A stretch of 64,000 nucleotides of DNA from an uncultured Gammaproteobacteria bacterium (GTDB lineage: Bacteria > Pseudomonadota > Gammaproteobacteria > Xanthomonadales > Xanthomonadaceae). Position numbers and translations under genes: made by a program. This document shows, one piece after another, positions 1 through 64,000 of this stretch (positions are counted from its first letter, which is position 1; each line of letters begins with the position of its first letter). The stretch is taken from NCBI GenBank assembly GCA_963722915.1, contig CAVROR010000012.1, positions 2,182 to 66,181 on the forward strand. Direction: 5' to 3'. The notes beneath the pieces are model-generated. The model had not been told where the DNA came from. It was given only the letters and a program-made list of their open reading frames with translations, and did no database searches.

Positions 1-403
1 CCATGTCGGTGCCGAAGGCCAGCGTGCGCGGCGTGCCGTTGACGTCCAGCTGAAGCGTGGTGGACTCGTCGGCGGTGGTCTCGACCATGTCCACGTACTG
101 CAGGTAGCTGTCGCCGTTTCCGGGCTTCAGCCCCATGCGCTGGAACTGCGCGGTCAGGTACTCGACCGTCTTCTGCTCGCCGATGCTGCCGGGGGCGCGG
201 CCGGCGAACTCGTCAGAGGACAGGATGCGCACGTGCTCGGCGAAATCGGCGGCGGTGATGGCCGGCTCGAATGCGTGGGCCGCGGCGGGGGCCTGGACGG
301 GGGTGGCGACCGGGGCCGGCGCTTCGGCCGGCCTGTTGCAGGCCGCGAGCACCAGCGCGGCGGCCACCAGCGTGGTGGCGGAGGAAAGCGGAGTGCGGTT
401 CAT
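1..403 (-). CDS. M28-family peptidase lipoprotein, N-terminal part (gene continues past window start)
   Basis: ATG at 403 (minus) after GGAG. Own translation MNRTPLSSATTLVAAALVLAACNRPAEAP (lipobox LAAC), then ITAADFAEHVRILSSDEFAGRAPGSIGEQKTVEYLTAQFQRMGLKPGN, typical of the N-terminal region of M28 aminopeptidases. Frame is open to position 1. Confidence 0.6.
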   Translation of the reverse strand, partial: MNRTPLSSATTLVAAALVLAACNRPAEAPAPVATPVQAPAAAHAFEPAITAADFAEHVRILSSDEFAGRAPGSIGEQKTVEYLTAQFQRMGLKPGNGDSYLQYVDMVETTADESTTLQLDVNGTPRTLAFGTDM

Positions 404-565
404 GGAAGCTCCGGGGCGGCCGATGGTCGGCGGAAGCCCCATTCTATGCGCGCGTGCGGGCGGGACGGGCGATGCACGGTGCCGCGCGTGCCCGCCTTGC
501 AGGGCGGGCTTGCCCGTGAGGGGGCCGGTGATGACGGCTGGAGCCGTTCCTCCCTGTCCGACGGA

Positions 566-1249
566 TCAGTCGCGCGGCGCGCGATCGCCTTCGTAGCGCT
601 GTGCGGTGGCACCGGTGACCGGCCCGATCCGTGCGGTGCTGTGCACGTACAGCTTGACCTCGCGTTCGAACACCAGCGGCCCGTCGACGCGGGCGTTGGG
701 ACCGACGATGACGCGCGGCACGCGCTGCTTGCCCAGGCCGATCCAGTTGCGCGTGGGCTTGGTGTAGCGGATGCCGCCGCGCACATGCGAGCCGGCCCCG
801 ACGGTGAGGTCGCCATTGACCGTCTCGACACTGCCGGCCACCGAGGTGGCGACCAGGCCGATCGCGCCGTTGACCGTTTCGATGTCGCCGCCGATGGCGC
901 CGCCGCGGTCGATGAAGACGCTGCCGTTGACGGTGCCGACATCGCCGCGGGTCTGCAGGCCGGTGCCGGCGCGGATGCTGCCGTTGACCGTGGACAGGCT
1001 GTCGGCGCGCACATCGTTGCCGACGGTGATGCTGCCGTTGACGGTCTCGGCATCGCGCAGTTGCACACCGGCGTCGACGCGGATGCTGCCGTTGACGGTT
1101 TCCAGGGTGCCGTAGGTCTGGCCGGCGTCGGCGCTGATGCTGCCGTTGACCTTGTCGATGCTGGTCTGGGCCAGGGCGGGCACGGCGCACAGCGCCAGCG
1201 TGAGCGACAGGGCGGCGGCGAGAGGACGGGCGGTGCGGAGGTGGGTCAT
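566..1249 (-). CDS. secreted repeat protein with about eight ~19-aa (T)VNGSI repeats, probable beta-helix, function unknown
   Basis: Last 227 codons of minus ORF 566..3046, starting MTHLRTARPLAAALSLTLALCAVPALAQT (signal peptide, ATG at 1249). Repeats: ETVNGSIRVDAG, ETVNGSITVGND, STVNGSIRAGTG, GTVNGSVFIDRG, ETVNGAIGLV, ETVNGDLTVGAG. The upstream part of the long ORF is antisense to gpmI. Confidence 0.7.
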   Translation of the reverse strand: MTHLRTARPLAAALSLTLALCAVPALAQTSIDKVNGSISADAGQTYGTLETVNGSIRVDAGVQLRDAETVNGSITVGNDVRADSLSTVNGSIRAGTGLQTRGDVGTVNGSVFIDRGGAIGGDIETVNGAIGLVATSVAGSVETVNGDLTVGAGSHVRGGIRYTKPTRNWIGLGKQRVPRVIVGPNARVDGPLVFEREVKLYVHSTARIGPVTGATAQRYEGDRAPRD

Positions 1250-1354
1250 GGTCGGTTCCCTGTGATCGGTCCGCGTGGGATGCGGCGGGTGGAGCTCAGG
1301 TTTAACCCGCTTGGCTACAATCGGCCCCTGCCTGAAGTCACCGGAACCATCGTC

Positions 1355-2944
1355 GTGCCCCAATCCATCACCACGCCCAACGGTCCGTCCACCGCTCAGG
1401 GCCGGGGCATCCGACCGGTCGTCCTGCTGATCCTGGACGGCTGGGGGCACCGCGACGACCCGACCGACAACGCCCTGGCGCAGGCCCGCCTGCCCAACTG
1501 GCATGCCCTGCTGGCGCGCGCACCGCACACGCTGATCCACACCGAGGGCCGCCATGTCGGGCTGCCGGAGGGGCAGATGGGCAACTCGGAGGTCGGCCAC
1601 ATGAACCTCGGGGCCGGCCGCATCGTCTACCAGGACCTGACGCGCATCGACGCGGCGATCGAGGACGGCAGTTTCCACCTCAACCCGCAACTGCGCGCCG
1701 CGTGCGCCGATGCATGCGTGCAGGGCCGCACGCTGCACCTGATGGCGCTGGTCTCGCCGGGCGGCGTGCACAGCCACGAACGCCACCTGCACGCGATGAT
1801 CGACCTGGCCCGCCGCGAGGGCGTGCCGCGGGTCGCAGTGCACGCGTTCCTCGACGGCCGCGACATGCCGCCGCAGTCGGCCGGTCCCAGCATCGACGCG
1901 CTGCAGGCGGTGTGTGACGCGGCCGGCAACGCGCGCATCGCCAGCGTCAGCGGACGCTACTACGCGATGGACCGCGACCAGCGCTGGGACCGCGTGCGCC
2001 GCGCATGGGATGCGATGGTCGAGGCCTCCAGCGACCACCATGCGCCCGATGCGCGCACCGCGCTCGGCGATGCATATGCGCGCGGCGAGACCGACGAGTT
2101 CGTGCTGCCGACCGTGATCGACGACGGCGCGACGATGCGCGACGGCGACGCGGTGGTGTTCATGAACTTCCGCGCCGACCGCGCCCGGCAACTGACGGCG
2201 GCGTTCGTCGCGGGCGACTTCCACGGGTTCGAGGCGCGCCGCCCGCAGCTGTCGCGCTTCGTCTGCCTGACCGAGTACGACGCGCGCCTGCCGGCGCCGG
2301 TGGCCTTCGCGCCCGACGACCTGCGCGACACGCTGGGTGACGTGGTCGCCGCTGCCGGGCTGCGCCAGCTGCGCATCGCCGAGACCGAAAAATACGCACA
2401 CGTAACGTTCTTCTTCAGCGGCGGGCGCGAGGCGCCGTTCGAGGGCGAGCAGCGCATCCTGGTGCCCAGTCCGAAGGTCGCCACCTACGACCTGCAGCCG
2501 GAGATGAGCTGCCCTGAGGTCACCGCGCGCCTGGTGGCGGCGATCCGCAACGGCGAGTGCGACGTGGCCATGTGCAACATCGCCAACCCCGACATGGTCG
2601 GTCACACCGGCAACTTCGCCGCTGCGGTGCTGGCCGCCGAGGCCGTGGACGTGGCGATCGGCGAAATCGCCCGCGCCGTGGACGAGGTGGACGGCGCGCT
2701 GCTGGTCACCGCCGACCACGGCAACCTGGAACTGATGCACGACGCCGCCACCGGGCAGCCGCACACCGCGCACACGGTCGGCCCGGTGCCGTTCGTCTAT
2801 GCCGGCCCGCGCCCGGCGCGGTTGCGCGACGGCGGCGCACTGCAGGACGTGGCCCCCACCGTTCTCGACCTGCTGGGCCTGCCGCAGCCGTCGTCGATGA
2901 CCGGGCGCAGCCTGCTGCTCGCCGGGGACGGCGCGGCCGCCTGA
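1355..2944 (+). CDS. gpmI: 2,3-bisphosphoglycerate-independent phosphoglycerate mutase
   Basis: Motifs VVLLILDGWGHRDD, NSEVGHMNLGAGR, VTADHGNLE in ORF 233..2944. About 529 aa if started at GTG 1355; the upstream 370 codons of the ORF overlap the antisense gene. Start codon is uncertain. Confidence 0.9.
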   Translation: MPQSITTPNGPSTAQGRGIRPVVLLILDGWGHRDDPTDNALAQARLPNWHALLARAPHTLIHTEGRHVGLPEGQMGNSEVGHMNLGAGRIVYQDLTRIDAAIEDGSFHLNPQLRAACADACVQGRTLHLMALVSPGGVHSHERHLHAMIDLARREGVPRVAVHAFLDGRDMPPQSAGPSIDALQAVCDAAGNARIASVSGRYYAMDRDQRWDRVRRAWDAMVEASSDHHAPDARTALGDAYARGETDEFVLPTVIDDGATMRDGDAVVFMNFRADRARQLTAAFVAGDFHGFEARRPQLSRFVCLTEYDARLPAPVAFAPDDLRDTLGDVVAAAGLRQLRIAETEKYAHVTFFFSGGREAPFEGEQRILVPSPKVATYDLQPEMSCPEVTARLVAAIRNGECDVAMCNIANPDMVGHTGNFAAAVLAAEAVDVAIGEIARAVDEVDGALLVTADHGNLELMHDAATGQPHTAHTVGPVPFVYAGPRPARLRDGGALQDVAPTVLDLLGLPQPSSMTGRSLLLAGDGAAA

Positions 2945-4218
2945 TGCGCATCCGCCTGCGCACCGGCGTGCGACCGCTGGCGGCGGCGATGCTGGCGTTC
3001 GCGCTGCTCGCGTGGGCGCTGCCCGTGCCTGCCCAGCCGGTGCCAACCCAAAGCAGCCGCGAGGCCGAGCGCCGGCTGGAGCGCATCCGCAGCGAGCTCA
3101 AGGCCGTCGCCGCCGAGCGGCGCACGCTGGAGGGCGAACGCGGCACCGCGGCGCGCGCCCTGCGCCAGGCTGACGAGGCTGTGGGTCTCTCCACACGGCA
3201 GCTGGCGCAGACGCGCGAGCGCCTGGCGCAGGAGCAGCAGGCGCTGCAGGCCGTGCAACGCGACCGCGCGCAGTTGCGGGTGCGGCTGGACGAGCAGCGC
3301 ACCCAGCTGGCGCGCCTGCTGCGCGCGGCCTACCGCGAACGCGACGATGCCCCGCTCAAGGCGCTGCTGGCGCAGGACCGCCTCGCCGACGCCAACCGCG
3401 TGCTGGCCTACCACCGCTACCTGCAGCGCCACCGCGCCACACGCCTGGTCGCGCTGTCGCAGGACCTGCGCGAGATGGACCGCGTCGAAAGCGAAATCGT
3501 GCAGCGCCAGGCGCAGCTCGATGCCACCCGCGAGCAGCTGGAGCAGCAACTGGCCGGCCTGGAGCGCGACCGTGGCACGCGCGCCGAGGTGGTGGCGCGG
3601 CTGGATCGCAGCCACCAGGACCGCGCGGCGCGCGAACGTGCACTGGGTCGCGATGCGAAGTCGCTCGAACAACTGCTGGCACGCCTCCGCGCAACCGCCG
3701 CCCGCGCCCAGGCGGCGCGCCGCGCGGCCGAGCAGAAGGCCGCGCGCGACGCCACGCGGCCCCCGGCCAGCGGCGGTGCGCGTCCGGCGCCGGCGCGTGC
3801 GCCCGCGCGAGCCGTGGCGTCGGCCCCGCCCCCGCAGGTGGGCGGCATGGGCTGGCCGGTGTCGGGTGCGCTGCTGGCCGGTTACGGCGGCCGGCTGCCG
3901 GACGGGCGCGGCACCAGCACCGGCCTGCTGATCGGTGCCGCCGCCGGCGCGCCCGTGCGCGCGGTGGCCGACGGGCAGGTGGTGTACGCCGAATGGATGA
4001 CCGGCTACGGCCTGCTGCTGATCGTCGACCACGGCAACGGTTACATGAGCCTGTACGCCCACAGCGACGCGCTGCTCAAGGACGCCGGCGACCGCGTGAC
4101 AAAGGGCGAGGCGGTGGCGGCGGTGGGCAGCTCCGGCGGCCACGGCCGGCCGGCGCTGTACTTCGAATTGCGCCGCAACGGCCAGCCGGTGGATCCCGCG
4201 GCCTGGCTGCGACGCTGA
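2944..4218 (+). CDS. envC: murein hydrolase activator EnvC-like, coiled-coil plus M23/LytM domain
   Basis: ATG 2944 overlaps the gpmI stop (TGATG). Signal peptide MRIRLRTGVRPLAAAMLAFALLAWALPVPAQP, a long Q/R/E/L coiled-coil region, and C-terminal LLIVDHGNGYMSLYAHSDALLKDAGDRVTKGEAVAAVGSSGG. Confidence 0.85.
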   Translation: MRIRLRTGVRPLAAAMLAFALLAWALPVPAQPVPTQSSREAERRLERIRSELKAVAAERRTLEGERGTAARALRQADEAVGLSTRQLAQTRERLAQEQQALQAVQRDRAQLRVRLDEQRTQLARLLRAAYRERDDAPLKALLAQDRLADANRVLAYHRYLQRHRATRLVALSQDLREMDRVESEIVQRQAQLDATREQLEQQLAGLERDRGTRAEVVARLDRSHQDRAARERALGRDAKSLEQLLARLRATAARAQAARRAAEQKAARDATRPPASGGARPAPARAPARAVASAPPPQVGGMGWPVSGALLAGYGGRLPDGRGTSTGLLIGAAAGAPVRAVADGQVVYAEWMTGYGLLLIVDHGNGYMSLYAHSDALLKDAGDRVTKGEAVAAVGSSGGHGRPALYFELRRNGQPVDPAAWLRR

Positions 4219-4443
4219 CCGTGCGCCTGTCAGGCCACGTCCGATCCATTGCATCCTGCTTGATCGGACATCGCACGCCCGGACCACGCCCGCTCTTGCG
4301 TCCGCTGCCGTCCATCGCGCGCCGGACCTCTGACATGATCTGCGGTTCTTTAACGAAAGCTTGCCCCGTGCGTCCCTAACGTGGATGCGGGCCCGGGACC
4401 CGGGCCAACGCGATCCGACCGCCCGATCTTTCCGGAGACCTCC

Positions 4444-5919
4444 ATGCGCCTGCGATGCCTGACTCCCCTCCTGCTGGCGATGCTGCTGCCCGGCCCGGCA
4501 GGCGCGCAGGACGCACCGCCGCCGCCGCCCCCGCTGGAGCAGCAGGACGCCGCGCCGCCGCCGTCCGACGCCGGGCACCCTGCGCCGCCGGAGGCACCTG
4601 CCCCACAGGATCCGCCCGATGCGACGCCCGCTCCGGCGCCGGTAGATGGTCCCGCGCCTGTCGATACCGATACCGATGCCGATACAGAGTCCGCGGATCC
4701 CGCTACGTCCGCCGTCAGCCCGGGCGCCGCCAGTGCCCTGCCGCTGGACGAGATCCGCCGCTACGTGGCCGTCTACAACGCGGTGAAGCAGGCCTACGTG
4801 GAGCCCGTGTCGGACAGCGAGCTGATGCAGTCGGCCATCCGCGGCCTGCTGCTGGACCTGGACCCGCACAGCGTCTACCTGCGCAAGGAGGACGCGGCCA
4901 ACTTCGACGACAACGCGCGCGGCGCCTACGAAGGCGTCGGCGTCGAGTTGCTGCGCCTGCCCGACGGCACCCTGCAGGTGGTCGCGCCGATCGACGACAC
5001 GCCCGCCGCCCGCGCCGGCATGCGCGCCGGCGACCGCATCATCGCCATCGACGGCACGCCCATGCAGGCCAGCCAGGCCGACAGTTCCGCGCCGCTGCGC
5101 GGCCCCGCCGGCAGCGAGGTGGTGCTGACGGTGGAGCGCGAGGGCCGCGAGGGCCCGTTCGACGTCACCCTCAAGCGCGAAACCATCCGCATCACAAGCG
5201 TCCGCAGCCGCATGCTGGAACCGGGTTACGGGTACGTGCGCATCGCCGCGTTCCAGGCCGACACCGCGGCGGATTTCGCGCGCCAACTCGACACGCTCAA
5301 GCAGCAGTCCGGCGGGCGCCTGCGCGGGCTGGTGATCGACGTGCGCAGCAATCCGGGCGGGCTGCTGACCTCGGCGGTGCAGATCGCCGACGAACTGCTC
5401 GAACGCGGCGCGATCGTCGCCACCCGCGGTCGCCTGGCGATCAGCGACGCGCGTTTCGGCGCGACCCCGGGCGACCGCCTCGACGGTGCGCCGGTGGTGG
5501 TGCTGGTGGATGCGGGTTCGGCCAGTGCCGCCGAGGTGTTGGCCGGCGCCCTGCGCGACAACGACCGCGCCCGCGTCGTCGGCAGCCGCACCTTCGGCAA
5601 GGGCTCGGTGCAGACGGTGCTGCCGCTGGACAACGGCGACTCGGTCAAGCTCACCACTGCGCGCTACTACACCCCCAGCGGCCGCTCCATCCAGGCCCAG
5701 GGCATCACCCCGGACGTGGTGCTCCGGGCCGAGAACGGAGACGGTGACGCGCGGCCACGCAGCTTCAGCGAAGCCAGCCTGCCGGGCCACCTCAGCGGCG
5801 ACAGTGAACTGCTGGCCGGCAACACCGCCGGCGAAGTGCTGGAGGGCAACCGCTATATCGATGAAGCGTTGGCCGAACTCAAGCGGTCGGCCTCGACGAT
5901 GGCCGCGACGCGGCGCTGA
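4444..5919 (+). CDS. ctpA: S41 carboxy-terminal processing protease
   Basis: Signal peptide MRLRCLTPLLLAMLLPGPAGA, a Pro-rich linker, PDZ region (PAARAGMRAGDRIIAIDG), and catalytic-type motifs GSASAAEVLAGALRDN and FGKGSVQTV. Confidence 0.9.
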   Translation: MRLRCLTPLLLAMLLPGPAGAQDAPPPPPPLEQQDAAPPPSDAGHPAPPEAPAPQDPPDATPAPAPVDGPAPVDTDTDADTESADPATSAVSPGAASALPLDEIRRYVAVYNAVKQAYVEPVSDSELMQSAIRGLLLDLDPHSVYLRKEDAANFDDNARGAYEGVGVELLRLPDGTLQVVAPIDDTPAARAGMRAGDRIIAIDGTPMQASQADSSAPLRGPAGSEVVLTVEREGREGPFDVTLKRETIRITSVRSRMLEPGYGYVRIAAFQADTAADFARQLDTLKQQSGGRLRGLVIDVRSNPGGLLTSAVQIADELLERGAIVATRGRLAISDARFGATPGDRLDGAPVVVLVDAGSASAAEVLAGALRDNDRARVVGSRTFGKGSVQTVLPLDNGDSVKLTTARYYTPSGRSIQAQGITPDVVLRAENGDGDARPRSFSEASLPGHLSGDSELLAGNTAGEVLEGNRYIDEALAELKRSASTMAATRR

Positions 5920-5937
5920 AGCCTTCGGCCCGCCGCG

Positions 5938-6258
5938 TCAGCGCGGCCGGGTCGGCAGCGGGAACGGGGTGACCACCGTCTCGCCCGTGGCGGCATCGCG
6001 GATCGCCGACGTGCCTTTGCGCTCGACCTCCTCGATCCGCACGATGCTCTGCATCGGCAGGTGCAGCACGCGGGTCTGGCCGAACTCCTCGCGCAGCCGC
6101 TCTTCCGTGGGATCGACCACCACCCCCTCGTGCACGTCGAACACCAGATCGGCCACCTCGGTAAAGCCCCACAGCGCGCCGGATGCGACGCGCCGGGCGT
6201 ACAACTCGTACACCCTTCCGGCATTGAGGAAGGTCACCTTGTAGAGCGGCTTGGGCAT
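5938..6258 (-). CDS. DUF1820-like small conserved protein
   Basis: MPKPLYKVTFLNAGRVYELYARRVASGALWGFTEVADLVFD... from ATG at 6258. The 25 upstream codons of ORF 5938..6333 look like run-on. Confidence 0.65.
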   Translation of the reverse strand: MPKPLYKVTFLNAGRVYELYARRVASGALWGFTEVADLVFDVHEGVVVDPTEERLREEFGQTRVLHLPMQSIVRIEEVERKGTSAIRDAATGETVVTPFPLPTRPR

Positions 6259-6351
6259 CGGTACGGGCACGCGTGTCAGGTGCCGATACGGTGGGGGCAT
6301 GCATGCCGCATCGCAAGCATCCGCCGCTGACAACAGTCGGCTTCACCCGTG

Positions 6352-6415
6352 CCCGAAACCCGAATCACCCAATCCCGAATCCCGAATCCCGAATCCCGAA
6401 TCCCGAATCCCTAAT
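6352..6415. repeat. heptanucleotide tandem array (CCCGAAT)n, 5 perfect plus about 4 degenerate units
   Basis: Perfect units at 6374-6408, flanked by cccgaaa, cccgaat, cacccaat and ccctaat. The last unit overlaps the rhomboid stop codon (6415-6417). Confidence 0.95.
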
Positions 6416-7173
6416 CAATACCCCCGCCTGCGCCGCAGTCGCCGCGCGATGCCGGCCCGGGCCAGCAGGGCGAAAGCGCCGCCGAACGCGAAGCCCGCCA
6501 GGTGCGCCGACCACGCCACCGCGCCGAACGCCGGGCCGATGAAGGTGAACACCATCTGCAGCAGTGCCCACACGCCGATCAGCAGCGCCGCCGGCACCTT
6601 CACGAACTGCAGGAACAGCCCCAGCGGCACCACCAGCCCCAGCCGTGCGCCGGGAAACAGCGCCAGGTACGCGCCGATCAGTGCCGACACCGCCCCGCTG
6701 GCGCCCATGATGAGCCGGTCGGGCGTGTTGATGGCGATTACCGCGGCCAGGTTGGCCACCGCGCCGCCGGCCAGGAACAGCAGCAGGAACCGCCACGGCC
6801 CCATCGCGCGTTCGGCCGGCAGCCCGAAGATCAGCAGGAACACCAGGTTGCCCAGCAGGTGGGCCCAGTCGGCATGCAGGAACAGCGCGCTGGCCAGCCG
6901 CAGGCTGTTGCCGTCGTGCAGCGAGGCGCGCCAGGCTTCAGGCGAGGCCAGCCCGCCCGACAGCGCCGCCCAGTCCAGCAGGAGCCGCCGCTGCTCACCG
7001 TCCGGTGCCACCAGTACCCAGGTGAAGCACAGCCACAGCACCGCGAACAACAGCGGCGTGGCCCAGCGCAGCGGTGCCTTCTGGCGGGAGGGAACGGCGA
7101 TGAACACGGCATCGACTCGGTTGGGTAGGCGGGCGTGGCGGCGGGCACGGTAGCGTGCCCGCCCCGGGCACAT
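6415..7173 (-). CDS. rhomboid-family intramembrane serine protease
   Basis: Multi-TM protein with GASGAVSALIGAY (GxSG) and HLAGFAFGG (His) motifs. ATG at 7173 or GTG at 7107, so the start is uncertain. Confidence 0.8.
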   Translation of the reverse strand: MCPGRARYRARRHARLPNRVDAVFIAVPSRQKAPLRWATPLLFAVLWLCFTWVLVAPDGEQRRLLLDWAALSGGLASPEAWRASLHDGNSLRLASALFLHADWAHLLGNLVFLLIFGLPAERAMGPWRFLLLFLAGGAVANLAAVIAINTPDRLIMGASGAVSALIGAYLALFPGARLGLVVPLGLFLQFVKVPAALLIGVWALLQMVFTFIGPAFGAVAWSAHLAGFAFGGAFALLARAGIARRLRRRRGY

Positions 7174-7292
7174 TGTTAGCGTTCGGTTAACCCCCGCGCT
7201 ATAGTGCATACGGCCACGTACGTCGGAAACCGCCCGCCGGTCCGCCGCGACGTGAAGCCCGCGGCCCGCCCCCGGCCCGCGCTCCAATCGGC

Positions 7293-7327
7293 GATCCGTG
7301 ATCCGGCATCCACGATCCGTGATCCGC
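7293..7327. repeat. heptanucleotide tandem array (GATCCGN)5
   Basis: gatccgt gatccgg catccac gatccgt gatccgc, located 46 nt upstream of the fadL ATG. Confidence 0.85.
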
Positions 7328-7372
7328 GCAGCACCCCACACCCCACAGAACACTCCACTGGAGAGATCACGC

Positions 7373-8716
7373 ATGCAACACGCACACCGCCTCACGCGCC
7401 TGTCGGCGCTCGCGCTGGGCATCACCGGCGCGCTGGCCTTCGGCCAGGTCCAGGCATCGGGCTTCCAGCTCAAGGAAAACAGCGTCAAGTCGATGGGCAG
7501 CGCGTTCGCCGGTTCCGGCGTGAAGACCGGCGACACCTCGGTGGTCGTCAACAACCCGGCCACGATGACGCAGTTCGAAGGCACCACCGTGCAGGCCGAC
7601 GTGACCGTCATCGACCTCAACTATGAATTCCAGGGCAGCGGCACCGACGCGCTCGGCCGCCCGCTGACCGGCAGCAACGGCGGCAACGCCGGTGGCGTCA
7701 CCCCGGTGCCGGCGCTGTCGGTCGTGCACAAGCTCGACAACGGCGTGGCGCTGGGTGCGATGGTCTCGGCGCCGTTCGGACTGAAGACCGAGTATGAATC
7801 CGGCTGGGTCGGCCGCTACTTCGCGCAGACCTCGGACGTGAAGATCGTCGACCTGACGTTCTCGGCCGCCGTCGACGTCACCGACCGCTTCTCCGTCGGC
7901 GTCGGCGCGATCTACTCCAGCGCGGACGTGACCCTGTCGCGCGCGGTGGACTTCGGCACGCTGCTGTTCTCCAACCCGGCCACGCGCCCGCTGCCGTTCG
8001 CGCAGCCGCAGGCCCGCGACGGGTTCATCGAGGTCAGCGGCGACGACACCGGCTTCGGCTGGCTGGTGGGTGCCAACCTGCGCCCGACCGACCGCCTGGC
8101 GCTGGGCCTGAGCTACCGCTCGGAAATCGACTACGACCTGACCGGCACCGCCGACTGGACCGTGCCGCAGGACGTGGCGGCCGTGTTCGGTGCCAGCCCC
8201 ACCACCGCCCCGCTGTTCCGGGACGGCGGCGTGACCGCCAAGCTGACCACCCCGTCGATCACCTCGGTGGCGGCCACCTACGACATCACCGACCGCTTCA
8301 AGGTGATGGCGACCTGGTCGGAGACCGGCTGGTCCTCGCTGCGCGAAGTGCGCATCAACTTCGACAACCCCGATCCGGATGCGGTCGAGCCGTTCGTGTG
8401 GAAAGACACCGTGTTCGCCTCGCTGGGCGCGGAGTACAAGCTCAACGACGCGTGGACCCTGCGCGGCGGCGTGGCCCACGACGAGACCCCGACCAGCATC
8501 GAGCACCGCACCCCGCGCCTGCCCGACGACGACCGCGTGTGGTATTCGCTCGGCGCCACCTGGATGGTCAGCCCGGCGCTGGACGTGAGCTTCGCCTACA
8601 CCCGCATCGAGCCGAAGGACCCGAAGGTGGACATCGCCAGCGGCGGCAGCCGGCTCACCGGCCCGTTCGACGGCAACGCCAACCTGGTCGGCGTGTCGGC
8701 GCAGTACCGCTTCTGA
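7373..8716 (+). CDS. fadL: long-chain fatty acid outer-membrane transporter (FadL/OmpP1/TodX family)
   Basis: GGAGAG RBS before ATG 7373. Signal peptide ending AFGQVQASGFQLKENSVKSMGSAFAG (family N-terminal hatch motif). C-terminal beta-barrel signature GVSAQYRF. Confidence 0.9.
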   Translation: MQHAHRLTRLSALALGITGALAFGQVQASGFQLKENSVKSMGSAFAGSGVKTGDTSVVVNNPATMTQFEGTTVQADVTVIDLNYEFQGSGTDALGRPLTGSNGGNAGGVTPVPALSVVHKLDNGVALGAMVSAPFGLKTEYESGWVGRYFAQTSDVKIVDLTFSAAVDVTDRFSVGVGAIYSSADVTLSRAVDFGTLLFSNPATRPLPFAQPQARDGFIEVSGDDTGFGWLVGANLRPTDRLALGLSYRSEIDYDLTGTADWTVPQDVAAVFGASPTTAPLFRDGGVTAKLTTPSITSVAATYDITDRFKVMATWSETGWSSLREVRINFDNPDPDAVEPFVWKDTVFASLGAEYKLNDAWTLRGGVAHDETPTSIEHRTPRLPDDDRVWYSLGATWMVSPALDVSFAYTRIEPKDPKVDIASGGSRLTGPFDGNANLVGVSAQYRF

Positions 8717-8745
8717 TCGGCTGACCGGTCAACCGGTTGCAACAG

Positions 8746-8773
8746 AAAAACCCCGCCTCGGCGGGGTTTTTTT
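8746..8773 (+). terminator. rho-independent terminator of fadL
   Basis: aaaaaCCCCGCCtcgGCGGGGttttttt, 30 nt after the fadL stop. Confidence 0.85.
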
Positions 8774-8925
8774 ATGGATGCAAGGGACGGGCGACATAGC
8801 CTGCGTCGGTCGTTTGGCCCATCTGAAACCTGAAAGTGATCTGCCGCCGCCAGTGTCATGCAGACGGTGAAGCAGATCCCTCTCTGCGTTCGGGACTGAC
8901 CTGCCCCCAGTAGCCGTACCGCCAG

Positions 8926-9312
8926 TTACTGGGAGAGTCCGGGGTTGAAGGGTACTGCGGTGGGGTTGGATTGGGTTCGGTGGTTAGCGGCAAACTGGGC
9001 CGGCGGGATGCGTCCGCAACTGCTGTGCGGTCGCACCTGGTTGTAGTCGCGGCGCCACTCGGCGATGACGTCGCGGGATTGGACCAACGACGCGAACCAG
9101 TGCTCGTTGAGGCACTCGTCGCGGAACTTGCCGTTGAAGCTCTCGATGTAGCCGTTTTGCATGGGCCGGCCAGGTTCGATCAGCAGGTGCTGGATGCCGT
9201 GCTGCTGCGTCCATGCAATGAAGGCCCGGCTGGTGAACTCCGGACCGTTGTCGGTGCGCACGGCCCGCGGGTAGCCGCGGAACCGCGCCGCCTGGTCCAG
9301 CACGCGCACGAC
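8926..9312 (-). pseudogene. IS3-family transposase OrfB, C-terminal fragment
   Basis: VVRVLDQAARFRGYPRAVRTDNGPEFTSRAFIAWTQQHGIQHLLIEPGRPMQNGYIESFNGKFRDECLNEHWF... (DDE integrase core, third acidic residue region). Begins abruptly at the 9312/9313 junction. Confidence 0.9.
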
Positions 9313-9403
9313 TGCGTATTGCCACCGAGTTGACCACTCATTGCCAAATCAACTGACCGCAATCGGCAGCACCACTGACCACGGTCGCCATCCAACTGAC
9401 CAG
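9313..9403 (+). repeat. left-end terminal repeat array (4-5 units, 21-23-bp period)
   Basis: tattgccacc, then TGACCAC 9331, CTGACCGC 9353, CTGACCAC 9375, CTGACCAG 9396. This is the inverted orientation of the right-end array. Confidence 0.8.
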
Positions 9404-9596
9404 TTCCCGACTTCAAATTCATTCTTTGCATGCTGTGTAGCACATAGGAGCATCTAGCTTCAGCCCTGATCGATCTGCGTCATCAGAGCCGAAGTAAGGG
9501 AGGCAAGCGAACGTGAGGGTCGGCAGGGATTCGTGTAAAAAACAGCCGAATTCGCTCTAAGTCTTTGACTCCACAAGCTTTAGGCCGTGTACCAAC

Positions 9597-10577
9597 TCAT
9601 AAATTCAATCTGGCGACGCCGTATGCTGCGGTGACCTCTCGGTCGCGTTTCTGCAGCCAGTCTTTGGTGGCACTTCGTCCGATCGGTGTGCCGGCGCGAC
9701 GATGAACCAGCTGCGCGAGCTTCACGCGCATGCCCGGATCACGGCACAGAAAAATGATCGGTTCGAGGTCCGCGCCGATAAACGCGTGCCCGTCCGCTAA
9801 CAGCCGTCTCGCCAGTTCGACCCGCTGGGCATGGCCGCCGAGGACTGCATTGAGAGCTTTAACCGCCGCGGCCCGTTTCGGCCCCTCGTCCGGCAACTGG
9901 GCGGCGTAGCTATGGCGAAGCTTGGAGACCGCCCGCATTTCCTGCTCGACTCTGCCGGGCGCGCAGGCCCTCACTCCCGGCAAATTACCCACCGGGATGG
10001 GTACCACCTTGGGCGGACTGATGACGTCGCCCGCCTCGTCTCGAATTGCGGGTGTAAAGCCCTGAACCGTTACGCGCGTCGAGCCTGACAACGCTTGGGT
10101 TCCAATGCGGGCCCATGTCGAAGGCCCGGTTGCAGTGGCAAGTCGATAAAAATGCGTGTGGAGTTCTTTGAGTTCGTCGAGCACCCGACCGAGCTCAGCA
10201 ATTTTAGCCTCACGGTCGGCAAGCAGCGTTTGCAAACGTCCCTCGCGTTCCAGCCGTGTGATCTCGTTGTCGGCTCGCTTCATGTCCTGCAAGGCAATCG
10301 AGCCGGCCGCAAACTTGTCCTGGGCGCAGTCCCCGCCAATCAGCGTCACGGCGCCGTCTTTGCGCCGAGCGACCCATCCCCGCCCATGTTTTCGACTGCA
10401 GAGCTTTCCTGTCGGCTTAAGTACGCAACACAACAGGGGTTCGTCGGCGAACGCGTACCACCCCACCAGCATCGCGTAACTGTCGACGTCGATGGGTTCG
10501 TCAGGCCGAAAATGCGGCTCCCTCAGGATCTCGGCGACTGATTCGAACCTGCGCACCCCTTGGACGGTTTCCACCAT
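9597..10577 (-). CDS. hypothetical protein, 326 aa, no family recognised
   Basis: Intact ORF with GGAGAC 6 nt before the ATG. N-terminal Cys/His cluster (CCVLKPTGKLCSRKHGRGW...GGDC), central predicted coiled coil (LQDMKRADNEITRLEREGRLQTLLADREAKIAELGRVLDELKELH). No signal peptide or TM segment. Visibly lower GC than the core genome. Confidence 0.7.
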   Translation of the reverse strand: MVETVQGVRRFESVAEILREPHFRPDEPIDVDSYAMLVGWYAFADEPLLCCVLKPTGKLCSRKHGRGWVARRKDGAVTLIGGDCAQDKFAAGSIALQDMKRADNEITRLEREGRLQTLLADREAKIAELGRVLDELKELHTHFYRLATATGPSTWARIGTQALSGSTRVTVQGFTPAIRDEAGDVISPPKVVPIPVGNLPGVRACAPGRVEQEMRAVSKLRHSYAAQLPDEGPKRAAAVKALNAVLGGHAQRVELARRLLADGHAFIGADLEPIIFLCRDPGMRVKLAQLVHRRAGTPIGRSATKDWLQKRDREVTAAYGVARLNL

Positions 10578-10584
10578 CTCTGTC

Positions 10585-10758
10585 TCCGGCTCTGAGCTCT
10601 GTCGATCCTAAGGAGGGTCGGCAGGCAGGGCGAGCGATACCCTGTTCCAGTTTGGCAATGTAGCGCCGCACCTGCTCATCGCCCCATTGCTTGCGTGTGT
10701 AGCGGATGACGCCGCGCATGTCGGCTTCTGCCGCATCCGTCAGCATGAAGACGGTCAA
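10585..10758 (-). pseudogene. parE: ParE/RelE-family toxin, N-terminal ~55 codons only
   Basis: (MTVF)MLTDAAEADMRGVIRYTRKQWGDEQVRRYIAKLEQGIA...PSLG..ELRAG matches the N-terminal half of ParE toxins. The C-terminal half is missing and the frame runs into unrelated sequence. The start overlaps the parD stop. Confidence 0.7.
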
Positions 10759-11009
10759 ACGCGGCGGCCTTCGGCCAGTTCTTCATTGAGGATTTCGTTG
10801 ACGCTCTTGGCCGACACCTTCCCCGCCAGACCCTCGTTGATGCGCCCACCCAACAGGACTTTCAGCTCCTGCCATGCCTGATCGGCGTGGATGTCGCCGG
10901 GAAAGAGTCGTTCGAGTGCATATTGCTTGATCGTCTTGCCCTGCACGGCGGCCAACGCCTTGAGGCTTTGGTGCTGCTGGTCGGTGATGTCGATAGTCAG
11001 CCGGCTCAT
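10755..11009 (-). CDS. parD: ParD-type ribbon-helix-helix antitoxin
   Basis: MSRLTIDITDQQHQSLKALAAVQGKTIKQYALERLFPGD..., 84 aa. The stop overlaps the toxin start (TTGA). Confidence 0.75.
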   Translation of the reverse strand: MSRLTIDITDQQHQSLKALAAVQGKTIKQYALERLFPGDIHADQAWQELKVLLGGRINEGLAGKVSAKSVNEILNEELAEGRRV

Positions 11010-11116
11010 CGATAAATGGCTCCGTAGGCTCCCACAAACCCACATTGGCACATAAGGAAGCAACGAGCAATCCGAGAACGTACAGACGCTTCAGGCCCAA
11101 GAACTTCATGCCAGAT

Positions 11117-11132
11117 AGTGAGTTAACTCACT
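11117..11132. promoter_or_regulatory. perfect 16-bp palindrome AGTGAGTTAACTCACT (candidate operator)
   Basis: Exact dyad, about 110 bp upstream of the parD ATG, at the junction with the ynfA stub. Confidence 0.35.
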
Positions 11133-11143
11133 TTTGGCTGTTC

Positions 11144-11245
11144 TTAGCACGATTCCCTGCCGGCCCTTAGATAGGGCAGATAGCAGCCGACAATCTCGGT
11201 CAGGGCGGTCAACGCGAACAGCGCAAAGAGCTTCAGAACCAGCAT
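11144..11245 (-). pseudogene. ynfA: YnfA (UPF0060) family membrane protein, first ~30 codons only
   Basis: MLVLKLFALFALTALTEIVGCYLPYL... matches the YnfA N-terminus (E. coli: ALCEIIGCFLPWLWL), followed by a premature stop. The full family length is about 108 aa. Confidence 0.55.
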
Positions 11246-11327
11246 GGTTAGCCTCGTGGAGTGAAGGGCGCACCGTAGTGCTGCGGCGCTCGTTCGAAAC
11301 CGTCGCCGCAACACCAGACCCCATGCG

Positions 11328-17023
<5,696 letters not shown>

Positions 17024-17034
17024 GCGTGGCGGCC

Positions 17035-18051
17035 TCAGTGGTCGTGCGAGGCGCCGGACTTCTCGATGTCCGCCTTCACCAGGTAGCTCTGCTCGACCAC
17101 GACCTGCTCGCCGGCTTTGAGGCCGGACAGCACTTCGACCCGCGCTGGCATCGCGCTTGCCCAAGCTCGACCGGCCGCACCTCGTAGGTGTCGCCCGACG
17201 CGGACGAACACCACGTCCCAGTCGCGGAACCGTGTCTGCAGCGCCGTCGAGCGGCACCACCAGCGCGACCGGCTGCTGCGCCACCGTGATGCGCGCCTTG
17301 ACCGCCGAGCCCGGCCGCCACAGGCCATCGACGTTCTGCGATGCGTCGCGCGCGCGACGGTGCTCTGGCTCGCGGTTGCCGTGCCGGCAGCACGCGTTCG
17401 AGCACCGTTTCGGCGGTCACGCCGTCGCTCATGCGGGTCACGACCACCGGGCACGCCCGGCGGTGATGTGCTGCGCATCGGCACCGAAGATGTGCAGGTC
17501 GACCCACAGCTCGGACAGGTCCGCGATCTCGAACAGCGGCACGCCTTCGCTGGCGACCGCGCCGACGGCGGCATCGCGCGCCAGCACCACGCCGGAGATC
17601 GGCGCGGCGACGGTGTACGTCGTCAGGCTGAGATTGCTTTCGATCGTCGCCAGCGCCTGGCCCGCCGCGACACGGTCGCCGACGTTGGCGCGCAGCGACG
17701 GATCGGGCCGGGGAAGCGCGCCGTGACCTGCGCGACGCGGCCTTCGACCGGCGTCAGCAGGCCCTGCACCTCATGCTCGTCGGCGATCGTGCCGGCCGCG
17801 ACCGCCGCGACCTCGACCCCGGACTGCTTGGCGACGTCCGCCGCAATGGTGGTGCTGGGCGGGCCTTCTTCGTGCCCGGCTTCGCTCTCGGCGTGCTTAT
17901 CGCCGCCGCTGGACGCTGCGCCGGCGTCGTGGTCGTCGTTGTGTGCTTCACCGGCGTGCTCGTCGGCACCTGCGGGCGGCGTTGCCGGCTTGTCGCCGCA
18001 GCCGGCCAGCAGCATGACCAAGGCCAACTGGGCCAGGGTGGAACGGATCAT
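17035..18051 (-). pseudogene. czcB: RND membrane-fusion protein CzcB, frame broken several times
   Basis: Lipoprotein N-terminus MIRSTLAQLALVMLLAGCG with a His/Asp-rich region. Middle part (GDTYEVRPVELG) and C-terminus (VEVLSGLKAGEQVVVEQSYLVKADIEKSGASHDH) are in other frames. Confidence 0.7.
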
Positions 18052-19328
18052 GGGGTGTCTCCTTGCAGGCGCTCAGGCGCGGCAGTCACAAAGGACTCGC
18101 CGGTCAGGCGCTGGATTTCGATCAGGGCACGCTGGGCTTCCAGCGCGGCTTCGAGTTGTTGTTTGCGCGCGTTTGTCGTCTCGGACTGCAACTGCGCCCA
18201 TTCGAGGTAGCTGATCGCGCCGGCCCGGTAGGCCTGTTCGGCGGCCGCTTCGGCACGCGTGAGCTTCGGCAACACGTCGCGCTGCAGGCGGTCGACCTCG
18301 ACCTGCGCCGACAGGAAACGGCCATGTGCTTCGGCGAGCGTCGAATACAGGGCCAGACCGCGTGCTTCGCGCTCGATCTCCAGCGACACCAGCTCGGCCT
18401 GGGCTTGGCGGATCTCAGGCTTCGCGCGGGTGGCGCCTCCCAACGGCATCGAGATGCTGCCCACCAGTGCGACATCGTCGCTGGCCTGCAGACGACGCAC
18501 GCCAATCTGCCAATCCAGATCCGCACTGGCCGATGTGCGTGCCAGTTGCAGGCGCGCCTCGCGAATACGTAGCTCGCCAGCGAACTGCGCCAGCTCCGGC
18601 GTGCGCTGCAACAGATCCGCCAGCTCACCGAAGGCAGCGATGCGGGGCAGCGCGAGCGGGTTGGCCGCGACCACATCGAAGGTCGGAGCGCGCTCGCCCC
18701 ACAGGGCGGCCAGGTGCTGTCTGGCCGCGACGTGGCGCTGATCGGCGCGAGCATGATCAAGCTCCGCGCGGGCCAGCATGGCCTGCGCGGTGAGCACGAC
18801 CGACTCGGGCGACGCCCCGGCCTCGAGGCGCTTGCGCGCCCCGGCGACGGTACGGGTGCGCTGCCCGATGTCGAGTTGCGCGATCTCGCGCTGACGCATC
18901 GCCGAGACGATGGCCAGATAACGCCGAGCAACCTCGGCCAGCAGGTCGAGCCGGCGCACTTCGCGCTCCAGCGCGAGCGCATCGATCCGGCTTTGCCCCA
19001 GAGTGCGGCGTGCTTCGAGTTTGCCGCCGCGCTCGAACACCGAGGCCAACGTCAGGGTCAGTTCGGCGCCTTGCACGCCGCTGGCGTCGCCGGTGCCGCC
19101 GACGTTCTCGAGTTCGGCGCCCACCACCCACGGCGGTCGGAACGCGGCCCGGTCCCGCTCGGCAGTGAGCGCGTCACGGCGCGGCCCCAGCAGTCTTAAG
19201 TCAGGGTGGGTCTTGGCGACGCGCTCGAAGGCGTCGTTCAGGGTCAAGCGGTCGGCAGCGAGCGATGGCCAGACGGCCAATGCGCACGCCGCGACGAGCA
19301 CGGCTTTCGCCGCGAGTCGCAAACGCAT
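18048..19328 (-). CDS. czcC: TolC-family outer-membrane factor CzcC
   Basis: Intact 426-aa ORF with a signal peptide and two OEP-type repeats. The stop overlaps the czcB start. Confidence 0.85.
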   Translation of the reverse strand: MRLRLAAKAVLVAACALAVWPSLAADRLTLNDAFERVAKTHPDLRLLGPRRDALTAERDRAAFRPPWVVGAELENVGGTGDASGVQGAELTLTLASVFERGGKLEARRTLGQSRIDALALEREVRRLDLLAEVARRYLAIVSAMRQREIAQLDIGQRTRTVAGARKRLEAGASPESVVLTAQAMLARAELDHARADQRHVAARQHLAALWGERAPTFDVVAANPLALPRIAAFGELADLLQRTPELAQFAGELRIREARLQLARTSASADLDWQIGVRRLQASDDVALVGSISMPLGGATRAKPEIRQAQAELVSLEIEREARGLALYSTLAEAHGRFLSAQVEVDRLQRDVLPKLTRAEAAAEQAYRAGAISYLEWAQLQSETTNARKQQLEAALEAQRALIEIQRLTGESFVTAAPERLQGDTP

Positions 19329-19383
19329 GAGAGTGCTCCGATGAACTCAGGGGATCGCAGGACCGGCACGCAGCCGGTAGCGG

Positions 19384-19767
19384 TCATGCCCGGATCGGAG
19401 GACGGAACGGGGCCAGTGCGGGCTCGGTCGCCACGCGTTGCGCGGTCCAGGGCCGTATCGGCAAGGGAGCGTGGACCGTCAGCGGCGCGTCGATGACCGG
19501 CGCGAGCATCGCCGAGAGCTGGCCACAACAATGCGCAAAGTGGTGAATGAGGTGCAGGGTTCCGGCAGTGCGATCACCCGATTCGTCGGCTTGCGCCAGT
19601 TCGGTCTGGACATCACTGCCGTCGTGTAGGTGCTGCTCGCTGAGCCCGTGGGTCAGCTCGTGCAATTCGCCCATCGCCGCCAGCATCGGCTGAAATACCC
19701 CGCCCAATAGCAGCCCCACCAGCAGGAGCCAGGGCAGGAGCGATCGATGGGAAGGGTGGCGCTTCAT
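19384..19767 (-). CDS. CzcI-like small periplasmic protein
   Basis: 127 aa with a signal peptide and the motif HLIHHFAHCCGQLS, resembling the CC/His motif of CzcI. Position immediately upstream of czcC. Confidence 0.55.
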   Translation of the reverse strand: MKRHPSHRSLLPWLLLVGLLLGGVFQPMLAAMGELHELTHGLSEQHLHDGSDVQTELAQADESGDRTAGTLHLIHHFAHCCGQLSAMLAPVIDAPLTVHAPLPIRPWTAQRVATEPALAPFRPPIRA

Positions 19768-20393
19768 GGGGCGGTGTTTTCGTTGTGCCGTCGCGTCGAC
19801 GAGCGCGCTTGTCGCGCCTCTCGCAGGATCTCAACAGCTTCCTTGACCACGTAAAGCCCGATCAAAGTGCCTATCACGTAGTCAGGGTACGGTGACGCAA
19901 GCACCATCACCAGCAGTCCTGCCACGATCACACCGATATTGGCCACCACGTCGGCCCGGGTGAAGATCCACGTGGATCGTAAGTGCACTTCACCAGAGCG
20001 GAACGGCGCGAGTAGACGCAAGACGGTGAGATTCACGGCCAGCGACAGCACGGCCGTAGCGATCATCCAGCTGCTTTGCGGCTCGGCGCCGTCCACCACG
20101 CGGCGGCCGACCTCGAGCAAAACCCCGAGCCCCAGTACCAGCAAGGCAACGCCGCTCACCATGGCGGCATTCGCCTTGAACCGCACCGAGCGGCCGATCG
20201 CCACCAGCCCGATCGCATAGGCCGTCGCGTCAGAAAGCATGTCGAGCGCGTCCGCCAGCAGGCCGGTCGATTGGCCCTTCCAGCCGGCGATGCCGCCAAT
20301 GACGGCCATCGACGCATTGAGAACCAGCGCGATCACAAGGATGCGCCGTTCGTTGGCATTCTTCGCTTCCGCGTGGCAACCGCAGTCGCTCAA
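19764..20393 (-). CDS. czcD: cation diffusion facilitator family transporter (short CzcD-like)
   Basis: MSDCGCHAEAKN... with TM motifs LLADALDMLSDATAY and RADVVANIGVIVAG. The stop overlaps the next gene (ATGA). Confidence 0.8.
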   Translation of the reverse strand: MSDCGCHAEAKNANERRILVIALVLNASMAVIGGIAGWKGQSTGLLADALDMLSDATAYAIGLVAIGRSVRFKANAAMVSGVALLVLGLGVLLEVGRRVVDGAEPQSSWMIATAVLSLAVNLTVLRLLAPFRSGEVHLRSTWIFTRADVVANIGVIVAGLLVMVLASPYPDYVIGTLIGLYVVKEAVEILREARQARSSTRRHNENTAP

Positions 20394-20440
20394 CGGGCGC
20401 TCCTCGACTCGGTTCCCGACGTGGCATCCGACAGGGAGCC

Positions 20441-20471
20441 AGCGTAAAGTCCGTACCCACTACGGAGTCAA
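20441..20471 (-). promoter_or_regulatory. MerR-type promoter: -35 TTGACT, 19-bp spacer containing a dyad, -10 TACGCT
   Basis: Minus strand reads TTGACTccgtagtgggtacggacttTACGCT. Dyad TCCGTA-N5-TACGGA lies at 20450-20466. About 48 nt upstream of the czcD ATG and divergent from merR. Confidence 0.6.
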
Positions 20472-20481
20472 GACGGTCCGC

Positions 20482-20898
20482 ATGAAGATCAGCGAAGCGG
20501 CAGCCGCGAGCGGTTGCCATCTGGAAACCGTCCGCTATTACGAGCGGGTGGGGTTAATGCCGGCTCCGGCGCGGGTGGGCAGCGGGTACCGTGCCTATTC
20601 CGAGCAGGATGTCGCGCGGCTGCGCTTCATCACGCGCGGTCGGACCTTGGGCTTCAGCCTGGACGACATTCGCAGTCTTCTACGACTGGACGATGACCCG
20701 CAGTTGTCTTGCACCGAGGTGGATGGCGTAGCGCGCACCCACCTGGCTGATGTTCGACGCCGGATCGATGCCCTGCAGCGCATCGCGGACGAGCTGGAAC
20801 GGGTCATCACCCAATGCGCCGGCGGTGTACGCGGGCAGTGCGCCATCCTGGGCACGCTGCGGCACCCGACGATGGCATCGAGCGAGCCGCAGGGGTAG
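20482..20898 (+). CDS. MerR-family metal-responsive transcriptional regulator (CadR/ZntR-like)
   Basis: MKISEAAAASGCHLETVRYYERVGLMP...YRAYSEQDVARLRFITRGRTLGFSLDDI. C-terminal Cys residues (C...CAGGVRGQC). Confidence 0.85.
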   Translation: MKISEAAAASGCHLETVRYYERVGLMPAPARVGSGYRAYSEQDVARLRFITRGRTLGFSLDDIRSLLRLDDDPQLSCTEVDGVARTHLADVRRRIDALQRIADELERVITQCAGGVRGQCAILGTLRHPTMASSEPQG

Positions 20899-20902
20899 GC
20901 GC

Positions 20903-21223
20903 GTGACGCTGGATCGCTATCTGGAGGCGGCCACTCGCGAAAACACGCGCCGCAGCTATCAATCGGCGGTGCGCCATTTTGAAGTCGAATGGGGCGGCCA
21001 TCTTCCGGCCACCGCCGACAGCGTGGCGCGTTACCTGGCCGACCATGCCAGTCGCCTCGCGATCAACACGCTCAAGCAGCGGTTGGCGGCACTAGCGCAA
21101 TGGCACACCGAACACGGGTTCGTCGATCCAACCCGGCCGCCTCTGGTGCGCAAGCCGGATGCGTTGTATTCAATCCTAGATAGTCTGCGCAGGCCCATTT
21201 TCGAGCATCAGATTGCGGAATGA
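20903..21223 (+). pseudogene. tyrosine recombinase/integrase, N-terminal SAM-like domain only
   Basis: VTLDRYLEAATRENTRRSYQSAVRHFEVEWGGHLPATADSVARYLADHASRLAINTLKQRLAALAQWH...PLVRK. Similarity stops near 21165, where GC drops. No catalytic domain. Confidence 0.65.
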
Positions 21224-21452
21224 TGTGATCGCAAAACGCTTGCGCAGCATCGCCTCGCATGCGGAAACTTTGCGTTTCATCGTGGGCTAGAAAGCATCAC
21301 AAATACTGGTTCTTGATCGCCAATATTCCAGTGCCGTCAAAATAAAATAACGACAAAAAGATAAGTCGCGTGCCGTTGATTAAAACCCTATGCGATTGCG
21401 GGCGAAGTCGGTAATGTGCCGCTTCCTACTGCAACACAGGCACTGATTGCTC

Positions 21453-21743
21453 ATGGCAAGCGCTGATGTGTGGACGGAAGAGATCGTGGCGTCTTTCGGT
21501 CCGTACGTGCCACTAGCCCGCATTTGGCCATTACTGTCTCTGCCTTCGGCGGACGCAGCCAGAAGGGCTGCTGCAAGGGGGTCAACGCCAGTGCAATGCG
21601 TCTCCCTAGAAGGAAGACGCGGCTGGCATCTGCGTGCAGGTGACTTGGCGCTTTGGCTGAGCGAATCGCTGCACGATACGCGGACTGGTAATGAAGCTCG
21701 CGAATTCGCCCGCGAGCAAATTCGGCGGTTGACCAAAGACTGA
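21453..21743 (+). CDS. PrtN-like (pyocin activator family) small DNA-binding protein
   Basis: MASADVWTEEIVASFGPYVPLARIWPLLSLPSADAARRAAARGSTPVQCVSLEGRRGWHLRAGDLALWLSE follows the PrtN/excisionase-like pattern. Lies in a low-GC, AT-rich setting. Confidence 0.5.
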   Translation: MASADVWTEEIVASFGPYVPLARIWPLLSLPSADAARRAAARGSTPVQCVSLEGRRGWHLRAGDLALWLSESLHDTRTGNEAREFAREQIRRLTKD

Positions 21744-22064
21744 TCGCCAAGCACTCAGCTACGTCCGGGCTTACCTGCCACTAACCGCGCGAACCCAGGT
21801 CATCGACCAACACCAACGGCAAGGAGATCACCAACCGGGAACTTTCAAGCCGCGTTTCAGAGCACTAACCAAAAAGCACGGGCGTAAAAAAAGCCGGCGC
21901 CTTCACGGGGCACCAGCTTTTCTCGTGGGAACTACGCTGTCGTTTGTTAGGGCGACGGCTGCATTCTCATTCGCTGCACCCGGCATGTCAAGCGCTCGCG
22001 GCCGCCCCAACGGCGCGCGACGGGCAGCTGCGTCCGCTCGATTCGTATCGAATGAGAAGAATTC

Positions 22065-23587
22065 ATGATCCAAAAAAATCTATGTCGGCTGCTGCTCACC
22101 ACAGACCTGTCGAATCGCGAGATTGCGCAGCGATGCAGCGTTTCTCACAACACCGCCGGACGCTATCGAGAACGGCTCCTCGAAGAGAGCTTATGCTGGG
22201 AACAGGTTCGCAGGCTTTCCGGAGAAGCGCTCAACGCCCGCCTCAACGGGGCGCGCGATCGACGCAAAAAGACGTTTGTCGAACCTGACTGGTCTCATGT
22301 TCACGCCGAGCTTCATCGACCTGGCGTAACGATCACTCTTCTGTACAGGAGTATGCGACAGGCATTGATGCGGGACAGATGTCAGACCGCGAGTTTCGCC
22401 GTCGCTACGATCGTTACACACGGTCCCTTGGCCTAGTGATGCGCCAAGCGCGCCGACCGGGCGAAGAGCTCTACGTTGATTACTCGGGTAAGCGCCCCTC
22501 AGTGGTGGATGCGAATACGGGCGTTGCAACTCCAGTCGAATTGTGGATCGGCGTGCTCGGTTCCAGTCGGAAAACGTTCGCGTATTGCACGCCGACCCAG
22601 CAAGTTCCGGACTGGATCGACGCACATGTACGTGCACTTGAGTTTTACGGCGCACTGCCTCAGCACTTGGTGCCGGACAACCTCAAATCGGCGGTAACCA
22701 AGATTTCGCGCAAGGACGGCCACTACGTCAATCCCTCCTACCAGGCATTCGCAGACCACTATGACCTGATGGTCTTGCCGACGCGTCCGCGCAAGCCAAA
22801 AGACAAGGCCGCCGTCGAATGCGGAGTGCGGTTGGCTCAAATGTGGATCCTCGCGCGACTCAGAAACCGCACTTTTTTCTCGATTCAGGACTTGAACAGG
22901 GCAATCGCTGAGTTGCTGATTCGGCTCAATAGCAGACCGATGCGCTTGCGCGGTGGAAAGAGCCGAAACGACTTGTTTGAGGAAATCGACTCACCGGCGA
23001 TGCGGCCTCTTCCGGTACAGGCCTATGAGTTCGCAGAGTGGCGGATCGGAGTAACGATTGCGCAGGACTATCACGTCGTCTCGGAGCGCAACTACTACTC
23101 AGTTCCCTACACACTGGTGTCGCGGAAGGTCAACGTGCGCATAACTACCACTGTGATCGAGGTTTACCACCGCGATCAACTCGTCGCCACGCATCAACGC
23201 TCCTACGGTATAGATGATGTCTTCACCAAATCTGAGCACCAGCCACCAGCGCATCGGCTCTACGGGGAAGAACAAATGGCCAGCCTCATCGCATGGGCTG
23301 AAGCAGCAGGACCTCTCGTCGCCGACTTCGTTCGCCAGCACATGAAGTCTCATTCTGCCGCCGCCTCAATCCAGGCGTTTCGTGGCCTCAAGCGGCTTGC
23401 ACGGGATTTCAGTGTGGAACGCCTGAGTGATGCGTGTGCGCGCGCACTCCGCATGAAGGCGACCTCAATCACATCCGTGCGCTCAATGCTCTCGCGCGGC
23501 ATCGAGAAAACGCCGCTGCAGCTCGAAGCAGTCAATGAAGCAACTACGACCCACGCGAACGTGCGTGGTGCCGAAAATTATCAGTAG
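22065..23587 (+). CDS. istA: IS21-family transposase IstA (one frameshift near 22346 in this sequence)
   Basis: N-terminal HTH piece MIQKNLCRLLLTTDLSNREIAQRCSVSHNTAGRY...VTITLLY (frame 0) continues as (Q)EYATGIDAGQMSDREFRRRYDRY...LYVDYSGK...LVPDNLKSAV (ORF 22379..23587) if one base is restored after CTGTAC. Confidence 0.85.
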
Positions 23588-23598
23588 GAAAGCTATAT

Positions 23599-24339
23599 AT
23601 GAACCACATCCACACGATCGGACAGCTGCGCAGCTTGCGCTTGGCCGGCATGGCCCAGGCATTTGAGCAGCAGATAGGCGACAGCGCTTTCGCGAGTTTG
23701 GCGTTCGAACAGCGCGTTCAGATGATGGTGGAAGCAGAGGCATCGCAGCGCGATACGCAGCGTTATCTGCGTCTGCTTAAGACGGCGAAGCTCAAGGTCG
23801 TTGCCGCACCTGAGGACATAGACTATAGGCCGGGACGCGGACTGGACAAAACCGTGATAGCCGACCTGCTGACATGCACGTGGATCAATGCACATCGCAA
23901 CGTGCTGATCACTGGCGCTACCGGCACCGGAAAAACATGGCTTGGTTGTGCGCTAGGCGTACAGGCAGCTCGTCATGGCATTTCTGTCGCATATCGGCGA
24001 ACAGCAAGAATGTTGGAAGAGATGGCGATCGGGCATGAAGATGGAACGATCTCACGTCAGCGCAACCAACTTGAGAAAGCACATCTGCTCATTCTCGACG
24101 ATTTCGGTCTGACCGCGTTGTCGAATCGCGGCCGATCCGACCTCCTTGAAGTGCTGGATGATCGAGTCGGAAGCGGCGCCACGCTCATCATTGGCCAGAT
24201 GCCCGTAAAGGAATGGCATGGATACATCAATGATCCAGCGCTCGCCGACGCCATTCTCGATCGACTCGTCCACAGCAGCGTCAAACTTGACTTGAAGGGC
24301 GACTCGATGCGGCGAGCCCGTAGCCGGGGTGGTCAATAG
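23599..24339 (+). CDS. istB: IS21-family helper ATPase IstB
   Basis: Walker A ITGATGTGKTWL and Walker B LLILDDFG. 246 aa, starts 12 nt after the istA stop. Confidence 0.9.
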   Translation: MNHIHTIGQLRSLRLAGMAQAFEQQIGDSAFASLAFEQRVQMMVEAEASQRDTQRYLRLLKTAKLKVVAAPEDIDYRPGRGLDKTVIADLLTCTWINAHRNVLITGATGTGKTWLGCALGVQAARHGISVAYRRTARMLEEMAIGHEDGTISRQRNQLEKAHLLILDDFGLTALSNRGRSDLLEVLDDRVGSGATLIIGQMPVKEWHGYINDPALADAILDRLVHSSVKLDLKGDSMRRARSRGGQ

Positions 24340-24500
24340 TTTGCCGGAGCTGGGCAGAGAACTGCCGGAACTGGGCAGCGAATTGCCTGAAGTGGGCACG
24401 CTGCTGCCGAAGCTGGTCAGCGTGTCCGCCGGTTGTGGTCAGTCTTGCTGGCGAACGTGGTCAGTGCGAATGGCGGAGGTGGGCAATGGGCTGGCGGTTC
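24330..24500 (+). repeat. right-end terminal repeat array, 8 tandem units with 21-23-bp period
   Basis: Cores TGGTCA/TGGGCA at 24330, 24351, 24372, 24393, 24414, 24437, 24459 and 24481. Unit approximately GCCGGAnnTGGkCAGnnnnnn. The array starts inside the last codons of istB and ends at the insertion junction. Confidence 0.85.
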
Positions 24501-24998
24501 GCACGACGTACGCGCCGCTGATGCCATGGTCGACCGTGATGTCGACGCACTCGTGGGTAAAGTCATCGGCGACCGTCAGACACTTCAGGCGGCGTCCATT
24601 GGCCAGCGCGTCGCTGACGAAGTCCATGCTCCACACCGCGTTGGGTGCTGTTGCCGACGACAGCGGCTGGCGTTCGCTCGGTGGCCTGCGGATCTTCTTG
24701 CGACGGCGAACGGCCAAGTTCGCCTCGCGATACAGGCGGTAGACCTTCTTGTGGTTCACAGCCGGGTACTCCGGACGCAGCAGGTCGTGCAGGCGGCGAT
24801 AGCCGAACCTGCGGCGCACCTGCGCCAGCTCGATGATCCGCGCCGACAGCGCCTGCGTCGCAGGCGCCTGTTCGGGCGGGTGGCGGAAGGCATCGCGGGA
24901 GAGCCCCGCAAGGCGGCAGGCCCGTCGTTCGCTCACTGCCGTGGCATCGAGCATGCGGCGGACCGCCTCGCGCTTGCGTTGCGGGGCTAGCGTTTTAC
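24501..24998 (-). pseudogene. IS3-family transposase OrfB, N-terminal fragment
   Basis: ...LAPQRKREAVRRMLDATAVSERRACRLAGLSRDAF...WSMDFVSDALANGRRLKCLTVADDFTHECVDITVDHGISGAYVVR, then the junction. Overlaps the orfA end in the -1 frame around GTAAAAC (24992-24998), the likely programmed frameshift site. Confidence 0.85.
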
Positions 24999-25253
24999 CC
25001 CGAAGCCGACCTTCAACGCCTCGATGTCCAGGTGCGCTTCGGCCAGCAGCCGCTTCAGCCGATTGTTCTCCGACTCCAGCTCCTTCAGGCGCTTGGCGTC
25101 CTCCGCCTCCATGCCGCCGTACTTGGCCCGCCAGGCGTAGAAGCTGGCCGGGCTGAAGCCGTGCTGCCGGCCCAGCTCCGATACCGCCATGCCGGCCTCG
25201 GCCTGCTTGATGAAGCCAATGATCTGTTCCGTGGTGAAGCGACTCTTACGCAT
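24987..25253 (-). CDS. IS3-family transposase OrfA (HTH)
   Basis: MRKSRFTTEQIIGFIKQAEAGMAVSELGRQHGFSPASFYAWRAKYGGMEAEDAKRLKELESENNRLKRLLAEAHLD, 88 aa. Confidence 0.9.
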   Translation of the reverse strand: MRKSRFTTEQIIGFIKQAEAGMAVSELGRQHGFSPASFYAWRAKYGGMEAEDAKRLKELESENNRLKRLLAEAHLDIEALKVGFGVKR

Positions 25254-25341
25254 GTCCGTCCTCTCTGGGTGACGGACTCTACCTAGCTTCGGCTGGTACG
25301 GCTCAGTGGGGGCAGGTCAGGACAACAACGGTCAGCCTTTA

Positions 25342-25376
25342 CCCGATTCCCGATTCCCGAATCCCGAATCCCGAAA
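25342..25376. repeat. heptanucleotide tandem array (CCCGATT/CCCGAAT)5
   Basis: cccgatt cccgatt cccgaat cccgaat cccgaaa. Lies 2 nt from the putA stop and 19 nt from the IS407-like end. Confidence 0.9.
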
Positions 25377-25378
25377 CG

Positions 25379-28300
25379 TCACTCCCCCAGCGTCAGCAGC
25401 GAGGCATTGCCGCCCGACGCGGTCGTGTTGATCGTGATCACCTTCTCGGTGGTGAAGCGCGGCAGGTAGTGCGGGCCGCCGGCCTTGGGACCGGTGCCCG
25501 ACAGGCCCTGGCCGCCGAACGGTTGCACGCCGACCACCGCGCCGATCTGGTTGCGGTTGACGTAGCAGTTGCCCACCCGCGCGCGCGTGGCGATGTAGTC
25601 CACCGTGCGGTCGATGCGCGAGTGCACGCCCAGCGTCAGGCCGTAGCCGGTGGCGTTGATCTGCGCCAGCACGCCGTCCAGGTCGTCGCCCTTCCAGCGC
25701 AGCACGTGCAGCACCGGCCCGAAGATCTCCTCGTGCAGCTGGTCCAGCGAGCGCAGCGCATACGCACGCGGGGCGAAGAAGCTGCCGTGCGCGGTGGCCT
25801 CGCCGATCGGCGCCTGGGCGATCAGCCGCGCCTCGCGCTCCATGCGCGCGGCGTGCTCGCGCAGCATCGTCATGGCGTCCTCGTCGATCACCGGGCCGAC
25901 GTCGGTCGACAGCAGGCCCGGGTCGCCCACGCGCAGTTCGGCCATCGCGCCGGCGAGCATCTGCTCGACCTTGTCGGCGATGTCCTCCTGCACGAACAGG
26001 ACGCGCGCGGCCGAGCAGCGCTGGCCGGCGGAGGTGAAGGCCGAGGCCATCACGTCCTTGACCAGCTGTTCGGGCAGGCACGAGGAATCGGCGATCAGCG
26101 CGTTCTGGCCGCCGGTCTCGGCGATCAGCACGGCGATGGCGGCATCGCGCGCGGCCAGCGCGCGGTTGATGGCGCGTGCGGTGCTGGTGGAGCCGGTGAA
26201 CGCCACGCCGGCCACGCGCGGGTCCTGGGTCAACGCGGCGCCGACGGTGGCACCGTCGCCCGGCACGAACTGCAGCACCGCCTCCGGCACGCCGGCCTCG
26301 TGCAGCAGCTGCGTGGCAACGAACCCGACCAGGCTGGTCTGCTCGGCCGGCTTGGCGATCACCGTGTTGCCGGCGGCCAGTGCCGCGGCCACCTGGCCGG
26401 TGAAGATCGCCAGCGGGAAGTTCCACGGGCTGATGCACACGAACACGCCGCGCCCGGACAGGTGCAGGGTGTTGGACTCGCCGGTGGGACCGGGCAGCAC
26501 GTCCGGCGCGAACAGTTCGCGCGCCTGCGCGGCGTAGTAGCGCAGGAAATCGACCGCCTCGCGCACCTCGGCGACCCCATCCGGGATGCTCTTGCCGGCC
26601 TCCTTGGTGCACATCGCGATGAACAGCGGCATGCGCGCTTCCATCAGGTTGGCGGCGTGCTCCAGGATCGCGGCGCGGCTGGCGGCCGGGGTCGCGTTCC
26701 AGTCCTCGTGCGCGGCCACGGCGTTGGCCAGTGCGCGCTCGACGGTGGCGCTGTCGGCCGGCGTCCAGTGGCCGGCGACCTCGCGGCGGTCGGCGGGGTT
26801 GGTCGAGGCGATCGGCTCACCGGTGGAGGTCGCGCCCGGCACCAGCGGCGTGGCGGTCCAGCGCTGCGCGGCAGCGGCGTTGACCTGCCCGGCCAGCGTG
26901 CGCAGTTGATCGTCGTTGGCGAGGTTCACGCCCATGGAATTGTTCCTCTGGATGCCGAAGCTGCGGTACAGGTCGACCGGCAGCGGAATGCGGGGATGCG
27001 GGATCTGTTCGAACGCGGCCACGGTCTCGACCGGGTCGCGCACCAGGTCCTGGATGGCGACGGCCTCGTCGGTGATGCGGTTGACGAAGCTGGAGTTGGC
27101 ACCGTTTTCCAGCAGGCGCCGCACCAGGTACGGCAGCAGGTCCTCGTGGCTGCCGACGGGTGCGTACACGCGGCACGGCACGTCCAGGCGGTCGGCCGGG
27201 ATGACTTCCGCGTACAGGTCGTCGCCCATGCCGTGCAGCTTCTGGAACTCGAAGCGGCCGGCGCGGCCCAGCATCGCCGCGCGGCGGTGGATGGCGGCGA
27301 TGGTGTGCGCGTTGTGGGTGGCGAACATCGGGTAGATGGCGTCGCCGGCTTCCAGCATGCGCCGCGCGCACGCCAGGTACGACACGTCGGTGTTGGGCTT
27401 GCGGGTAAACACCGGGTAGCCCGCCTGGCCGTCGACCTGGGCGCGCTTGACCTCGCTGTCCCAGTACGCGCCCTTGACCAGCCGCACCGGGATGCGGCGG
27501 CCATGGCGGCGGGCCAGGTCGGCGATGAAGCGATCACTTCCGGCGCGCGCTTCTGGTAGGCCTGCACGGCCAGGCCGTAGCCCTCCCAGCCGTCGAGCGA
27601 CGCATCGGCGTAGGCCGCGGCGATCACGTCCAGCGACAGCTCCAGCCGGTCGGCCTCCTCGGCGTCCACCGTGAAGCCGATGCCGTGGTTGCGCGCCAGT
27701 TGCGCCAGTTCCAGCACGCGCGGGGTGAGTTCGGCCAGCACGCGCTCGCGCTGGGCGTGCTCGTAGCGCGGGTGCAGCGCCGACAGCTTCACCGAGATGC
27801 TGGGCACGCCGAACACCTCGGCGCCGGCATAGGCGCCACTGCGTCCGATCGCCTCGATCGCATCGCGGTAGGCCTGCAGGTAACGCGCCGCATCGCCCGC
27901 GGTCAGCGCCGCCTCGCCCAGCATGTCGAAGGAATAGCGGTAGGCGGCGTTGGCGCCCTTCTTGGAACGCGCCAACGCTTCGCCGATGGTGCGCCCCATG
28001 ACGAACTGGTGGCCCATGATCCGCATCGCCTGGCGCACGGCCAGCCGGATCACCGGCTCGCCGACGCGGCCGACCAGGCGCTTGAAGGCGTTATGGACGT
28101 CGCGCCGGGTCTCGTCGGCCAGGTCGACCAGGTGGCCGGTCAGCATCAGGCCCCAGGTGGAGGCGTTGACCAGCACCGAGTCGGACCGGCCCATGTGGCG
28201 TTTCCAGTCGGCCTCGCCGAGCTTGTCGCGGATCAGCTTGTCGGCGGTGTCTTCATCGGGGATGCGCAGCAGCGCCTCGGCCACGCACATCAGCAGCACG

Positions 28301-28584
28301 CCTTCCTCGCTGCCCAGGTCGTACTGGCGCATGAAGGCCTCGATCGCGCCCTGCTGGCGCGCACGGGCGCGGACGCGCGCGACCAGGTCGGTCGCGGTGG
28401 CCTGCACCGCGGCGCGGTCGGCGTCGGGCAGGCGGGCCTGGTCGAGCAGGCCGCGCACGTGGGCGGCCTCGTCGCGGACCCAGCCGGCGGTGATGGCGGC
28501 GCGTGGGGCGGCGGGCGGGGCAGGCAGTTCGGGCGCGACCAGCGCGCGCGAGCCGCCGTCGACGGCAGGAGGAGGTATGTGCAT
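25379..28584 (-). CDS. putA: bifunctional proline dehydrogenase / P5C dehydrogenase PutA (one frameshift near 27532 in this sequence)
   Basis: N-terminal part in ORF 26926..28974 from MHIPPPAVDG to QAYQKRAPEVI. C-terminal part in ORF 25379..27487 (RLVKGAYWDSE, KLHGMGD, FVCISPWNFPLAIF, ETGGQNA). Span 3206 nt, one base short of a multiple of 3. Confidence 0.9.
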
Positions 28585-29008
28585 GGCGGAGGGCAGTCGC
28601 GCGGGCGCGCGGGGTAGCCGCATAGTGTAGGGCGCGCCGGCCCCGCCGCCCATGCCGGAACGGCCCGACGCCGGCGTACGTTCCCGGCACCGGCTGCTGC
28701 TGTGCCGAACCTGCCCGTCCGGCCCGCACGCCGCCATCCCGGCCCGGCATGGCGGGGTCCGGGCCGCATCCGGGCAGGCTTCCCCGACGTAGCTCAACTT
28801 GCCGCGGCCCCGCCCGGCGGCTACCATTTCGCGGATATCCGTAGCGCCGGTAACGGCGTGATGGGCCCCGCGCGACGCGATGGGCTCGCCAGCCACCTGT
28901 CTCCCGGACTTCTCCGGACGGCCTCCCGCGCAGCGTTGCGCGTGCCGGGCCGTGACAGGCAGCCCGCGGAGCACTCACCACCATCTTTGTTTTCTGGGGC
29001 TCGAAGTG

Positions 29009-30001
29009 ATGAAAGCCGGTCGTTCCAAGCAGTGGGCAGCAGGCATCGCCGCGCTGGCGGCACCCGTCCTGGCATTCGCGCAGGCCGCCGACCCGCAGCC
29101 GTGGCAGCTCAACATGGGCCGCGGCGTGACCCACCTGTCGCGCAACGCCTACGAGGCGCACATGCTGGCGCTGTGGATCTGCGTGGCGATCGGCCTGCTG
29201 GTGTTCGGCGCGATGGCCGTTGCGATGTTCAAGTTCCGCAAGTCCAAGGGCGCCGTGCCCGACCGCGACTTCACCCACAGCACCAAGCTCGAGATCCTGT
29301 GGACGGTGATCCCGGTGGCGCTGCTGGTGCTGATGGCCTTCCCGGCCACCAGCAAGCTGATCAACATGTACGACACCCGCAACGCCGAGATGACCGTCAA
29401 GGTCACCGGCTACCAGTGGATGTGGACGTACGAGTACCTGGGCGAGGGCGTGCAGCTCACCAGCCGCCTGGACCGCAAGAGCGACGAGATCCGCCAGAGC
29501 GGCGCCCGGCCCACCGCCGCGGACCACCAGCACTACCTGCTGGACGTGGACAACGAGCTGGTGCTGCCCACCGACACCAAGATCCGCTTCGTCATCACCG
29601 CCGACGACGTGATCCACGCCTGGTGGGTGCCGGCGCTGGGCTGGAAGCAGGACGCCATCCCGGGCCTGGTCAACGAGGCCTGGACCCAGATCGACGAGCC
29701 GGGCATCTACCGCGGCCAGTGCGCCGAGCTGTGCGGCAAGGACCACGGCTTCATGCCGATCGTCGTGCGCGCCGTGCCGCGTGCCGAGTACGACCAGTGG
29801 CTGGCGCAGCGCAAGGCCGAAGCCGCGCCGCCGGCCGATCCGACTGCCGAACCGCCGGCCGGTGCCGGCCTGGCGCCGCGCAGCGTCGACCCGGAAATGG
29901 TCGAGGACGTGCAGCAGGGCGACGAGGCCGCGCTGCCGGTCGACGCCGACCTGCCCCCGGCCAGCACCGCCCCCGCCGCCGACGCCCCCGCGGCCGGCTG
30001 A
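29009..30001 (+). CDS. coxB: cytochrome c oxidase subunit II
   Basis: CuA motif HAWWVPALG...CAELCGKDHGFMP. ATG 29009 (MKAGRSKQWAAGIAALAAPVLAFA). Ala/Pro-rich C-terminal tail. Confidence 0.9.
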   Translation: MKAGRSKQWAAGIAALAAPVLAFAQAADPQPWQLNMGRGVTHLSRNAYEAHMLALWICVAIGLLVFGAMAVAMFKFRKSKGAVPDRDFTHSTKLEILWTVIPVALLVLMAFPATSKLINMYDTRNAEMTVKVTGYQWMWTYEYLGEGVQLTSRLDRKSDEIRQSGARPTAADHQHYLLDVDNELVLPTDTKIRFVITADDVIHAWWVPALGWKQDAIPGLVNEAWTQIDEPGIYRGQCAELCGKDHGFMPIVVRAVPRAEYDQWLAQRKAEAAPPADPTAEPPAGAGLAPRSVDPEMVEDVQQGDEAALPVDADLPPASTAPAADAPAAG

Positions 30002-30030
30002 TCCAGACAGTATTTCCCTAGAGGTAGGCC

Positions 30031-31662
30031 ATGGCTGCCACGCACCCCGTTGCTGATCACCCCCACGACGCCCACACCGACGAGCACGGCCACAGGCAGG
30101 GCTTCGTCGAGCGTTGGTTCTTCTCGACCAACCACAAGGACATCGGCACGCTGTACCTGCTGTTCTCGTTCGTGATGTTCATCATCGGCGCGGCGATGAG
30201 CGTGGTGATCCGCACCGAACTGGCGGTCCCGGGCCTGCAGCACGTCAGCCCCGAGTTCTTCAACCAGATGACCACCATGCACGCGCTGGTGATGATCTTC
30301 GGTGGCGTGATGCCGGCCTTCGTCGGCCTGGCCAACTGGATGATCCCGCTGCAGATCGGCGCGCCGGACATGGCGCTGCCGCGCATGAACAACTGGTCGT
30401 TCTGGATCCTGCCGTTCGCCTTCAGCCTGCTGCTGGTGACGCTGTTCCTGCCCGGCGGCGGCCCCGCCGGCGGCTGGACGCTCTACCCGCCGCTGAGCCT
30501 GCAGGGCGGCAGCAACGTCGCCTTCGTGATCTTCGCCATCCACATGATGGGCATCAGCTCGATCATGGGCGCGATCAACGTCATCGCCACCATCCTCAAC
30601 ATGCGCGCCCCGGGCGTGGACCTGCTGAAGATGCCGATCTTCTGCTGGACGTGGCTGATCACCGCGTTCCTGCTGATCGCGGTGATGCCGGTGCTGGCCG
30701 GCGCGGTCACCATGCTGCTGACCGACAAGTTCTTCGCCACCAGCTTCTTCAACGCGGCCGGCGGCGGCGACCCGGTGATGTTCCAGCACATCTTCTGGTT
30801 CTTCGGGCATCCGGAGGTCTACATCATGATCCTGCCGGCGTTCGGCATCGTGTCGGAGATCATCCCGACCTTCAGCCGCAAGCCGCTGTTCGGCTACCAG
30901 GCCATGGTGTACGCCACCGCGTCGATCGCGTTCCTGTCGTTCATCGTCTGGGCGCACCACATGTTCACCGTGGGCATGCCGCTGGGCGGCGAGATCTACT
31001 TCATGTTCGCGACCATGCTGATCGCGGTGCCGACCGGCGTGAAGGTGTTCAACTGGGTCACCACGATGTGGCGCGGGTCGATCACGTTCGAGTCGCCGAT
31101 GCTGTGGTCGATCGCCTTCGTGATCCTGTTCACCATCGGCGGTTTTTCCGGCCTGATGCTGGCGATCGTGCCGGCGGACTTCCAGTACCACGACACCTAT
31201 TTCGTGGTGGCGCACTTCCACTACGTGCTGGTGACCGGTGCGCTGTTCGCGATCATCGCGGCGGTCTACTACTGGTGGCCGAAGTGGACCGGGCGCATGT
31301 ACAACGAGACCTGGGCCAAGGTGCACTTCTGGTGGACGATGGTGTTCGTCAACCTGCTGTTCTTCCCGCAGCACTTCCTGGGCCTGGCCGGCATGCCGCG
31401 CCGCATCCCCGACTACAACGTGGTGTTCGCGGACTGGAACCTGATCAGTTCGATCGGCGCGTTCGGCATGTTCGTCACGCCGTTCATGATGTTCGCCATC
31501 CTGCTGCACTCCAAGAAGCACGGCGCCCTGGCCGCCGCGCGTCCGTGGGAAGCCGCCAAGGGCCTGGAGTGGACCGTGCCGAGCCCGGCGCCGCACCACA
31601 CCTTCGCCACCCCGCCGGTCATCCGCGACGGCGACCTGGCGCACGGCGACATCACGCACTGA
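30031..31662 (+). CDS. coxA: cytochrome c oxidase subunit I
   Basis: 543 aa, with WFFGHPEVYIMILPAFG and HHMFTVGM motifs. Confidence 0.95.
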   Translation: MAATHPVADHPHDAHTDEHGHRQGFVERWFFSTNHKDIGTLYLLFSFVMFIIGAAMSVVIRTELAVPGLQHVSPEFFNQMTTMHALVMIFGGVMPAFVGLANWMIPLQIGAPDMALPRMNNWSFWILPFAFSLLLVTLFLPGGGPAGGWTLYPPLSLQGGSNVAFVIFAIHMMGISSIMGAINVIATILNMRAPGVDLLKMPIFCWTWLITAFLLIAVMPVLAGAVTMLLTDKFFATSFFNAAGGGDPVMFQHIFWFFGHPEVYIMILPAFGIVSEIIPTFSRKPLFGYQAMVYATASIAFLSFIVWAHHMFTVGMPLGGEIYFMFATMLIAVPTGVKVFNWVTTMWRGSITFESPMLWSIAFVILFTIGGFSGLMLAIVPADFQYHDTYFVVAHFHYVLVTGALFAIIAAVYYWWPKWTGRMYNETWAKVHFWWTMVFVNLLFFPQHFLGLAGMPRRIPDYNVVFADWNLISSIGAFGMFVTPFMMFAILLHSKKHGALAAARPWEAAKGLEWTVPSPAPHHTFATPPVIRDGDLAHGDITH

Positions 31663-31699
31663 CGATGCGAGGCGCCGCCCCTGCGGCGGCGCCCGTTCC

Positions 31700-31855
31700 A
31701 TGACGACCATGACCGACCTCCACCGCGATCCGCAGCATCAAGACGCCAGCGTCCAGGCCCGCCGTCGCGCGGCCGTGCGCACGGCGCTCTGGCTGGGCGC
31801 GATCGCGTTCGGCATCTTTGTCGCGTTCCTGCTCAGCGGGGTGCTCGGTCAATGA
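31700..31855 (+). CDS. small single-TM protein in the cox cluster (cytochrome oxidase small assembly protein-like), 51 aa
   Basis: Not in the ORF track because it is under 60 aa. Own translation MTTMTDLHRDPQHQDASVQARRRAAVRTALWLGAIAFGIFVAFLLSGVLGQ. Its stop overlaps the ctaG ATG (ATGA). Confidence 0.55.
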   Translation: MTTMTDLHRDPQHQDASVQARRRAAVRTALWLGAIAFGIFVAFLLSGVLGQ

Positions 31856-32472
31856 ACCGTCCGGACCATGACGCCACCACGCCGCCGACGCCGGAGGGCG
31901 CGCGCGCCGCGCCGCGCCCGGCCGCGGGCATCGCCAAGATGGTGCTGGTGGCGATCGGCGCGTTTGCCTTCACCTTCAGCCTGATCCCGGCCTACCGCAT
32001 CGCCTGCGAGAAGATCTTCGGCATCCGCCTGGAGCGCACCGCGTCGGAAGGCGTGCGCGACGCCCGCGCGCCGGCGGCCGAGCGCTGGGTGACGGTGGAG
32101 TTCGACGGCAGCGTCAATTCCAAGCTGCCGTGGGAGTTCACCCCGCACCAGTTCTCCATGCGCGTGCAGCCGGGCCAGCAGTACGAGACCACCTACTACG
32201 CGCGCAACACCAGCGACCGCACGGTGGTGGGCAGTGCGACGCCTTCGGTGGCACCGGCGCGCGCCTCGGGCTACTTCAACAAGACCGAGTGCTTCTGCTT
32301 CACCGCGCAGACCCTGCATGCCGGCGAGCAGCGCGACATGCCGGTGCGCTTCATCATCGACCCCAACCTGCCGGCCGACGTCAAGACGGTCACGCTGTCC
32401 TACACCTTCTTCAAGAACGACGTGCTGACCTCGCGCGCGGCGGCGGCCAATTCGCCGCACGCCGCACCGTGA
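31852..32472 (+). CDS. ctaG: cytochrome c oxidase assembly protein CtaG/Cox11
   Basis: FNKTECFCFTAQTL motif and an N-terminal TM segment. Confidence 0.9.
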   Translation: MNRPDHDATTPPTPEGARAAPRPAAGIAKMVLVAIGAFAFTFSLIPAYRIACEKIFGIRLERTASEGVRDARAPAAERWVTVEFDGSVNSKLPWEFTPHQFSMRVQPGQQYETTYYARNTSDRTVVGSATPSVAPARASGYFNKTECFCFTAQTLHAGEQRDMPVRFIIDPNLPADVKTVTLSYTFFKNDVLTSRAAAANSPHAAP

Positions 32473-32518
32473 CCGCCACGCCACGCTGACCCGCCGCATC
32501 CACACGGAACCCGCCGAC

Positions 32519-33397
32519 ATGGCCCACGCCCATTCGCCCGACGCCAACACCTACTTCGTGCCCCACAGCAGCCGCTGGCCGCTGCTGGGTTCGGTCGCGC
32601 TGTTCGTCCTCATGGTCGGCCTGGCCAGCTGGTTCAACGAGGCCTCCTGGGGCATGTGGATGTTCTTCGTCGGTGCCGCGGCCATGGTCGCGGTGCTGTT
32701 CGGCTGGTTCGGCGACGTGATCCGCGAGTCGATCGCGGGCCACTACAACCGCCAGGTCGACACCTCGTTCCGCATGGGCATGGTGTGGTTCATCTTCTCG
32801 GAGGTGATGTTCTTCGCCGCGTTCTTCGGCGCACTGTTCTACGCCCGCCAGTTCGCGCTGCCGTGGCTGGGCGGCGAGGGTTCGGGCGTGGCCACCAACA
32901 GCGTGCTGTGGGACACCTTCAGCACCGCGTGGCCCAGCAACGGGCCGGGCGCGGTCGGTGGTGAGTTCCAGACGATCCCGGCATGGGGCCTGCCGCTGCT
33001 CAACACCCTGATCCTGCTGACCTCGGGCGTGACCATCACCATCGCCCACCATGCGCTCAAGGCCGGCCACCGCAAGCCGCTGCTGGTGTGGCTGGGCGCG
33101 ACCATCGCGCTGGCGCTGGTCTTCCTGTACGTGCAGGGCTACGAGTACGTGCACGCCTACCGCGACCTCAACCTGACGCTGGGTTCGGGTATCTACGGTT
33201 CGACCTTCTTCATGCTCACCGGCTTCCACGGTCTGCACGTGACGCTGGGCATGATCATGCTGGTGGTGATCTGGTTCCGCTGCCTGAAGGGGCATTTCGA
33301 CCGCGACAACCACTTCGGCTTCGAGGCAGTGGCGTGGTACTGGCACTTCGTGGACGTGGTGTGGCTGGGCCTTTTCATGTTCGTCTACGTGATCTGA
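32519..33397 (+). CDS. coxC: cytochrome c oxidase subunit III
   Basis: 292 aa with FFMLTGFHGLHVTLG and AVAWYWHFVDVVWL. Confidence 0.9.
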   Translation: MAHAHSPDANTYFVPHSSRWPLLGSVALFVLMVGLASWFNEASWGMWMFFVGAAAMVAVLFGWFGDVIRESIAGHYNRQVDTSFRMGMVWFIFSEVMFFAAFFGALFYARQFALPWLGGEGSGVATNSVLWDTFSTAWPSNGPGAVGGEFQTIPAWGLPLLNTLILLTSGVTITIAHHALKAGHRKPLLVWLGATIALALVFLYVQGYEYVHAYRDLNLTLGSGIYGSTFFMLTGFHGLHVTLGMIMLVVIWFRCLKGHFDRDNHFGFEAVAWYWHFVDVVWLGLFMFVYVI

Positions 33398-33420
33398 CGC
33401 CCTGAACCACCGCGCGCGGG

Positions 33421-33443
33421 GGCCGGCAATGCCGGCCTTTCGC
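33421..33443 (+). terminator. possible intrinsic terminator after coxC
   Basis: GGCCGGCaatGCCGGCCtttc hairpin, 24 nt after the stop. The T-tail is weak. Confidence 0.45.
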
Positions 33444-33485
33444 GTCTGAGCGCCCCGCGGTTTCCCGGGCGGCGCCCGTCGCCGG

Positions 33486-33704
33486 TCAGGCGCCCACGCC
33501 GTGCGGGGTGATCCACCCCATCCAGATCGCCAGCATCACCAGCAGGATCAGCCCGACCGACAGCGCGATGCGGCGGGTCAGGGCGTGCACCGTGCGTTTG
33601 CTCTGGCTCTTGTCCACCAGCATGTAGTACAGGCCCGCACCCAGGTTCCAGAGAATCAGGATCAGGAAGGCGATGATCAGCAGCGTTTTCAGCGAGTCGT
33701 TCAT
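33486..33704 (-). CDS. twin-TM small protein (DUF2909-like)
   Basis: MNDSLKTLLIIAFLILILWNLGAGLYYMLVDKSQSKRTVHALTRRIALSVGLILLVMLAIWMGWITPHGVGA, 72 aa. It is the C-terminal part of the long shadow ORF 33486..34874. Confidence 0.7.
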   Translation of the reverse strand: MNDSLKTLLIIAFLILILWNLGAGLYYMLVDKSQSKRTVHALTRRIALSVGLILLVMLAIWMGWITPHGVGA

Positions 33705-33770
33705 GTCGGTGCCTGCGATGCGCCGGTACGGCGCGCCGCGTGGATTATCGCAGCCACGGTGGCCGGGCGC

Positions 33771-34490
33771 GTGAGTCGCCGCCGCAACCTCGTGTTCGGC
33801 TGGGCGCTGGCGGTGCTGGCACTGGCCCTGTTCACCGGCCTGGGCACGTGGCAGTCGCGTCGTGCGGTGGAGAAGCAGGCGATGCTCGATGCCGCCGCCG
33901 CGGTGCTCGCCGAGCGCCGCGCCGTCCCGCTGGCTGCGGCTGCGGACCCGGCCAGGGCGCGCGACTACGACTGGAGCGCGGGGACCGGCCGCTTCGATGC
34001 ACGCGGCCCGCTGCTGCTGGACAACCAGCAGCGCGAGGGCCGCGTCGGCGTGCGGGCGTACCGCGTCTTCGTTCCCGATCAGGGCGCGCCGCTGCTGGTC
34101 GACCTGGGCTGGCTGCCGCTGGCGGGTGACCGCGACCTGCCACGCGTGGCGCAGCCGGCGGGCGAACATGAGCTGCGCGGCCTGCTGGCCCCGCCGCCGT
34201 CCACCGGCATTGCCGTCGGCCCCGCGCTGGGCGCGACCGACGACGGCTGGCTGATGACGCGCGTGGACATGCAGGCCATCGCCGCGGAAACCGGGTTGCC
34301 GGTCGCGCTCGCGCCGCGCGTGCTGCGCCTGGACCCCGCGCTGCCGCTGGGCTACACGCGCGACCTGGAACTGCTGCCCAACACGCTGCCGCCTGCCAAG
34401 CACCGCGGCTATGCGGTGCAGTGGTTCGCACTGGCGCTGGCGGTGCTCGCCACCGCCCTGATCCTCACGTTCCGGAAAACGCGCCGATGA
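33771..34490 (+). CDS. SURF1-family cytochrome oxidase biogenesis protein
   Basis: GTG 33771. VSRRRNLVFGWALAVLALALFTGLGTWQSRRAVEKQAMLD...HRGYAVQWFALALAVL. Confidence 0.8.
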   Translation: MSRRRNLVFGWALAVLALALFTGLGTWQSRRAVEKQAMLDAAAAVLAERRAVPLAAAADPARARDYDWSAGTGRFDARGPLLLDNQQREGRVGVRAYRVFVPDQGAPLLVDLGWLPLAGDRDLPRVAQPAGEHELRGLLAPPPSTGIAVGPALGATDDGWLMTRVDMQAIAAETGLPVALAPRVLRLDPALPLGYTRDLELLPNTLPPAKHRGYAVQWFALALAVLATALILTFRKTRR

Positions 34491-35050
34491 CCGTCGACAC
34501 CCGAACCCGCAACCGCAACCGCGGCCTGCTGATCGCCATCTTCGTGATGTTCTTCGGCAGCATGCTGGTGGCCGGGCTGCTGCGTTTCTCCGGCTGGCGC
34601 CCGGCCGGCACCCAGAACCATGGCGAGCTGCTGCAACCACCGGGCGACCTGCGTACGGTGACGCCGCGCCTGGCCGAGGGTGGCGCCTACGAATGGACGC
34701 CGGTCGAGCGCCGCTGGCGGATTGCAGTGGCGCCGCCAGCGGACTGCGGCGCGCCGTGCGATGCGCTGGCGGGGCAGATCGACACCGTCTGGCAGCTGTT
34801 CGGCAAGGACGCCGACGAGGTCGACGTGCTGTGGATCGGCACGCCGCCCGCCACGCTGCCCGACGGCAGCGCATGGCGCGTCGTGCAGCCGGATCCTGCG
34901 CTGCTGGCCGGCCTGCCGCGTGTGCACGATGCGGCCGGCGTGCCGGTATACGTGATCGACCCCAATGGCTTCGTGGTCCTGCGCTACGCTCCCGGCTTCG
35001 ACCCGGCCGGGCTGCGCAAGGACGTGTCCAAGCTGCTCAAGCTGCGCTGA
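34487..35050 (+). CDS. SCO1/SenC-like thioredoxin-fold protein (possible copper chaperone)
   Basis: ATG 34487 overlaps the SURF1 stop. One N-terminal TM segment, CGAPC (CxxxC) motif, a later His and VYVIDPNGFVVLRY, which resembles SCO-family beta strands. Confidence 0.5.
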   Translation: MTVDTRTRNRNRGLLIAIFVMFFGSMLVAGLLRFSGWRPAGTQNHGELLQPPGDLRTVTPRLAEGGAYEWTPVERRWRIAVAPPADCGAPCDALAGQIDTVWQLFGKDADEVDVLWIGTPPATLPDGSAWRVVQPDPALLAGLPRVHDAAGVPVYVIDPNGFVVLRYAPGFDPAGLRKDVSKLLKLR

Positions 35051-35074
35051 TCCGGCGCGCCACCTGCCCTTGCC

Positions 35075-36259
35075 ATGAATACCGCGTTCAAATCCGCCGC
35101 CTGGTCCCGCCACTTCCACCGCATTGCGTGGCTGGCGGTGGCGCTGGCGACCTGCGTGATCCTGTTCGGCGCGTTCGTACGCCTGTCCGATGCCGGCCTG
35201 AGCTGCCCGGACTGGCCGACGTGCTACGGCCGCGCGGCGTGGCCGACCTCGGTGGAGGGAGTGCGCCACGCCACCGCGCTGGACGTGCGGCCCCTGGAGG
35301 TGCACAAGGCGTGGCGCGAGCAGTTCCACCGGCACATCGCCGCGATCCTGGGCGTGCTGGTGCTGGGCCTGGCGCTGCTGGCCGCGCGCAAGCGGCGCTG
35401 GGGCATCGCGCGCATCCTCCTGGCCGCGGGCCTGGTGGCGGCGGCCATCCCGCTGTACATGAAGGGCCAGCACACCGCGGCCGCGTTGCTGGCCATCGCC
35501 GGCGAGGCGCTGCTGCTGGTGTCGGCGCTGCGCTGGAGCAACCTCGACCTGGCGCGGGTCGGCGCGATCACGCTGGCGGTGATCATCTTCCAGGCCCTGC
35601 TGGGCATGTGGACCGTCACCTGGCTGCTCAAGCCGGTGGTGGTGATGGCGCACCTGCTGGGCGGGCTGCTGACGTTTTCGCTGCTGACGTGGATGGCGTG
35701 GCGCGCGACCGACGTACCGATCCGGCTGGCCGAGGCCGGGACGCTCCGGCGCTGGGTGGGCGCGGGCATCGCCGTGCTGGGCGTGCAGATCGCGCTGGGC
35801 GGCTGGACCAGTGCCAACTACGCCGCGCTTGCGTGCGGGGCCGGCGGCTGGGTCGCCGACACCACGCACTGGCTGGACTTCCCCAGGTGCGTCGGGCAGT
35901 GGTGGCCGCCCCATGACTTCCGCGAAGGATTCGTGCTGTGGCGCGGCATCGGCGCGGACTACGAGGGCGGCGTGCTCAGCGGGCAGGCGCGCATCGCCAT
36001 CCAGATGGCGCACCGGATGATGGCGGTGGTCGCCGCGGTCTACCTGCTGGCGCTGGCCGCACGCATGGTCCGCATCCCGGGCCTGCGCGGATGGGCGACG
36101 CTGCTGGGCGTGGCGACGCTGGTGCAGGTCGGCCTGGGCGTGGCCAACGTCAAGCTTTCGCTGCCGCTGGGCGTGGCGGTGGCGCACGTGGCCGGCGCGG
36201 TGGTGCTGCTGTTCGTGCTGGTGACGCTGCTGGCGCGCCTGCGCAGCCCGGAGCATTGA
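35075..36259 (+). CDS. ctaA: heme A synthase (COX15/CtaA)
   Basis: 394-aa polytopic protein with paired Cys ([10 protein letters not shown]) and conserved His residues ([16 protein letters not shown]). Confidence 0.85.
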
Positions 36260-36264
36260 CGCGC

Positions 36265-37185
36265 ATGCATCCCACCCTGCGACAGTACTTCGACCTGACC
36301 AAGCCGCGCGTGGTGGCGCTGATCGTGTTCACCGCGATCGTCGGCATGTTCCTGGCGGTGCCGGGGCTGCCGCCGCTGCGTGAATCGGTGCTGGGGTTCC
36401 TCGGGATCTGGCTGGCGGCCTCGTCGGCCGCGGCCATCAACCAGCTGCTGGACGCGCGCATCGACGCCAGGATGGCGCGCACCTCGTGGCGGCCGATCGT
36501 GGTCGGGCAGATCACCCCGGCGCGCGCGCTGGCGTTCGCGCTGGTGCTGGCGGCGGTGTCGATGGCCGTGCTGGTGCTGTGGGTCAACCCGCTGACCGCG
36601 CTGCTGACCTTCGCCTCGCTGATCGGCTACGCGGTCATCTACACCGTGTTCCTCAAGCGCGCCACGCCGCAGAACATCGTCATCGGGGGCATCGCCGGCG
36701 CCGCACCGCCACTGCTGGGCTGGGCCGCCGTCACCGGCATGCAGGGCGAGTGGGACTGGGCGCACGCGCTGCTGCTGGTGCTGATCATCTTCGTGTGGAC
36801 GCCGCCGCACTTCTGGGCGCTGGCCATCTTCCGCCGCGACGACTACGCCCGCGCGCTGGTCCCGATGCTGCCGGTGACGCACGGCGTGGCCTACACGCGC
36901 TGGCAGATCCTGCTGTACACGGTGCTGCTGGTGGTGGTCACCGTGCTGCCCTGGGCGGTGGGCATGAGCGGGCTGTTCTACCTGGGCGGCGCGCTGGTGC
37001 TGGGCGCGGTGTTCCTGTGGCATGCGTGGCGGCTGATGGACCCGCCCGACGAGCTGTACGCGATGAAGGTCTTCAACTACTCCATCGTCTACCTGATGGC
37101 ACTGTTCGCGTTCCTGCTGGTCGACCACTGGCTGCTGCCGTGGCTGCAGCCTTCGCCGGCGTTCGAGCTGCGGCCGGTGGCCTGA
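36265..37185 (+). CDS. ctaB: protoheme IX farnesyltransferase (heme O synthase)
   Basis: [27 protein letters not shown]... [19 protein letters not shown]... [11 protein letters not shown]. Confidence 0.9.
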
Positions 37186-37295
37186 CCTGCCCTGCACACC
37201 GGACCGGACCAGACCGGTGCACAGCCCCCGGGTCGAGCGTTTCTGCTTGAACGGGGCGCGCACTCAAGTACTGCGGGCCTCGGCCGATACCGTCC

Positions 37296-38378
37296 ATGAT
37301 GCGATGCATCCGGCGCGCCGCGCCCGGACCGCAGTCCAAGGACCGCCACGTGAGCAGCCAGGCCAAGATACCGCGTCCCGCCCGCGTCGCCTGGCGTGCA
37401 TCGATCGCCTCACCCACGGCCGACTTCCAGCTGGCCATCCTCACCGTGTTCGGGCTGTGCGCCGCGGTGGCGGTGCTGCCCTTCGCCCTGTACCGGTTTA
37501 CCAGCGGCCAGCCGCTGGCGGGCCTCATCGATCTGGGCATCCTGGCATGCCTGCTCTCGGCGGTCGTCTACGGGCACGTGACCGGACGCACCGGCGGCGC
37601 CTGCCTGTTCGCCACCGTCGCCAGCACCACGGGCTGCACGGCGATCGCCCTCACCCTGGGCATCCCGGGCCTGTTCTGGCTCGCCCCGGTGGTGCTGGCC
37701 AATTACCTGCTGGTGGAGCGGCGCATCGCCGCGCTCGCCACGGCGCTGGCGCTGGCGGTGCTGGCCGCGTACCCGCCGCTGTTCGGCTCCGCCGTCAACC
37801 GCGCGTTGTTCGTCACCTCGGTGGCGATGACCAGCCTGTTCGCCTACGTGTTCGCCTACCGCGCGCAGATCCAGCGCGAGGCGCTGGAATCGCTGGCGCA
37901 CCGCGATGCGCTGACCGGCGCGCAGAACCGCCGGGCGCTTGAGGATGCACTGCAGGCGCTGCCCGATGACGAGGCACCGCCGCCGGTGCTGGCGGTGCTG
38001 GACCTGGACGGTTTCAAGGGCATCAACGACGTGCACGGCCACGAGGCCGGCGACCGCGTGCTGCGCGCGTTCTCGGACCTGTGCCGGAAGCTGATCCGCG
38101 ACGAGGACCGCTTCTTCCGGCTGGGCGGGGAGGAGTTCGTCGTGCTGATGCGCGCCACGTCGCTGCATGAGGCCGGCGCATTGAGCGAGCTGCTGCGCGA
38201 AATGGTGATGCTGCGCGTGCGCTGCCGTGGCCAGGCCGTCACGGTGTCGGGCGGACTGGCCGCGCGCGAGTCCGGCGAACCCTGGCCGGCATGGCTGGCC
38301 CGCGCCGACGCGGCGCTGTACCGCGCCAAGCAGGGCGGACGCAACCGCATCGAAGTGGCCGATACCGTCGTCCGGTGA
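37296..38378 (+). CDS. membrane-anchored diguanylate cyclase (GGDEF domain)
   Basis: About 5 N-terminal TM segments, then DALTGAQNRRAL...DLDGFKGINDVHGHEAGD...RLGGEEF. Start uncertain (ATG 37296 or GTG 37350). Confidence 0.8.
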   Translation: MMRCIRRAAPGPQSKDRHVSSQAKIPRPARVAWRASIASPTADFQLAILTVFGLCAAVAVLPFALYRFTSGQPLAGLIDLGILACLLSAVVYGHVTGRTGGACLFATVASTTGCTAIALTLGIPGLFWLAPVVLANYLLVERRIAALATALALAVLAAYPPLFGSAVNRALFVTSVAMTSLFAYVFAYRAQIQREALESLAHRDALTGAQNRRALEDALQALPDDEAPPPVLAVLDLDGFKGINDVHGHEAGDRVLRAFSDLCRKLIRDEDRFFRLGGEEFVVLMRATSLHEAGALSELLREMVMLRVRCRGQAVTVSGGLAARESGEPWPAWLARADAALYRAKQGGRNRIEVADTVVR

Positions 38379-38483
38379 TGGCCGCGCGCGGGCCGCGCAC
38401 GGACCCGGGTCCCTGTTCTTGCGTGCACGCGGTCCGGTGGGCACGCGCGCCTGCGGGCGCCCACCGGCATGCCGCGATCGCGC

Positions 38484-40486
38484 TCAGCGCGCGCCGGGCG
38501 CCGCCCCGTCCAGCAGATGCGCCTGCCAGAACAGCATCGTCGCGGCGGTGAAGTGATCGCTATTGGTCTTCTTGCGGAAACCGTGGCCTTCGTCGTTGAA
38601 CAGCAGGTACCAGACCGGCTGGCCGTTGGCGCGGGTGGCGGCGACGATCTGCTCGGCCTCCGTATACGGCACGCGCGGGTCGTTCCTGCCCTGGGCGACG
38701 AACAGCGGCGCGGTGATGCGGTCGGCGTTGTTGAGCGGCGAGATACGTTCGAACAGTGCTGCGATCTCGGGGATGCGCTCATCCCCGTACTCGGCGCGGC
38801 GCAGGTCGCGGCGGTAGTCCTCGGTGTTCTTCAGGAACGTGCCGAAGTGCGAGATGCCGACGATGTCCACGCCGGCGCGGATGCGCTCGGGATACATCGC
38901 CATCGACGCCAGCACCATGTAGCCGCCATAGCTGCCGCCGTACACGCCCACGCGGTTCGCGTCGAGCTCCGGCTGCCGCGCGATCCAGCCCAGCAGCGCG
39001 CCGATGTCGCGCACCGAGTCCTCGCGCTTCTCGGCGTTGTCCAGCGACAGGTACGTCTTGCCGTAGCCCGACGAGCCGCGCACGTTGGGCACCAGCATAG
39101 CCACGCCCAACTCGTTGGCCAGGAACTGCGCGGTGGGGTTGAAGGTGGGCAGCGACTGCGCTTCCGGCCCGCCGTGGATGTTGATGACCACCGGCAGCTT
39201 CGACCCGGCCGGCACATTGGCCGGGCGGTAGTAGAAGGCGGGAATCGTGCGCGCCGCACCGTCCACCTCATCGAACGTGGGGTAGCGGATCAGCGTGGGC
39301 GCGACGAACGTGGACGCATCCAGCCCCCCGACCTCGCTACGCGTCCACCGCTCCAGTCCGCGCGTGGCCAGGTCGATGACGTACACGTCGCTGGGCGAGG
39401 TGGCAGTGTTGAGCGTGATCGCCAGCCGGGTGCCGTCGGGCGAGAAGCCCAGCCCGCCCATCACGCCGACCGGCAGCTCCGGCAGCGCGACCGTTTCGTG
39501 CCCCGGGATGCGGCGCACGTGCAGCCGCGCGATGCCGTCCTCGTTGGTCACGAACGCCAGGTGGCGGCCGTCGTCGCTGATCTCGAAGCCTTCCACGTCC
39601 CACGGAATATCGCCGCTGAGCACGGTGAGCGCGCCGGTGTCCGGGTCGTGGTGGCGCAGCGTCATGAACTCGCCGCTGCGCCCCTGCACCGGCTCGTCGG
39701 ACACGTAGTAGACGCTGCGTCCGTCCGGTGCGTAGCGGAAATCGCCGAATGCCGCCGTGCCGCCTTCGACCGGGAACAGCTCGAGCTCGCCCGTCGCCAG
39801 GTCAACCTGGCCCGGGTGCGACTCGCTGGCCGACACGTAGCGGCTCACCAGCAGGCGCGTGCCGTCGGGTGCGAAGTCGCGCGCGCTCCAGCTGCCGCCC
39901 GCCGTCACCAGTGGCCGGGCGGTGCCGGACGGGAAGTCCGTCAGCCACACGTCGGTGTCGGTGCCGTTGCGCGCGGTGCTGGAGTAGGCCAGAGGCGCCT
40001 GCCGTCGCGGGCGAACAGCGCGCCCTGGTTGCGCGACGTGCCGTCCGTCAGCAGGCGCACCTCGCGTGTGCCCAGGTCGAACCAGTGCAGCTGCCAGAAC
40101 TCGTTGCCGCCCACGTCCTTGCCGAACACGAACCCGTCCAGCGTGGAGGCATGCGGCGCGGCATCGATGCCGGCGATGGGCTCGGGGTAGAACGTGAGCT
40201 GCTCGCGCATGCCCATCGGCTGGCACACGCGATGGGCCTGGCTGGTCTCGGCAAAGCGCGTGCTGATGAGCAGGCAGCCATCGCCGGTCCAGCCGGCAAA
40301 GCCCGCACCGCGCGTGTTCTGGTAGCGGTTGAGGCGCTCGACCAGCGCCGGCGGGATCGCCGGGATGTTCTCGCTGACGCGGTTGCCGACCGCCTCGCGC
40401 ACCACCGGCGCGGGCGACTGGGCGAAGGCCGGCCACGCGCACGCGGCGGCCAGGGCGGTGACGGTGAAGACGTGGCGCAGCGACAT
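38484..40486 (-). CDS. S9-family serine peptidase (prolyl oligopeptidase/DPP-like), one frameshift near 39995 in this sequence
   Basis: Signal peptide MSLRHVFTVTALAAACAWPAFA and beta-propeller part in ORF 39941..40486. Remainder in ORF 38484..40442, with GGSYGGYM (GxSxGG) and the C-terminal catalytic region. Span 2003 nt. Confidence 0.85.
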
Positions 40487-40662
40487 GAGGCGACTCCCCG
40501 GGTCTGATCGATCCCGGAGCTTAGCGGGGCGGCGCCGCGGGTGCAGGGCGGGGCGCTGCAGGGCCGGACGTCATCCTGTTGCTCCTCATCCCGCGAAAGC
40601 GGGCTCGCGCTTCATTTCGGCGGAGCCGCATATCCATGGACGTAAGCTGCTGAAACAACCTC

Positions 40663-40694
40663 CTTGTCATTCCCGCACTCGCGGGAATGACAAG
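40663..40694 (-). terminator. REP-like 14-bp perfect hairpin just downstream of dnaG (likely terminator)
   Basis: CTTGTCATTCCCGCactcGCGGGAATGACAAG, 12 nt after the dnaG stop. A GTTGTTT tract follows on the minus strand. Confidence 0.5.
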
Positions 40695-40705
40695 CAGCGT
40701 TTGCC

Positions 40706-42440
40706 TCAGGGCGCAGCCAGTCGCCGCGTCAGAAGGTCGCGCAGCTCGGCCTTCTCGCCCGCGTCCAGGCCATGCTCGCGCTGGCGCGCCTGCAGCTCGT
40801 CGATGCGCTGCACGAGGGTCTGCCGCTCCAGTTGCACCACCGCGTCGATGAACTCGGTGCGCAGGACCTCGCCGTCGCCGGGCACGGTCTGCGCGGCGAG
40901 CTTCTGCAGGGCGGCGTGTTCCTCGCGGCCTTCGAAGTGTTCGATCAGCGCGCCGGTGGTGATGTCCGGGCGTGCATCCACCAGTTGCAGCAGGTCCAGC
41001 AGCAGCGGGATGCCCGGCTGGCGCAGGCCGGCGAAGCGGAACGGCGGCAGCAGTTCCAGCGCCAGGGGCGGGTGCTGCAGCAGCAGGGTGATCGCGCTGC
41101 GCACCAGGCTTCGCTTGGGCGCGGGCGCGCCGGTGGGGCGCCGCGCGCGCTGGGCGGGCACATGGGTGTCGGCGCCGGCGCTGCGCGCGCCCACGCCGGT
41201 GAGTTCGGTCAGGCGCTGGCGCATCAGGTCGCCGAACGCGCCGTCGGGGATCTGCGCCAGCAGCGGCTTGGCGCGTTCGGCCAGCCGGCCCTTGCCTTCC
41301 AGCGTGGACAGGTTGACGTCGCTGGCGAGCGTGTCGAACAGGAACTGCGACAGCGGCGTGGCCGCCTGCAGGCGGGTGTTGAAGCCGTCGGCACCCTCGC
41401 TGCGCACGATGGTGTCCGGGTCCTCGCCCTCGGGCAGGAACAGGAAGAACGCCTGGCGCCCGTCCTTCATGCGCGGCAGCACCGACTCCACCGCCTTCCA
41501 CGCCGCGCCGCGGCCCGCGCGGTCGCCGTCGAAGCAGAAGTACACGTCCGGCGCGTTGCGGAACAGCAACTCGGCGTGGTCGGGCGTGGTCGCCGTGCCG
41601 AGGGTCGCCACCGCTGTGTCGACGCCGTGCTGGAACAGCGCGACCACGTCCATGTAGCCCTCGACCACGACCAGCCGTTCGATCCTGCTGTGCGCCTGGC
41701 GCACCTGCCACAGGCCGTAGAGCTCGCGCCCCTTGTGGAACAGCGGCGTCTCGGGCGAGTTGAGGTACTTGGGGCCGTCGTCCTTGCCCAGGACGCGGCC
41801 GCCGAAGGCGATCGTGCGCCCGCGCCGGTCGTGGATCGGGAACATCACCCGGTCGCGGAACTTGTCGTAGACCCGGCCGCTGTCGTTCTTGGAGAACAGG
41901 CCGGCGCGTTCGAGCAGCTGCATCCGGCGCGGGTCGGTGCCCAGCGCGTCGCGCAGCGCATTGAAGCCGTCGGGCGCGTAGCCGATGGCGAACTGCGCGC
42001 GGATCGCCTCGCTCACGCCGCGGCCGTCGAGGTACGCGCGGGCGCGGTCGTTGGCCGCGAGTTGCTTCTGGAAGAACTTCGAAGCCGCCTCGACCGCGTC
42101 ATACAGCCCCTGGCTGTCGGGGTTGGCGTTGCGCTGCTGCGTGTCGCGCGGCACTTCCATGCCCGGCATGGCGCGCCAGCTCCTCGACCGCGTCGAGGAA
42201 CTCGAGGCGGTCGTAGTTCATCAGGAAGCTGATCGCGGTGCCGTGCGCCCCGCAGCCGAAGCAGTGGTAGAACTGCTTGGTCGGCGACACCGTGAACGAC
42301 GGCGAGCGCTCGTCGTGGAACGGGCAGCGCGCCGAGTACTCCTTGCCCTGGCGTTTCAGCGGCACGCGCGCGCCGACCAGCTCGACGATGTCGGTCCGGG
42401 CGAGGAGGTCGTCGATGAAGGCGTCGGGGATGCGGGCCAT
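40706..42440 (-). CDS. dnaG: DNA primase (one frameshift at 42161-42166 in this sequence)
   Basis: Zn-ribbon CPFHDERSPSFTVSPTKQFYHCFGCGAHG in ORF 42099..42440. TOPRIM region (VVVEGYMDVVAL, FDGDRAGRGAA) in ORF 40706..42169. The frames rejoin if one C of GCCCGG is removed. Confidence 0.9.
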
Positions 42441-42482
42441 GCACGCGGCGGCCGCGAGGGCGCCGGGTCGGAAGTCGGGGAA

Positions 42483-43460
42483 CTAGGATGCCACGCCGGC
42501 GGTCGCCACCGTGCCCGAGCCGCACTGCAGGCGAACCTGCTCGACGCGCTGGCGGACGCGTGCGTGCTCGTCAAGCATCGCGGTGATCAGCGCGCCCACC
42601 AGGAACACCACCGCGCAGTAGTACATCCACACCAGCATGACCACCAGGCCGCCGGCTGGGCCGTAAGCGCTGCCCAGGCTCGCCTGGCCCAGATACAGGC
42701 CGATGGCACCGCGCCCGACCACGAACATCGCCGCCGTCAGCGCGCCGCCCACCAGTGCACGCGCGGCGCCGACGGAGCGGTCCGGCAGCCAGCGGTACAT
42801 CGCCGCGAACGCCAAGGTGTAGAGCAGGAACGAGAACAGCGCCACGAACACCGGCAGCAGCGCCGGCAGGTAGGCCACCAGCAGCTGCAGGCCCGCCTGC
42901 GCGGCCATCGACACCACCAGCAGGAAGCCCAGCGCCACGGCCATGCCGAACGACAGCAGGCGCTTGCGCAGGAACGCCAGCACGCCGCCCAGGCGCTTGG
43001 CGTCGCTGCGGAACACGCGGTTGAGCGCGCCCTGCAGCTGCCCGAACACGATGGAGGCGCCCACCAGCAGGGCCAGCGTGCCCATCACCGCCGCCATCGA
43101 GCCGGTGCGCGGCTCGCGATCGGCATTGGTGACGATCAGCCGCGCGGTGGCCTCCACCTCCGCACCCACCAGCTGGCCGACCTGGCGGAAGAACTCCTCC
43201 TGCGCGGCCGGATACAGCGACGTCGTCAGCCACAGCAGCATGGTCACCAGCGGCGCCAGCGACAGCAGCGTGTAGAAGGCCAGCGCCGCGGCCAGGGCGA
43301 GGATGTCGTCGTCGATGAAGCGCTGCACGAACCGCGCCACGCGGCTGGACTGCAACCGGACCTGCAGCGCCTGCAGGCGGGCGAGGGCGCGGTCGGGCGT
43401 GCCGATGGGAAGTTCGGCGGCGTCGGGAGTGCGGTCGGGCGGCGTGGCGTCGGGCGACAT
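42483..43460 (-). CDS. YihY/BrkB-family membrane protein
   Basis: DDILALAAALAFYTLLSLAPLV signature, 6 TM segments. ATG at 43460 (MSPDATPPDRTP). Confidence 0.8.
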   Translation of the reverse strand: MSPDATPPDRTPDAAELPIGTPDRALARLQALQVRLQSSRVARFVQRFIDDDILALAAALAFYTLLSLAPLVTMLLWLTTSLYPAAQEEFFRQVGQLVGAEVEATARLIVTNADREPRTGSMAAVMGTLALLVGASIVFGQLQGALNRVFRSDAKRLGGVLAFLRKRLLSFGMAVALGFLLVVSMAAQAGLQLLVAYLPALLPVFVALFSFLLYTLAFAAMYRWLPDRSVGAARALVGGALTAAMFVVGRGAIGLYLGQASLGSAYGPAGGLVVMLVWMYYCAVVFLVGALITAMLDEHARVRQRVEQVRLQCGSGTVATAGVAS

Positions 43461-43632
43461 GGACGGGCGGGTTCGCTGGGGTATCGGCACGCGGCGTGCC
43501 GGCAGCCAGTGTGGCGCGTCGGCGGTCAGCGCGATGTCGTGACCGCGATGTCCAGCACGGTGTCCAGAGCGATGTCGTGAAGCGGCGACGCCGGGCAGGC
43601 CCGGCGTCGCGTTGCGTCCTTGCGGTGCCGGA

Positions 43633-44079
43633 TCAGCCCGCCAGGCGCTGCTTCAGCAGCACCGACACCTGGCCCATGTCGGCCTGGCCGGCCAGGCGCG
43701 GCTTCAGCACGCCCATCACCTTGCCCATGTCGGCCGGGCCGGCGGCGCCGGTTTCGGCCACGGCGGCGTCGATCGCGGCGCGCAGCTCGGCCTCGCCCAG
43801 CTTGGCCGGCAGGTAGCGCTCCACGACCACGATCTCGGCCTTCTCGATCTCGGCCAGGTCGCCGCGGCCGGCGGCCTCGTACTGGGTGACGGAGTCGCGG
43901 CGCTGCTTGACCATCTTTTCCAGCACGGCCAGCACCTGGGCGTCGTCCAGCTCGACGCGCTCGTCGACCTCCTTCTGCTTGATCGCGGCGTTGGCCAGGC
44001 GGATCACGCCGAGGGAGTGCTTGTCGCCGCTCTTCATCGCGGCCTTCATGTCATCGGTGAGTTGCTGCTTGAGGGACAT
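43633..44079 (-). CDS. GatB/YqeY domain protein
   Basis: MSLKQQLTDDMKAAMKSGDKHSLGVIRLANAAIKQKEVDE..., 148 aa. Confidence 0.85.
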   Translation of the reverse strand: MSLKQQLTDDMKAAMKSGDKHSLGVIRLANAAIKQKEVDERVELDDAQVLAVLEKMVKQRRDSVTQYEAAGRGDLAEIEKAEIVVVERYLPAKLGEAELRAAIDAAVAETGAAGPADMGKVMGVLKPRLAGQADMGQVSVLLKQRLAG

Positions 44080-44276
44080 GGCGGGGTCCTTGGATGGCTG
44101 GGGCGGGGCCGGCCGGATCGGCAGGCGGTCGGGAGTGGGCTGCAGGGGCCGGGAAGGCCACGCGGCTGCAGGCCGGGAAAACGCAAAAAGCCGGCGGCGC
44201 TCACGGCGCGGCCGGCTTTGGCTGTCCTCTGTACAGGACCCGGGCGTGGATGCCGGGCCTCGCACAGCAGGCGCGA

Positions 44277-44492
44277 TCAGTACAGCCGCTGGCGCTTGGT
44301 CACGTCGCGCGAAGAGCGACGGGCCTGACGCTTCACAGCCGCGGCGGCCTTGCGCTTGCGTTCCTGGGTCGGCTTCTCGTAGAACTCGCGCTTGCGGGTC
44401 TCGGCGAGGACGCCGGCCTTCTCACAGGTGCGCTTGAAGCGACGCAGAGCAAACTCGAAAGGCTCGTTTTCGCGGACTTTGACGCTGGGCAT
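44277..44492 (-). CDS. rpsU: 30S ribosomal protein S21
   Basis: [71 protein letters not shown], 71 aa. Confidence 0.95.
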
Positions 44493-44842
44493 ACGTGATC
44501 TCGGTTCGGGTGTACGGCCCGGATCCGCCGGGCGAGCCGCGTATGATAGCGGGGTCATTCGGGCGGATGCAAGTTGCGGCCGGATGACGGTTGGGACGTT
44601 CCTGGGCCGGACGCATGGTAGTGGGTCGCAGCCTCGTTCCCAGGTCGCGCCAGCGTTGCCGGCCACGTGGCTTCGCCGGACCCTTTCCCCACCCCCGCTC
44701 CGCGTCCCGGCCCGCGCTTTCACACGTGCGCCATGGCGCGCAAACTGTGTTCCGTCGCCCCGGCGGGAGAGGGGCTAAAGCGCGCGCCCTCCCTGGCGCG
44801 CCTCCAAGCCCCGGTTTCCAGCCCCCAGCCCCCAGCCTCCCC

Positions 44843-45871
44843 ATGAAAGTCCTCGGCATCGAAACCAGCTGCGACGAAACCGGCGTGGCCGTGTACGACA
44901 CGCAGGCCGGCCTGCGGGCCCACGCCCTGTACAGCCAGGTCGCGCTGCACGCCGAGTACGGCGGCGTGGTGCCCGAGCTGGCCAGCCGCGACCACGTCCG
45001 CAAGCTGCTGCCGCTGATCCGCCAGACCCTGGAAGAGGCCGGCATGGCGGTGGATGAGCTGGACGGCGTGGCCTACACCGCCGGTCCCGGCCTGGTGGGC
45101 GCGTTGCTGGTGGGCGCCGGGGTAGCGCGGTCGCTCGCATGGGCGCTGGAGGTGCCGGCCGTGGCGGTCCACCACATGGAAGGCCACCTGCTGGCCCCGT
45201 TGATGGAGGAGACCGACGAGGGGCCGCTGGCGCCGCCGTTCGTGGCGCTGCTGGTCTCCGGCGGGCACACCCAGCTGGTGGCGGTCGACGCCATCGGCCG
45301 TTACCGCCTGCTGGGCGAGACGCTGGACGACGCCGCCGGCGAGGCGTTCGACAAGACCGCCAAGCTGATGGGCCTGCCGTACCCGGGCGGGCCGCACCTG
45401 GCGGCGCTGGCCGAGCAGGGCCGGCCGGGCGTGTACCGGTTCTCGCGGCCGATGACCGACCGTCCCGGGTTGGATTTCAGTTTCAGCGGCCTGAAGACCC
45501 AGGTGCTGCTGGCCTGGCAGAAGAGCGACCAGAGCGAACAGACCCGCGCCGACATCGCCCGCGGCTTCGAGGATGCGGTGGTCGAGACGCTGGCGATCAA
45601 GTGCGAGCGCGCGCTGGACGCGGCCGGCTGCGAGACCCTGGTGGTCGCCGGCGGCGTGGGCGCCAACCGCCGCCTGCGCGCGCGGCTGCAGGCCATGGTC
45701 GAGCACCGCGGCGGGCGCGTCGGCTTCCCGCGGCCGGCCTTCTGCACCGACAACGGCGCGATGATCGCCTTTGCCGGTGCGCTGCGCCTGGAGGCGGGCC
45801 AGTCCGAGGACGCCTCGGTGCGCGTCACCCCGCGCTGGGACATGGAGAGCCTGCCGGCGGTGCAGGCATGA
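44843..45871 (+). CDS. tsaD: tRNA N6-adenosine threonylcarbamoyltransferase
   Basis: [19 protein letters not shown]...[10 protein letters not shown]... Confidence 0.95.
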
Positions 45872-45894
45872 CCGGTCGCGCGCCCGGTTTCGTT

Positions 45895-45971
45895 GTCATC
45901 CCGAGCGCAGCGAGGCATCTGCCTGTCCGCGTCGCATGCATGAAGCAGATCCTCGCTGCGCTCGGGATGAC
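45895..45971. repeat. REP/MITE-like element: 21-bp perfect inverted repeat separated by 35 bp
   Basis: GTCATCCCGAGCGCAGCGAGG (45895-45915) and CCTCGCTGCGCTCGGGATGAC (45951-45971). Confidence 0.85.
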
Positions 45972-45984
45972 GCACGGGTAGTGT

Positions 45985-46021
45985 TCCCAATCCCCAATCC
46001 CCAATCCCCAATCCCCAATCC
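45985..46021. repeat. heptanucleotide tandem array (CCCCAAT)5
   Basis: tcccaat followed by four ccccaat units, running directly into the folB ATG (46022). Confidence 0.9.
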
Positions 46022-46414
46022 ATGGACCACGTCTTCATCGAAGGCCTCGAGATCGAGGCACTGATCGGCATCTACGACTGGGAGCGGCGTATCCGCCAAC
46101 CGCTGGTGTTCGACATCGAGATGGCATTCGACAACCGCATCCCCGCCGCCAGCGACGCCATCGGCGACACGCTCGACTACAAGGCCGTCAGCAAGCGCGT
46201 GGTCGAGTACGTGTCGGCGTCGGACTTCGGCCTGGTGGAGACGCTGGCCGAGCGGGTGGCGGCGATCATCCTCGGGGAATTCGGCGTGCAGCGCGTGCGC
46301 CTGAAGCTCAGCAAGCCCGGCGCCGTGCGCGGCGCGCGCGCCGTGGGCGTGATGATCGAACGCGATGCATCCTCGCCCGGGCCGCACGGCAGCGGCGCGC
46401 AGGAGGACGCATGA
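46022..46414 (+). CDS. folB: dihydroneopterin aldolase
   Basis: MDHVFIEGLEIEALIGIYDWERRIRQPLVFDIEM...DYKAVSKRV. Confidence 0.9.
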   Translation: MDHVFIEGLEIEALIGIYDWERRIRQPLVFDIEMAFDNRIPAASDAIGDTLDYKAVSKRVVEYVSASDFGLVETLAERVAAIILGEFGVQRVRLKLSKPGAVRGARAVGVMIERDASSPGPHGSGAQEDA

Positions 46415-46908
46415 GCCGTCCCGCCACCAGCTGTGCCTACCTGAGCCTGGGCAGCAACCTGGATGCCGAGGCCAACATGCGCAGCGCGCTGGATGCCCTG
46501 CGCGAGCACTTCGGCGACGTGGTGGTGTCGCCGGTGTACCGCACGCGTGCGGTCGGTTTCGAGGGCCGCGATTTCCTCAACGCGGCCGCCATCGTTACCT
46601 GCACCACCGACCCCTATGCGCTCAACGCCTGGCTGCACGCGCTGGAGGATGCGCATGGCCGCGACCGCAGCGGCCCGCGCTGGAGCGACCGCACGCTGGA
46701 CGTCGATATCGTGCTGTTCGACGACCGCGTGCTGTCGGGGCCCGGCCACCTGCAACTGCCGCGCCCCGAACTGCAGCATGCCTTCGTGTTGCGGCCGCTG
46801 GCCGACATCGCGCCGGACGTGGAGGTGCCCGGCACGGGCCGCACCCTGGCTCAACTGTGGGCCGCTCACCCGGAGTGCGACATTCCGCTCGAGGTGGTGG
46901 CGCTTTAG
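46411..46908 (+). CDS. folK: 2-amino-4-hydroxy-6-hydroxymethyldihydropteridine diphosphokinase
   Basis: AYLSLGSNL...PRWSDRTLDVDIVLFDD...LQLPRPELQHAFVLRPLADI. The ATG overlaps the folB stop. Confidence 0.9.
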   Translation: MSRPATSCAYLSLGSNLDAEANMRSALDALREHFGDVVVSPVYRTRAVGFEGRDFLNAAAIVTCTTDPYALNAWLHALEDAHGRDRSGPRWSDRTLDVDIVLFDDRVLSGPGHLQLPRPELQHAFVLRPLADIAPDVEVPGTGRTLAQLWAAHPECDIPLEVVAL

Positions 46909-46931
46909 CGCGGCGGCAGCCGCGACGCGGC

Positions 46932-48182
46932 TCAGTCCCGCAGCCGCGGCATGCCGTGGGCGTCGCGCTCTTCCACCACGGCCTCATCCAGGATGCGGGC
47001 GCGCAGGTCGCGGCCGGGCAGTTCGGTGATCGCCTCGCCGCGGGCCGCGCGCAGGGCGTTGGCATAGCTTTGCCGCGCCAGCGCGTCATCGCCGTGCTGG
47101 GCGAAGCCGTGGCCCAGCTCTTCCCACGCCTCGCTGTTGGCGCCCTGCGCCAGCGCGCGATGCAGGTAGGTCTCGGCCTGCGGCCACTGGCCCTGTGCGC
47201 GCGCCAGGCGGGCCAGCGTCACCAGCAGGCCGGGACTGGCCGGATGCGCCTGCAGCCAACGCTCGGCGCGCTCGCGTCGCGCCTCCAGGCGGCCCACCGG
47301 CAGGCGGCCGTACAGCCCCGCCAGGCCTTCGTCCCAGTGCGTGTCCAGCGCGTGTTCGATGCTGCCGGCGGCGGCCTCTTCCCAACGCAGTGCGGCGGCG
47401 CGTTCGGCGTAGGCGGCGACGATCGCCGGGTGCGCGCGCAGCGGCTTGGGCAGCGCCTCCCAGCGATCGGCGAGCACGTTGGCGTCGCCCGCCTGCTGCA
47501 GGGCAGCCTCGGCCCAGGCGGCTTCGGCCGCGTCAAGCCGGGCTTGCGGCCAGACGTGGTGCTGGCGCAGCGCACCCAGCAGCCCGTAGGCCTCGCCGGC
47601 GCGGCCGGCGCGGGCCAGGGCCTCGGCCTGCAGCGCCAACCCGCGCGGCGGCAGGGGCTGCGCGTTGGGCGCATCCAGCGCGCTCAGCGCGTCGAGCGGG
47701 CGGCCGTCCTCCAGTGCGAGTTCGGCCAGTGCGACGGCGCGTGCGGTGGGGTGCGCGGCCGCCAGGGCATCCAGGTGCTGCTGTGCCAGCACCGCATTGC
47801 CACTGGCGGCGGCGGCGCGTGCGGCGGCCACGTGGCCGATGGCGCCGACTTCCGCATCGTCGCCGGTCAGTGCGAGCGATTTTTCCGCGCGGCTCCAGTG
47901 GCCCTGGTGCGAGGCCTCCAGGCCTTCGATCAGCCGCGCACGCGCCTGCTTCTTGCGGCGGCGGCGCAGCATCACCAGCGGCGTGGTCACCAGCTTCCAC
48001 ACCAGCCACAGGGCCAGGACGCCCACCAGCGCCAGCACCAGCGTGTAGGACAGCGATTTCTCGTAGGTGTAGTTGTCGTAGCTGACCACCACCAGCCCGG
48101 GGTCCTGCGCCAGCAGCTGCGCGACCAGTGCGCCAACCAGTGCCAGCACGATCCAGAACAACAGGCTGCGGAAGAGGTTCAT
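46932..48182 (-). CDS. hemY: HemY-like heme biosynthesis-associated TPR membrane protein
   Basis: MNLFRSLLFWIVLALVGALVAQLL, two N-terminal TM segments, Ala-rich TPR-like body. Position hemD-hemX-hemY. The ATG overlaps the hemX stop. Confidence 0.8.
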   Translation of the reverse strand: MNLFRSLLFWIVLALVGALVAQLLAQDPGLVVVSYDNYTYEKSLSYTLVLALVGVLALWLVWKLVTTPLVMLRRRRKKQARARLIEGLEASHQGHWSRAEKSLALTGDDAEVGAIGHVAAARAAAASGNAVLAQQHLDALAAAHPTARAVALAELALEDGRPLDALSALDAPNAQPLPPRGLALQAEALARAGRAGEAYGLLGALRQHHVWPQARLDAAEAAWAEAALQQAGDANVLADRWEALPKPLRAHPAIVAAYAERAAALRWEEAAAGSIEHALDTHWDEGLAGLYGRLPVGRLEARRERAERWLQAHPASPGLLVTLARLARAQGQWPQAETYLHRALAQGANSEAWEELGHGFAQHGDDALARQSYANALRAARGEAITELPGRDLRARILDEAVVEERDAHGMPRLRD

Positions 48183-49159
48183 CGGGGCTCCTGGCGCACG
48201 CTGCGCAACTGACGTAGTTGCTCGAGTGTCGTGCCCAGGGTTGCAAGCTCGGGTGAAAGGGGCAGGGCGGCGAGTTCGCGCAACGCGGCGCGGCGGGCCT
48301 CCAGCGCATCGGAGGGTGGCCACAGCCGTTGCAGCCACAGATCGGCGCGCGCCAGGGCCCCGCGCCAGGCGTCGCGGTCGCGCCGCTCGGCCGCGGCACG
48401 CGCCAGCGTGACTTCCAGCTGCAGGCCGGCCATCGCATCGCTGCGGTCGGCCGGGCGCACCGCGACGCTGCGGTGGCGGGGCTGGATGTCGAACACGGCC
48501 GAAAAGGCGCGCCGCCACCACGGGGCGTCGGTGCGGGCCTGCGCGGGCGCGATGCCGGGGGGCGTGTCCAGCCCGGCCAGCCACGTGTCCAGCCGCGCCA
48601 ATGCAGTGCTGCGCGGGTCCGCGCCCAGGGCGTCCAGGCCGGCACGTTCCTGCACCAGCACCTGGCGCAGGCCGACAAACGCCGGATCGTCGACACCCGA
48701 CAGAACGCCGTGGGCCAGCGCGTACGCGCGTTGCGCGCCGTCCAGGTCGCCGGCGATCAGCAGGCGCTGCTGGCCCAGCGTGAGCAGCAGTTCGGTCTCG
48801 TCCAGGCGCAGCGCCTGCGCGCCGTGCCGGTCAGGGTCGGACAGGCGCGCCAGGCTGTCTTCGATCAGGGCCGAGCGCTGGCCGATGCCCAGCAACTCGT
48901 CGCGCAGCACGCGGTTGGTGGCGTCGGCCTGCTGCACGCGCTGCGCCTGCGCGCGCAGGTCGCCGCGCAGCGCGCTGATGCGGTCGTTGAGCGCGGCGAT
49001 GCGGATGTCGTCGGCCGGCGCCGGTGCGGGCGATTGCCGCGCCTCCCACCACACCGCCGCGCGCCACGCCGCCAGCAGCGTCAGCGCGAGGATCAGCCAG
49101 AGCGGCCAGCGGGCCGGGCGCGGTGCCGGCGAAGGGGGGGCGGGCGGCGTGGCGGACAC
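48179..49159 (-). CDS. hemX: HemX-like membrane protein (often annotated uroporphyrinogen-III C-methyltransferase)
   Basis: One N-terminal TM segment (WPLWLILALTLLAAW), coiled-coil body, and position between hemD and hemY. Confidence 0.7.
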   Translation of the reverse strand: MSATPPAPPSPAPRPARWPLWLILALTLLAAWRAAVWWEARQSPAPAPADDIRIAALNDRISALRGDLRAQAQRVQQADATNRVLRDELLGIGQRSALIEDSLARLSDPDRHGAQALRLDETELLLTLGQQRLLIAGDLDGAQRAYALAHGVLSGVDDPAFVGLRQVLVQERAGLDALGADPRSTALARLDTWLAGLDTPPGIAPAQARTDAPWWRRAFSAVFDIQPRHRSVAVRPADRSDAMAGLQLEVTLARAAAERRDRDAWRGALARADLWLQRLWPPSDALEARRAALRELAALPLSPELATLGTTLEQLRQLRSVRQEPR

Positions 49160-49184
49160 GGCGGCATCACGATGGGGGACGCGG

Positions 49185-49952
49185 TCATGCTACCGGAACG
49201 CGCGTCCCCGCCTGCGCCTGCGCCGCGGCCGCGAGGTCGGCGGGGCGGGGGCTGCGGGCGATGGCGATGGTCTTGAACCCCTGCGCTGCCGCCACCGCGG
49301 CCAGGCGCTCGCTGGCCGCCACGACGGCCGACGCGCGCAGGCGCTGGCACAGGTCGTCGGGCAGTTCGGCCAGTACGCGCTGCAGCGCCTCCGCGCTGCT
49401 GACGGCCAGCACCCAGGGCGCGGTGGAGCGCCGCAGCGCCGCCAGTGCGCGGGAGTTCGGCGCCACCGGTACGCGGTCGTACACGTCGGCGCGCACTACC
49501 TGCAGGCCGCGCGCCGACAGCGCCGGCGCCAGCAGGCCGCGGCCGCCGGGTGCGGTGACCAGGCCCACGCGGCTGGCTGCGCCGGCGGCCAGCGCGGGCA
49601 GCGCGAGCAGGCCTTCGCTGTCCATCCGCGTCGGCTTCTGCACGTCGCGCACCCCGCAGCGGTGCAGCGCCGCCGCCGTGCCGCTGCCCACGGCGCACGC
49701 CGCCGCCAGCCCGTCCAGGGAGTGCAACCGTGCCGCCGCGTGCACCGCCGCCGGGCTGGTGAACACCACCGCGTCGGCCGCCAGCGCGCCCTGCAGGGCG
49801 GCGCGCGTGGCGGCGTCATCGCGGCACCGCAGCGTCCACGGGGACAGCGCGATCAGCCCGCCGCCGTGGCGCGCGGCGGCACGCCGCAGGCCGTCGTGGC
49901 CGCCGCGCGGGCGAAGGGAAACGAGCATCCATCGGGACGGAGGGGGCGGCAT
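49185..49952 (-). CDS. hemD: uroporphyrinogen-III synthase
   Basis: ATG at 49952. ...VVFTSPAAVHAA...VGSGTAAAL...VTAPGGRGLL...VLAVSSAEAL pattern of HemD. Start uncertain. Confidence 0.7.
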   Translation of the reverse strand: MPPPPSRWMLVSLRPRGGHDGLRRAAARHGGGLIALSPWTLRCRDDAATRAALQGALAADAVVFTSPAAVHAAARLHSLDGLAAACAVGSGTAAALHRCGVRDVQKPTRMDSEGLLALPALAAGAASRVGLVTAPGGRGLLAPALSARGLQVVRADVYDRVPVAPNSRALAALRRSTAPWVLAVSSAEALQRVLAELPDDLCQRLRASAVVAASERLAAVAAAQGFKTIAIARSPRPADLAAAAQAQAGTRVPVA

Positions 49953-50183
49953 CGCGGCAGCGTGCCATGCGGCGGACAACGCGAACAGCGCGGGGAGGCG
50001 TCGGCCCCGGTCTGCTCCGGACTGTCCAGATGTCGACGCGTCGCGCTGGTGAGGCACACCCCCTGGCTGCACCCGGGTTGGCATCGTTCAGTGGCATGCC
50101 CGCATCGCTGCCCTGGTCCTGCGCCTCGGGCCCGGATCCCGGCGCCCTGCCAGAATGGCGCGCCCACCCCCCACGGTCCGCCC

Positions 50184-50666
50184 ATGTCCGACGACGCCCT
50201 GTCCCGACTCGACCACCATTACCAGTCGATGCCGCCGGTGGCCGCAATGCGGCTGCGCATCGCCGGGTTCGACGGCGAGACCTTGCGGCTGCACGCGCCG
50301 CTGTCGGCGCATGTCAACGACAAGGGCTGTGCGTTCGGTGGCAGCCTGGCCTCGATGATGACGCTGGCCTCGTGGGGCCTGGCGACGCTGCGGATCGAAC
50401 AGGCCGGGCTGGACGCCGACGTCTACGTCGCCGACAGCCAGGTGCGCTACCTGGCGCCGCTGTTCGCCGACCTCGACGTGGTGGCCCGCGGCGATGCCGA
50501 CGCCGACTGGGACGCGTTCATCGCCACCCTGCGCGAGCGCGGCCGCGCCCGCATCGGCCTGCAGGCCTCGGCGGCGCTGCCCGAGGGCGGCATCGCCACC
50601 GGCTTCACCGCCCGCTACGTCGCGATCCTGCGCGATCCTTCCGCACTGCACCGGCCGGCGCCGTAG
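50184..50666 (+). CDS. YiiD C-terminal-domain thioesterase-fold protein
   Basis: MSDDALSRLDHHYQSMPPVAAMRLRIAGFDGETLRLHAPLSAHVNDKGCAFGGSLASMMTLASWG. Confidence 0.7.
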   Translation: MSDDALSRLDHHYQSMPPVAAMRLRIAGFDGETLRLHAPLSAHVNDKGCAFGGSLASMMTLASWGLATLRIEQAGLDADVYVADSQVRYLAPLFADLDVVARGDADADWDAFIATLRERGRARIGLQASAALPEGGIATGFTARYVAILRDPSALHRPAP

Positions 50667-50724
50667 CCTGCTACCGTCGCCACGGTCAGGTCTGCCAGGC
50701 CATCAAGCCTTCCGGAGAAGTCCG

Positions 50725-51144
50725 ATGCGTTCGATCCAGTCGTTGCTGCTGCTTGCCCTTGTCGCGTTGATGGCCGGCTGCGCCAGCATGTCCAACCAGC
50801 AGGACCTGCTCAGCCGCAACCAGTACGCGTGGTCCGAAGCGATCCGCTGGGGCGGCTTCGAGGGGGCGATGAACCTGATCGATCCGCTCAAGCGCGAGGA
50901 GCACGGGCTGACCGAGGTCGAACTGGCGCGCTATGGCCAGGTGCAGATCTCGCATTACCGCGACATCGGTGCCAGCCAGGACCTGGAAGCCGGCACCGCC
51001 GTGCGCGACATCCACATAGGCGTGGTCAACCGCCACACCATGGTCGAGCGTACCGTGCGCTACCGCGAGCAGTGGCGCTGGGACGACACCGCCCGCACCT
51101 GGTGGATCACCTCGGGCATGCCCGACCTGTGGGACGGCGAATAG
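50725..51144 (+). CDS. lipoprotein, function unknown
   Basis: GGAGAAG RBS. MRSIQSLLLLALVALMAGC lipobox. 139 aa. Confidence 0.7.
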   Translation: MRSIQSLLLLALVALMAGCASMSNQQDLLSRNQYAWSEAIRWGGFEGAMNLIDPLKREEHGLTEVELARYGQVQISHYRDIGASQDLEAGTAVRDIHIGVVNRHTMVERTVRYREQWRWDDTARTWWITSGMPDLWDGE

Positions 51145-51220
51145 GCGGCGCATCCTCCTTTTTTGCGCGACCCACCGCGCTGGGCGACAATCCCCGCCCC
51201 CTTGCCGCCGCCGTGATGCC

Positions 51221-51659
51221 GTGAACTTCGAAGAACTGCTGGCCTTTGCCGGGCGCCACCCCTATGCTGTCGATGGCGCTGGTCGGCCTGACCGTGGCGA
51301 TCGTCTACACCGAGATCGCACGCCTGTTCCGCGGCTACAAGGCGTTGCGCCCGGCCGAACTGACCGGCCTGATCAACCGCGAGAACGCGCTGGTGGTCGA
51401 CCTGTCGGCCAGCAACGATTTCGAGAAGGGCCACATCGCCGGCAGCCGCCACGTGCAGCCCAGCCAGTTCGACCCGGAAAACAAGTTGCTGGCCGCGGCC
51501 AAGGCACTGCCGGTGGTGATGGTATGCCGCACCGGCCAGGCCTCGGCGGCGGCGGCCAAGCGCCTGAAGAAGGCGGGTTTCGAGCAGGTCTACTGGCTCG
51601 ACGGCGGCATCGCGGCCTGGCAGCAGGCCGACCTGCCGCTGGTCAAGGGCCGCGGCTGA
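51221..51659 (+). CDS. rhodanese-domain membrane protein (possible frameshift near 51263; intact from ATG 51264)
   Basis: VNFEELLAFAGRHP in the frame of GTG 51221, then MLSMALVGLTVAIVYTEIARLF...CRTGQASAAAAKRLKKAGF in ORF 51246..51659. Confidence 0.75.
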
Positions 51660-51782
51660 ACACGCCGGCCAGGGCGACGGGCCCTTGTGTGGCTCCGCGC
51701 CGCCCCAAGCCTGAGACCCGGGCCGCCGAGCTGCGTGCCATAATCGCCCATTTACCGTTTAATCTAGCCGGAGTTACGAGTC

Positions 51783-52306
51783 ATGTCCGAAGAAACCACC
51801 AACGGCGCTGCCGGCCTGCCGAACCGCCCACCGGCCCCGCGTTCACCGTCGAGAAGATCTACGTCAAGGACGTGTCCTTCGAGGTGCCCGGCGCCCCGGC
51901 GGTCTTCAGCGAAACGTGCAGCCGGAGCTGCAGCTCAACCTCAACCAGCGCGTGCAGCGCCTGGGCGAGAACGCCTATCGAAGTCGTGCTGGCCATGACC
52001 CTGACCTGCAAGGCCGGCGACAAGACCGCGTACGTGGCGGAAGTGCAAGCAGGCCGGCGTGTTCGGCCTGGTCGGGCTTCGAGCCGCAGGCGCTCGACGG
52101 CATGCTCGGCACGCAGTGCCCGAACATGCTGTTCCCGTACATCCGCCAGCTGGTCAGCGACCTGATCCAGGCCGGCGGCTTCCCGCCGTTCTTCCTGCAG
52201 CCGATCAACTTCGACGCCCTGTACGCCGAAGGCCTGCGCCAGCGCGCCGGGCAGCAGGCGGCCAGGGCAACGGCTGGCCAACGCCGAAGCCGCCGGCAAC
52301 GCCTGA
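51783..52306 (+). CDS. secB: protein-export chaperone SecB (six frame switches in this sequence)
   Basis: [11 protein letters not shown] / [28 protein letters not shown] / [20 protein letters not shown] / [22 protein letters not shown] / AGVFGLVG / [49 protein letters not shown] / ...ANAEAAGNA, found in alternating frames. Confidence 0.85.
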
Positions 52307-52375
52307 TTTGTCCGGCGTCCGTCCCACCCGCGGCACGCGACGGCGCCCGCCGGCGCCCGCACCGCGACGATCGCG

Positions 52376-53382
52376 GTGCTGGGCGCCGGCTCCTGGGGCA
52401 CCGCGCTGGCGGCGCTGATGGCCCGGCACGGGCATGCCGCACCGTGCTGTGGGGCCGCGATGCCGCCAGTCGTCGCGGCCATCGACCAGCGGCACGAGAA
52501 CCCCCGCTACCTGCCCGGCATTCCGCTGCCGGAAACCCTGCGCGCCACCACCGACCTGTCGGCCGCCGCTTGCACGACGCCGAGCTGGTGCTGGTGGTGG
52601 TGCCCTCGCATGCCTTCACCGAAACCCTGCGCGCTGCTGGCACCGCTGCGCCCGGCGCGCGCCGGCGTGGCGTGGGCGACCAAGGGCTTCGAGCCCGGCA
52701 GCGGGCGGTTCCTGCATGAAGTCGCCGACGAGGTGCTGGGCCCGGCCGTGCCGCTGGCCGTGGTCACCGGCCCGTCCTTCGCCAAGGAAGTCGCGCTGGG
52801 CCTGCCCACGGCGCTGACCGTGCATGTCCGACGACCCCGACTTCGCCCAGGCCGTGGCCGATGTGCTGCACGGCCCGGCATTCCGCGCCTACACCGGCGA
52901 CGACATGGTCGGCGCCGAGCTGGGCGGCGCGATGAAGAACGTGCTGGCGGTCGCCACCGGCGTCGCCGACGGCATGCAGCTGGGCCTCAACGCCCGCGCC
53001 GGCCTCATCACCCGCGGCCTCAACGAAATGCTGCGCCTCAACCAGGCCATCGGCGGCAAGGCCGAGACCCTGATGGGCCTGGCCGGCCTGGGCGACCTGG
53101 TGCTGACCTGCACCGGCGACCTGTCGCGCAACCGCCGGCTGGGCCTGGCGCTGGGCCGGGGCCAGTCGCATGGACGATGCGGTGCGCGAGATCGGCCAGG
53201 TGGTCGAGTCGGTGCAGACCGCCGATGAAGTGATGCGCCAGGCCGAGCGCCACGGCATCGAACTGCCGATCTCCAGCGCCGTGCAGGCGGTGCTGCATGG
53301 CGACATCACCCCGGCCGACGGCCTGCAGCAGCTGCTGGCGCGCGAACAGAAGCCCGAGTACCCGGCGAGCCTGTTCGAGTAA
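52376..53382 (+). CDS. gpsA: NAD(P)H-dependent glycerol-3-phosphate dehydrogenase (about six frame switches in this sequence)
   Basis: [19 protein letters not shown] / [10 protein letters not shown] / [20 protein letters not shown] / [15 protein letters not shown] / [17 protein letters not shown]...GPSFAKEVA / [18 protein letters not shown]...[17 protein letters not shown] / [17 protein letters not shown]..., spread over three frames. True start unclear. Confidence 0.85.
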
Positions 53383-53469
53383 CCGCGTCATGGCCCGCCC
53401 GCGGGGTGATGCCTCACGCACCCGCATGAGCCGCCGTTCTTTGGCCGCGCACCGTCCACCCGCATGCTG

Positions 53470-53499
53470 CAAAAAAGAAGCCCGGCCGGAGCCGGGCTT
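53470..53499 (-). terminator. rho-independent terminator of the Ax21-family gene
   Basis: Plus strand reads aaaaaaGAAGCCCGGCcggaGCCGGGCTTC, so on the minus strand the hairpin is followed by a T6 run. Confidence 0.8.
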
Positions 53500-53569
53500 C
53501 ACATCGCGACAGCGGGGAGAACGACCGGGGAGAGAGAGATCGCGATGGGGTACTGCGGTGCCGGTGCGA

Positions 53570-54165
53570 TCAGAAGTGAAGCGCGGGCCGACGAACCACT
53601 GGGTGTCGTTGTCGGCGAACTTCACGTCGCCGTTGATGCCCCAGATCGGGTTGAACTTCACCTGCGCGCCGAGGCGGCCGTAGAAATCGCCATCGTGGGC
53701 GCCGCCGCCGATGGCTCGCCGTCCTCGTAGCCGGCCATCGCATAGCCTTCCAGCTCCGGGGCCATCGCGCCGCGCATACCGGCCTCCACGCTCCAGCCGT
53801 CGGCATCCAGGCTGTTGCCGAAGATGTCGCGGCCGGCGTCGAACTTCTCGTAGGCCACGCGGGTGACCAGGTCGGCACTCGGGCTGATCGCGTGGTTGTA
53901 GCCCAGGCCCACGCGCCACTGGTCGAAGTCGATATTGGTGTTGTCGATCTCCTGCTGGCTGTAGCCGCCGAAGATGTGGAAGTTCGGGGCGATGGCGACC
54001 GAGCCGTTGATGCCCCAGCCGTCGGCATCGCCGGCGTCGGTGTTGGTGGCGGCGTACCCGGCCTCGACGTAGTTGTAGGACACGCTCTGCGGCGGACGCG
54101 GCCAGCGGCAGCGCGGCGAGCAGGGTCAGGGCGGCAAGCTTGGAAACGGCGTTGGAACGCTTCAT
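53570..54165 (-). CDS. Ax21-family outer-membrane beta-barrel protein (about three frame switches in this sequence)
   Basis: MKRSNAVSKLAALTLLAALPLAASAAE / SYNYVEAGYAATNTDAGDADGWGINGSVAIAPNFHIFGGYSQQEIDNTNIDFDQWRVGLGYNH... / GDFYGRLGAQVKFNPIWGINGDVKFADNDTQWFVGPRF. Closely follows the Ax21/Omp1X pattern. Confidence 0.8.
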
Positions 54166-54424
54166 GGGTGGCCTCTGCAATGGGTGCGGATAACGGTTCG
54201 GGGCCGGCCGGCGGATCTTCTGGTGGACCCTGCCTTGCATCGACCCGCGTGGGCCGGATGCATCCGGTCGGGCCAGTATCCGGAGCGCGTCTCAACGAAG
54301 CCTTAATACTGAACCCGCGAGTGCAGGAACTTACACGCCCCGTTCATGGTCCGGGCGGGCGGACTTCACCCCACCCCCGTTCGCGGCCCTGGTGCACGCA
54401 AATGGGCGCAGCGCGGCCTGACGC

Positions 54425-54889
54425 TCACGCCCCGCCATCGAACCCCTGCTGCCGCCAGGCCTCGTACGCCACCACCGCCACGGCATTGGAGAGGTTGAGG
54501 CTGCGGTTGCCCGGGCGCATCGGCAGGCGCAGGCGCTGTCCGGGCGCGATGGCGTCGAGTACGTCATCGGGCAGGCCGCGGGTTTCCGCGCCGAACAAAA
54601 CCGCATCGCCGGCCGCATAGTCCGGCGTGTCGTAGCGCACGCGGCCGCGGGTGCTGAGCGCGAACAGGCGGCGCGGCGCAATGGCGGCGAGTGCGGCGTC
54701 CAGCGTGTCGTGAACGCTCAGCGCGGCGTACTCGTGGTAGTCCAGCCCGGCGCGGCGCAGCTGGCGGTCCTCCAGCTCGAAACCGAGCGGCCGCACCAGG
54801 TGCAGGCGTGCGCCGGTGTTGGCGCACAGGCGGATGACGTTGCCGGTGTTGGGCGGGATTTCGGGCTGGTAAAGGACGATATCGAGCAT
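54425..54889 (-). CDS. trmL: tRNA (cytidine/uridine-2'-O-)-methyltransferase TrmL
   Basis: MLDIVLYQPEIPPNTGNVIRLCANTGARLHLV...SLNLSNAVAVVAYEAWRQ, 154 aa. Confidence 0.9.
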   Translation of the reverse strand: MLDIVLYQPEIPPNTGNVIRLCANTGARLHLVRPLGFELEDRQLRRAGLDYHEYAALSVHDTLDAALAAIAPRRLFALSTRGRVRYDTPDYAAGDAVLFGAETRGLPDDVLDAIAPGQRLRLPMRPGNRSLNLSNAVAVVAYEAWRQQGFDGGA

Positions 54890-54933
54890 GGCGCGGGAGG
54901 CGGTGCGGCAGGGCGGGAACGCGGCGCGCGACC

Positions 54934-55662
54934 CTACCAGTCGACGGCCTCGCCGCGGTAGTCGATGAACCGCCCGCTGTCGGCCAGGCTCGCACGGTCG
55001 GCCTGTGCCAGCAGACCGGCCACCGACTCGGGCGCCTCGATCGGCGCGTCCGCGCCGCCCATGTCGGTGCGCACCCAGCCGGGCGACACCGGCAGCACGG
55101 TGATGCCGCGCTCGGCCAGCGCATGCGCCAGCAAAACGCTGGCCATGTTCAGCGCCGCCTTGGAGATGGCGTAGGTCGGGCTGTGGACATCCTCGCGCAG
55201 CGCGATCGAGCCCAGCCGCGAGGACAGGTTGACGACCACCGCCGCGCGCCCGCCGTCGTGCGCGTCCGCCAGCAGCGGTGCCAGTGCCTGCGTCAGCAGG
55301 AACGGGCCGGCCGCGTTGGTGCGCAGGCTGTCCTCCAGTTGCGCGGGCGTGATGTGGCCGAAGCGCTCGCCCGAGTGCAGCACGCCGGCGTTGTTGACCA
55401 GCAGGTCCAGGCGGCCGTCCTCCCCCAGCACCAGCGGCAGTTCGCGCGCCAGTTCCGCGTGGCTTTTCGGGTCGGCCAGGTCCAGCGGCAGCACGTGAAG
55501 GCGGCCGGGGTGCTCGCCGGTCAGGGTATTGAGCGCGGTGGCGCGCCCCGGGTGGCGGCAGGCGGCGATGACGCGATCGCCGCGGGCCAGCAGCTGGCGG
55601 ACGAACTCCAGACCCAGGCCGCGGTTGGCGCCGGTGACCAGGCAGTGGCGGGGGGTGGGCAT
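54934..55662 (-). CDS. SDR-family oxidoreductase
   Basis: CLVTGANRGLGLEF (TGxxxGxG), NNAG, and YAISKAAL (YxxxK). Confidence 0.85.
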   Translation of the reverse strand: MPTPRHCLVTGANRGLGLEFVRQLLARGDRVIAACRHPGRATALNTLTGEHPGRLHVLPLDLADPKSHAELARELPLVLGEDGRLDLLVNNAGVLHSGERFGHITPAQLEDSLRTNAAGPFLLTQALAPLLADAHDGGRAAVVVNLSSRLGSIALREDVHSPTYAISKAALNMASVLLAHALAERGITVLPVSPGWVRTDMGGADAPIEAPESVAGLLAQADRASLADSGRFIDYRGEAVDW

Positions 55663-55701
55663 AGCTGGGCTCCATCGGGTCGCAGCGCGTGGCATGCCAG
55701 T

Positions 55702-55920
55702 CTACGCAGCGCCGCGCGCCAGGGGTGCGGGCCACGCGGCGGAACCGCCCACCGGTTTGAGCGGACGCTCGACGTGGCCGCCGAGCAGGTGCTCCCCGAG
55801 ATAGAGGAGGTCCCCGCTGGCGGGATCGCGCGCCTCGCCCTGGACGCTGCGCAGCGCCGAATGGGCGGGAGCGCAGGCAACGGCCAGGATCAGCGGGAGC
55901 ACGCAGGAGCGCTTGGACAC
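55702..55920 (-). CDS. possible small secreted protein (72 aa)
   Basis: GTG at 55920. VSKRSCVLPLILAVACAPAHSA is signal-like. There is no other support, and it could be a shadow ORF. Confidence 0.3.
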   Translation of the reverse strand: MSKRSCVLPLILAVACAPAHSALRSVQGEARDPASGDLLYLGEHLLGGHVERPLKPVGGSAAWPAPLARGAA

Positions 55921-56104
55921 GCGATCTCCACCAGCGGGAACCATGCCCCAGCTACGGGCCGGCGGCCCGTCTGGATGCAACCGGTTACGACTTGTGGCCC
56001 ATGCAGCCGGGCAGGTGCCCGGTACGATGCGGGCGTTGTGGCCCGCCCGTGGCCACGTCCACGCTGGCCAGGCAGGCCGGCCCGATCCACCACAGGAGTG
56101 TCCG

Positions 56105-58990
56105 ATGTCCCGCATTGCCCGGCCCCGCGCCGCCGTCCTCGCCCTCGCCCTTGCCGCCGCCACCGGTGCGCTGGCGTTCACCGCCGCGCCCGCGACCGCC
56201 CAGCCGGCCGGGGTCGACATCGCCTACGAGCAGTTCACCCTGCCCAACGGCCTGCGCGTGGTCGTGCACACCGACCGCAAGGCCCCCATCGTGGCGGTCA
56301 ACCTCTGGTACCACGTGGGCAGCAAGGACGAGCCGCGCGGCCGCACGGGCTTTGCGCACCTGTTCGAACACCTGATGTTCAACGGCACCGAGCACTACCC
56401 GGGCGAGTACTTCACCCCGTTCGAACTGGTTGGTGCCACCGACATGAACGGCACCACCGACACCGACCGCACCAACTACTTCCAGAACGTGCCCACCACC
56501 GCGCTCGACCTGGCGCTGTGGATGGAGTCCGACCGCATGGGCCACCTGCTGGGCGCGATCGACCAGAAGACGCTCGACGAGCAGCGCGGCGTGGTGCAGA
56601 ACGAGAAGCGCCAGAGCGAGAACCAGCCCTACGGCCAGGTCTGGACGCGGCTCAACGAGGCGCTGTATCCGCCAGGCCACCCCTACCACCACAGCGTGAT
56701 CGGCTCGATGGCCGACCTCAACGCGGCTTCGCTTGAGGACGTCAAGACCTGGTTCCGCGCCTGGTACGGCCCCAACAACGCGGTGCTGGTGCTGGCCGGC
56801 GACATCGACGTCGCCACCGCCAGGCAGAAGGTGGCGCAGTACTTCGGCCACATTCCCGCTGGCCCCGACATGGCGCAGCCGGCGGTCGACGTGGCGCGTC
56901 GTCCGGCCGACACGCGCGAGGTGATGCACGACAACGTGCCGCAGGCGCGCATCTACCGCGCCTGGAACGTCGCACCGACCAACACCATCGACGTCGACCG
57001 CCTGCACGTGCTGGCGCGCGTGCTGGGCGGCAGCGACACCTCGCGCCTGGAACGGCGCCTGGTGCACGAGGACAAGCTGGTCGACAGCGTCAGCGCCGCG
57101 GTCAGCGAGTCGCAGCTGGGCTCCAATTTCCTGGTGGTGGCCACGGTCAAGGACGGCGTCGATCCGGCCCGGGTCGAGGCGATCGTCGACGAGGAGCTGG
57201 AGCGGCTGCTAGCCGACGGCCCGACCGCCGACGAGGTCGAACAGGCGCAGACCGTGATCCGCGCCGGCTTCATCCGCGGCATCGAGCGCATCGGCGGCTT
57301 CGGCGGCAAGGCCGACGCGCTGGCGGCCTGCACCATCTTCGCGCGCGATCCGGGCTGTTTCCGCGCCACGCTGGCCAACGTCGACGCCGCCACGCCTGCG
57401 CAGCTGCGCAGCGTCGGGCGCGAGTGGCTGGGCGTGGGTGACCACACGCTGGTCGTGCTGCCCGGCCAGCGCACGCCGCTGGTCGAAGCACCGGCCGTCG
57501 ACCCGGCACCGCTCGCGTTGCCGGCAGTGGACGCGAAGTACACCACCACCGCCTCGACCGTCGACCGCAGCGCCGGCCCGCCGATGCCCGAGCAGTTCCC
57601 CGAGCTCGCTTTCCCTGCGTTGCAGCGCGCCACGCTCAGCAACGGCACGAAGGTGATCCTGGCCGAGCGCCGCGCCGTACCGGTGGTGCAGATGAGCCTG
57701 CTGCTGGACGGCGGGTACAAAGCCGACGCGCTGGGCGGGCACACGCTGGGCACGTCGAGCTTTGCGATGAGCATGCTGGACGAGGGCGCGGCCGGGTACA
57801 GCGCGCTGGACTTCGCCGGCCGCGCCGAAGCGCTGGGCGCCGAACTGGGCGCGGGCGCATCGCTGGACGGCGGCAGCGCGTACCTGTCGGCGCTCAAGGA
57901 GCAGCTGGACCCGTCGCTCGCGCTGTTCGCCGACATGCTGCGTCGGCCGACGTTCGCGCAGCCGGAGATCGACCGCGTCAAGGCCACGTGGATCGCCGGC
58001 ATCAAGCAGGAGAAGGCACGGCCCAACTCCGCCGCGCTGCGCGTGATGCCGCCGCTGCTGTACGGCGAGGGCCACGCCTACGCAATGCCGTTCAGCGGCT
58101 CGGGCACCGAGGAGTCGATCGCCTCGCTGACGCGCGACGACCTGGTGGCCTACCACCGCACCTGGGTGCGTCCGGAGGCGGCCACGCTGGTCGTGGTCGG
58201 CGACACCACGATCGCCGAGATCGTGCCGATGCTGGAGAAGCACCTGGGCGACTGGCGGGGCGAGGGCACGCCGGCACGCACCGGCCCGGTGGCCACGGTC
58301 GCGCGGCCGTCCGCGTCGCGGGTGTTCCTGATCGACCAGCCCGGCGCGGTGCAGGCCAACATCTTCGTCGGCCAGCTGGTGCCGTCGACCCTGTCGGAGT
58401 CGGCCACCGAACTGGAGATCGCCAACACCGTGCTGGGCGGCCAGTTCAGCTCTCGCCTCAACATGAACCTGCGCGAGGACAAGCACTGGGCCTACGGCTC
58501 CTACAGCTTCGCGCCCGATGCGCTGGGCCAGCGGCCGTGGCTGGCGTTCGCCCCGGTGCAGATCGACAAGACCGCCGAGTCGATGGCCGAGCTGAAGCGC
58601 GAGATCGCCGAGTACGCCAGGGGCATCACGCCGCCGACGGAGGAGGAAGTCGGCAAGGTGCGCGCCAACGAGATCCGCAGCCTGCCCGGTGCCTACGAGA
58701 CGGCCAGCGCCGTGCGCAGCACCATCAGCGGCATGGTGCGCTACGGCCGCCCGGACGACTACCTCGCCCGCCGCAAGGCCGAGATCGAGGCCCTGACCCC
58801 GGCGCAGGTGGCGCAGGCCGCCGCCACGCTCGATCCCGATGCGCTGACCTGGGTGGTGGTGGGCGACCTGTCGCAGATCGAGGCGCCGGTGCGGTCGCTC
58901 GACCTGGGTACGGTGCAGGTACTGGACGCCGACGGCCGTCCGGTCGCGGCGTCCGCCACGGCCAGCTCGGACGGCGGCGCCACCGAGTAA
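56105..58990 (+). CDS. M16-family (pitrilysin-like) two-unit zinc peptidase
   Basis: Signal peptide MSRIARPRAAVLALALAAATGALAFTAAPATA. HLFEHLMFNGTEHY (inverted HxxEH zinc motif). 961 aa with a second M16 inactive-type half. Confidence 0.9.
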   Translation: MSRIARPRAAVLALALAAATGALAFTAAPATAQPAGVDIAYEQFTLPNGLRVVVHTDRKAPIVAVNLWYHVGSKDEPRGRTGFAHLFEHLMFNGTEHYPGEYFTPFELVGATDMNGTTDTDRTNYFQNVPTTALDLALWMESDRMGHLLGAIDQKTLDEQRGVVQNEKRQSENQPYGQVWTRLNEALYPPGHPYHHSVIGSMADLNAASLEDVKTWFRAWYGPNNAVLVLAGDIDVATARQKVAQYFGHIPAGPDMAQPAVDVARRPADTREVMHDNVPQARIYRAWNVAPTNTIDVDRLHVLARVLGGSDTSRLERRLVHEDKLVDSVSAAVSESQLGSNFLVVATVKDGVDPARVEAIVDEELERLLADGPTADEVEQAQTVIRAGFIRGIERIGGFGGKADALAACTIFARDPGCFRATLANVDAATPAQLRSVGREWLGVGDHTLVVLPGQRTPLVEAPAVDPAPLALPAVDAKYTTTASTVDRSAGPPMPEQFPELAFPALQRATLSNGTKVILAERRAVPVVQMSLLLDGGYKADALGGHTLGTSSFAMSMLDEGAAGYSALDFAGRAEALGAELGAGASLDGGSAYLSALKEQLDPSLALFADMLRRPTFAQPEIDRVKATWIAGIKQEKARPNSAALRVMPPLLYGEGHAYAMPFSGSGTEESIASLTRDDLVAYHRTWVRPEAATLVVVGDTTIAEIVPMLEKHLGDWRGEGTPARTGPVATVARPSASRVFLIDQPGAVQANIFVGQLVPSTLSESATELEIANTVLGGQFSSRLNMNLREDKHWAYGSYSFAPDALGQRPWLAFAPVQIDKTAESMAELKREIAEYARGITPPTEEEVGKVRANEIRSLPGAYETASAVRSTISGMVRYGRPDDYLARRKAEIEALTPAQVAQAAATLDPDALTWVVVGDLSQIEAPVRSLDLGTVQVLDADGRPVAASATASSDGGATE

Positions 58991-59027
58991 ACGAACGGGA
59001 TCCGCCGGGAGGGCAACCACCCGGTGG

Positions 59028-59160
59028 ATGCTGAAGGAGCGGCTTCAGCCGCGATCGCATTCCGGTATCGGGTGTGGCAGCGCGCGGGTTGCGGAAGACC
59101 GACGCGCATCGTCGGTGAAGCCATTCCGGCAGGACGGGGTGCGGCGAGCTCCGCAACGAG
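59028..59160. repeat. REP-like intergenic element
   Basis: Contains GAAGGAGCGGCTTCAGCCGCGATCGC (GCGGC-ttca-GCCGC hairpin) and further short dyads. The motif type recurs in high-GC gammaproteobacterial intergenic regions. Confidence 0.4.
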
Positions 59161-59240
59161 TCACTTACGATTCACCCTCGTCCGCCCCAAGCCGCCGCGA
59201 TGCGGCGACAATCCCGCATCGCGCTTAGAAGGGCATCGCC

Positions 59241-59630
59241 ATGATTCGACCGATTGTGACCGCCACCGCCACGCTGCTGTTCGCCAGTGCCTGCACCTGG
59301 GTGCACATGGCGCCGGGTGCCAGCGCGGTGCGGGTGGTGCCGGCCGGCACCCCGCCTGCGGGCTGCGAGAAGCGCGGCGAGATCGCGGTGTCGGTCAAGG
59401 ACAGCGTCGCCTTCTACGAGCGCAACGAACTGCGTGTGCGCGAAGAGCTGGAGACGCTGGCCCGCAACGAGGGCCCGGGCATGGGCGCCGACACGATCCA
59501 GCCGCTGGCCCCGCCGTCCAACGGCGAGCAGCGCTTTGCCGGATACCGCTGCGGCAACGCCAGCGCGCTGCTGACGCCGGACCGTCCCGCCCCGCGCGAG
59601 GGAACACAGACCGTCCCGCTGCAGGGCTGA
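59241..59630 (+). CDS. DUF4156-like lipoprotein
   Basis: MIRPIVTATATLLFASAC lipobox. 129 aa. Confidence 0.65.
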   Translation: MIRPIVTATATLLFASACTWVHMAPGASAVRVVPAGTPPAGCEKRGEIAVSVKDSVAFYERNELRVREELETLARNEGPGMGADTIQPLAPPSNGEQRFAGYRCGNASALLTPDRPAPREGTQTVPLQG

Positions 59631-59766
59631 GCGCCGGCGTGCGCGCGTCATGCCAACTGCGGCCAACGTCGGCCAACCGGCCGCGGGCGTGCGGTGAACC
59701 CCGGCTAATGCGCCCGGCGCGCCAACGCGGTACCCTTGCGCGTTTTCCGCATTCGGTCCACCGCCC

Positions 59767-60783
59767 ATGCTGTTCCAACATGTCGCCATCGCCGGCCTGG
59801 CCCATATCGACGCGCCGCGCCGCCTGAGCTCGGACGACATCAACGCGCGGCTCAAGCCGACGCTCGACCGCCTGGGCATCCGCACCGACGTGCTCAAGGA
59901 CATCGCCGGCATCCATGCGCGCCGCCTGTGGGACGGCCCGATGCTGGCCTCCGACGCCGCCACGATGGCCGCACGCAAGGCCATGGACGACGCCGGCATC
60001 GACGCCTCCCGGGTCGGCCTGCTGGTCAACACCTCCGTCAGCCGCGACTACCTGGAGCCGTCCACGGCCAGCATCGTCAGCGGCAACCTCGGCCTGACCG
60101 AGCACTGCCAGAACTTCGACGTCGCCAACGCGTGCCTGGCTTTCATCAACGGCATGGACATCGCCGCGCGGATGATCGAGCGCGGCGAGATCGAGTACGC
60201 GCTGGTCGTCGACGGCGAGACCGCCAACCTGGCCTACGAGAAGACGCTCGAGCGCCTGACTTCGCCGGATGCCACCGAAGAGCAGTTCCGCAACGAGCTG
60301 GCCACGCTGACCCTGGGCTGCGGCGCGGCCGCCATGGTGATGGCGCGCGCCGAGCTGGTGCCGTCCGCGCCGCGCTACCGCGGCGGCGTGACGCGCGCGG
60401 CCACCGAGTGGAACGGCCTGTGCCGCGGCAACCTCGACCGCATGGTCACCGACACCCGCCTGCTGCTCATCGAGGGCCTGAAGCTGGCGCAGAAGACCTT
60501 TGTCGCCGCCAAGCAGGCGCTGGGCTGGGTGGTGGAGGAGCTGGACGAGTTCGTGATCCACCAGGTCAGCCAGGTCCACACCCAGGCCTTCGTGAAGGCC
60601 TTCGGCATCGACCCGAAGAAGGTGCTGACCATCTTCCACGAGCACGGCAACATCGGCCCCGCCTCGGTGCCGATCGTGCTGAGCAAGCTGCGCGAAATGG
60701 GGCGCCTGAAGAAGGGCGACCGGGTGGCTCTGCTGGGCATCGGCTCGGGCCTGAACTGCTCGATGGCCGAGGTGGTCTGGTAA
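59767..60783 (+). CDS. 3-oxoacyl-ACP synthase III family protein (FabH-like)
   Basis: FDVANACLAFINGM (active-site Cys), HQVSQVHTQ and HGNIGPASVPIV (His/Asn). 338 aa. Confidence 0.8.
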   Translation: MLFQHVAIAGLAHIDAPRRLSSDDINARLKPTLDRLGIRTDVLKDIAGIHARRLWDGPMLASDAATMAARKAMDDAGIDASRVGLLVNTSVSRDYLEPSTASIVSGNLGLTEHCQNFDVANACLAFINGMDIAARMIERGEIEYALVVDGETANLAYEKTLERLTSPDATEEQFRNELATLTLGCGAAAMVMARAELVPSAPRYRGGVTRAATEWNGLCRGNLDRMVTDTRLLLIEGLKLAQKTFVAAKQALGWVVEELDEFVIHQVSQVHTQAFVKAFGIDPKKVLTIFHEHGNIGPASVPIVLSKLREMGRLKKGDRVALLGIGSGLNCSMAEVVW

Positions 60784-60808
60784 CGCGGTTCCGCCTACCG
60801 GCGTGAAA

Positions 60809-60838
60809 CAAAAAAGGCCCGGGATTCCCGGGCCTTTT
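60809..60838. terminator. bidirectional rho-independent terminator between the FabH-like gene and rpoH
   Basis: aaaaaaaGGCCCGGGattCCCGGGCCtttt. Confidence 0.8.
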
Positions 60839-60857
60839 GCTTGGGTGGCACCGCCGC

Positions 60858-61742
<885 letters not shown>

Positions 61743-61908
61743 GGCGTCGAGTCTAGCAGTGGCACCGTTCGACTGCTAAATCGGTGCCAGGTTCCGCAGC
61801 GTTGCATTCATGGAACGGTCGGCCGGGTTACGCCAGCGTGAGACCGTCACTTGGCGTGGCCGTGGCCGGAGGCATCGTGGGGTGCCCGCATCACGGAGCG
61901 CACCCGCC

Positions 61909-62889
61909 ATGGGACGACTGATCGACGGCACCTGGACCCAGCAGGGCTACGACACCGAATCCACCGGTGGCGCCTTCGAGCGCGAGACCAGCCGGTTCCG
62001 GCATTGGGTCACGGCCGACGGCGCCCCGGGGCCGACCGGCGAGGGCGGTTTCGCGGCCGAACCCGGCCGCTACCACCTCTACGTGTCGCTGGCCTGCCCC
62101 TGGGCGCACCGGACCCTGATATTCCGCCAGCTCAAGGGGCTGGACCGGATGATCGGCCTGTCGGTGGTGCACTGGTTCATGGGCGCGGAGGGCTGGACCT
62201 TCGCCGACGCCCCCGGGACCCGGCCCGACACCGTCAACGGCGCGCGCTGCCTGCACGAGGTCTATACCCGCGCCGATCCGCATGCGACCGGCCGCGTCAC
62301 CGTGCCGGTGCTGTGGGACACGCAGCGCGGCACCATCGTCAGCAACGAGTCGGCCGACATCATCCGCATGTTCAACAGCGCCTTCGACGGCGTGGGCGCA
62401 TTACCGGGCGACTACTACCCGGAGGCGCTGCGCGAGGAGATCGACGGCTACAACGCGCGCATCTACGACACGGTCAACAACGGCGTCTACAAGGCCGGCT
62501 TCGCCAGCGCGCAGGACAAGTACGAGGCCGCGGTGGCGGCGCTGTTCGACACGCTCGACTGGCTGGAGTCGCACCTGGCCCGCCGCCGCTACCTGTGCGG
62601 CGACCGCCTGACCGAAGCCGACTGGCGCCTGTTCACCACGCTGCTGCGCTTCGATCCGGTCTACCACGGCCACTTCAAGTGCAACCTGCGCAAGCTGGCC
62701 GAGTACCCGGTGCTGCACGCCTACCTGCGCGATCTCTACCAGCATCCGGGGGTGCGCGAGACGGTGGATTTCGACCACATCAAGAACCACTACTACCGCA
62801 GCCACGACTGGATCAACCCGAGCCGGATCGTCCCGGCCGGGCCGGTACAGGACCTGGAGGCGCCGCATGGGCGCGAGCGGCTGGCATAG
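61909..62889 (+). CDS. yqjG: glutathionyl-hydroquinone reductase (Xi-class GST, YqjG/ECM4 type)
   Basis: [15 protein letters not shown]...[25 protein letters not shown]...VPVLWD... Confidence 0.85.
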
Positions 62890-62945
62890 GCAAGGAGCCG
62901 ATTCGCCCTGGGCTCCTACAACAGCGGCCAGCTACCAGAGGCCGG

Positions 62946-63662
62946 CTATTCGACCGCCAAAGCCGCCCTCGGCGGCAGCGACCAGTCGATCGGCGCCATG
63001 CCCGCGTCGCGCGAGGTACTGGTTGGCCGCGGAGAAATGCCCGCAGCCGAGGAAGCCCGCGATGCGCCGACAGCGGCGAGGGATGCGGCGCGCTTGCAGC
63101 ACGCGGTGGCGGCGCGGTGTCGATCACCTTGCCCTTGGCCTGCGCGTAGCTGCCCCACAGCAGGAACACCAGGCCCTCGCGCTCGCGGTTGAGCGTGTCG
63201 ACGACGTGGTCGGTGAAGCCTTCCCAGCCCTTGCCCTGGTGCGCGCCGGCGCGGCCGTCCTCCACGGTCAGCACGCGTTGAGCAGCAGCACGCCCTGCCG
63301 CGCCCAGGGCAGCAGGCAGCCGTGGTCCGGGCGGACGAAGCCGAGGTCGCGCTCGAGCTCCTTGAAGATGTTGTGCAGCGACGGCGGCACGTCCACGCCG
63401 GGCGGCACCGAGAAGCACAGGCCATGCGCCTGGCCGGGGCCGTGGTACGGGTCCTGGCCGAGGATCACGACCTTCACCGCGTCGAACGGCGTGGCGTCGA
63501 ACGCGGCGAAGATCTGCGCGCCCGGCGGATAGATGCGCGCGCCGGCGGCCTTGCGCTGGCGCAGGAAGGCCGACAGCGCGCTGCATGTCCGTCGCGCTGC
63601 AGGTAGTCGCCGACGCGCGCTTTCCACGACGGTTCGAGCTGGATGCGGTCGTCGTCGGTCAT
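62946..63662 (-). CDS. ung: uracil-DNA glycosylase (at least four frame switches in this sequence)
   Basis: [21 protein letters not shown] / [58 protein letters not shown]... / [25 protein letters not shown]...LLWGSYAQ...APHPSPLSA / [11 protein letters not shown] / PIDWSLP. Confidence 0.85.
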
Positions 63663-63680
63663 GCGGTGCCAGCGCGCGAC

Positions 63681-64000
63681 TCACGGCCGGCTGCGCGGCT
63701 CAGCGCGCAGCTGTCGCACAGCGCGCAGCTGGAACAGCGGCTTGGTGACCAGCAGGCGCTCCTCGATCGGCTTGAGCACCAGGTCGTTGGCGCCGGCGCG
63801 CAGCAGGTCGGTCTGGTTGTCGGGGTTGTCGTCGCCGGTCATCACCAGCACCGGCAGGCGGCGCTTGCCGTAGCCGAAGTCGTTGCGGATGCGGTCGCAG
63901 CAGGTCGCTGCCGCTAGCTCGCCCTTCAGGTACACGTCGGTCAGCACCAGGTCGGCGCCGGATGTCGTCCCTGCGCCGCGGTGCTGCTCCAGGTGCGCCA
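63681..64000 (-). CDS. response-regulator receiver domain protein, C-terminal part (gene continues past window end)
   Basis: ...[63 protein letters not shown]. The frame is open to position 64000. Confidence 0.6.

Follow-up and report, generated by a model that had tools for sequence, protein, structure and literature searches.

The transposition machinery of the IS21 family, whose target duplications range from 4 to 8 bp, is normally confined to small cargo-free elements and has so far been studied as a minimal two-gene insertion sequence (IS). In the ends of IS21-type elements, two or more direct repeats follow one another at a distance of about 23 bp, and the tips read 5′-TG...CA-3′, of which the 3′ CA is required (PMC10122671). 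Among IS elements of the IS3 family, IS476 has been assigned to the IS407 group, for which a target duplication of 4 bp is usual (PMC2722093). Here, a window of 64,000 nucleotides, i.e. the whole stretch of DNA that was analysed, was found to hold elements of both types, one inside the other. The locus very probably records two nested DDE transposition events, an IS21-family transposon inside an IS407-group IS, with a third mobile remnant within. The host of the window is a Lysobacter-like bacterium, and the nested element adjoins fadL.

The outer IS is present as two parts on the minus strand. Its 3′ part (8897 to 9312) comprises the terminal repeat TGACCTGCCCCCA and the last 128 codons of orfB with the stop at 8926, while its 5′ part (24508 to 25319) comprises the opposite terminal repeat, orfA (24987 to 25253, minus strand) and the first 149 codons of orfB, which starts at 24954. 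The nesting proposed in an earlier note on this DNA was borne out, since the two parts rejoin without a gap, and its reading of orfA, of the C-terminal part of orfB from 9312 down to 8926, of the junction peptides ...ITVDHGISGAYVVR and VVRVLDQAARFRGYPRAVRTDNGPEF, of the terminal repeat starting at 8897 (plus strand) and ending at 25319 (minus strand) and of the flanking GGAC copies at 8893 to 8896 and 25320 to 25323 agrees with the sequence. TGACCTGCCCCCA occurs twice in the 64 kb even if one mismatch is allowed, at a chance expectation of 0.03.

The rejoined element of 1228 bp was aligned over its full length with ISXca1 (81.9% identity) and IS476 (79.5%) in single end-to-end alignments, in one piece and with no indel at the join, which confirms the IS407-group identity that had been claimed; as the DNA identity to these two elements is merely 80 to 82%, the outer IS is distinct from them. 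Against the intact 1228-bp copies L018, L021, L022, L023 and L024 it is gap-free at 93 to 94.5% identity, and the continuous orfB expected from rejoining was indeed obtained, 96% identical and gap-free to an intact OrfB of 277 aa. The genes orfA (HTH) and orfB (DDE) are consecutive and occupy frames 0 and 2 of the rejoined element, which puts orfB in the −1 frame; the sequence of their overlap, GGGGTAAAACGC, is conserved in ISXca1. An intact sibling OrfB (L018) scored 241 bits against the NCBIfam IS3 transposase model NF033516 (cut-off 160), and orfA scored 50 bits, below that cut-off. The target duplication of 4 bp (GGAC) has the usual length for the IS407 group and is matched in length by those of the sibling copies L017 (TCCG) and L018 (ACCT). 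The nearest intact relatives, at 93 to 94.5%, are copies in metagenomes and draft genomes, and the OrfA sequence is very widespread (208 index blocks).

The boundaries of the insert had to be revised. The earlier note had placed CGCACGAC at both junctions as an 8-bp duplication and had deleted 9313 to 24508 to obtain an element of 1227 bp. The left position (9305 to 9312) was correct; the right one is 24500 to 24507 and not 24501 to 24508, and the deletion as claimed breaks the frame of orfB. The correct interval is 9313 to 24507 (15,195 bp) and leaves 1228 bp. The duplication itself is the 4-bp motif CGAC, found within IS sequence at 9309 to 9312 and again at 24504 to 24507, and the CGCA at 24500 to 24503 is the terminus of the insert, whose conserved tip reads ...TTCGCA-3′. 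An insert bounded by TGCG...GGCGGTT with CGCACGAC as its duplication is very unlikely, even though both junctions do contain the 8-mer, 8 bp is within the range of the IS21 family and relatives have duplications of 6 and 7 bp. It is contradicted by the independent metagenome contig L001, which reads ...GGCGGTTCGCA followed by unrelated DNA, and by the relatives, every one of which ends in TT(T/C)GCA; moreover, only with CGCA included are the tips in register as TGCGnAnnGCCAnC and is the 3′ CA of IS21-type ends (PMC10122671) obtained. The 8-bp target duplication was therefore rejected, and the 4-bp duplication CGAC, like the anatomy and the duplication GGAC, is regarded as established.

The inner element thus delimited (9313 to 24503, plus strand) is an IS21-family transposon of 15,191 bp with the tips 5′-TGCG...CGCA-3′. 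Its left end (9313 to 9405, plus strand) consists of the tip TGCGTATTGCCACC and four phased YTGMCCR repeats at nt 18, 41, 63 and 84, and its right end (24330 to 24503, minus strand) of the tip TGCGAACCGCCAGC, in minus-strand reading, and 7 to 8 such repeats; at both ends they are spaced 21 to 23 bp apart, against a background of 0.23 per 200 nt. The right end is fixed by L001, which is 99.9% identical over window positions 20173 to 24503 and continues into unrelated DNA exactly after 24503, and the right tip ...TT(T/C)GCA is shared by the relatives L005, L006, L007, L011 and L039 to L046. The left tip TGCGTATTGCCACC and the phasing of the left-end repeats recur in L005, L006 and five metagenome contigs (L010 to L014), with a different left flank in each, and the repeat positions in L005 are identical to those of the window element.

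Near the right end lie istA (22065 to 23587, plus strand), coding for a DDE transposase, and, after a gap of 11 bp, the intact istB (23599 to 24339, plus strand), coding for the helper AAA+ ATPase. Compared with the copy in L001, which is intact and codes for 507 aa, istA lacks 1 bp at about 22,347, and the resulting frameshift leaves ORFs of 123 and 402 aa. With the intact L001 copy as query, IstA scored 233.5 bits against NF033546 (cut-off 160), and its Pfam domains are rve and Mu-transpos_C_2; IstB scored 234.6 bits against NF038214 (cut-off 200) and matched PF01695 at an E-value of 6e-68. The family membership of IstA and IstB, the real ends and a further site occupied by this element are direct observations. 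About 12.6 to 12.7 kb of passenger DNA separate the left tip from istA, and no left-end motif was found near istA in the window. Owing to its length of 15,191 bp and the passenger DNA left of istA, the element is an IS21-family-derived transposon and not a classical IS. The GC content of the transposase core is 56 to 58%, compared with about 70% in the host.

Going rightwards, the passenger DNA begins with a cassette-like segment of the TnXax1 type (Tn3 family; 9515 to 11168) bounded by 35-nt inverted repeats (within 9515 to 9550 and 11133 to 11168) with the tips GAGGG and AAGGG. It has no transposase inside and no 5-bp duplication, its flanks being AACGT and AGATA. It carries, on the minus strand, an ORF of 326 aa (9597 to 10577), which had no match in Pfam, NCBIfam or PADLOC and whose protein has an exact copy in run ERR11593883, and a parD gene (10755 to 11063) with a short parE-like ORF (10501 to 10758). 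The following genes, likewise on the minus strand, code for a P1B-type (ZntA/CadA-like) heavy-metal ATPase in at least three reading frames (11328 to 13600, 5′ limit approximate), a czcA-like RND pump with many +1 frameshifts and an in-frame stop (13800 to 17023, 3′ limit approximate), a czcB-like adaptor frameshifted below about 17,780 (17038 to 18051), with an unbroken version of 335 aa in run ERR11593883, an intact czcC-like outer-membrane factor (18048 to 19328), a DUF2946 protein (19384 to 19767) and a czcD-like cation diffusion facilitator (19764 to 20393). A MerR-family metal-responsive regulator of the CadR/PbrR/ZntR-like type (20482 to 20898, plus strand) remained below all equivalog cut-offs. 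A 6.5-kb stretch of the cargo contains about 50 net +1 insertions. The inner element would therefore behave as a unit transposon with predicted resistance of the Zn/Cd/Co type. As istA is frameshifted and the genes for the ATPase, czcA and czcB are frame-broken, the present copy would depend on IstA supplied in trans and possibly confers no resistance, unless the frame breaks are sequencing errors.

The outer IS lies directly downstream of both fadL and putA. Its assignment to a fadL-putA spacer in the earlier note holds for this genome; the closest relatives have other genes there, either in the order putA, TonB-dependent receptor gene, fadL (L036 and L037) or with a BrxR/methylase (defence) island after fadL, and no empty site for either insertion was found in related genomes for this reason. 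The homology of L036 and L037 to the window ends at 8773 and 25379, and the reconstructed spacer of 178 bp is without counterpart in them. The GGAC match comprises 4 bp only, which is expected by chance once in 256. In view of this short match and of the 2.6-kb receptor gene that relatives have at the IS position, a deletion or rearrangement at the locus is conceivable. The variant that GGAC is coincidental and that the IS, or recombination of two IS copies, deleted the receptor gene would account for the gene order in L036 and L037, for the abrupt ends of homology and for the unmatched spacer; it is nevertheless considered improbable, because a matching 4-bp direct repeat stands at both IS ends and the content of the locus varies among relatives, so that the receptor may be missing for reasons unrelated to the IS.

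It is extremely unlikely that the arrangement is an assembly artefact in which IS halves and a 15-kb segment were misjoined at repeats. The source appears to be a draft with a 338-kb contig, single-base indels occur in putA and istA, and the net insertions in the cargo could be read in the same way. A misjoin would, however, not produce two IS halves that complement each other and point the same way, an exact 4-bp duplication at conserved IS21-type tips or a gap-free rejoin against intact copies. In addition, independent short-read contigs of run ERR11593883 and sample ERZ27279977 support the transition from fadL into the IS end and the internal adjacencies ATPase-parD-326-aa ORF, czcD-czcC-czcB-czcA and merR-istA-istB-right end; for the junctions 9312/9313, 24503/24504 and 25319/25320, no independent read or contig support was present among the sequences retrieved.

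The nested transposition events were probably ordered as follows. The 1228-bp IS would have inserted by fadL and putA with duplication of GGAC, and the 15,191-bp transposon would subsequently have entered its transposase gene with duplication of CGAC, thereby killing the IS transposase; in orfB, the insertion point separates the first catalytic Asp (WSMDF) from the second (RTDNGPEF). By analogy with IS21 and IS5376, IstA would bind the phased 21- to 23-bp repeats of both ends and cut at the 3′ CA, the IstB AAA+ ATPase would act on the target DNA, and the ends would be joined by IstA at staggered positions. That the IS predates the entry of the transposon is upheld, but the earlier statement that the order of events is thereby fixed goes too far: both IS ends are intact, and the transposon may hence have entered an IS copy elsewhere, e.g. 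on a plasmid, from where the 16.4-kb composite was moved here by OrfAB of a sibling acting in trans, creating GGAC. Besides the intact termini, the widespread OrfA, which makes donors of a sibling transposase plausible, and a site that is not the ancestral fadL-putA spacer are consistent with such a history. We consider it unlikely, as no second copy of the IS is present in the 64-kb window, no other contig was found with the same junction of IS and transposon, and the transposon occupies a non-IS site in L001; furthermore, copy-out-paste-in transposition of a 16-kb unit by an IS3-family transposase is expected to be inefficient.

Relatives of the transposon with IstA proteins of 72 to 78% identity were found in Rhodanobacter, Chiayiivirga, Pirellulales and many metagenomes, and close relatives have other cargo in the corresponding position. 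The unit L005 measures 6.9 kb and has a 7-bp duplication, the mini-element L011 measures 1258 bp and has one of 6 bp, and L006 has no target duplication. Duplication lengths of 4, 6 and 7 bp among close relatives are unusual within one clade. In the P0135 group, restriction-modification-type methylases are located upstream of istA, and a gene of 553 aa separates istB from the right tip. The same right end with a new flank in L001 and the four different right flanks within the P0135 group are indirect signs of transposition activity; no second site with the left end of this very 15.2-kb element was seen. With about even probability, the inner element represents a clade of IS21-family unit transposons that has not been described before, with asymmetric multi-repeat ends (4 repeats on the left, about 8 on the right) and routinely exchangeable cargo. 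Such a clade would have 1 to more than 12 kb of cargo between its left end and istA, in some cases with cargo also between istB and the right end, and this cargo would include metal resistance, restriction-modification-type methylases, a subtilase and candidate defence genes, while a pair of XRE and Ner-like (HTH_35) regulators would precede istA in most members. If so, IstA/IstB would constitute a platform for the movement of cargo, in the manner of Tn7-like and Tn5053-like elements. In the literature, no report on IS21-family transposons with cargo was found.

Nesting of one IS in another is routine, and what it chiefly offers is a relative dating of insertions. The outer IS resembles IS476 and ISXca1 of Xanthomonas in length (1228 bp versus 1225 to 1226 bp), the layout of orfA and orfB with a −1 overlap, the terminal TGACCTGCCCCC repeats, the 4-bp duplication and the colinearity from end to end. 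The inner element matters more, with IS21-type machinery apparently moving 7 to more than 15 kb together with metal-resistance or restriction-modification-type genes, and such elements are overlooked where istAB is labelled merely as an IS21 copy. Its cassette resembles those of TnXax1 in the paired inverted repeats of about 35 nt, a GAGGG tip and passengers without transposase (PMC4337579), and more than 200 plasmids of Xanthomonas contain the repeat at 91 to 99% identity; unlike TnXax1 cassettes, it lacks the 5-bp duplication, has one tip AAGGG and carries parDE and the 326-aa ORF instead of effectors. Copper/metal plasmids of Xanthomonas, e.g. pXAC219, have the same order czcA-czcB-czcC-hypothetical-czcD-merR at a DNA identity of about 71 to 80%, but there the cluster adjoins a Tn3-family transposase, whereas here it lies inside an IS21-type element, is joined to the P-type ATPase and has czcA and czcB frame-broken. 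With IS21 and IS5376 the inner element shares an IstA composed of HTH, DDE and beta-barrel domains and a downstream gene for the AAA+ ATPase IstB, as well as ends of direct repeats about 22 to 23 bp apart with 3′ CA tips and a short duplication (PMC10122671). In contrast to classical members of about 2 to 2.7 kb, in which the left end adjoins istA and passenger genes are absent, it measures 15,191 bp; an element of classical size (2657 bp) is found in L008/L009. Among the named relatives in the plasmid collection, the closest bears the annotation ISPpu7, at an IstA identity of only 52%. The duplication is 4 bp compared to 5 bp in IS5376, and the ends have 4 and 7 to 8 repeats versus 2 and 2 in IS21 and IS5376, which would make them natural substrates for current structural work on IstA/IstB. 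The IS21-type machinery may thus represent a further DDE-plus-AAA+ platform for the spread of adaptive genes, beside Tn7, Tn5053/Tn402 and Mu.

The nested insertion described in the earlier note is real and is ordinary biology. Interest centres instead on the inner element (9313-24503, 15,191 bp), an IS21-family transposon that carries a large, exchangeable cargo and comes from an apparently undescribed clade.

The outer IS is divided into two parts, 8897-9312 and 24508-25319. GGAC was seen in the sequence at both of its ends (8893-8896 and 25320-25323), and the terminal repeat TGACCTGCCCCCA was located as previously described, on the plus strand from 8897 and on the minus strand ending at 25319; this 13-mer has just two copies in the 64-kb window even if one mismatch is allowed, with 0.03 expected by chance. 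The 8-mer CGCACGAC is present at both junctions, at 9305-9312 and at 24500-24507, the latter copy lying one base to the left of the position first assigned to it, the one coordinate pair that had to be corrected. Joining of the two parts restored a continuous orfB as proposed, but the resulting element has a length of 1228 bp instead of 1227 bp. It carries orfA in one frame and an unbroken orfB, reading ...ITVDHGISGAYVVRVLDQAARFRGYPRAVRTDNGPEF..., in the -1 frame. The rejoined sequence was aligned over 100% of its length and in a single piece each to Xanthomonas plasmid copies annotated as ISXca1 (81.9%) and IS476 (79.5%), and in the MAFFT alignment with ISXca1 the join is free of indels. Identical OrfA proteins occur widely in public assemblies. 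In 10 fetched loci, copies covering the full length (1227-1228 bp) were found with 93-94.5% identity to the rejoined IS; half of these loci (L018, L021, L022, L023 and L024) aligned with zero gaps. Over 277 aa and without gaps, the OrfB proteins of the rejoined IS and of L018 share 96% identity; the L018 protein exceeded the NCBIfam IS3 transposase cut-off, and orfA alone fell below it. IS476 belongs to the IS407 group of the IS3 family, in which 4-bp duplications are usual (PMC2722093), and 4-bp duplications also flank the sibling copies in L017 (TCCG) and L018 (ACCT). On the basis of its colinearity with named and intact copies and of its 4-bp duplication, the outer element is classified as a new isoform within a known IS group. 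Because the insert lies in orfB between the codons for the first catalytic Asp and those for the second Asp and the Glu, the transposase of this IS copy is dead.

At the right end of the insert, ORFs of 402 aa with rve and Mu-transpos_C_2 domains and of 246 aa with an IstB_IS21 domain were identified with Pfam, and the NCBIfam equivalog cut-offs were passed by IstA as IS21 transposase and by IstB as IS21 helper ATPase. Since both proteins pass, membership of the insert in the Tn7, Tn5053 or Mu families is unlikely, as judged from these cut-offs. Two alternatives for the insert were rejected: a composite transposon formed by two IS21 copies, because istAB and the pair of ends each occur only once, and a tyrosine-recombinase island, because an integrase is lacking and the ends are of the DDE type. 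The GC content is 56-58% across 21000-24400, which covers the istAB core together with the region upstream of it, compared with about 70% in the flanking host chromosome, and the low GC content of the core is consistent with a recent foreign origin.

The exact IstB protein is also present on the metagenome contig L001, which carries an intact istA and is 99.9% identical to the window from 20173 to 24503. Relative to this copy, one base pair is missing from the window istA at about 22,347, and the catalytic domain is thereby separated from the N-terminal HTH. Beyond 24503 the contig continues into unrelated DNA, with ...GGCGGTTCGCA followed by TTAGTG at the breakpoint; the terminus of the element is therefore 24503, and CGCA is part of the element. 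Relatives retrieved via IstA have a right end of this kind, reading ...GGCG(G/T)TTTGCA in L005, L006 and L007, and L011 and the L039-L046 group terminate likewise. On the left, the tip TGCGTATTGCCACC at 9313 was found again in L005, L006 and five metagenome contigs, next to a different left flank in every case. Given ends at 9313 and 24503, the left and right tips align in register as TGCGnAnnGCCAnC, and the tip pair of the clade is TGCGTATTGYCACC on the left and GGCGKTTYGCA on the right. IS21-type ends require 5'-TG...CA-3' tips (PMC10122671), and the inner element has such tips. The 8-bp target duplication initially ascribed to the insert is thus wrong: the L001 breakpoint and the ends of the relatives show that the duplication is CGAC, of 4 bp, and that CGCA is the element tip. 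By coincidence the target read CGCA just ahead of CGAC, hence the 8-mer at both junctions; the rejoined IS sequence is identical under both readings. A motif-phasing script placed YTGMCCR at nt 18, 41, 63 and 84 from the left tip and at nt 18, 40, 62, 84, 126, 147 and 168 from the right tip, positions that are shared with L005, against a background of 0.23 per 200 nt. Tandem Repeats Finder left the left-end repeats undetected and detected the right array only in part.

The FadL and PutA sequences assign the host to the Lysobacteraceae, close to Novilysobacter, and PutA shares 96% identity with its counterpart in GCA_020026895.1. The gene order is putA, TonB-dependent receptor, fadL in GCA_020026895.1 and in another relative (L036, L037), and metagenome contigs with a 98% identical FadL have a BrxR/N6-methylase island after fadL; fadL adjoins putA in none of the contigs fetched from the FadL and PutA homologue searches. 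Homology of the relatives to the window ends at 8773 (just past the fadL terminator) and at the putA stop (25379). The reconstructed 178-bp spacer (8774-8896 and 25320-25378), which together with the nested elements is all that separates fadL from putA here, has no counterpart in them. No empty site was found because there was no suitable relative, and nothing contradictory was met. A short-read contig of ERR11593883, a run in which this organism appears to be present, encodes the exact window FadL followed by a minus-strand gene fragment where the orfB C-terminus sits, which, from gene coordinates only, lends support to the 8897 junction. About five copies of a heptamer-like repeat (CCCGATT/CCCGAAT) were observed immediately beyond the putA stop, at 25343-25376, and a similar run stands at the start of contig L025 (4-30). 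The order of events had been regarded as fixed. The IS does predate the entry of the transposon, but entry at the present site is not fixed, as both IS ends are intact. The 16.4-kb composite of IS and transposon could therefore have formed elsewhere and been moved here by the OrfAB of a sibling, a history that we consider improbable.

The cargo begins with a TnXax1-type (Tn3-family) pair of 35-nt inverted repeats at 9515-11168, which matches more than 200 Xanthomonas plasmids and has the GAGGG tip known for such repeats (PMC4337579); no 5-bp duplication was found around the pair, nor any extra TnXax1 repeat bounding the czc cluster. Within the pair, at 9597-11063, lie parD, a short parE-like ORF and an ORF of 326 aa for which Pfam, NCBIfam and PADLOC gave no match. 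A frame-broken ZntA/CadA-type P-type ATPase gene (11328 to about 13600) is followed by czcA, czcB and czcC (about 13800 to 19328), a DUF2946 gene and czcD (19384-20393) and a MerR-family regulator gene (20482-20898). The order from czcA to merR is the same as on Xanthomonas pXAC219. The frame-broken stretch extends over 11328-17780 (ATPase gene, czcA and most of czcB), and neighbouring genes are intact. Compared with a Xanthomonas homologue, czcA and czcB contain about 50 net single-base insertions (+1) and an in-frame stop. The metagenome contig L034 is 99.95% identical to the window from 19754 down to 17780 and then abruptly about 88% identical, with 12 gap openings; the GC content of the frame-broken stretch is 72% versus 68%. 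An independent short-read assembly encodes an intact CzcB of 335 aa, and no paralogue that could explain the frame-broken cargo was found within the window. The frame breaks are either true pseudogenes in a recombinant, more GC-rich allele or unpolished indel errors, and whether the cargo works depends on which of these applies; the junction logic is untouched. Outside the insert, putA has a single 1-bp deletion at 27531 relative to the Novilysobacter orthologue, resulting in overlapping ORFs at 25379-27487 and 26926-28974.

Comparison of the related loci suggests that the carriage of cargo is a property of the clade. The left tip lies 4.4 kb upstream of istA in L005, a Rhodanobacter MAG, with unrelated cargo and with GCCCCAT as its 7-bp duplication, and 4.8 kb upstream in L006, with a subtilase gene between; in L013 an ORF of 1752 aa follows the left tip. 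The mini-element at 918-2175 in L011 (1258 bp) lacks istAB but has the two IS21-type tips as well as a 6-bp duplication (CAAAGG); it is a non-autonomous derivative of this clade. Target duplication lengths differ among close relatives (4 bp in the window, 7 bp in L005, 6 bp in L011, none in L006). The P0135 group (L039-L047), with 72% identical IstA, was found at four different right flanks. It carries HsdM/HsdS-like methylase genes and an XRE/HTH_35 (Ner-like) pair upstream of istA, the latter being absent from the window element, and a 553-aa DUF7380 gene with a weak PADLOC PDC-S39 match between istB and the right tip. No left tip was found within 9.7 kb in this group, and no left-end motif in the 10 kb upstream of istA in L007 or near istA in the window.

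In the limited collection of full texts searched, IS21-family elements carrying passenger or cargo genes are nowhere described. Among the named elements of the plasmid collection, the nearest relative is one annotated as ISPpu7 (52% identity); on the Xanthomonas hydrangeae plasmid carrying it, the element ends were not definable. In contrast to the cargo-bearing elements, a distant relative with 39% IstA identity (L008/L009) is a normal IS of 2657 bp. Compared with the pair of direct repeats at a spacing of 23 bp reported for IS21 ends (PMC10122671), the repeat arrays of the inner element are longer and asymmetric.

Follow-up and report, generated by a model that had tools for sequence, protein, structure and literature searches.

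We believe that positions 9313-24503 of the window, the whole 64-kb stretch of DNA from an uncultured Gammaproteobacteria bacterium analysed here, very probably form one unit transposon of the IS21 family, 15.2 kb long, which entered an IS3 element in one piece. The ends of this element, the duplication beside them, the homology of the ends to those of its relatives and the movement of related multi-kilobase units are all matters of observation. The original prediction was of an IS21 derivative with cargo, in which the ends that were used lie on either side of the passengers, and both the homologous left ends and the mobile multi-kilobase relatives support it. The copy in the window is itself a derivative of the usual form. 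In it the regulatory module of its relatives has given way, as far as some 195 bp before istA, to a metal-resistance island that ends inside an integrase gene and, after it, an unrelated small ORF.

The transposition genes sit at the right edge of the element, just ahead of the terminal array, and they are IS21-family genes as predicted. The DDE transposase gene istA (22065-23587, forward strand) is frameshifted as sequenced, a 1-nt deletion at 22346/7 leaving the pieces 22065-22436 and 22379-23587. After a gap of 11 nt comes istB (23599-24339, forward), the gene for the AAA+ helper ATPase, which is intact. Both products pass the curated family models: IstA scores 191.8 bits against NCBIfam transpos_IS21 (NF033546, cut-off 160) and IstB 234.6 bits against IS21_help_AAA (NF038214, cut-off 200). 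IstA shows the domain architecture of the family, with an HTH at the N-terminus, a DDE (rve) core and a beta-barrel at the C-terminus. It matches Pfam rve and Mu-transpos_C_2, and its D, D and E positions align with those of the IS5376 IstA (8q4d/8b4h). IstB matches the IS5376 IstB at E=7.5e-23. Among plasmids, the families with ISfinder names that it matched (ISPre4, ISIde2) are no more than 45% identical to this IstA.

The ends are long phased arrays. The left end (9313-9412, forward) begins with TGCGTATTGCCACC... and carries four units with the core TGACC(A/G)(C/G) at 9331, 9354, 9376 and 9397. The right end (24320-24503, reverse) finishes with ...GGCTGGCGGTTCGCA and carries eight, with cores GTGGTCA/GTGGGCA at 24329, 24350, 24371, 24392, 24413, 24435, 24457 and 24479, a period of 21-22 bp over 24329-24485; this array overlaps the stop codon of istB. 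When the window was simulated 200 times with a first-order Markov model, no in-phase chain ran beyond 3 cores, against the 4 and 8 observed. The prediction held that the only inverted match to the right array lies at the left edge, and indeed the 4 cores at 9331-9403 are its sole inverted counterpart in the 64-kb window. It also held that no such repeats lie just upstream of istA; a canonical left end was looked for there and none was found, the core motif being absent from both strands of 21700-22100. The distance from the left end to istA is 12,752 bp.

The exact right terminus needs correction. Both termini start with TGCG, and from there the core TGACCAC/TGCCCAC recurs at equal offsets of 19, 41/42, 63/64 and 85. 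This register moves the right terminus from the 24500 (or 24499) first proposed to 24503, and the match first proposed between GGTGG(G)CAAT and the left terminus is out of register. The right-terminal 11-mer GGCGGTTCGCA also fits the relatives' GGCG[GT]TT[TC]G[CT]A. The element is then 15,191 bp long with TG...CA termini. The 8-bp repeat said to bracket the two arrays is real, CGCACGAC being present at 9305-9312 and again at 24500-24507. Since the right terminus is at 24503, which gives ends in register, the target duplication is most likely the 4-bp CGAC (9309-9312 and 24504-24507), and the other 4 bp of the repeat would be the element's own CGCA terminus. On the letters alone, duplication lengths of 4 to 8 bp are indistinguishable. 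A duplication of 4 bp is below the 5-7 bp of the relatives.

The target was an ISXca1/IS476-like IS3 element on the reverse strand, whose 3' part lies at 8950-9312 and whose other part lies at 24504-25283. Once 9313-24507 is taken out, the flanks align without a gap across the junction with an intact ISXca1, and the IS3 transposase gene that results is ISXca1-like and unbroken.

The same architecture is seen in the relatives. In every IstA relative at 52-79% identity the left end is 3.7 to 9.5 kb or further from istA. Where IstA is 63-76% identical, the left ends, 4.4-9.5 kb from istA, are homologous to the one at 9313. The left array at 9313-9403 does not come from another family of elements, which would have spoken against the prediction. 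Over its first 92 bp the window element shows 75% identity to positions 5220-5311 of L026; these two share the left terminus TGCGTATTGCCACCGA(G/C)TTGACCA..., with close variants in L028, L021 and L041. The window element has what defines the group: a terminus TGCG(T/A)(A/G)TTGCCA..., then phased (T/C)TGACC cores, kilobases from istA. Six more left ends from metagenomes have no istA in the 0.3-8.7 kb of contig downstream of them. As a control, a canonical ISPpu7-type IS (L077/L078), with an IstA 43% identical, measures 2.63 kb, and each of its two arrays is no further than 0.1-0.2 kb from the genes.

These relatives move as units. Three elements (11,959 bp, 9,447 bp and more than 7 kb) occur as 99.4-100% identical copies at three or four different sites. 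The first of these, the P0017 element, is 99.98% identical in three flanking contexts with duplications of 5-6 bp. The second, that of P0022, is 100% identical in four contexts, with duplications of 5-7 bp and two copies within one 4.26-Mb genome. Other members are the P0008 element (6,894 bp, 7-bp duplication), the P0012 element (8.1 kb, 5-bp duplication), one of 6.0 kb on the Xanthomonas hydrangeae plasmid LR990732.1 (7-bp duplication) and the P0015 element, which has at least 3 right flanks. Among the passengers of these elements are an RHS toxin, genes for restriction-modification, a protease, a transporter for sulfate and a YopJ effector. The window element and these relatives belong to an apparently undescribed clade of IS21 relatives in Xanthomonadales and Burkholderiales, in which variable cargo, routinely kilobases of it, parts the left end from istA; we found no published description of such a cargo-carrying IS21 group.

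What the relatives usually carry directly upstream of istA is a probable regulatory module. At the P0002, P0008, P0012, P0015, P0017, P0022 and P0036 loci it consists of an orf~190 and an xre-like gene, both on the reverse strand, and a forward HTH_35 gene that we call ner-like, HTH_35 being the Ner/Nlp family. By analogy with c and ner of phage Mu, this module probably switches istAB transcription. It has no tblastn match in the window at E<0.01. What the window does keep is the istA leader common to all members of the clade (21870-22064, forward, about 195 nt), and homology with the relatives starts at 21870. The leader contains the motifs GCATTCTC, TGTCAAG and ATGAGAA and a terminator-like hairpin whose pairing is kept in alignments through compensatory changes. 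These elements most likely work as the biochemistry of IS21 and IS5376 suggests: IstA would bind the phased 21-22-bp sites at both TG...CA ends and pair them, IstB would capture the target DNA, and integration would leave a short duplication.

The passengers of the window element were named essentially correctly in the original prediction, though not in coordinate order, and the ATPase, czcA and czcB are disrupted in frame. Nearest the left end is a nested cassette (9516-11167) bounded by a 35-bp inverted repeat of the Tn3 family (Xanthomonas TnXax1/MIC type) at 9516-9550 and 11133-11167. The two repeats are 83% complementary, positions 9504-9550 have 91-95% matches in more than 200 Xanthomonas plasmids, and no clean (5-bp) duplication flanks the cassette. 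Inside it, all on the reverse strand, are orf326 (9597-10577), a truncated parE (10501-10758) and parD (10755-11063; ParD match E=9e-33). At 11168-11247, on the reverse strand, lies a fragment cut by the Tn3-type repeat, read from the sequence as MLVLKLFALFALTALTEIVGCYLPYL, which we take to be the 5' part of ynfA. Still on the reverse strand follow a P1B-type heavy-metal ATPase gene (11328-13803; SPC motif at 12403, DKTGT at 12271), czcA (about 13804-17023), czcB (about 17056-18051), czcC (18048-19328), a DUF2946 gene (19384-19767) and a CDF cation-efflux gene (19764-20393). Uncompensated 1-nt insertions, about 50 in all, disrupt czcA and czcB. The noise of the assembly is seen also at putA, which is split into two ORFs. 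On the forward strand lie a merR-family regulator gene (20482-20898) and int' (20909-21154), a site-specific integrase gene cut off after its first ~85 codons, in the gene order of the Xanthomonas/Stenotrophomonas metal island. Last comes a forward ORF of 98 aa (21447-21743), the predicted PrtN-like gene. It occupies the position of the relatives' ner-like gene and is not homologous to it; its single database homologue adjoins a Tn7/Tn5053-like transposition operon.

The collections searched contain only one copy of this element. In 5.8 billion proteins the window's IstA has one cluster that matches at 100% (P0001, a single contig that is apparently the source contig), and the next is at 79%. 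The 185,579 species genomes had nothing closer than 41%, the plasmids nothing close to the window element, and the metagenomes no exact copy of its left end. The unit was not found at a second locus, and no cargo-free copy was found either, at this IS3 site or elsewhere. With one copy only, the case for mobility of the window element as a 15.2-kb unit rests on a single duplication.

Part of the cargo of this copy may have arrived or been rearranged after insertion. The truncations of parE, ynfA and int are internal rearrangements that could postdate the insertion. One account of this kind is that a smaller transposon typical of the clade, with a left end, some cargo, orf190-xre-ner and istAB, entered the IS3 element, and that the metal island and the Tn3-type cassette came in or replaced internal sequence afterwards by recombination, so that the 15.2 kb would never have moved by transposition with its present content. 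We regard this as a real though clearly less probable account. The regulatory module of every relative is missing, homology ends sharply some 195 bp ahead of istA, three genes are truncated, the Tn3-type repeat pair lacks a duplication, and no second copy with the present content is seen at another site. However, the sequence gives no dating of the rearrangements relative to the insertion. Moreover, size and content are no obstacle to movement as a unit, because the relatives' 9-12 kb units move intact with arbitrary cargo. A different alternative in the original prediction, that a normal 2.5-kb IS landed first and was filled with cargo later, is unlikely as the origin of this architecture because no close relative is compact.

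Two further accounts seem to us highly improbable. One sees in the left array all that is left of another, canonical IS21 copy, with ordinary host or island DNA trapped between the two copies as in a composite transposon, or else a chance match. IS21-family elements can indeed give composite structures and adjacent deletions (review PMC9330008), but the IS3 halves rejoin exactly once the whole unit is removed, no clade member has its left end near istA, and the relatives' istA leader is contiguous with ner/xre rather than with a terminal repeat. There is also a single istAB, and no right-end array accompanies the left end. A composite transposon proper was rejected on the single istAB, the solo left end and the lack of a second right-end array in the window. 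The other account, which we find just as hard to credit, is a mis-joined contig with left and right ends from different loci or copies. The assembly is noisy, as the czcA/czcB insertions and the divided putA show, but its errors are small indels and not joins, and a mis-join would not put complementary halves of one IS3 gene and a matching duplication on the two sides.

IS21 is a structural model for transposases with an AAA+ partner, and it is regarded as a minimal two-gene insertion sequence. The window element resembles the family (IS21, IS5376, IS408, ISPpu7, ISPre4) in its adjacent IstA DDE and IstB AAA+ genes, its TG...CA termini, its several direct transposase-site-like repeats per end and a target duplication within the 4-8 bp range. 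The prototypical organisation is about 2-2.7 kb, with left repeats 0.1-0.2 kb upstream of istA and no other genes (PMC10122671). The window element is not compact in this way, being 15,191 bp with its left end 12.75 kb from istA (3.7-9.5 kb or more in the relatives); its arrays of 4 units left and 8 right are longer, and its relatives add the orf190/xre/ner-like module. A transporter IS (tIS) is by definition derived from an IS and has passenger genes between its ends (PMC9330008). The window element fits that concept, but in this case a whole clade, which has a regulatory module of its own, shows the trait, and not just one derivative; we found no description of a tIS in the IS21 family in the literature.

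The likeness to the early region of phage Mu (c, ner, A, B) is in the relatives' divergent repressor-like gene (HTH_3/HTH_31) and small HTH_35 gene ahead of a DDE transposase and an ATPase, and in TG...CA ends with several transposase-site-like repeats. Unlike Mu, the clade elements are 6-15 kb without structural or lysis genes, their proteins score as IS21 IstA/IstB and not MuA/MuB, their transposase genes abut the right end rather than the repressor end, and the window copy lacks the regulators. A Mu-like transposable prophage was rejected, there being no head, tail or lysis genes in the window element or in the relatives' called genes. Tn7-like elements, Tn5053/Tn402 and Tn552 also carry cargo, have multi-site ends and use an ATPase partner to pick the target, but they encode TnsB/TniA with TnsC/TniB, usually with TniQ or TnsA, and make 5-bp duplications; those genes are absent here. 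Membership of the Tn7-like or Tn5053 family was rejected as well, the genes scoring as IstA/IstB and 9313-24503 holding no TniQ/TnsA. The nested 9516-11167 cassette has the terminal repeats of the Tn3-derived mobile insertion cassettes of Xanthomonas (TnXax1-type), and within the LR990732.1 member sits a related cassette that carries a gene for a YopJ-family effector; here the cassette is a passenger inside an IS21-type element and not its transposition machinery.

Our broader proposal, to which we give about an even chance, is that these elements form a widespread and undescribed clade of IS21-family unit transposons of ~6 to >15 kb in Xanthomonadales and Burkholderiales. They would have TG...CA ends with long phased arrays resembling IstA sites, a switch of the Mu-like repressor/ner type ahead of istAB, and a cargo bay between the left end and the switch, sometimes also after istB. 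The cargo would include RHS/Tc toxins, restriction-modification systems, type III effectors, proteases, transporters and heavy-metal resistance, and the window copy would show that the switch module can be replaced by a small gene found also before a Tn7/Tn5053-like operon. If this is true, gene-content surveys that mask an "IS21 family transposase" as a 2.5-kb IS miss both the boundaries of such elements and the mobility of the genes they enclose, and the clade would account for "orphan" istAB genes now labelled as ordinary ISs by automatic annotation. Its 4-10 end sites and repressor/ner-type switch would supply natural variants for studying the role of extra binding sites, and IS21 relatives moving 6-15 kb of cargo would join Tn3, Tn7 and Tn402 among the families of unit transposons.

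We find an IS21-family element whose left end lies far from istA and whose ends enclose a set of passenger genes, much as the original prediction had it. The istA gene (22065-23587) scores 191.8 bits against the NCBI curated model transpos_IS21 (cut-off 160) and has the Pfam domains rve and Mu-transpos_C_2; istB (23599-24339) scores 234.6 bits against the curated model IS21_help_AAA (cut-off 200). The DDE triad of IstA can be aligned to IS21-type IstA, and IstB is intact. Directly 3' of istB lies an array of 8 cores, GTGGTCA or GTGGGCA, spaced 21-22 bp apart (24329-24485). Its inverted counterpart, 4 cores of TGACCAC and variants at 9331-9403, is the only one in the 64-kb window, and in-phase core chains never exceeded 3 in 200 simulated windows (first-order Markov). 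A search of both strands of 21700-22100 found zero cores. The curated models, the core search and the simulations thus agree with the claim that istA and istB go with a right array and a sole inverted left array, and the claim that no left-end repeats lie just upstream of istA also stands.

The right end had been placed at 24500 and this has to be corrected. The termini of the relatives described below read ...GGCG(G/T)TT(T/C)G(C/T)A and the window's right end reads ...GGCGGTTCGCA, which places the right terminus at 24503. Reading inward, the right end begins TGCGAACCGCCAGCCCATTGCCCAC and the left end (9313-9412) begins TGCGTATTGCCACCGAGTTGACCAC, with 17/25 positions identical. The cores sit at offsets 19, 41, 63, 85, 106, 127, 148 and 169 in the right end and 19, 42, 64 and 85 in the left. 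The corrected terminus and the in-register cores define an element of 15,191 bp (9313-24503) with TG...CA ends. Its left end aligns with those of the relatives and shares 75% identity over 92 bp with one of them (L026).

The octamer CGCACGAC stands on both sides (9305-9312 and 24500-24507). Both flanks are parts of a single minus-strand transposase gene of the IS3 family, and removing 9313-24507 in silico gives a one-piece alignment with intact ISXca1/IS476 elements, gap-free at the junction against ISXca1. The element thus combines two homologous in-register ends with a short duplication, and its target is otherwise intact; the chromosome around it carries gpmI, fadL and putA. The octamer was originally taken for an 8-bp duplication. 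It does bracket both arrays, but judging from the sequence the duplication is most likely CGAC, and the remaining 4 bases are most likely the element's own terminal CGCA, which coincides by chance with the target sequence. The window is compatible with any duplication length from 4 to 8 bp.

We compared IstA with 5.8 billion proteins and took the genomic contexts of seven relatives. At 74-79% identity, the nearest IstA proteins belong to metagenome assemblies of Xanthomonadales, Rhodanobacter and Chiayiivirga among them; there is also one 100%-identical cluster whose only contig is apparently the source contig. In all seven relatives a ~190-codon gene and a gene for an xre-like repressor lie on the minus strand; a small HTH_35 gene (HTH_35 is the Ner/Nlp family), istA and istB follow on the plus strand. 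In every relative examined past istB there is a right-end array; it adjoins istB directly, save for P0015, which has one gene in between. None of the seven shows a left-end array close to istA.

Several related units of many kb recur almost unchanged at different sites. The P0017 element (IstA 68% identical to ours) is 11,959 bp long, occurs 99.98% identical in three flanking contexts with duplications of 5-6 bp, and carries a gene for a 2,382-aa SpvB/RHS toxin. P0022 (IstA 63%; 9,447 bp; SulP, RF3-like and DksA-like genes) is 100% identical in four contexts with duplications of 5-7 bp, two of the copies lying in one 4.26-Mb genome. Two P0022 copies, L042 and L044, have exchanged flanks. A single cellulose-synthase operon is split between them, with bcsA, bcsB and bcsZ to the left of the L044 copy and bcsC to the right of the L042 copy. 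The rejoined bcs flanks share CTGGG and the other two share CCCAGG, which indicates recombination between element copies. P0012 (IstA 74%; 8.1 kb; S8 peptidase) has at least 2 right flanks and a 5-bp duplication, and P0008 (IstA 76%; 6,894 bp) is in one context with a 7-bp duplication and carries a transglutaminase-like gene and an RHS (YD-shell) fragment. In L021 (240-4322 and 4245-4896) the P0012 left end lies just downstream of a Tn7-like tnsA-tnsB-tniB(-tniQ) module and is duplicated inside a 574-bp tandem repeat. P0015 (IstA 73%) exceeds 13.9 kb, has at least 3 right flanks and carries type I restriction-modification genes. Its 553-aa gene (L034 12067-13962, also in L035-L040), with a weak DUF7380 match, separates istB from the right-end array; cargo can therefore lie to the right of the transposition genes too.

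A 6.0-kb member on Xanthomonas hydrangeae plasmid p73 (LR990732.1; IstA 52-53%) is in one context with a 7-bp duplication and carries a nested Tn3-type cassette with a YopJ-family gene. The Ralstonia pickettii type, P0036 (IstA 55%), has the regulatory genes upstream of istA, but its loci all share one chromosomal context and are uninformative on mobility. Its right-end core is TGCGCA (L046 8270-8500), repeated about 10 times with the same 21-22-bp period, and this different core suggests that IstA and its sites co-evolved within the clade. The exact left-end pattern had zero matches in metagenomes; a degenerate pattern gave 20 loci, of which 6 are true left ends and the others chance matches, and none of the six has an istA within the 0.3-8.7 kb of contig downstream.

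An ISPpu7-type element of Pseudomonas plasmids, used as a control (IstA 43% identical to the window's), spans 2.63 kb in total and has both multi-repeat arrays about 0.1-0.2 kb from istA and istB. The X. hydrangeae member is alone in the plasmid collection in having an IstA above 45% identity; ISPre4, ISIde2 and the Pseudomonas istA genes, this control included, reach at most 44.6%. Since the nearest named ISs are canonical, the distant left end is a trait of a distinct clade and not of IS21 relatives generally. Among one genome per GTDB species all IstA relatives are at or below 41% identity, which makes that set uninformative for close relatives.

The homology between the window and its relatives starts at about 21870 with a terminator-like hairpin; in the relatives this hairpin comes after ner, and compensatory changes keep its pairing. 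The istA leader of about 195 nt (21870-22064; alignment A2) is conserved in all clade members and has the invariant motifs GCATTCTC, TGTCAAG and ATGAGAA. GCATTCTCATTCG and CGAATGAGAAG, spaced by about 75 nt beside the istA start codon, are an inverted pair. Searches with tblastn found no homologues or remnants of xre, orf190 or ner in the window. The place of ner just upstream of the leader is taken by a 98-aa ORF on the plus strand (21447-21743). Neither it nor a 124-aa ORF, both within 21.4-21.75 kb, has a significant family in Pfam, PHROG or NCBIfam, and no profile from these collections confirms the earlier label "PrtN-like". The 98-aa ORF has one homologue among the 5.8 billion proteins (62% identity; L076 1166-1492), located upstream of genes for an rve transposase of 806 aa and an AAA protein of 336 aa and of a TniQ-like gene. 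Such a neighbourhood suggests a small regulator common to unrelated transposition operons.

The cargo is a mosaic. At its left a 35-bp inverted repeat of the Tn3 family (Xanthomonas TnXax1/MIC type; 9516-9550 and 11133-11167) holds orf326, a truncated parE and parD. It matches Tn3-family repeats abundant on Xanthomonas plasmids, cuts ynfA down to a fragment, and no clean 5-bp duplication was found around the cassette. A repeat of this type, together with a gene for a YopJ-family effector, also lies nested within the LR990732.1 element (L075 3421-3523 and 4932-4959); orf326 and the cargo gene of that member are unrelated. A P1B ATPase follows (11328-13803), with an SPC transmembrane motif at 12403 and DKTGT at 12271, which fits the PIB-4 subgroup first proposed. 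As the sequence stands, the czcA frame runs on into the start of the ATPase with no stop between. To its right come czcA, czcB, czcC, a DUF2946 gene, a CDF transporter gene, a MerR-family regulator and the first ~85 codons of an integrase. The order czcABC, DUF2946, CDF, merR, int is the same in the metal island of Xanthomonas euvesicatoria plasmid pLMG930.1, so the cargo block stops within int at about 21154. The next ~700 bp, which include the 98-aa ORF, have no database match; past them are the istA leader, istA, istB and the right end.

Several of these genes are broken in the assembly. Compared with a 77-80% identical Xanthomonas homologue, czcA/czcB (13868-17456) have about 50 uncompensated single-base insertions, unlike czcC, the CDF gene and istB, which are intact. 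The putA gene (25379-28974) is split into two overlapping ORFs. These defects look like local assembly or polishing error rather than decay, so the 1-nt deletion in istA (22346/7, compared with two relatives) and the "pseudogenes" may be sequencing errors as well.

Neither a composite origin from two ISs nor a chimera made in assembly is likely, given the exact rejoining of the two IS3 halves and the single istAB; we reject the composite transposon on both grounds and the chimera on the exact rejoining. A Mu-like prophage was considered and rejected on a membership test. It is rather doubtful, though by no means far-fetched, that part of the present cargo entered or was rearranged after insertion. 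The truncated int, ynfA and parE leave room for this, as do the absence of the regulatory module and of any second copy: neither the whole unit nor the IS module was found again in 72,556 plasmids, where matches are limited to the czc genes (~80% identity, Xanthomonas plasmids), parDE and the Tn3-type repeat. Such a change does not contradict the assignment to the IS21 family.

If the element works as described for IS21 and IS5376 (PMC10122671), IstA would bind the repeated units and pair the ends, the terminal CA would supply the 3'-OH, and IstB would assemble on target DNA and so activate integration. The text accompanying this putative mechanism reads ALTERNATIVES. In the relatives the divergent xre and ner-like pair may control istAB transcription, by analogy with Mu c/ner and given PHROG matches to "transcriptional repressor".

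Passenger genes in an IS21-family element are described nowhere in the full-text literature searched; an earlier account, for instance in ISfinder or TnCentral, is possible. By a molecular definition (IstA, IstB, TG...CA multi-repeat ends, short duplication) the window element belongs to the IS21 family, whereas by a structural one (compact, no passengers) it does not. The likeness to Mu is one of regulatory layout and is found only in the relatives; the likeness to Tn7/Tn5053 is that of a cargo-carrying element with a transposase plus an ATPase. The window element is a member of neither group, but it fits the general idea of a "transporter IS" (PMC9330008).

What the first reader, a model, noticed from the sequence alone, without database searches (positions are those of the whole stretch)
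9597..11009. Orphan 326-aa gene placed exactly where the C-terminal half of a ParE toxin should be, behind an intact ParD antitoxin
parD (10755-11009) is intact and translationally coupled to parE, but ParE similarity ends after about 55 codons (near 10585, ...PSLG..ELRAG). Only a few bases later an intact 326-aa ORF starts at 10577. Its Shine-Dalgarno GGAGAC is built from the last parE-like codons, and it lies on the same strand, so parD-parE'-orf326 would be co-transcribed. I recognise no family for the protein. It has an N-terminal Cys/His cluster (CCVLKPTGKLCSRKHGRGW ... GGDC), a central heptad-like coiled coil and an unassigned C-terminal half, with no signal peptide or TM segment. GC is visibly lower than in the core genome. 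Two readings are possible. It may be an accidental recombination scar. Or it may be a toxin-swap or effector placed under control of the parD promoter and antitoxin, i.e. a candidate new TA-like or defence-like module on a mobile element.
Basis: inference. Interest (0 to 1): 0.65.

Follow-up and report, generated by a model that had tools for sequence, protein, structure and literature searches.

The report
Eroded parDE beside unrelated cargo gene
An intact antitoxin gene (parD) and a broken toxin gene (parE) sit next to an intact 326-codon gene only because a transposon end joined them, and that gene belongs to a widespread uncharacterised family of mobile-element accessory genes rather than being a swapped-in toxin.

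Summary
The sequence facts hold. parD (10755-11009) is intact, parE is cut short, and an intact 326-aa ORF (9597-10577) follows on the same strand in a low-GC patch.

Three details are wrong:
- ParE homology stops at codon 45 (10624), not at about 55.
- The Shine-Dalgarno belongs to the ORF's own leader; a 75%-identical homologue that has no parE shares it.
- The gene is not an orphan. A profile search finds 331 representative clusters, nearly all 315-340 aa, and it matches phrog_7003.

The break in parE coincides exactly with a 13-nt copy of the GAGGG tip of a TnXax1/Tn3-type inverted repeat. Two such repeats (9515-9550 and 11133-11168) bracket the whole unit, so it is a MIC-like mosaic inside a heavy-metal island.

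No independent homologue locus had ParD or another RHH antitoxin next to the gene. Homologues are solitary genes in prophage, ICE, plasmid and island accessory regions, often near CBASS, R-M or TA genes.

The protein has a conserved Cys-Cys-His-Cys set, a long helical hairpin and a helical C-terminal part. It has no Pfam, NCBIfam, PADLOC, PDB or BFVD match.

Verdict: a recombination scar plus an uncharacterised cargo gene. A toxin swap is not supported.

The parts
8926..9309 (-). Fragment of an IS3-family transposase (integrase core C-terminal part only), just outside the left inverted repeat
   Evidence: Pfam rve_3 3.5e-32 and rve 1.6e-12, only profile positions 53-102 of rve
9515..9550 (+). 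Left TnXax1/Tn3-type inverted repeat (IR-L). The GAGGG tip is at 9515 and the interior points towards ORF326.
   Evidence: A 35-nt inverted repeat with 11133-11167, 83% complementary (I1). The same 40-47 nt recur in more than 200 Xanthomonas plasmids. The GAGGG tip is the hallmark of TnXax1 IRs and MICs (PMC4337579).
9597..10577 (-). ORF326: intact solitary cargo gene of a widespread uncharacterised family. It has an N-terminal domain with a conserved C50/C60/H64/C84 set, a helical hairpin, and a basic helical C-terminal part.
   Evidence: ORF call. Eight homologues of exactly 326 aa with no indels. dN/dS 0.13 against L001. 331 representative clusters. phrog_7003. AF2 pLDDT 86.8. Conserved columns.
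10578..10612 (-). 35-nt remnant of ORF326's own leader, with SD AGCCGGAGA at 10583-10591
   Evidence: The SD block and start region align with the homologue in L001, which has no parE
10613..10625 (+). Solo 13-nt IR tip (GAGGGTCGGCAGG), an exact copy of 9515-9527 in the same orientation, lying exactly at the parE breakpoint
   Evidence: Direct repeat D6. 2 exact matches in 64 kb, 0 in 100 shuffles. Also present in the independent contig L005.
10624..10758 (-). parE remnant: the first 45 of about 105 codons. The open frame runs on to 10501 through foreign sequence.
   Evidence: BLASTP to intact ParE aligns residues 1-45 only, 69% identity. DNA alignment. Pfam ParE_toxin N-terminal half only.
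10755..11009 (-). Intact parD (RK2-type RHH antitoxin), now without a functional toxin partner
   Evidence: Pfam ParD 4.7e-33, profile 1-79 of 80. 85% identical to plasmid ParD.
11133..11168 (-). Right TnXax1-type inverted repeat (IR-R), with a variant AAGGG tip at 11168
   Evidence: Inverted repeat I1. 3 mismatches in 21 nt to IR-L. The inner part continues like the X. citri plasmid IR (ACAGCCAAAAGTGAG.TAACT).
11169..11245 (-). 5' stump of a ynfA/UPF0060 membrane-protein gene, cut by IR-R
   Evidence: Pfam UPF0060 profile positions 2-26 of 107, E 0.002. Sequence read.

Best explanation
The locus is a mosaic made by Tn3-family (TnXax1-type) transposon ends inside a chromosomal heavy-metal resistance island. 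It is not a designed toxin-antitoxin variant.

An RK2-type parDE cassette lost the 3' 57% of parE. The loss ended inside a TnXax1-type inverted repeat, of which only the 13-nt GAGGG tip survives. That tip now abuts the 35-nt remnant of the leader of an unrelated, self-contained cargo gene, ORF326. Two further IRs (9515 and 11168) bracket parD-parE'-ORF326 as a 1.65-kb MIC-like unit without a transposase.

ParD is left as an orphan antitoxin and the ParE stub is most likely inert.

ORF326 is a real gene under purifying selection. It belongs to a widespread, uncharacterised, always-solitary family carried in variable regions of prophages, ICEs, plasmids and genomic islands.

Its conserved residues are a Cys-Cys-His-Cys set plus glycines and aromatics. 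No catalytic constellation is conserved. From this I infer a zinc-stabilised binding protein (nucleic acid or protein) with a coiled-coil hairpin, not an enzyme. My best guess for its role is a stand-alone factor in conflict between mobile elements and phages (defence or exclusion), at about 40%.

Because only 35 nt of its own upstream region remain, I infer that its transcription here depends on read-through from the ParD-autoregulated parD promoter. That would be a by-product of the rearrangement.

Shown: the anatomy, the IR tip at the junction, the non-conserved pairing, the family size and the purifying selection. Inferred: the order of events, zinc binding, co-transcription and the conflict role.
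For: Breakpoint:
- ParE homology stops at codon 45.
- The next 13 nt are an exact copy of the IR-L tip (D6; 2 observed, 0 expected).

Transposon setting:
- IR-L and IR-R form a 35-nt inverted repeat (I1).
- IR-L recurs in more than 200 Xanthomonas plasmids.
- GAGGG-tipped TnXax1 IRs form MICs, sometimes with more than two IRs, and can carry TA genes (PMC4337579).
- In an X. citri plasmid, intact parDE lies 158 bp from a back-to-back pair of the same IR tips. This gives a plausible ancestral arrangement.

Independence and mobility:
- The independent contig L005 has the same junction. It differs by 2 nt over 9359-11426, while the adjacent ATPase gene differs by 6.5%, so the unit moved recently as a block.
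- IR-R truncates ynfA.

ORF326 as a separate gene:
- The SD and leader are shared with a parE-less homologue.
- Homologue contexts show no ParD or RHH partner, and the 16-locus BLASTP analysis found no conserved neighbour.
- The family has 331 representative clusters, almost all 315-340 aa.
- dN/dS is 0.13.
- C50, C60 and H64 are 99% and C84 is 100% conserved.
- The AF2 models are confident.

Conflict-type neighbourhoods:
- Type III CBASS.
- Type I R-M plus CBASS.
- RES-Xre.
- Dcm methyltransferase.
- SymE plus a restriction endonuclease in an ICE.
- The accessory slot between lysozyme and integrase in a prophage.
- SMODS islands.
Against: - No 5-bp target-site duplication flanks the IR pair (AACGT against AGATA). 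Transposition of the present unit is therefore not demonstrated, and the order of events is inferred.
- The junction is ambiguous by a few bases. parE codons 44-47 in relatives (CTGGCCGCC...) resemble the IR tip, so a cryptic-end or microhomology event cannot be told apart from a deletion into a real IR.
- No promoter or terminator call is informative in this GC-rich DNA, so co-transcription is untested.
- For the functional guess: no PADLOC hit, no matches in 50,697 phage genomes or in IMG/VR, and no recognisable effector domain. The defence-neighbourhood evidence comes from about 15 contexts without a statistical background.
Confidence: 0.8

Rival explanations
1. Toxin swap: ORF326 has replaced ParE as the toxic or effector partner of ParD. 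This would form a new TA-like or defence module in which ParD neutralises ORF326 or transcriptionally gates it.
For: Same strand, no predicted terminator between parD and ORF326, only 35 nt of native leader left, and parD kept intact. The arrangement is present in two assemblies. TA modules are known to exchange partners (general knowledge).
Against: - The two assemblies are the same recent element (2 nt difference in 2 kb), so they count as one event.
- No other homologue locus examined has ParD or an RHH gene upstream.
- The junction is a transposon-end scar.
- ORF326 is 326 aa, solitary, and has its own SD.
- There is no overlap or coupling with parD; an 85-codon junk ORF lies between them.
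- No catalytic residues are conserved.
Confidence: 0.05
2. ORF326 is an accessory DNA-binding protein of mobile-element recombination or maintenance (a TnpT/KfrA-like helper), not a conflict factor.
For: - A conserved Cys/His set plus a coiled coil plus a basic C-terminal part (pI 10.6), with no catalytic residues.
- Family genes lie directly downstream of small serine recombinases in Salmonella and K. aerogenes islands.
- They lie near tyrosine recombinases in L001, L006, L019 and L020.
- They lie near parAB in two plasmids.
- TnXax1's own helper TnpT is a coiled-coil protein of similar size.
Against: - TnpT is a KfrA_N protein and is unrelated to the family (hhalign probability 0.4%).
- The neighbouring recombinases are of different classes. 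The two resolvases are only 36% identical and one lacks its catalytic N-terminus.
- No neighbour is conserved among the 16 loci compared.
- Many copies have no recombinase nearby.
Confidence: 0.2
3. ORF326 is an anti-defence or establishment gene of mobile elements, for example an inhibitor of CBASS or restriction.
For: It lies next to CBASS or R-M genes in several loci. It appears non-enzymatic and would be binding-type. It is present on conjugative plasmids and an ICE.
Against: - It is also found in small non-conjugative chromosomal islands and beside housekeeping genes.
- It is absent from sequenced phage genomes and IMG/VR, where anti-defence genes are usually common.
- No link to plasmid leading regions was seen.
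Confidence: 0.1
4. The junction is an assembly chimera, or ORF326 is a decaying pseudogene of no consequence.
For: The neighbouring P-type ATPase and czcA reading frames are broken in this window, so sequence quality or gene decay is an issue nearby.
Against: The independent assembly L005 has the same junction. ORF326 is full length and collinear with all homologues. Its start is conserved.
Confidence: 0.03

Closest known systems
TnXax1-type mobile insertion cassettes (MICs) of the Tn3 family in xanthomonads (Ferreira et al. 2015, PMC4337579)
   Same: GAGGG-tipped IRs in inverted orientation flank passenger genes with no transposase. Extra or solo IR tips occur. TA genes and hypothetical genes are listed among MIC cargo. 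The IR sequence recurs in more than 200 Xanthomonas plasmids.
   Different: One tip is AAGGG. The arms are 83% identical. There is no 5-bp target duplication. A third tip is reduced to 13 nt inside a gene remnant. The host is a 70%-GC chromosome that I did not identify.
RK2/RP4-type ParDE type II toxin-antitoxin system
   Same: parD is full length and 85% identical to plasmid ParD. The parD stop overlaps the parE start (TTGA). The first 45 ParE codons are 69% identical to an intact ParE.
   Different: The toxin lacks residues 46-105, so this is an eroded TA module with an orphan antitoxin.
TA pairs inside Tn3-family transposons (mBio 2020, PMC7157771; known to me from title and abstract)
   Same: A ParD/ParE-type pair is associated with Tn3-family ends.
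   Different: There is no transposase or resolvase in the unit, and the toxin is destroyed.
phrog_7003 and 'hypothetical protein' homologues (e.g. WP_004150870 in K. pneumoniae, WP_013700256 in B. gladioli)
   Same: ORF326 matches phrog_7003 at 2e-13, and relatives match at up to 1e-27. They share length, the Cys/His motif and a solitary arrangement.
   Different: Nothing is known about any member. Every source calls them hypothetical, and no paper mentions the accessions.
TnpT, the cointegrate-resolution helper of Tn4651/TnXax1
   Same: Similar size, a coiled-coil-rich and non-enzymatic protein, carried by the same transposon group.
   Different: TnpT has a KfrA_N domain. Profile comparison with the ORF326 family gives probability 0.4%. 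It is not a relative.

Membership tests
ParDE type II toxin-antitoxin system | Intact RHH antitoxin ParD | tested here: met
   Pfam ParD 4.7e-33, full profile. 85% identity to plasmid ParD.
ParDE type II toxin-antitoxin system | Intact ParE toxin (about 100 aa, including the C-terminal half) | tested here: not met
   Only residues 1-45 of about 105 align. Pfam covers the N-terminal half of the profile only.
New TA-like module ParD + ORF326 | Conserved adjacency of the putative toxin family with a cognate antitoxin gene across independent loci | tested here: not met
   About 15 independent contexts, none with ParD or an RHH gene upstream. No conserved neighbour among the 16 loci compared by BLASTP. 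L005 is the same element.
New TA-like module ParD + ORF326 | Toxicity of ORF326 that is neutralised by ParD | not testable with these tools
   Needs expression and rescue experiments.
TnXax1-type MIC (Tn3 family) | Passenger genes flanked by inverted TnXax1-like IRs with a GAGGG tip | tested here: met
   IR pair 9515-9550 / 11133-11168, 83% complementary. Tips are GAGGG and AAGGG. The criterion is from PMC4337579.
TnXax1-type MIC (Tn3 family) | No transposase or resolvase inside the unit | tested here: met
   The only plausible genes between the IRs are ORF326, parE' and parD. The other listed ORFs there are shorter overlapping frames.
TnXax1-type MIC (Tn3 family) | 5-bp target-site duplication as proof of transposition | tested here: not met
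   The flanks are AACGT (9510-9514) and AGATA (11169-11173). The left flank does not continue ynfA.
Known anti-phage defence systems | Match to a described defence or candidate-defence protein model | tested here: not met
   PADLOC-DB v2: 0 families at E<=0.1. Pfam and NCBIfam: nothing.
Known anti-phage defence systems | Enrichment next to known defence genes | tested here: inconclusive
   CBASS, R-M, TA or SMODS lie within a few kb in roughly half of about 15 contexts. No background statistics were computed.
TnpT (Tn4651/TnXax1 resolution helper) | Sequence or profile similarity to TnpT / a KfrA_N domain | tested here: not met
   hhalign probability 0.4%. TnpT has KfrA_N and ORF326 does not.
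phrog_7003 (unknown function) | Significant HMM match | tested here: met
   E 2.2e-13 for ORF326 (N-terminal 148 residues). 5.5e-13 to 1.1e-27 for seven relatives, covering up to 278 of 309 profile positions.

The most novel reading that the evidence does not exclude
The ORF326 family (about 330 aa) has an N-terminal domain with a conserved Cys-Cys-His-Cys set, a coiled-coil hairpin and a helical C-terminal part. Its predicted fold has no PDB or BFVD match. It could be a new single-gene, non-enzymatic anti-phage or anti-plasmid defence (or exclusion) system spread by transposon cassettes, ICEs, plasmids and prophages across Proteobacteria and Actinobacteria. A still bolder variant is that in this cassette the orphan ParD has been co-opted as its transcriptional gate.
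Probability: 0.3. Interest if true: 0.6.

Novelty: new member of a known kind. Interest (0 to 1): 0.3.

Why it matters
The locus is a clean example of two known processes. One is TA erosion, where the toxin is lost and the antitoxin kept. The other is cargo shuffling by TnXax1-type Tn3 ends, which can create operon-like adjacencies that look designed but are not. This is a useful caution when mining for new TA or defence modules by adjacency in a single genome.

The lasting value is the cargo gene. It belongs to a sizeable, length-invariant family under purifying selection and without annotation (331 clusters at 50% identity). The family has a confident predicted structure with no structural relatives, and it sits in accessory or defence regions of many kinds of mobile element. 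That makes it a reasonable, but not exceptional, candidate for functional screening.

Tried and rejected
Annotation and structure searches that found nothing:
- Pfam, NCBIfam and PADLOC on ORF326 and on distant relatives. One longer relative has a partial Glyoxalase_8 hit in its N-terminal extension, which is uninformative.
- Foldseek of the full model against PDB and BFVD, and of the N-terminal domain model against PDB. Only coiled-coil or noise hits, all E>0.07.
- Profile search against PDB sequences.

Hypotheses tested and rejected:
- A HEPN-like R-x-H motif in the C-terminal part. H292 is not conserved in the family.
- An HNH/His-Me finger idea for the beta-beta-alpha unit at residues 66-88. 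No acidic, Asn or second-His position is conserved, and there is no fold hit.
- TnpT homology.
- A conserved partner gene (the 164/165-aa, 251-aa and 273-aa neighbours). They are shared only among near-identical islands and have no Pfam or PADLOC hits.

Searches for further copies that returned nothing:
- The broad alignment was too diverse for the search for related loci.
- The profile word search returned almost nothing new.
- No hits in phage genomes, IMG/VR, JGI metagenome scans or complete E. coli genomes.

Other checks:
- The promoter/terminator scan was uninformative in this GC-rich DNA.
- Rfam found nothing above threshold in 8500-11600.
- A literature search for the accessions and phrog_7003 returned 0 papers.
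Full report
**1. Observation**

On the minus strand the region reads parD (10755-11009), then a TTG-initiated ORF (10758-10501) whose start overlaps the parD stop, then an ATG ORF of 326 codons (10577-9597).
- Pfam assigns ParD at 4.7e-33 over the whole profile. It assigns ParE_toxin only to the N-terminal half of the second ORF, and nothing credible to ORF326.
- GC is 0.585-0.63 across 9200-11400, against 0.70-0.77 in the flanking core.
- An independent metagenome contig (L005) carries the same arrangement, which rules out an assembly chimera.

**2. Where parE really ends**

I aligned the DNA with intact parDE from an Agrobacterium plasmid and an X. citri plasmid, and ran BLASTP against the intact 105-aa ParE.
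- Both show that homology stops after codon 45 (window 10624), not at about codon 55.
- The remaining 40 codons of the 85-codon ORF are read-through of unrelated sequence.
- The ParE stub lacks residues 46-105. From what is known of ParE toxins, a product missing most of the beta-sheet core and the C-terminus should be inactive. This is inference from family knowledge and was not tested.

**3. What sits at the break**

- The 13 nt directly after the last parE-like codon (10613-10625, GAGGGTCGGCAGG on the plus strand) are an exact copy of 9515-9527 (D6). This 13-mer occurs exactly twice in the 64-kb window, and zero times in 100 shuffles.
- The copy at 9515 is the outer tip of a 35-nt inverted repeat whose partner lies at 11133-11168 (83% complementary).
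- The same repeat sequence hits more than 200 Xanthomonas plasmids.
- Ferreira et al. 2015 describe exactly such elements. TnXax1 (Tn3 family) IRs 'always maintaining the GAGGG tip' flank passenger genes as mobile insertion cassettes. These sometimes have more than two IRs and solo IRs, and their cargo includes TA genes and hypothetical genes (PMC4337579).
- In one X. citri plasmid the intact parDE lies 158 bp from a back-to-back pair of these tips, followed by a TALE gene. The parDE-next-to-TnXax1-IR configuration therefore exists with an intact toxin.

Map of the window's structure:

| Element | Coordinates |
|---|---|
| IR-L | 9515 |
| ORF326 | 9597-10577 |
| 35-nt leader | 10578-10612 |
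| Solo tip | 10613-10625 |
| parE' | to 10758 |
| parD | to 11009 |
| IR-R | to 11168 |

- IR-R cuts a ynfA/UPF0060 gene after about 26 codons.
- A truncated IS3 transposase lies left of IR-L.
- There is no 5-bp target duplication. The present unit is a rearrangement product, not a clean insertion.
- The simplest history is a deletion running from mid-parE into the inner part of an IR that left only its tip. A few bases at the junction are ambiguous, because parE codons 44-47 in relatives resemble the tip.

**4. Is ORF326 coupled to parD by design?**

The evidence says no.
- The SD block AGCCGGAGA (10583-10591) and the start region are shared with the 75%-identical homologue in L001, which has no parE upstream. 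The ribosome-binding site is the gene's own.
- I examined about 15 independent genomic contexts of family members. Only L005 has ParD, and L005 is the same element: 2 differences in 2,068 nt, while the adjoining ATPase gene differs at 6.5% of positions.
- In the other contexts the gene is solitary, with 60-900 nt of upstream spacer and varied neighbours.
- All-against-all BLASTP of flanking ORFs across 16 of these loci found no neighbour family shared between independent loci.

Contexts of family members:

| Context |
|---|
| Type III CBASS plus two unknown genes |
| Tyrosine recombinase/KfrA_N pair plus SseB |
| DUF4365 and a P4-type integrase |
| guaA/guaB region in Nocardiopsis |
| Type I R-M plus CBASS on a B. 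gladioli plasmid |
| RES-Xre TA |
| Dcm methyltransferase |
| Pseudomonas IncP plasmid |
| SymE/REase region of a K. pneumoniae ICE |
| Integrase cluster on an IncF plasmid |
| Slot between lysozyme and integrase of a myovirus-like prophage |
| Island edges downstream of small serine recombinases in Salmonella and K. aerogenes |

**5. What ORF326 is**

It is not an orphan.
- The word-indexed search found seven full-length homologues of exactly 326 aa (51-99% identity) with no indels.
- The exhaustive profile search found 331 representative clusters at E<=1e-3 (204 at 1e-10), almost all 315-340 aa and matched end to end.
- Members occur in Gamma- and Betaproteobacteria and in an actinomycete. 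In that actinomycete the gene has 53% GC, which fits horizontal transfer.
- dN/dS against the L001 copy is 0.13.
- All sources call the proteins hypothetical, and no paper mentions them.
- The only library hit is phrog_7003, of unknown function.

Sequence and structure:
- Across 107 diverse members, the positions conserved at 99% or more are C50, C60 and H64 (99% each) and G67, G81 and C84 (100% each). Y41, F89, G197 and F266 are 90-94% conserved. No acidic, His or Lys constellation typical of a nuclease, NTPase or transferase is conserved.
- AlphaFold2 gives a confident model (pLDDT 86.8). It shows a beta-rich N-terminal domain (1-93), a helical hairpin (94-164), a beta-hairpin (168-195) and a helical C-terminal part (209-319).
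- The N-terminal domain alone, modelled with a deeper alignment, is equally confident.
- Foldseek finds nothing significant in PDB or BFVD for either model. A sequence profile against PDB also finds nothing.
- The C-terminal part is basic (pI 10.6), and there is no TM-like segment.
- I infer a zinc-stabilised, non-enzymatic binding protein.

Because it rides a TnXax1-type cassette, I tested whether it is the transposon's helper protein TnpT. It is not. TnpT is a KfrA_N protein with no profile similarity to the family (probability 0.4%).

**6. How it most likely works**

At locus level (confidence about 0.8), this is an eroded parDE whose surviving antitoxin gene has been fused, by a transposon-end-associated rearrangement, upstream of an unrelated cargo gene. 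The composite can in principle be moved by a cognate Tn3-family transposase acting on the outer IRs.
- The block is 99.9% identical in two different backgrounds, so it has moved or recombined recently.
- Only 35 nt of ORF326's own upstream DNA remain and no terminator is predicted. Transcription probably comes from the parD promoter and would then be ParD-repressible. This is inference, and it would be a side effect of the rearrangement.

For the protein itself I commit, at about 40%, to a stand-alone defence or exclusion role. This rests on its solitary, variable-region and element-edge locations and its frequent CBASS, R-M or TA neighbours. The alternatives are:
- a DNA-binding accessory of recombination or maintenance, about 20%;
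- an anti-defence factor, about 10%;
- something else for the remainder.

The toxin-swap idea gets about 5%.

**7. Novelty and score**

- Orphan antitoxins, TA erosion and MIC mosaics are all known. The locus is a new member of known kinds.
- The cargo family is uncharacterised and structurally unmatched. That is worth recording, but it is not unusual among accessory genes of mobile elements.
- Interest is 0.3. The most novel reading not excluded is a new single-gene defence family, with probability about 0.3 and interest about 0.6 if true.

Noticed in passing
window 11328-14262 (- strand): The heavy-metal P-type ATPase gene is broken in this window. Relative to the collinear contig L005 it carries single-base insertions at 12215, 12207, 12198, 12091 and 11957. 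An ORF at 12409-14262 joins a CzcA C-terminus to the ATPase N-terminus without a stop. The cause is either gene decay or indel errors in the assembly.
   Followed up: partly
window 9359-11426 vs 11426-12413 (L005 comparison): There is a sharp identity boundary. The cassette plus its flanks differ from L005 by 2 nt in 2,068, while the adjacent ATPase gene differs at about 6.5% of positions, mostly third codon positions. This suggests recent transfer or recombination of the block between two related hosts. Both differences are nonsynonymous changes in ORF326 (Q97H, Y144D).
   Followed up: partly
window 8800-24400: The cassette lies in a heavy-metal resistance island: ynfA', P-type ATPase, czcCBA-like RND genes, a czcD-like cation efflux gene, a MerR regulator, and IS21 istA/istB at 22379-24339. 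The island sits between a FadL-type porin gene (7298-8716) and putA (25379-27487). GC drops to 0.55-0.59 at 20.8-24 kb.
   Followed up: partly
L011 2225-2315 (X. citri pv. malvacearum plasmid): A 91-bp miniature element made of two TnXax1-type IRs tip-to-tip lies 158 bp downstream of an intact parE and just before an avrBs3 TALE gene.
   Followed up: no
L026-L030 (Salmonella) 8316-8837 and L031-L034 (K. aerogenes) 8024-8599: In two different enterobacterial islands, a small serine recombinase gene lies directly upstream of the ORF326-family gene, which is the last or second-to-last island gene. The two recombinases are only 36% identical, and the Salmonella one lacks its catalytic N-terminus. 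This could be coincidence or a recurrent resolvase-cargo arrangement.
   Followed up: partly
L002 1227-7089 and L003 2170-7997: A type III CBASS operon (AAA/Trip13-like, Cap8, bacterial HORMA, SMODS, DUF6602 effector) is followed on the same strand by two unannotated genes (about 220 and 165 aa) and then the ORF326-family gene. The two small genes have no Pfam or PADLOC hits.
   Followed up: partly
L012 10001-10981 (Nocardiopsis yanglingensis) and L008: A 51%-identical, indel-free homologue with 53% GC sits beside guaA/guaB in a high-GC actinomycete. This points to cross-phylum horizontal transfer of the family.
   Followed up: no
L001 1524-3669: The 75%-identical homologue lies downstream of a divergent tyrosine-recombinase / KfrA_N gene pair. 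The pair weakly resembles the TnpS/TnpT resolution module of Tn4651/TnXax1-type transposons (25% identity over TnpS; N-terminal HTH similarity to TnpT). No GAGGG-type IR was found in the 380 nt after the gene.
   Followed up: partly
L001 4397-5152, L014 5767-6683, L017 1760-2146: Xre/MbcA/ParS-type antitoxin domains (RES/ParT-type TA systems) occur within 1-2 kb of three independent family members. Together with parD here and SymE in K. pneumoniae, this suggests the family gene tends to sit in TA-rich patches.
   Followed up: no
window 11020-11050 (- strand), upstream of parD: A short block (TATGTGCCAATGTGGG) about 25-45 nt upstream of the parD start is conserved with the plasmid parDE loci (ATATGTGTTAATGTGGGG). 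Everything further upstream is replaced by IR-R. It is possibly the ParD operator or core promoter.
   Followed up: no
L024 2767-7146 (X. citri pv. vignicola plasmid plA): The same TnXax1-type IR separates an RHH / Eco57I-like methylase / BsuBI-PstI restriction cassette from an AbiEii toxin gene. This is another case of these IRs bounding defence cargo.
   Followed up: no

Follow-up and report, generated by a model that had tools for sequence, protein, structure and literature searches.

Phased repeat arrays as probable transposase-binding ends of a 15.2-kb IS21-type transposon, and their variation among related elements

Introduction

IS21 provides the structural model for AAA+-dependent transposases, with two repeats per end and a transposase tetramer. 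In the strict sense, an IS21 insertion sequence measures about 2-2.6 kb and carries no genes beyond istA and istB, and the target duplications of the family are 4-8 bp long according to ISfinder. The terminal repeats of the family are 'usually at least two' in number, and those of IS5376 consist of two conserved blocks, spaced about one helical turn apart and recognized by the pair of HTH domains in IstA (PMC10122671). Integration of IS5376 was shown experimentally to need two full repeats; its IstA tetramer places catalytic subunits on R1 and structural subunits on R2, and its target duplication is 5 bp (PMC10122671).

Here we describe two repeat arrays that lie about 15 kb apart in a stretch of 64,000 nucleotides, hereafter the window. 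The named elements nearest to this locus are ISPpu7, ISPre4 and ISIde2, with 44-52% IstA identity. Judged from its sequence and by analogy with IS21-family systems, the pair of arrays probably represents the transposase-binding terminal repeats of a single 15.2-kb IS21-type transposon, which would have inserted as a unit in a gene for an IS3-family transposase.

Results and Discussion

Repeat array at the right end

The positions of all annotated features are collected in Table 1. Each 21-22-bp unit of the right-end array combines two half-sites, TGCCGG/TGGCG (half-site a) and TGGKCAG (half-site b), whose starts are 8-9 bp apart. The b cores (TGGKCA) start at positions 24330, 24351, 24372, 24393, 24414, 24436, 24458 and 24480, which corresponds to steps of 21, 21, 21, 21, 22, 22 and 22 bp, and the GCCGGANNTGGKCAG motif occurs with 0-2 mismatches at 24343, 24364, 24385, 24406, 24428, 24450 and 24472 on the plus strand. 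The initial annotation had listed the same eight cores; its first five positions are exact, while the last three (24437, 24459 and 24481) are one base off, and the step that it gave as 23 bp is one of 22 bp, no 23-bp step being present. The phasing at approximately two helical turns that it had proposed is real. It was also right to place the beginning of the array inside the last codons of istB, where the core TGGTCA of the weaker unit 1 lies at 24330 within the codons GGT GGT CAA TAG, and to assign part of a unit to the element tip, where an extra half-site TGGCGG (24493-24498) follows the last core.

Pairwise, the units show 4-13 differences over 21 positions; units 2 and 3 are the closest pair, with 17 of 21 bases in common. 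Because of this divergence, Tandem Repeats Finder recognizes just 2.7 copies (24342-24398), and the same divergence argues against an expansion of the array during assembly. Promoter and terminator scans of the right end yielded no convincing candidates.

Table 1. Annotated features of the element and its target gene in the window
Feature	Position	Strand	Evidence or description
Target gene, 3' part: IS3-family orfB (rve transposase)	8926-9312	-	
Target-site duplication, left copy	9309-9312		CGAC; same bases follow the right tip
Left end	9313-9410 (98 bp)	+	Tip TGCGTA, four bipartite units, one extra inner a-like half-site
Segment bounded by 35-bp inverted repeat	9516-11167		Arms 9516-9550 and 11133-11167
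326-aa ORF	9597-10577	-	phrog_7003
parE	10501-10758	-	Pfam ParE_toxin
parD	10755-11063	-	Pfam ParD
P-type ATPase gene fragments, several frames	11328-13100 (approximate)	-	Pfam Hydrolase and E1-E2_ATPase in different ORFs
czcCBA-like efflux cluster	13867-19328	-	Pfam ACR_tran, OEP; tblastn with Xanthomonas plasmid CzcCBA
czcA-like gene, split over several frames	13867-17023	-	
czcB-like gene, split over several frames	17038-18051	-	
czcC-like gene, intact	18048-19328	-	
DUF2946 gene	19384-19767	-	Pfam
Cation-diffusion-facilitator (CDF) gene	19764-20393	-	Pfam; tblastn with plasmid CDF protein, 78% identity
MerR-family regulator	about 20482-20898	+	Pfam
Conserved stretch upstream of istA	21953-22064	+	blastn against L015, L029 and L026; DNA similarity to related elements begins here
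istA (IS21-type DDE transposase)	22065-23587	+	Pfam rve and Mu-transpos_C_2; about 507 aa if unbroken
istB (AAA+ helper ATPase, 246 aa, intact)	23599-24339	+	Pfam IstB_IS21, E = 5.9e-68
Right end	24322-24503 (182 bp)	+	Eight bipartite units, nine a half-sites, terminal GGTTCGCA
Target-site duplication, right copy	24504-24507		CGAC
Target gene, 5' part: IS3-family orfB	24508-24954	-	

Repeat array at the left end and specificity of the motif

At the left end, inverted units follow the tip TGCGTATTGCCACC, each reading as a YYGCCA-like half-site a, 5-6 bp, and a half-site b of the form YTGACCA. Their b cores start at 9331, 9353, 9375 and 9396, all of which had been placed correctly before. Both ends of the element show an identical four-unit layout that begins 6 bp from the tip.

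When the 64-kb window was scored with a weight matrix derived from the units, values of 15 or more were obtained solely at the two arrays, a result that is partly circular since the matrix was built from the same units. A test independent of the motif covered 1,160 overlapping segments of 220 bp each, and chains of at least six similar 7-mers at 20-24 bp spacing occurred solely at the right array. The chain of four in the left array is not unusual in this motif-free test alone; the left array is specific because the motif of the right array recurs there in inverted orientation. A second, istA-proximal left end was sought in the window and none was found. Terminator and promoter scans of the left end returned one terminator-like site, which is within chance expectation, and no convincing promoter.

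Element boundaries, target site and family membership

Measured between the tips (TGCGTA...TTCGCA), the element occupies 15,191 bp at positions 9313-24503. Deletion of 9313-24507, that is, of the element together with one CGAC copy, restores an intact 277-aa ORF for an IS3-family rve transposase, from which it follows that the 15,191-bp element was inserted as a single unit. Since CGCA is by chance repeated in the target as well, a target duplication as long as 8 bp (CGCACGAC) is formally conceivable. Compared with the 5-7 bp observed in related elements, the 4-bp duplication of the window element may reflect a loss of 2 bp at the right junction, or else a variable stagger.

The element shares with the IS21 family the IstA domains, an IstB gene downstream, TG...CA termini with multiple direct repeats and a short target duplication. 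The sequence comparisons show the two arrays to be the two ends of one IS21-type element. With its 15,191 bp and 12.6 kb of passenger genes the element falls outside the strict definition of an insertion sequence, and for these reasons it is classified as an IS21-derived transposon and not as an IS.

Transposition genes

The start of istB lies 12 bp past the stop codon of istA. One base is missing from istA near 22344, so that the gene is read in frame +3 at 22065-22343 and in frame +2 from 22346; the frameshift was seen by tblastn with two related IstA proteins (P0002 and P0008), each of which gave two separate matches in different reading frames. The IstA translation shows readable D, D and E motifs (VDYSG, VPDNLK and AAVECG), and IstA of this clade is homologous to the IS5376 IstA of PDB entries 8B4H and 8Q4D (E = 2e-10). 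Because of the frameshift in istA, the window copy is, as read, unable to move by itself, and with its cargo partly decayed as well it may be dead.

Cargo of the window element

The initial annotation was silent on the size of the element; its left end lies 12.6 kb from istA, and the element is not a 2.5-kb insertion sequence. The 12.6 kb of cargo between istAB and the left end has a GC content of about 0.70, versus 0.58 in the istAB part. An arm of the 35-bp inverted repeat that encloses the parDE segment matches many Xanthomonas plasmids, and we take this repeat to be Tn3-family-like. In the czcCBA-like cluster, ACR_tran pieces are spread over five different ORFs. DNA similarity between the window and related elements is confined to 21953-24503 and the left-end repeats.

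Array length among related elements

The protein database holds many full-length IstA relatives at 50-79% identity, and the loci of ten of them were looked up, with DNA recovered from nine. A megablast search of the istAB region against plasmids gave no close copy, a scan of viral contigs gave no relatives, and the sole relatives in a scan of genome contigs were 34-41% identical and served as an outgroup. Altogether 14 elements or lineages were compared with the window element (IstA 52-76% identical where istA is present), and each related locus with a readable right end bears an extended array of this type there, with 4-10 units (Table 2); the left ends have 3-4 units wherever these are readable.

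Table 2. Units at the right ends of the window element and its relatives
Element or lineage	IstA identity to window element	Right-end units
L040 (Xanthomonas plasmid, core TGTCCAG)	52%	4
L029	74%	5
Five mini-elements	without istA	5 each
L132	74%	6
L134	69%	6
L036	63%	7
Window element	reference	8
L015	76%	8
L016	73%	8
L026	68%	10
L032 (Ralstonia type, core TGCGCAG)	55%	about 9-10

Eight phased copies had been described as exceptional, unless close relatives should routinely prove to carry as many. This description did not survive the comparison: related right ends number 4, 5, 6, 6, 7, 8, 8, 10 and about 9-10 units, and judged by these counts an array of eight is ordinary within this little-studied subgroup. 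It does exceed the ordinary IS21-family elements that we examined. In ISPre4 (about 2.6 kb, 44% IstA identity), four repeats lie on the left and three on the right, spaced at 23 bp. The more distant members of the family, at 34-41% identity, carry 3-5 repeats with a spacing of approximately 23 bp.

The spacing pattern of the window array recurs across lineages, with two or three tip-proximal steps of 22 bp and inner steps of 21 bp. The eight-unit arrays of the window element and of the lineages L015 and L016 (73-76% IstA identity) align without gaps over 182 bp, and invariant positions in the three arrays amount to 75% in half-site b, 56% in half-site a and 35% in the spacers. Near-identical copies of an element in different contigs have identical arrays, with no variation in length. 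The suggestion of an end that varies in copy number consequently applies between lineages, but not among near-identical copies, nor among the three lineages that share collinear arrays of eight units.

Longer elements tend to have more units (Spearman rho 0.82, p = 0.004, n=10, uncorrected for ancestry, which the five mini-elements in this set probably share), and the trend among the five autonomous elements is not significant. At residue 28 in HTH-1 of IstA, most elements of the TGGKCAG type have H, and the two with altered cores have P; the sample is small and includes one exception.

Tips, mobility and gene content of related elements

The tips of the clade conform to TGCG(T/A)(A/G)TTGCCA at the left end and to GGCG(G/T)TT(T/C)G(C/T)A at the right end, combined with TGGKCAG-type units, and the window element agrees with this pattern. 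The left tip and its layout are common to four lineages (L026, L036, L029 and L132) and to at least 41 metagenomic left ends. The latter stem from a left-tip scan of metagenomes that returned 89 stretches, with at least 41 true left ends among the 80 loci examined; istAB was present in none of the metagenomic left-tip loci.

Several related elements bear marks of transposition. One of 9.45 kb (P0022) occupies three sites, of which two belong to the same genome. Duplications of 7 bp accompany it at two sites, and a nitroreductase gene is split by one of the insertions. Another of 12.0 kb (P0017), which carries an RHS-toxin cargo, occupies two sites whose flanks differ on both sides. Two further elements measure 12.1 kb (P0013) and about 8.1 kb (P0012). 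Tn6050, which had been considered as a relative on account of a sulP-dksA cargo, belongs to the Tn3 family.

Five of the metagenomic left ends are paired with a matching right end at a distance of 1.2-5.3 kb. Four of these five mini-elements have clean 5-6-bp duplications, and their cargo includes, for example, a Pycsar system and a TacA-GNAT toxin-antitoxin pair. Neither istA nor istB was found in these five, which look like non-autonomous derivatives that would need to be moved in trans.

Upstream of istA, most of the related elements encode a divergent module, with an XRE regulator and a protein of about 190 aa on one strand and a Ner-like HTH_35 protein on the other. Each of the ten related IstA lineages consulted had the XRE/Ner-like module in its recovered loci, and among PDB entries the Ner-like protein matches Mu Ner best (1NEQ, E = 1e-3). 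Searches of the window by tblastn with the XRE, Ner-like and 190-aa proteins found none of them.

Alternative explanations of the array

The inner units might be neutral products of slippage or unequal exchange, in which case solely the outermost two to four sites would matter. A unit number that ranges from 4 to 10 between lineages is what such a process would leave, target duplications or insertion at more than one site are seen even in elements that have just four or five units, and the close likeness of units 2 and 3 (17/21) fits duplication or conversion. Neutral copies are harder to reconcile with an eight-unit state shared collinearly by three lineages (IstA identity 73-76%), with half-sites that are more conserved than spacers even in the inner units, with a spacing held constant at 21-22 bp, and with near-identical copies that show no length variation. 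On balance we regard neutrality of the inner units as unlikely, and the reading of the arrays as transposase-binding ends is preferred.

Far less probable is a role of the array as a platform for another protein, such as plasmid-type iterons, a partition site or the operators of a regulator. Phased direct repeats of 21-22 bp do resemble iterons. Against such a role, the motif recurs in inverted form at the other tip, it stops 6 bp short of a conserved TG...CA terminus, and no replication or partition gene was identified beside the array. The XRE-type and Ner-like regulators encoded by related elements could in principle occupy such operators, but the motif is present in the window element without both regulators, as well as in mini-elements of 1.2-5.3 kb in which istA and istB were not found. 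We consider it most improbable of all that the array is an assembly artefact, i.e., a collapsed or expanded repeat, or a coding sequence. The many frame breaks in the cargo could mean sequence errors, yet the units differ at 4-13 of 21 positions and collinear arrays occur in independent assemblies. As to coding, 21 bp equal seven codons, an ORF with a repeated LPELGxE peptide (24329-24742) runs through the array, and gene callers called similar ORFs at related loci; against this, the 22-bp units break the frame and the ORF extends beyond the end of the element into the IS3 gene beside it.

Proposed mode of action

For arrays that serve as transposase-binding ends, the IS5376 structure offers a template. 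The two half-sites per unit agree with the reading of each IS5376 repeat by two N-terminal helix-turn-helix (HTH) domains of IstA, and by analogy each unit would be one bipartite IstA site that takes up one protomer through HTH-1 and HTH-2. The outer four units would position IstA subunits for synapsis and for cleavage at the terminal CA, with catalytic and structural subunits on the outermost units, and IstB would deliver the target as it does in IS21. Successive inner units are spaced by exactly 21 bp, or roughly two turns of the helix, and hence share one DNA face. Those of the right end probably arose by tandem duplication and were retained as working sites in the lineage. More tentatively, they may be lineage-specific accessory sites that allow more IstA to be loaded beside the istAB operon, assist the pairing of ends that lie kilobases apart, or strengthen target immunity, a property that has been suggested for IstB but not established (PMC11208146). 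The large IstA assembly that had initially been suggested for the array is plausible. The extra units are not essential, since elements with four or five units bear marks of transposition, either target duplications or several sites.

A broader picture is conceivable, although less likely than not. The window element may belong to an undescribed IS21 branch of unit transposons, comprising autonomous members of 8-15 kb and istAB-less derivatives of 1.2-5.3 kb, that mobilize genes for defence, toxins and metal resistance. Among the autonomous members, most would possess a Mu-like repressor/Ner switch, and their ends would resemble those of Tn7 and Mu in being asymmetric and having multiple sites. 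Up to 10 in-phase right sites might then build an IstA assembly larger than the IS5376 tetramer, for end pairing or target immunity.

Significance

A clade with 4 left and 4-10 right phased sites offers a natural test of larger assemblies, of the pairing of distant ends and of target immunity. The elements of this clade are annotated as 'IS21 family transposase' alone, so that a cargo of 8-15 kb is not recognized as mobile; metal efflux genes, RHS toxins, restriction-modification genes, Pycsar systems and toxin-antitoxin pairs are among the genes overlooked in this way. The conserved tips and arrays provide a simple signature for finding both autonomous and transposase-less elements. No description of IS21-type cargo transposons of 8-15 kb with transposase-less mini-elements was found in the literature searched. 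The main value of the analysis lies less in the number of eight units than in the recognition of an IS21-derived clade of cargo transposons with expanded, asymmetric and phased ends.

Comparison with known systems

With IS21 and IS5376, the window element shares an istA-istB operon, TG...CA termini, multi-copy repeats of two blocks and a short target duplication. In contrast to IS21-family insertion sequences of about 2.5 kb, it measures 15.2 kb, and a cargo of 12.6 kb lies between its left end and istA. Its repeats (8 right and 4 left at 21-22 bp) compare with 2-5 repeats at about 23 bp in the family. The longer array is at the istB end of the window element, whereas it is at the left end in ISPre4; IS21 likewise has more repeats at its left end.

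Plasmid iterons are also phased direct repeats of about 22 bp. Unlike them, the repeats described here are inverted at the far end of the transposon and abut a cleavage terminus, and no adjacent rep gene was identified. The ends of Tn5090/Tn402 bear arrayed 19-bp direct repeats in unequal numbers (2 and 4); the DDE transposase that binds them acts together with an ATPase. They belong to another transposase family (TniA/TniB/TniQ plus a resolvase) and have another spacing.

The sites at the two ends number 3+4 in Tn7 and 3+3 in Mu. Both the Mu and the Tn7 ends hold several copies of the transposase recognition sequence (PMC10122671). The window element resembles these systems in its asymmetric multi-site ends, of which the right one has more sites and packs them closely, in the combination of a DDE transposase with an AAA+ partner, and in its large cargo. 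It differs from them in its proteins, which are of the IS21 type; among the element ORFs that were scanned, no tnsA, tnsB, tnsC or tniQ and no phage genes were identified. The Mu-like pair of XRE and Ner-like regulators, absent from the window, occurs in related elements.

Condition and cargo of the window element

The IS21-type transposase gene istA is split into two pieces in the window's element by a single base missing within 22340-22350. At the break, frame +3 gives LLY and frame +2 gives QEYATG, where related proteins have an uninterrupted LLYEEYA. With istA interrupted in this way, the window's copy is non-autonomous as read, a sequencing error at the gap excepted. The element was inserted into orfB of an IS3-family element, pieces of which lie at 8926-9312 and 24508-24954 and together restore a protein of 277 aa. 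The window's element is nested in this IS3-family element, whose likely orfA is on the minus strand nearby (see table).

Several cargo genes are also broken up (window 11328-18051). Pieces of the czcA-like gene fall in five or more ORFs of differing frame, the czcB-like gene is in three pieces, and the P-type ATPase gene is represented by fragments only. The adjoining czcC-like, CDF and MerR genes are intact. The broken genes are either decayed or poorly sequenced. In L134, a locus of a separate lineage (IstA 69% identical) that shares the tip GGCGGTTCGCA, czcCBA-like genes were likewise found upstream of istAB (1-4142), with the left end lying beyond the stretch reached. Metal-efflux genes may be recurring cargo of this IS21-type clade.

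The 35-bp inverted repeats at the left of the cargo enclose parDE and a 326-aa ORF (phrog_7003), and an arm of the repeat has matches in more than 200 Xanthomonas plasmids. By appearance, this segment is a small cassette of transposon origin lodged within the cargo; no clear target duplication was seen around it in the window.

Features of the window's element, its target and related mini-elements
Feature	Location	Strand	Remarks
Putative IS3-family orfA	window, around 24987-25253	minus	just past orfB piece
35-bp inverted-repeat pair	window 9516-9550 and 11133-11167		83% complementary
98-aa ORF	window 21447-21743		upstream of istA
Mini-element	L046 905-3381		both end arrays, no istA or istB
Mini-element	L053 4407-9664		both end arrays, no istA or istB
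Mini-element	L075 918-2175		both end arrays, no istA or istB
Mini-element	L100 128-1862		both end arrays, no istA or istB
Mini-element	L121 128-2028		both end arrays, no istA or istB

Mini-elements and layouts of related elements

Clean duplications of 5-6 bp were found at four of the five mini-elements. Among the cargo of the five are a Pycsar cyclase together with a PycTM effector, a TacA-GNAT toxin-antitoxin pair, a Sel1-repeat protein and an NOV_C protein.

In L016 (10276-12262; IstA lineage P0015), a 553-aa DUF7380 gene separates istB from the eight-unit array, so cargo is possible on either side of istAB. L029 has a left end twice in identical form (4245 and 4819), the copies being directly oriented, 574 bp apart and just downstream of a Tn7-like tnsA-tnsB-tnsC(-tniQ) cluster. 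The P0022 element is present in three copies, and one of them (L037, 2980 and 12426) lacks a matching target duplication. The 4.26-Mb contig that holds this copy also holds a second one, and recombination between copies is a possible cause of the missing duplication.

The 21-bp length of the inner units lets heptad-peptide ORFs with repeated LPELGxE traverse the arrays (window 24329-24742; L022 10265-10618; L014 5265-6227). Gene callers annotate such ORFs in related loci, and they are almost certainly spurious.

Conserved module upstream of istA

Ten related IstA lineages were looked up, and in the loci recovered for every one of them a conserved module precedes istA (L011-L039 and L132-L134; for example, L027 8503-9813). 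Its minus strand encodes an XRE-type regulator and a ~190-aa, apparently membrane-associated protein, and its plus strand encodes an HTH_35 protein with phage Mu Ner as the best PDB match. The module is absent from the window's element, where the position of the Ner-like gene is filled by the 98-aa ORF. This ORF had no match in Pfam or PHROG and, by eye, may resemble PrtN/AlpA-type small regulators. In the related elements the layout is similar to that of the early region of phage Mu (c, ner, A, B).
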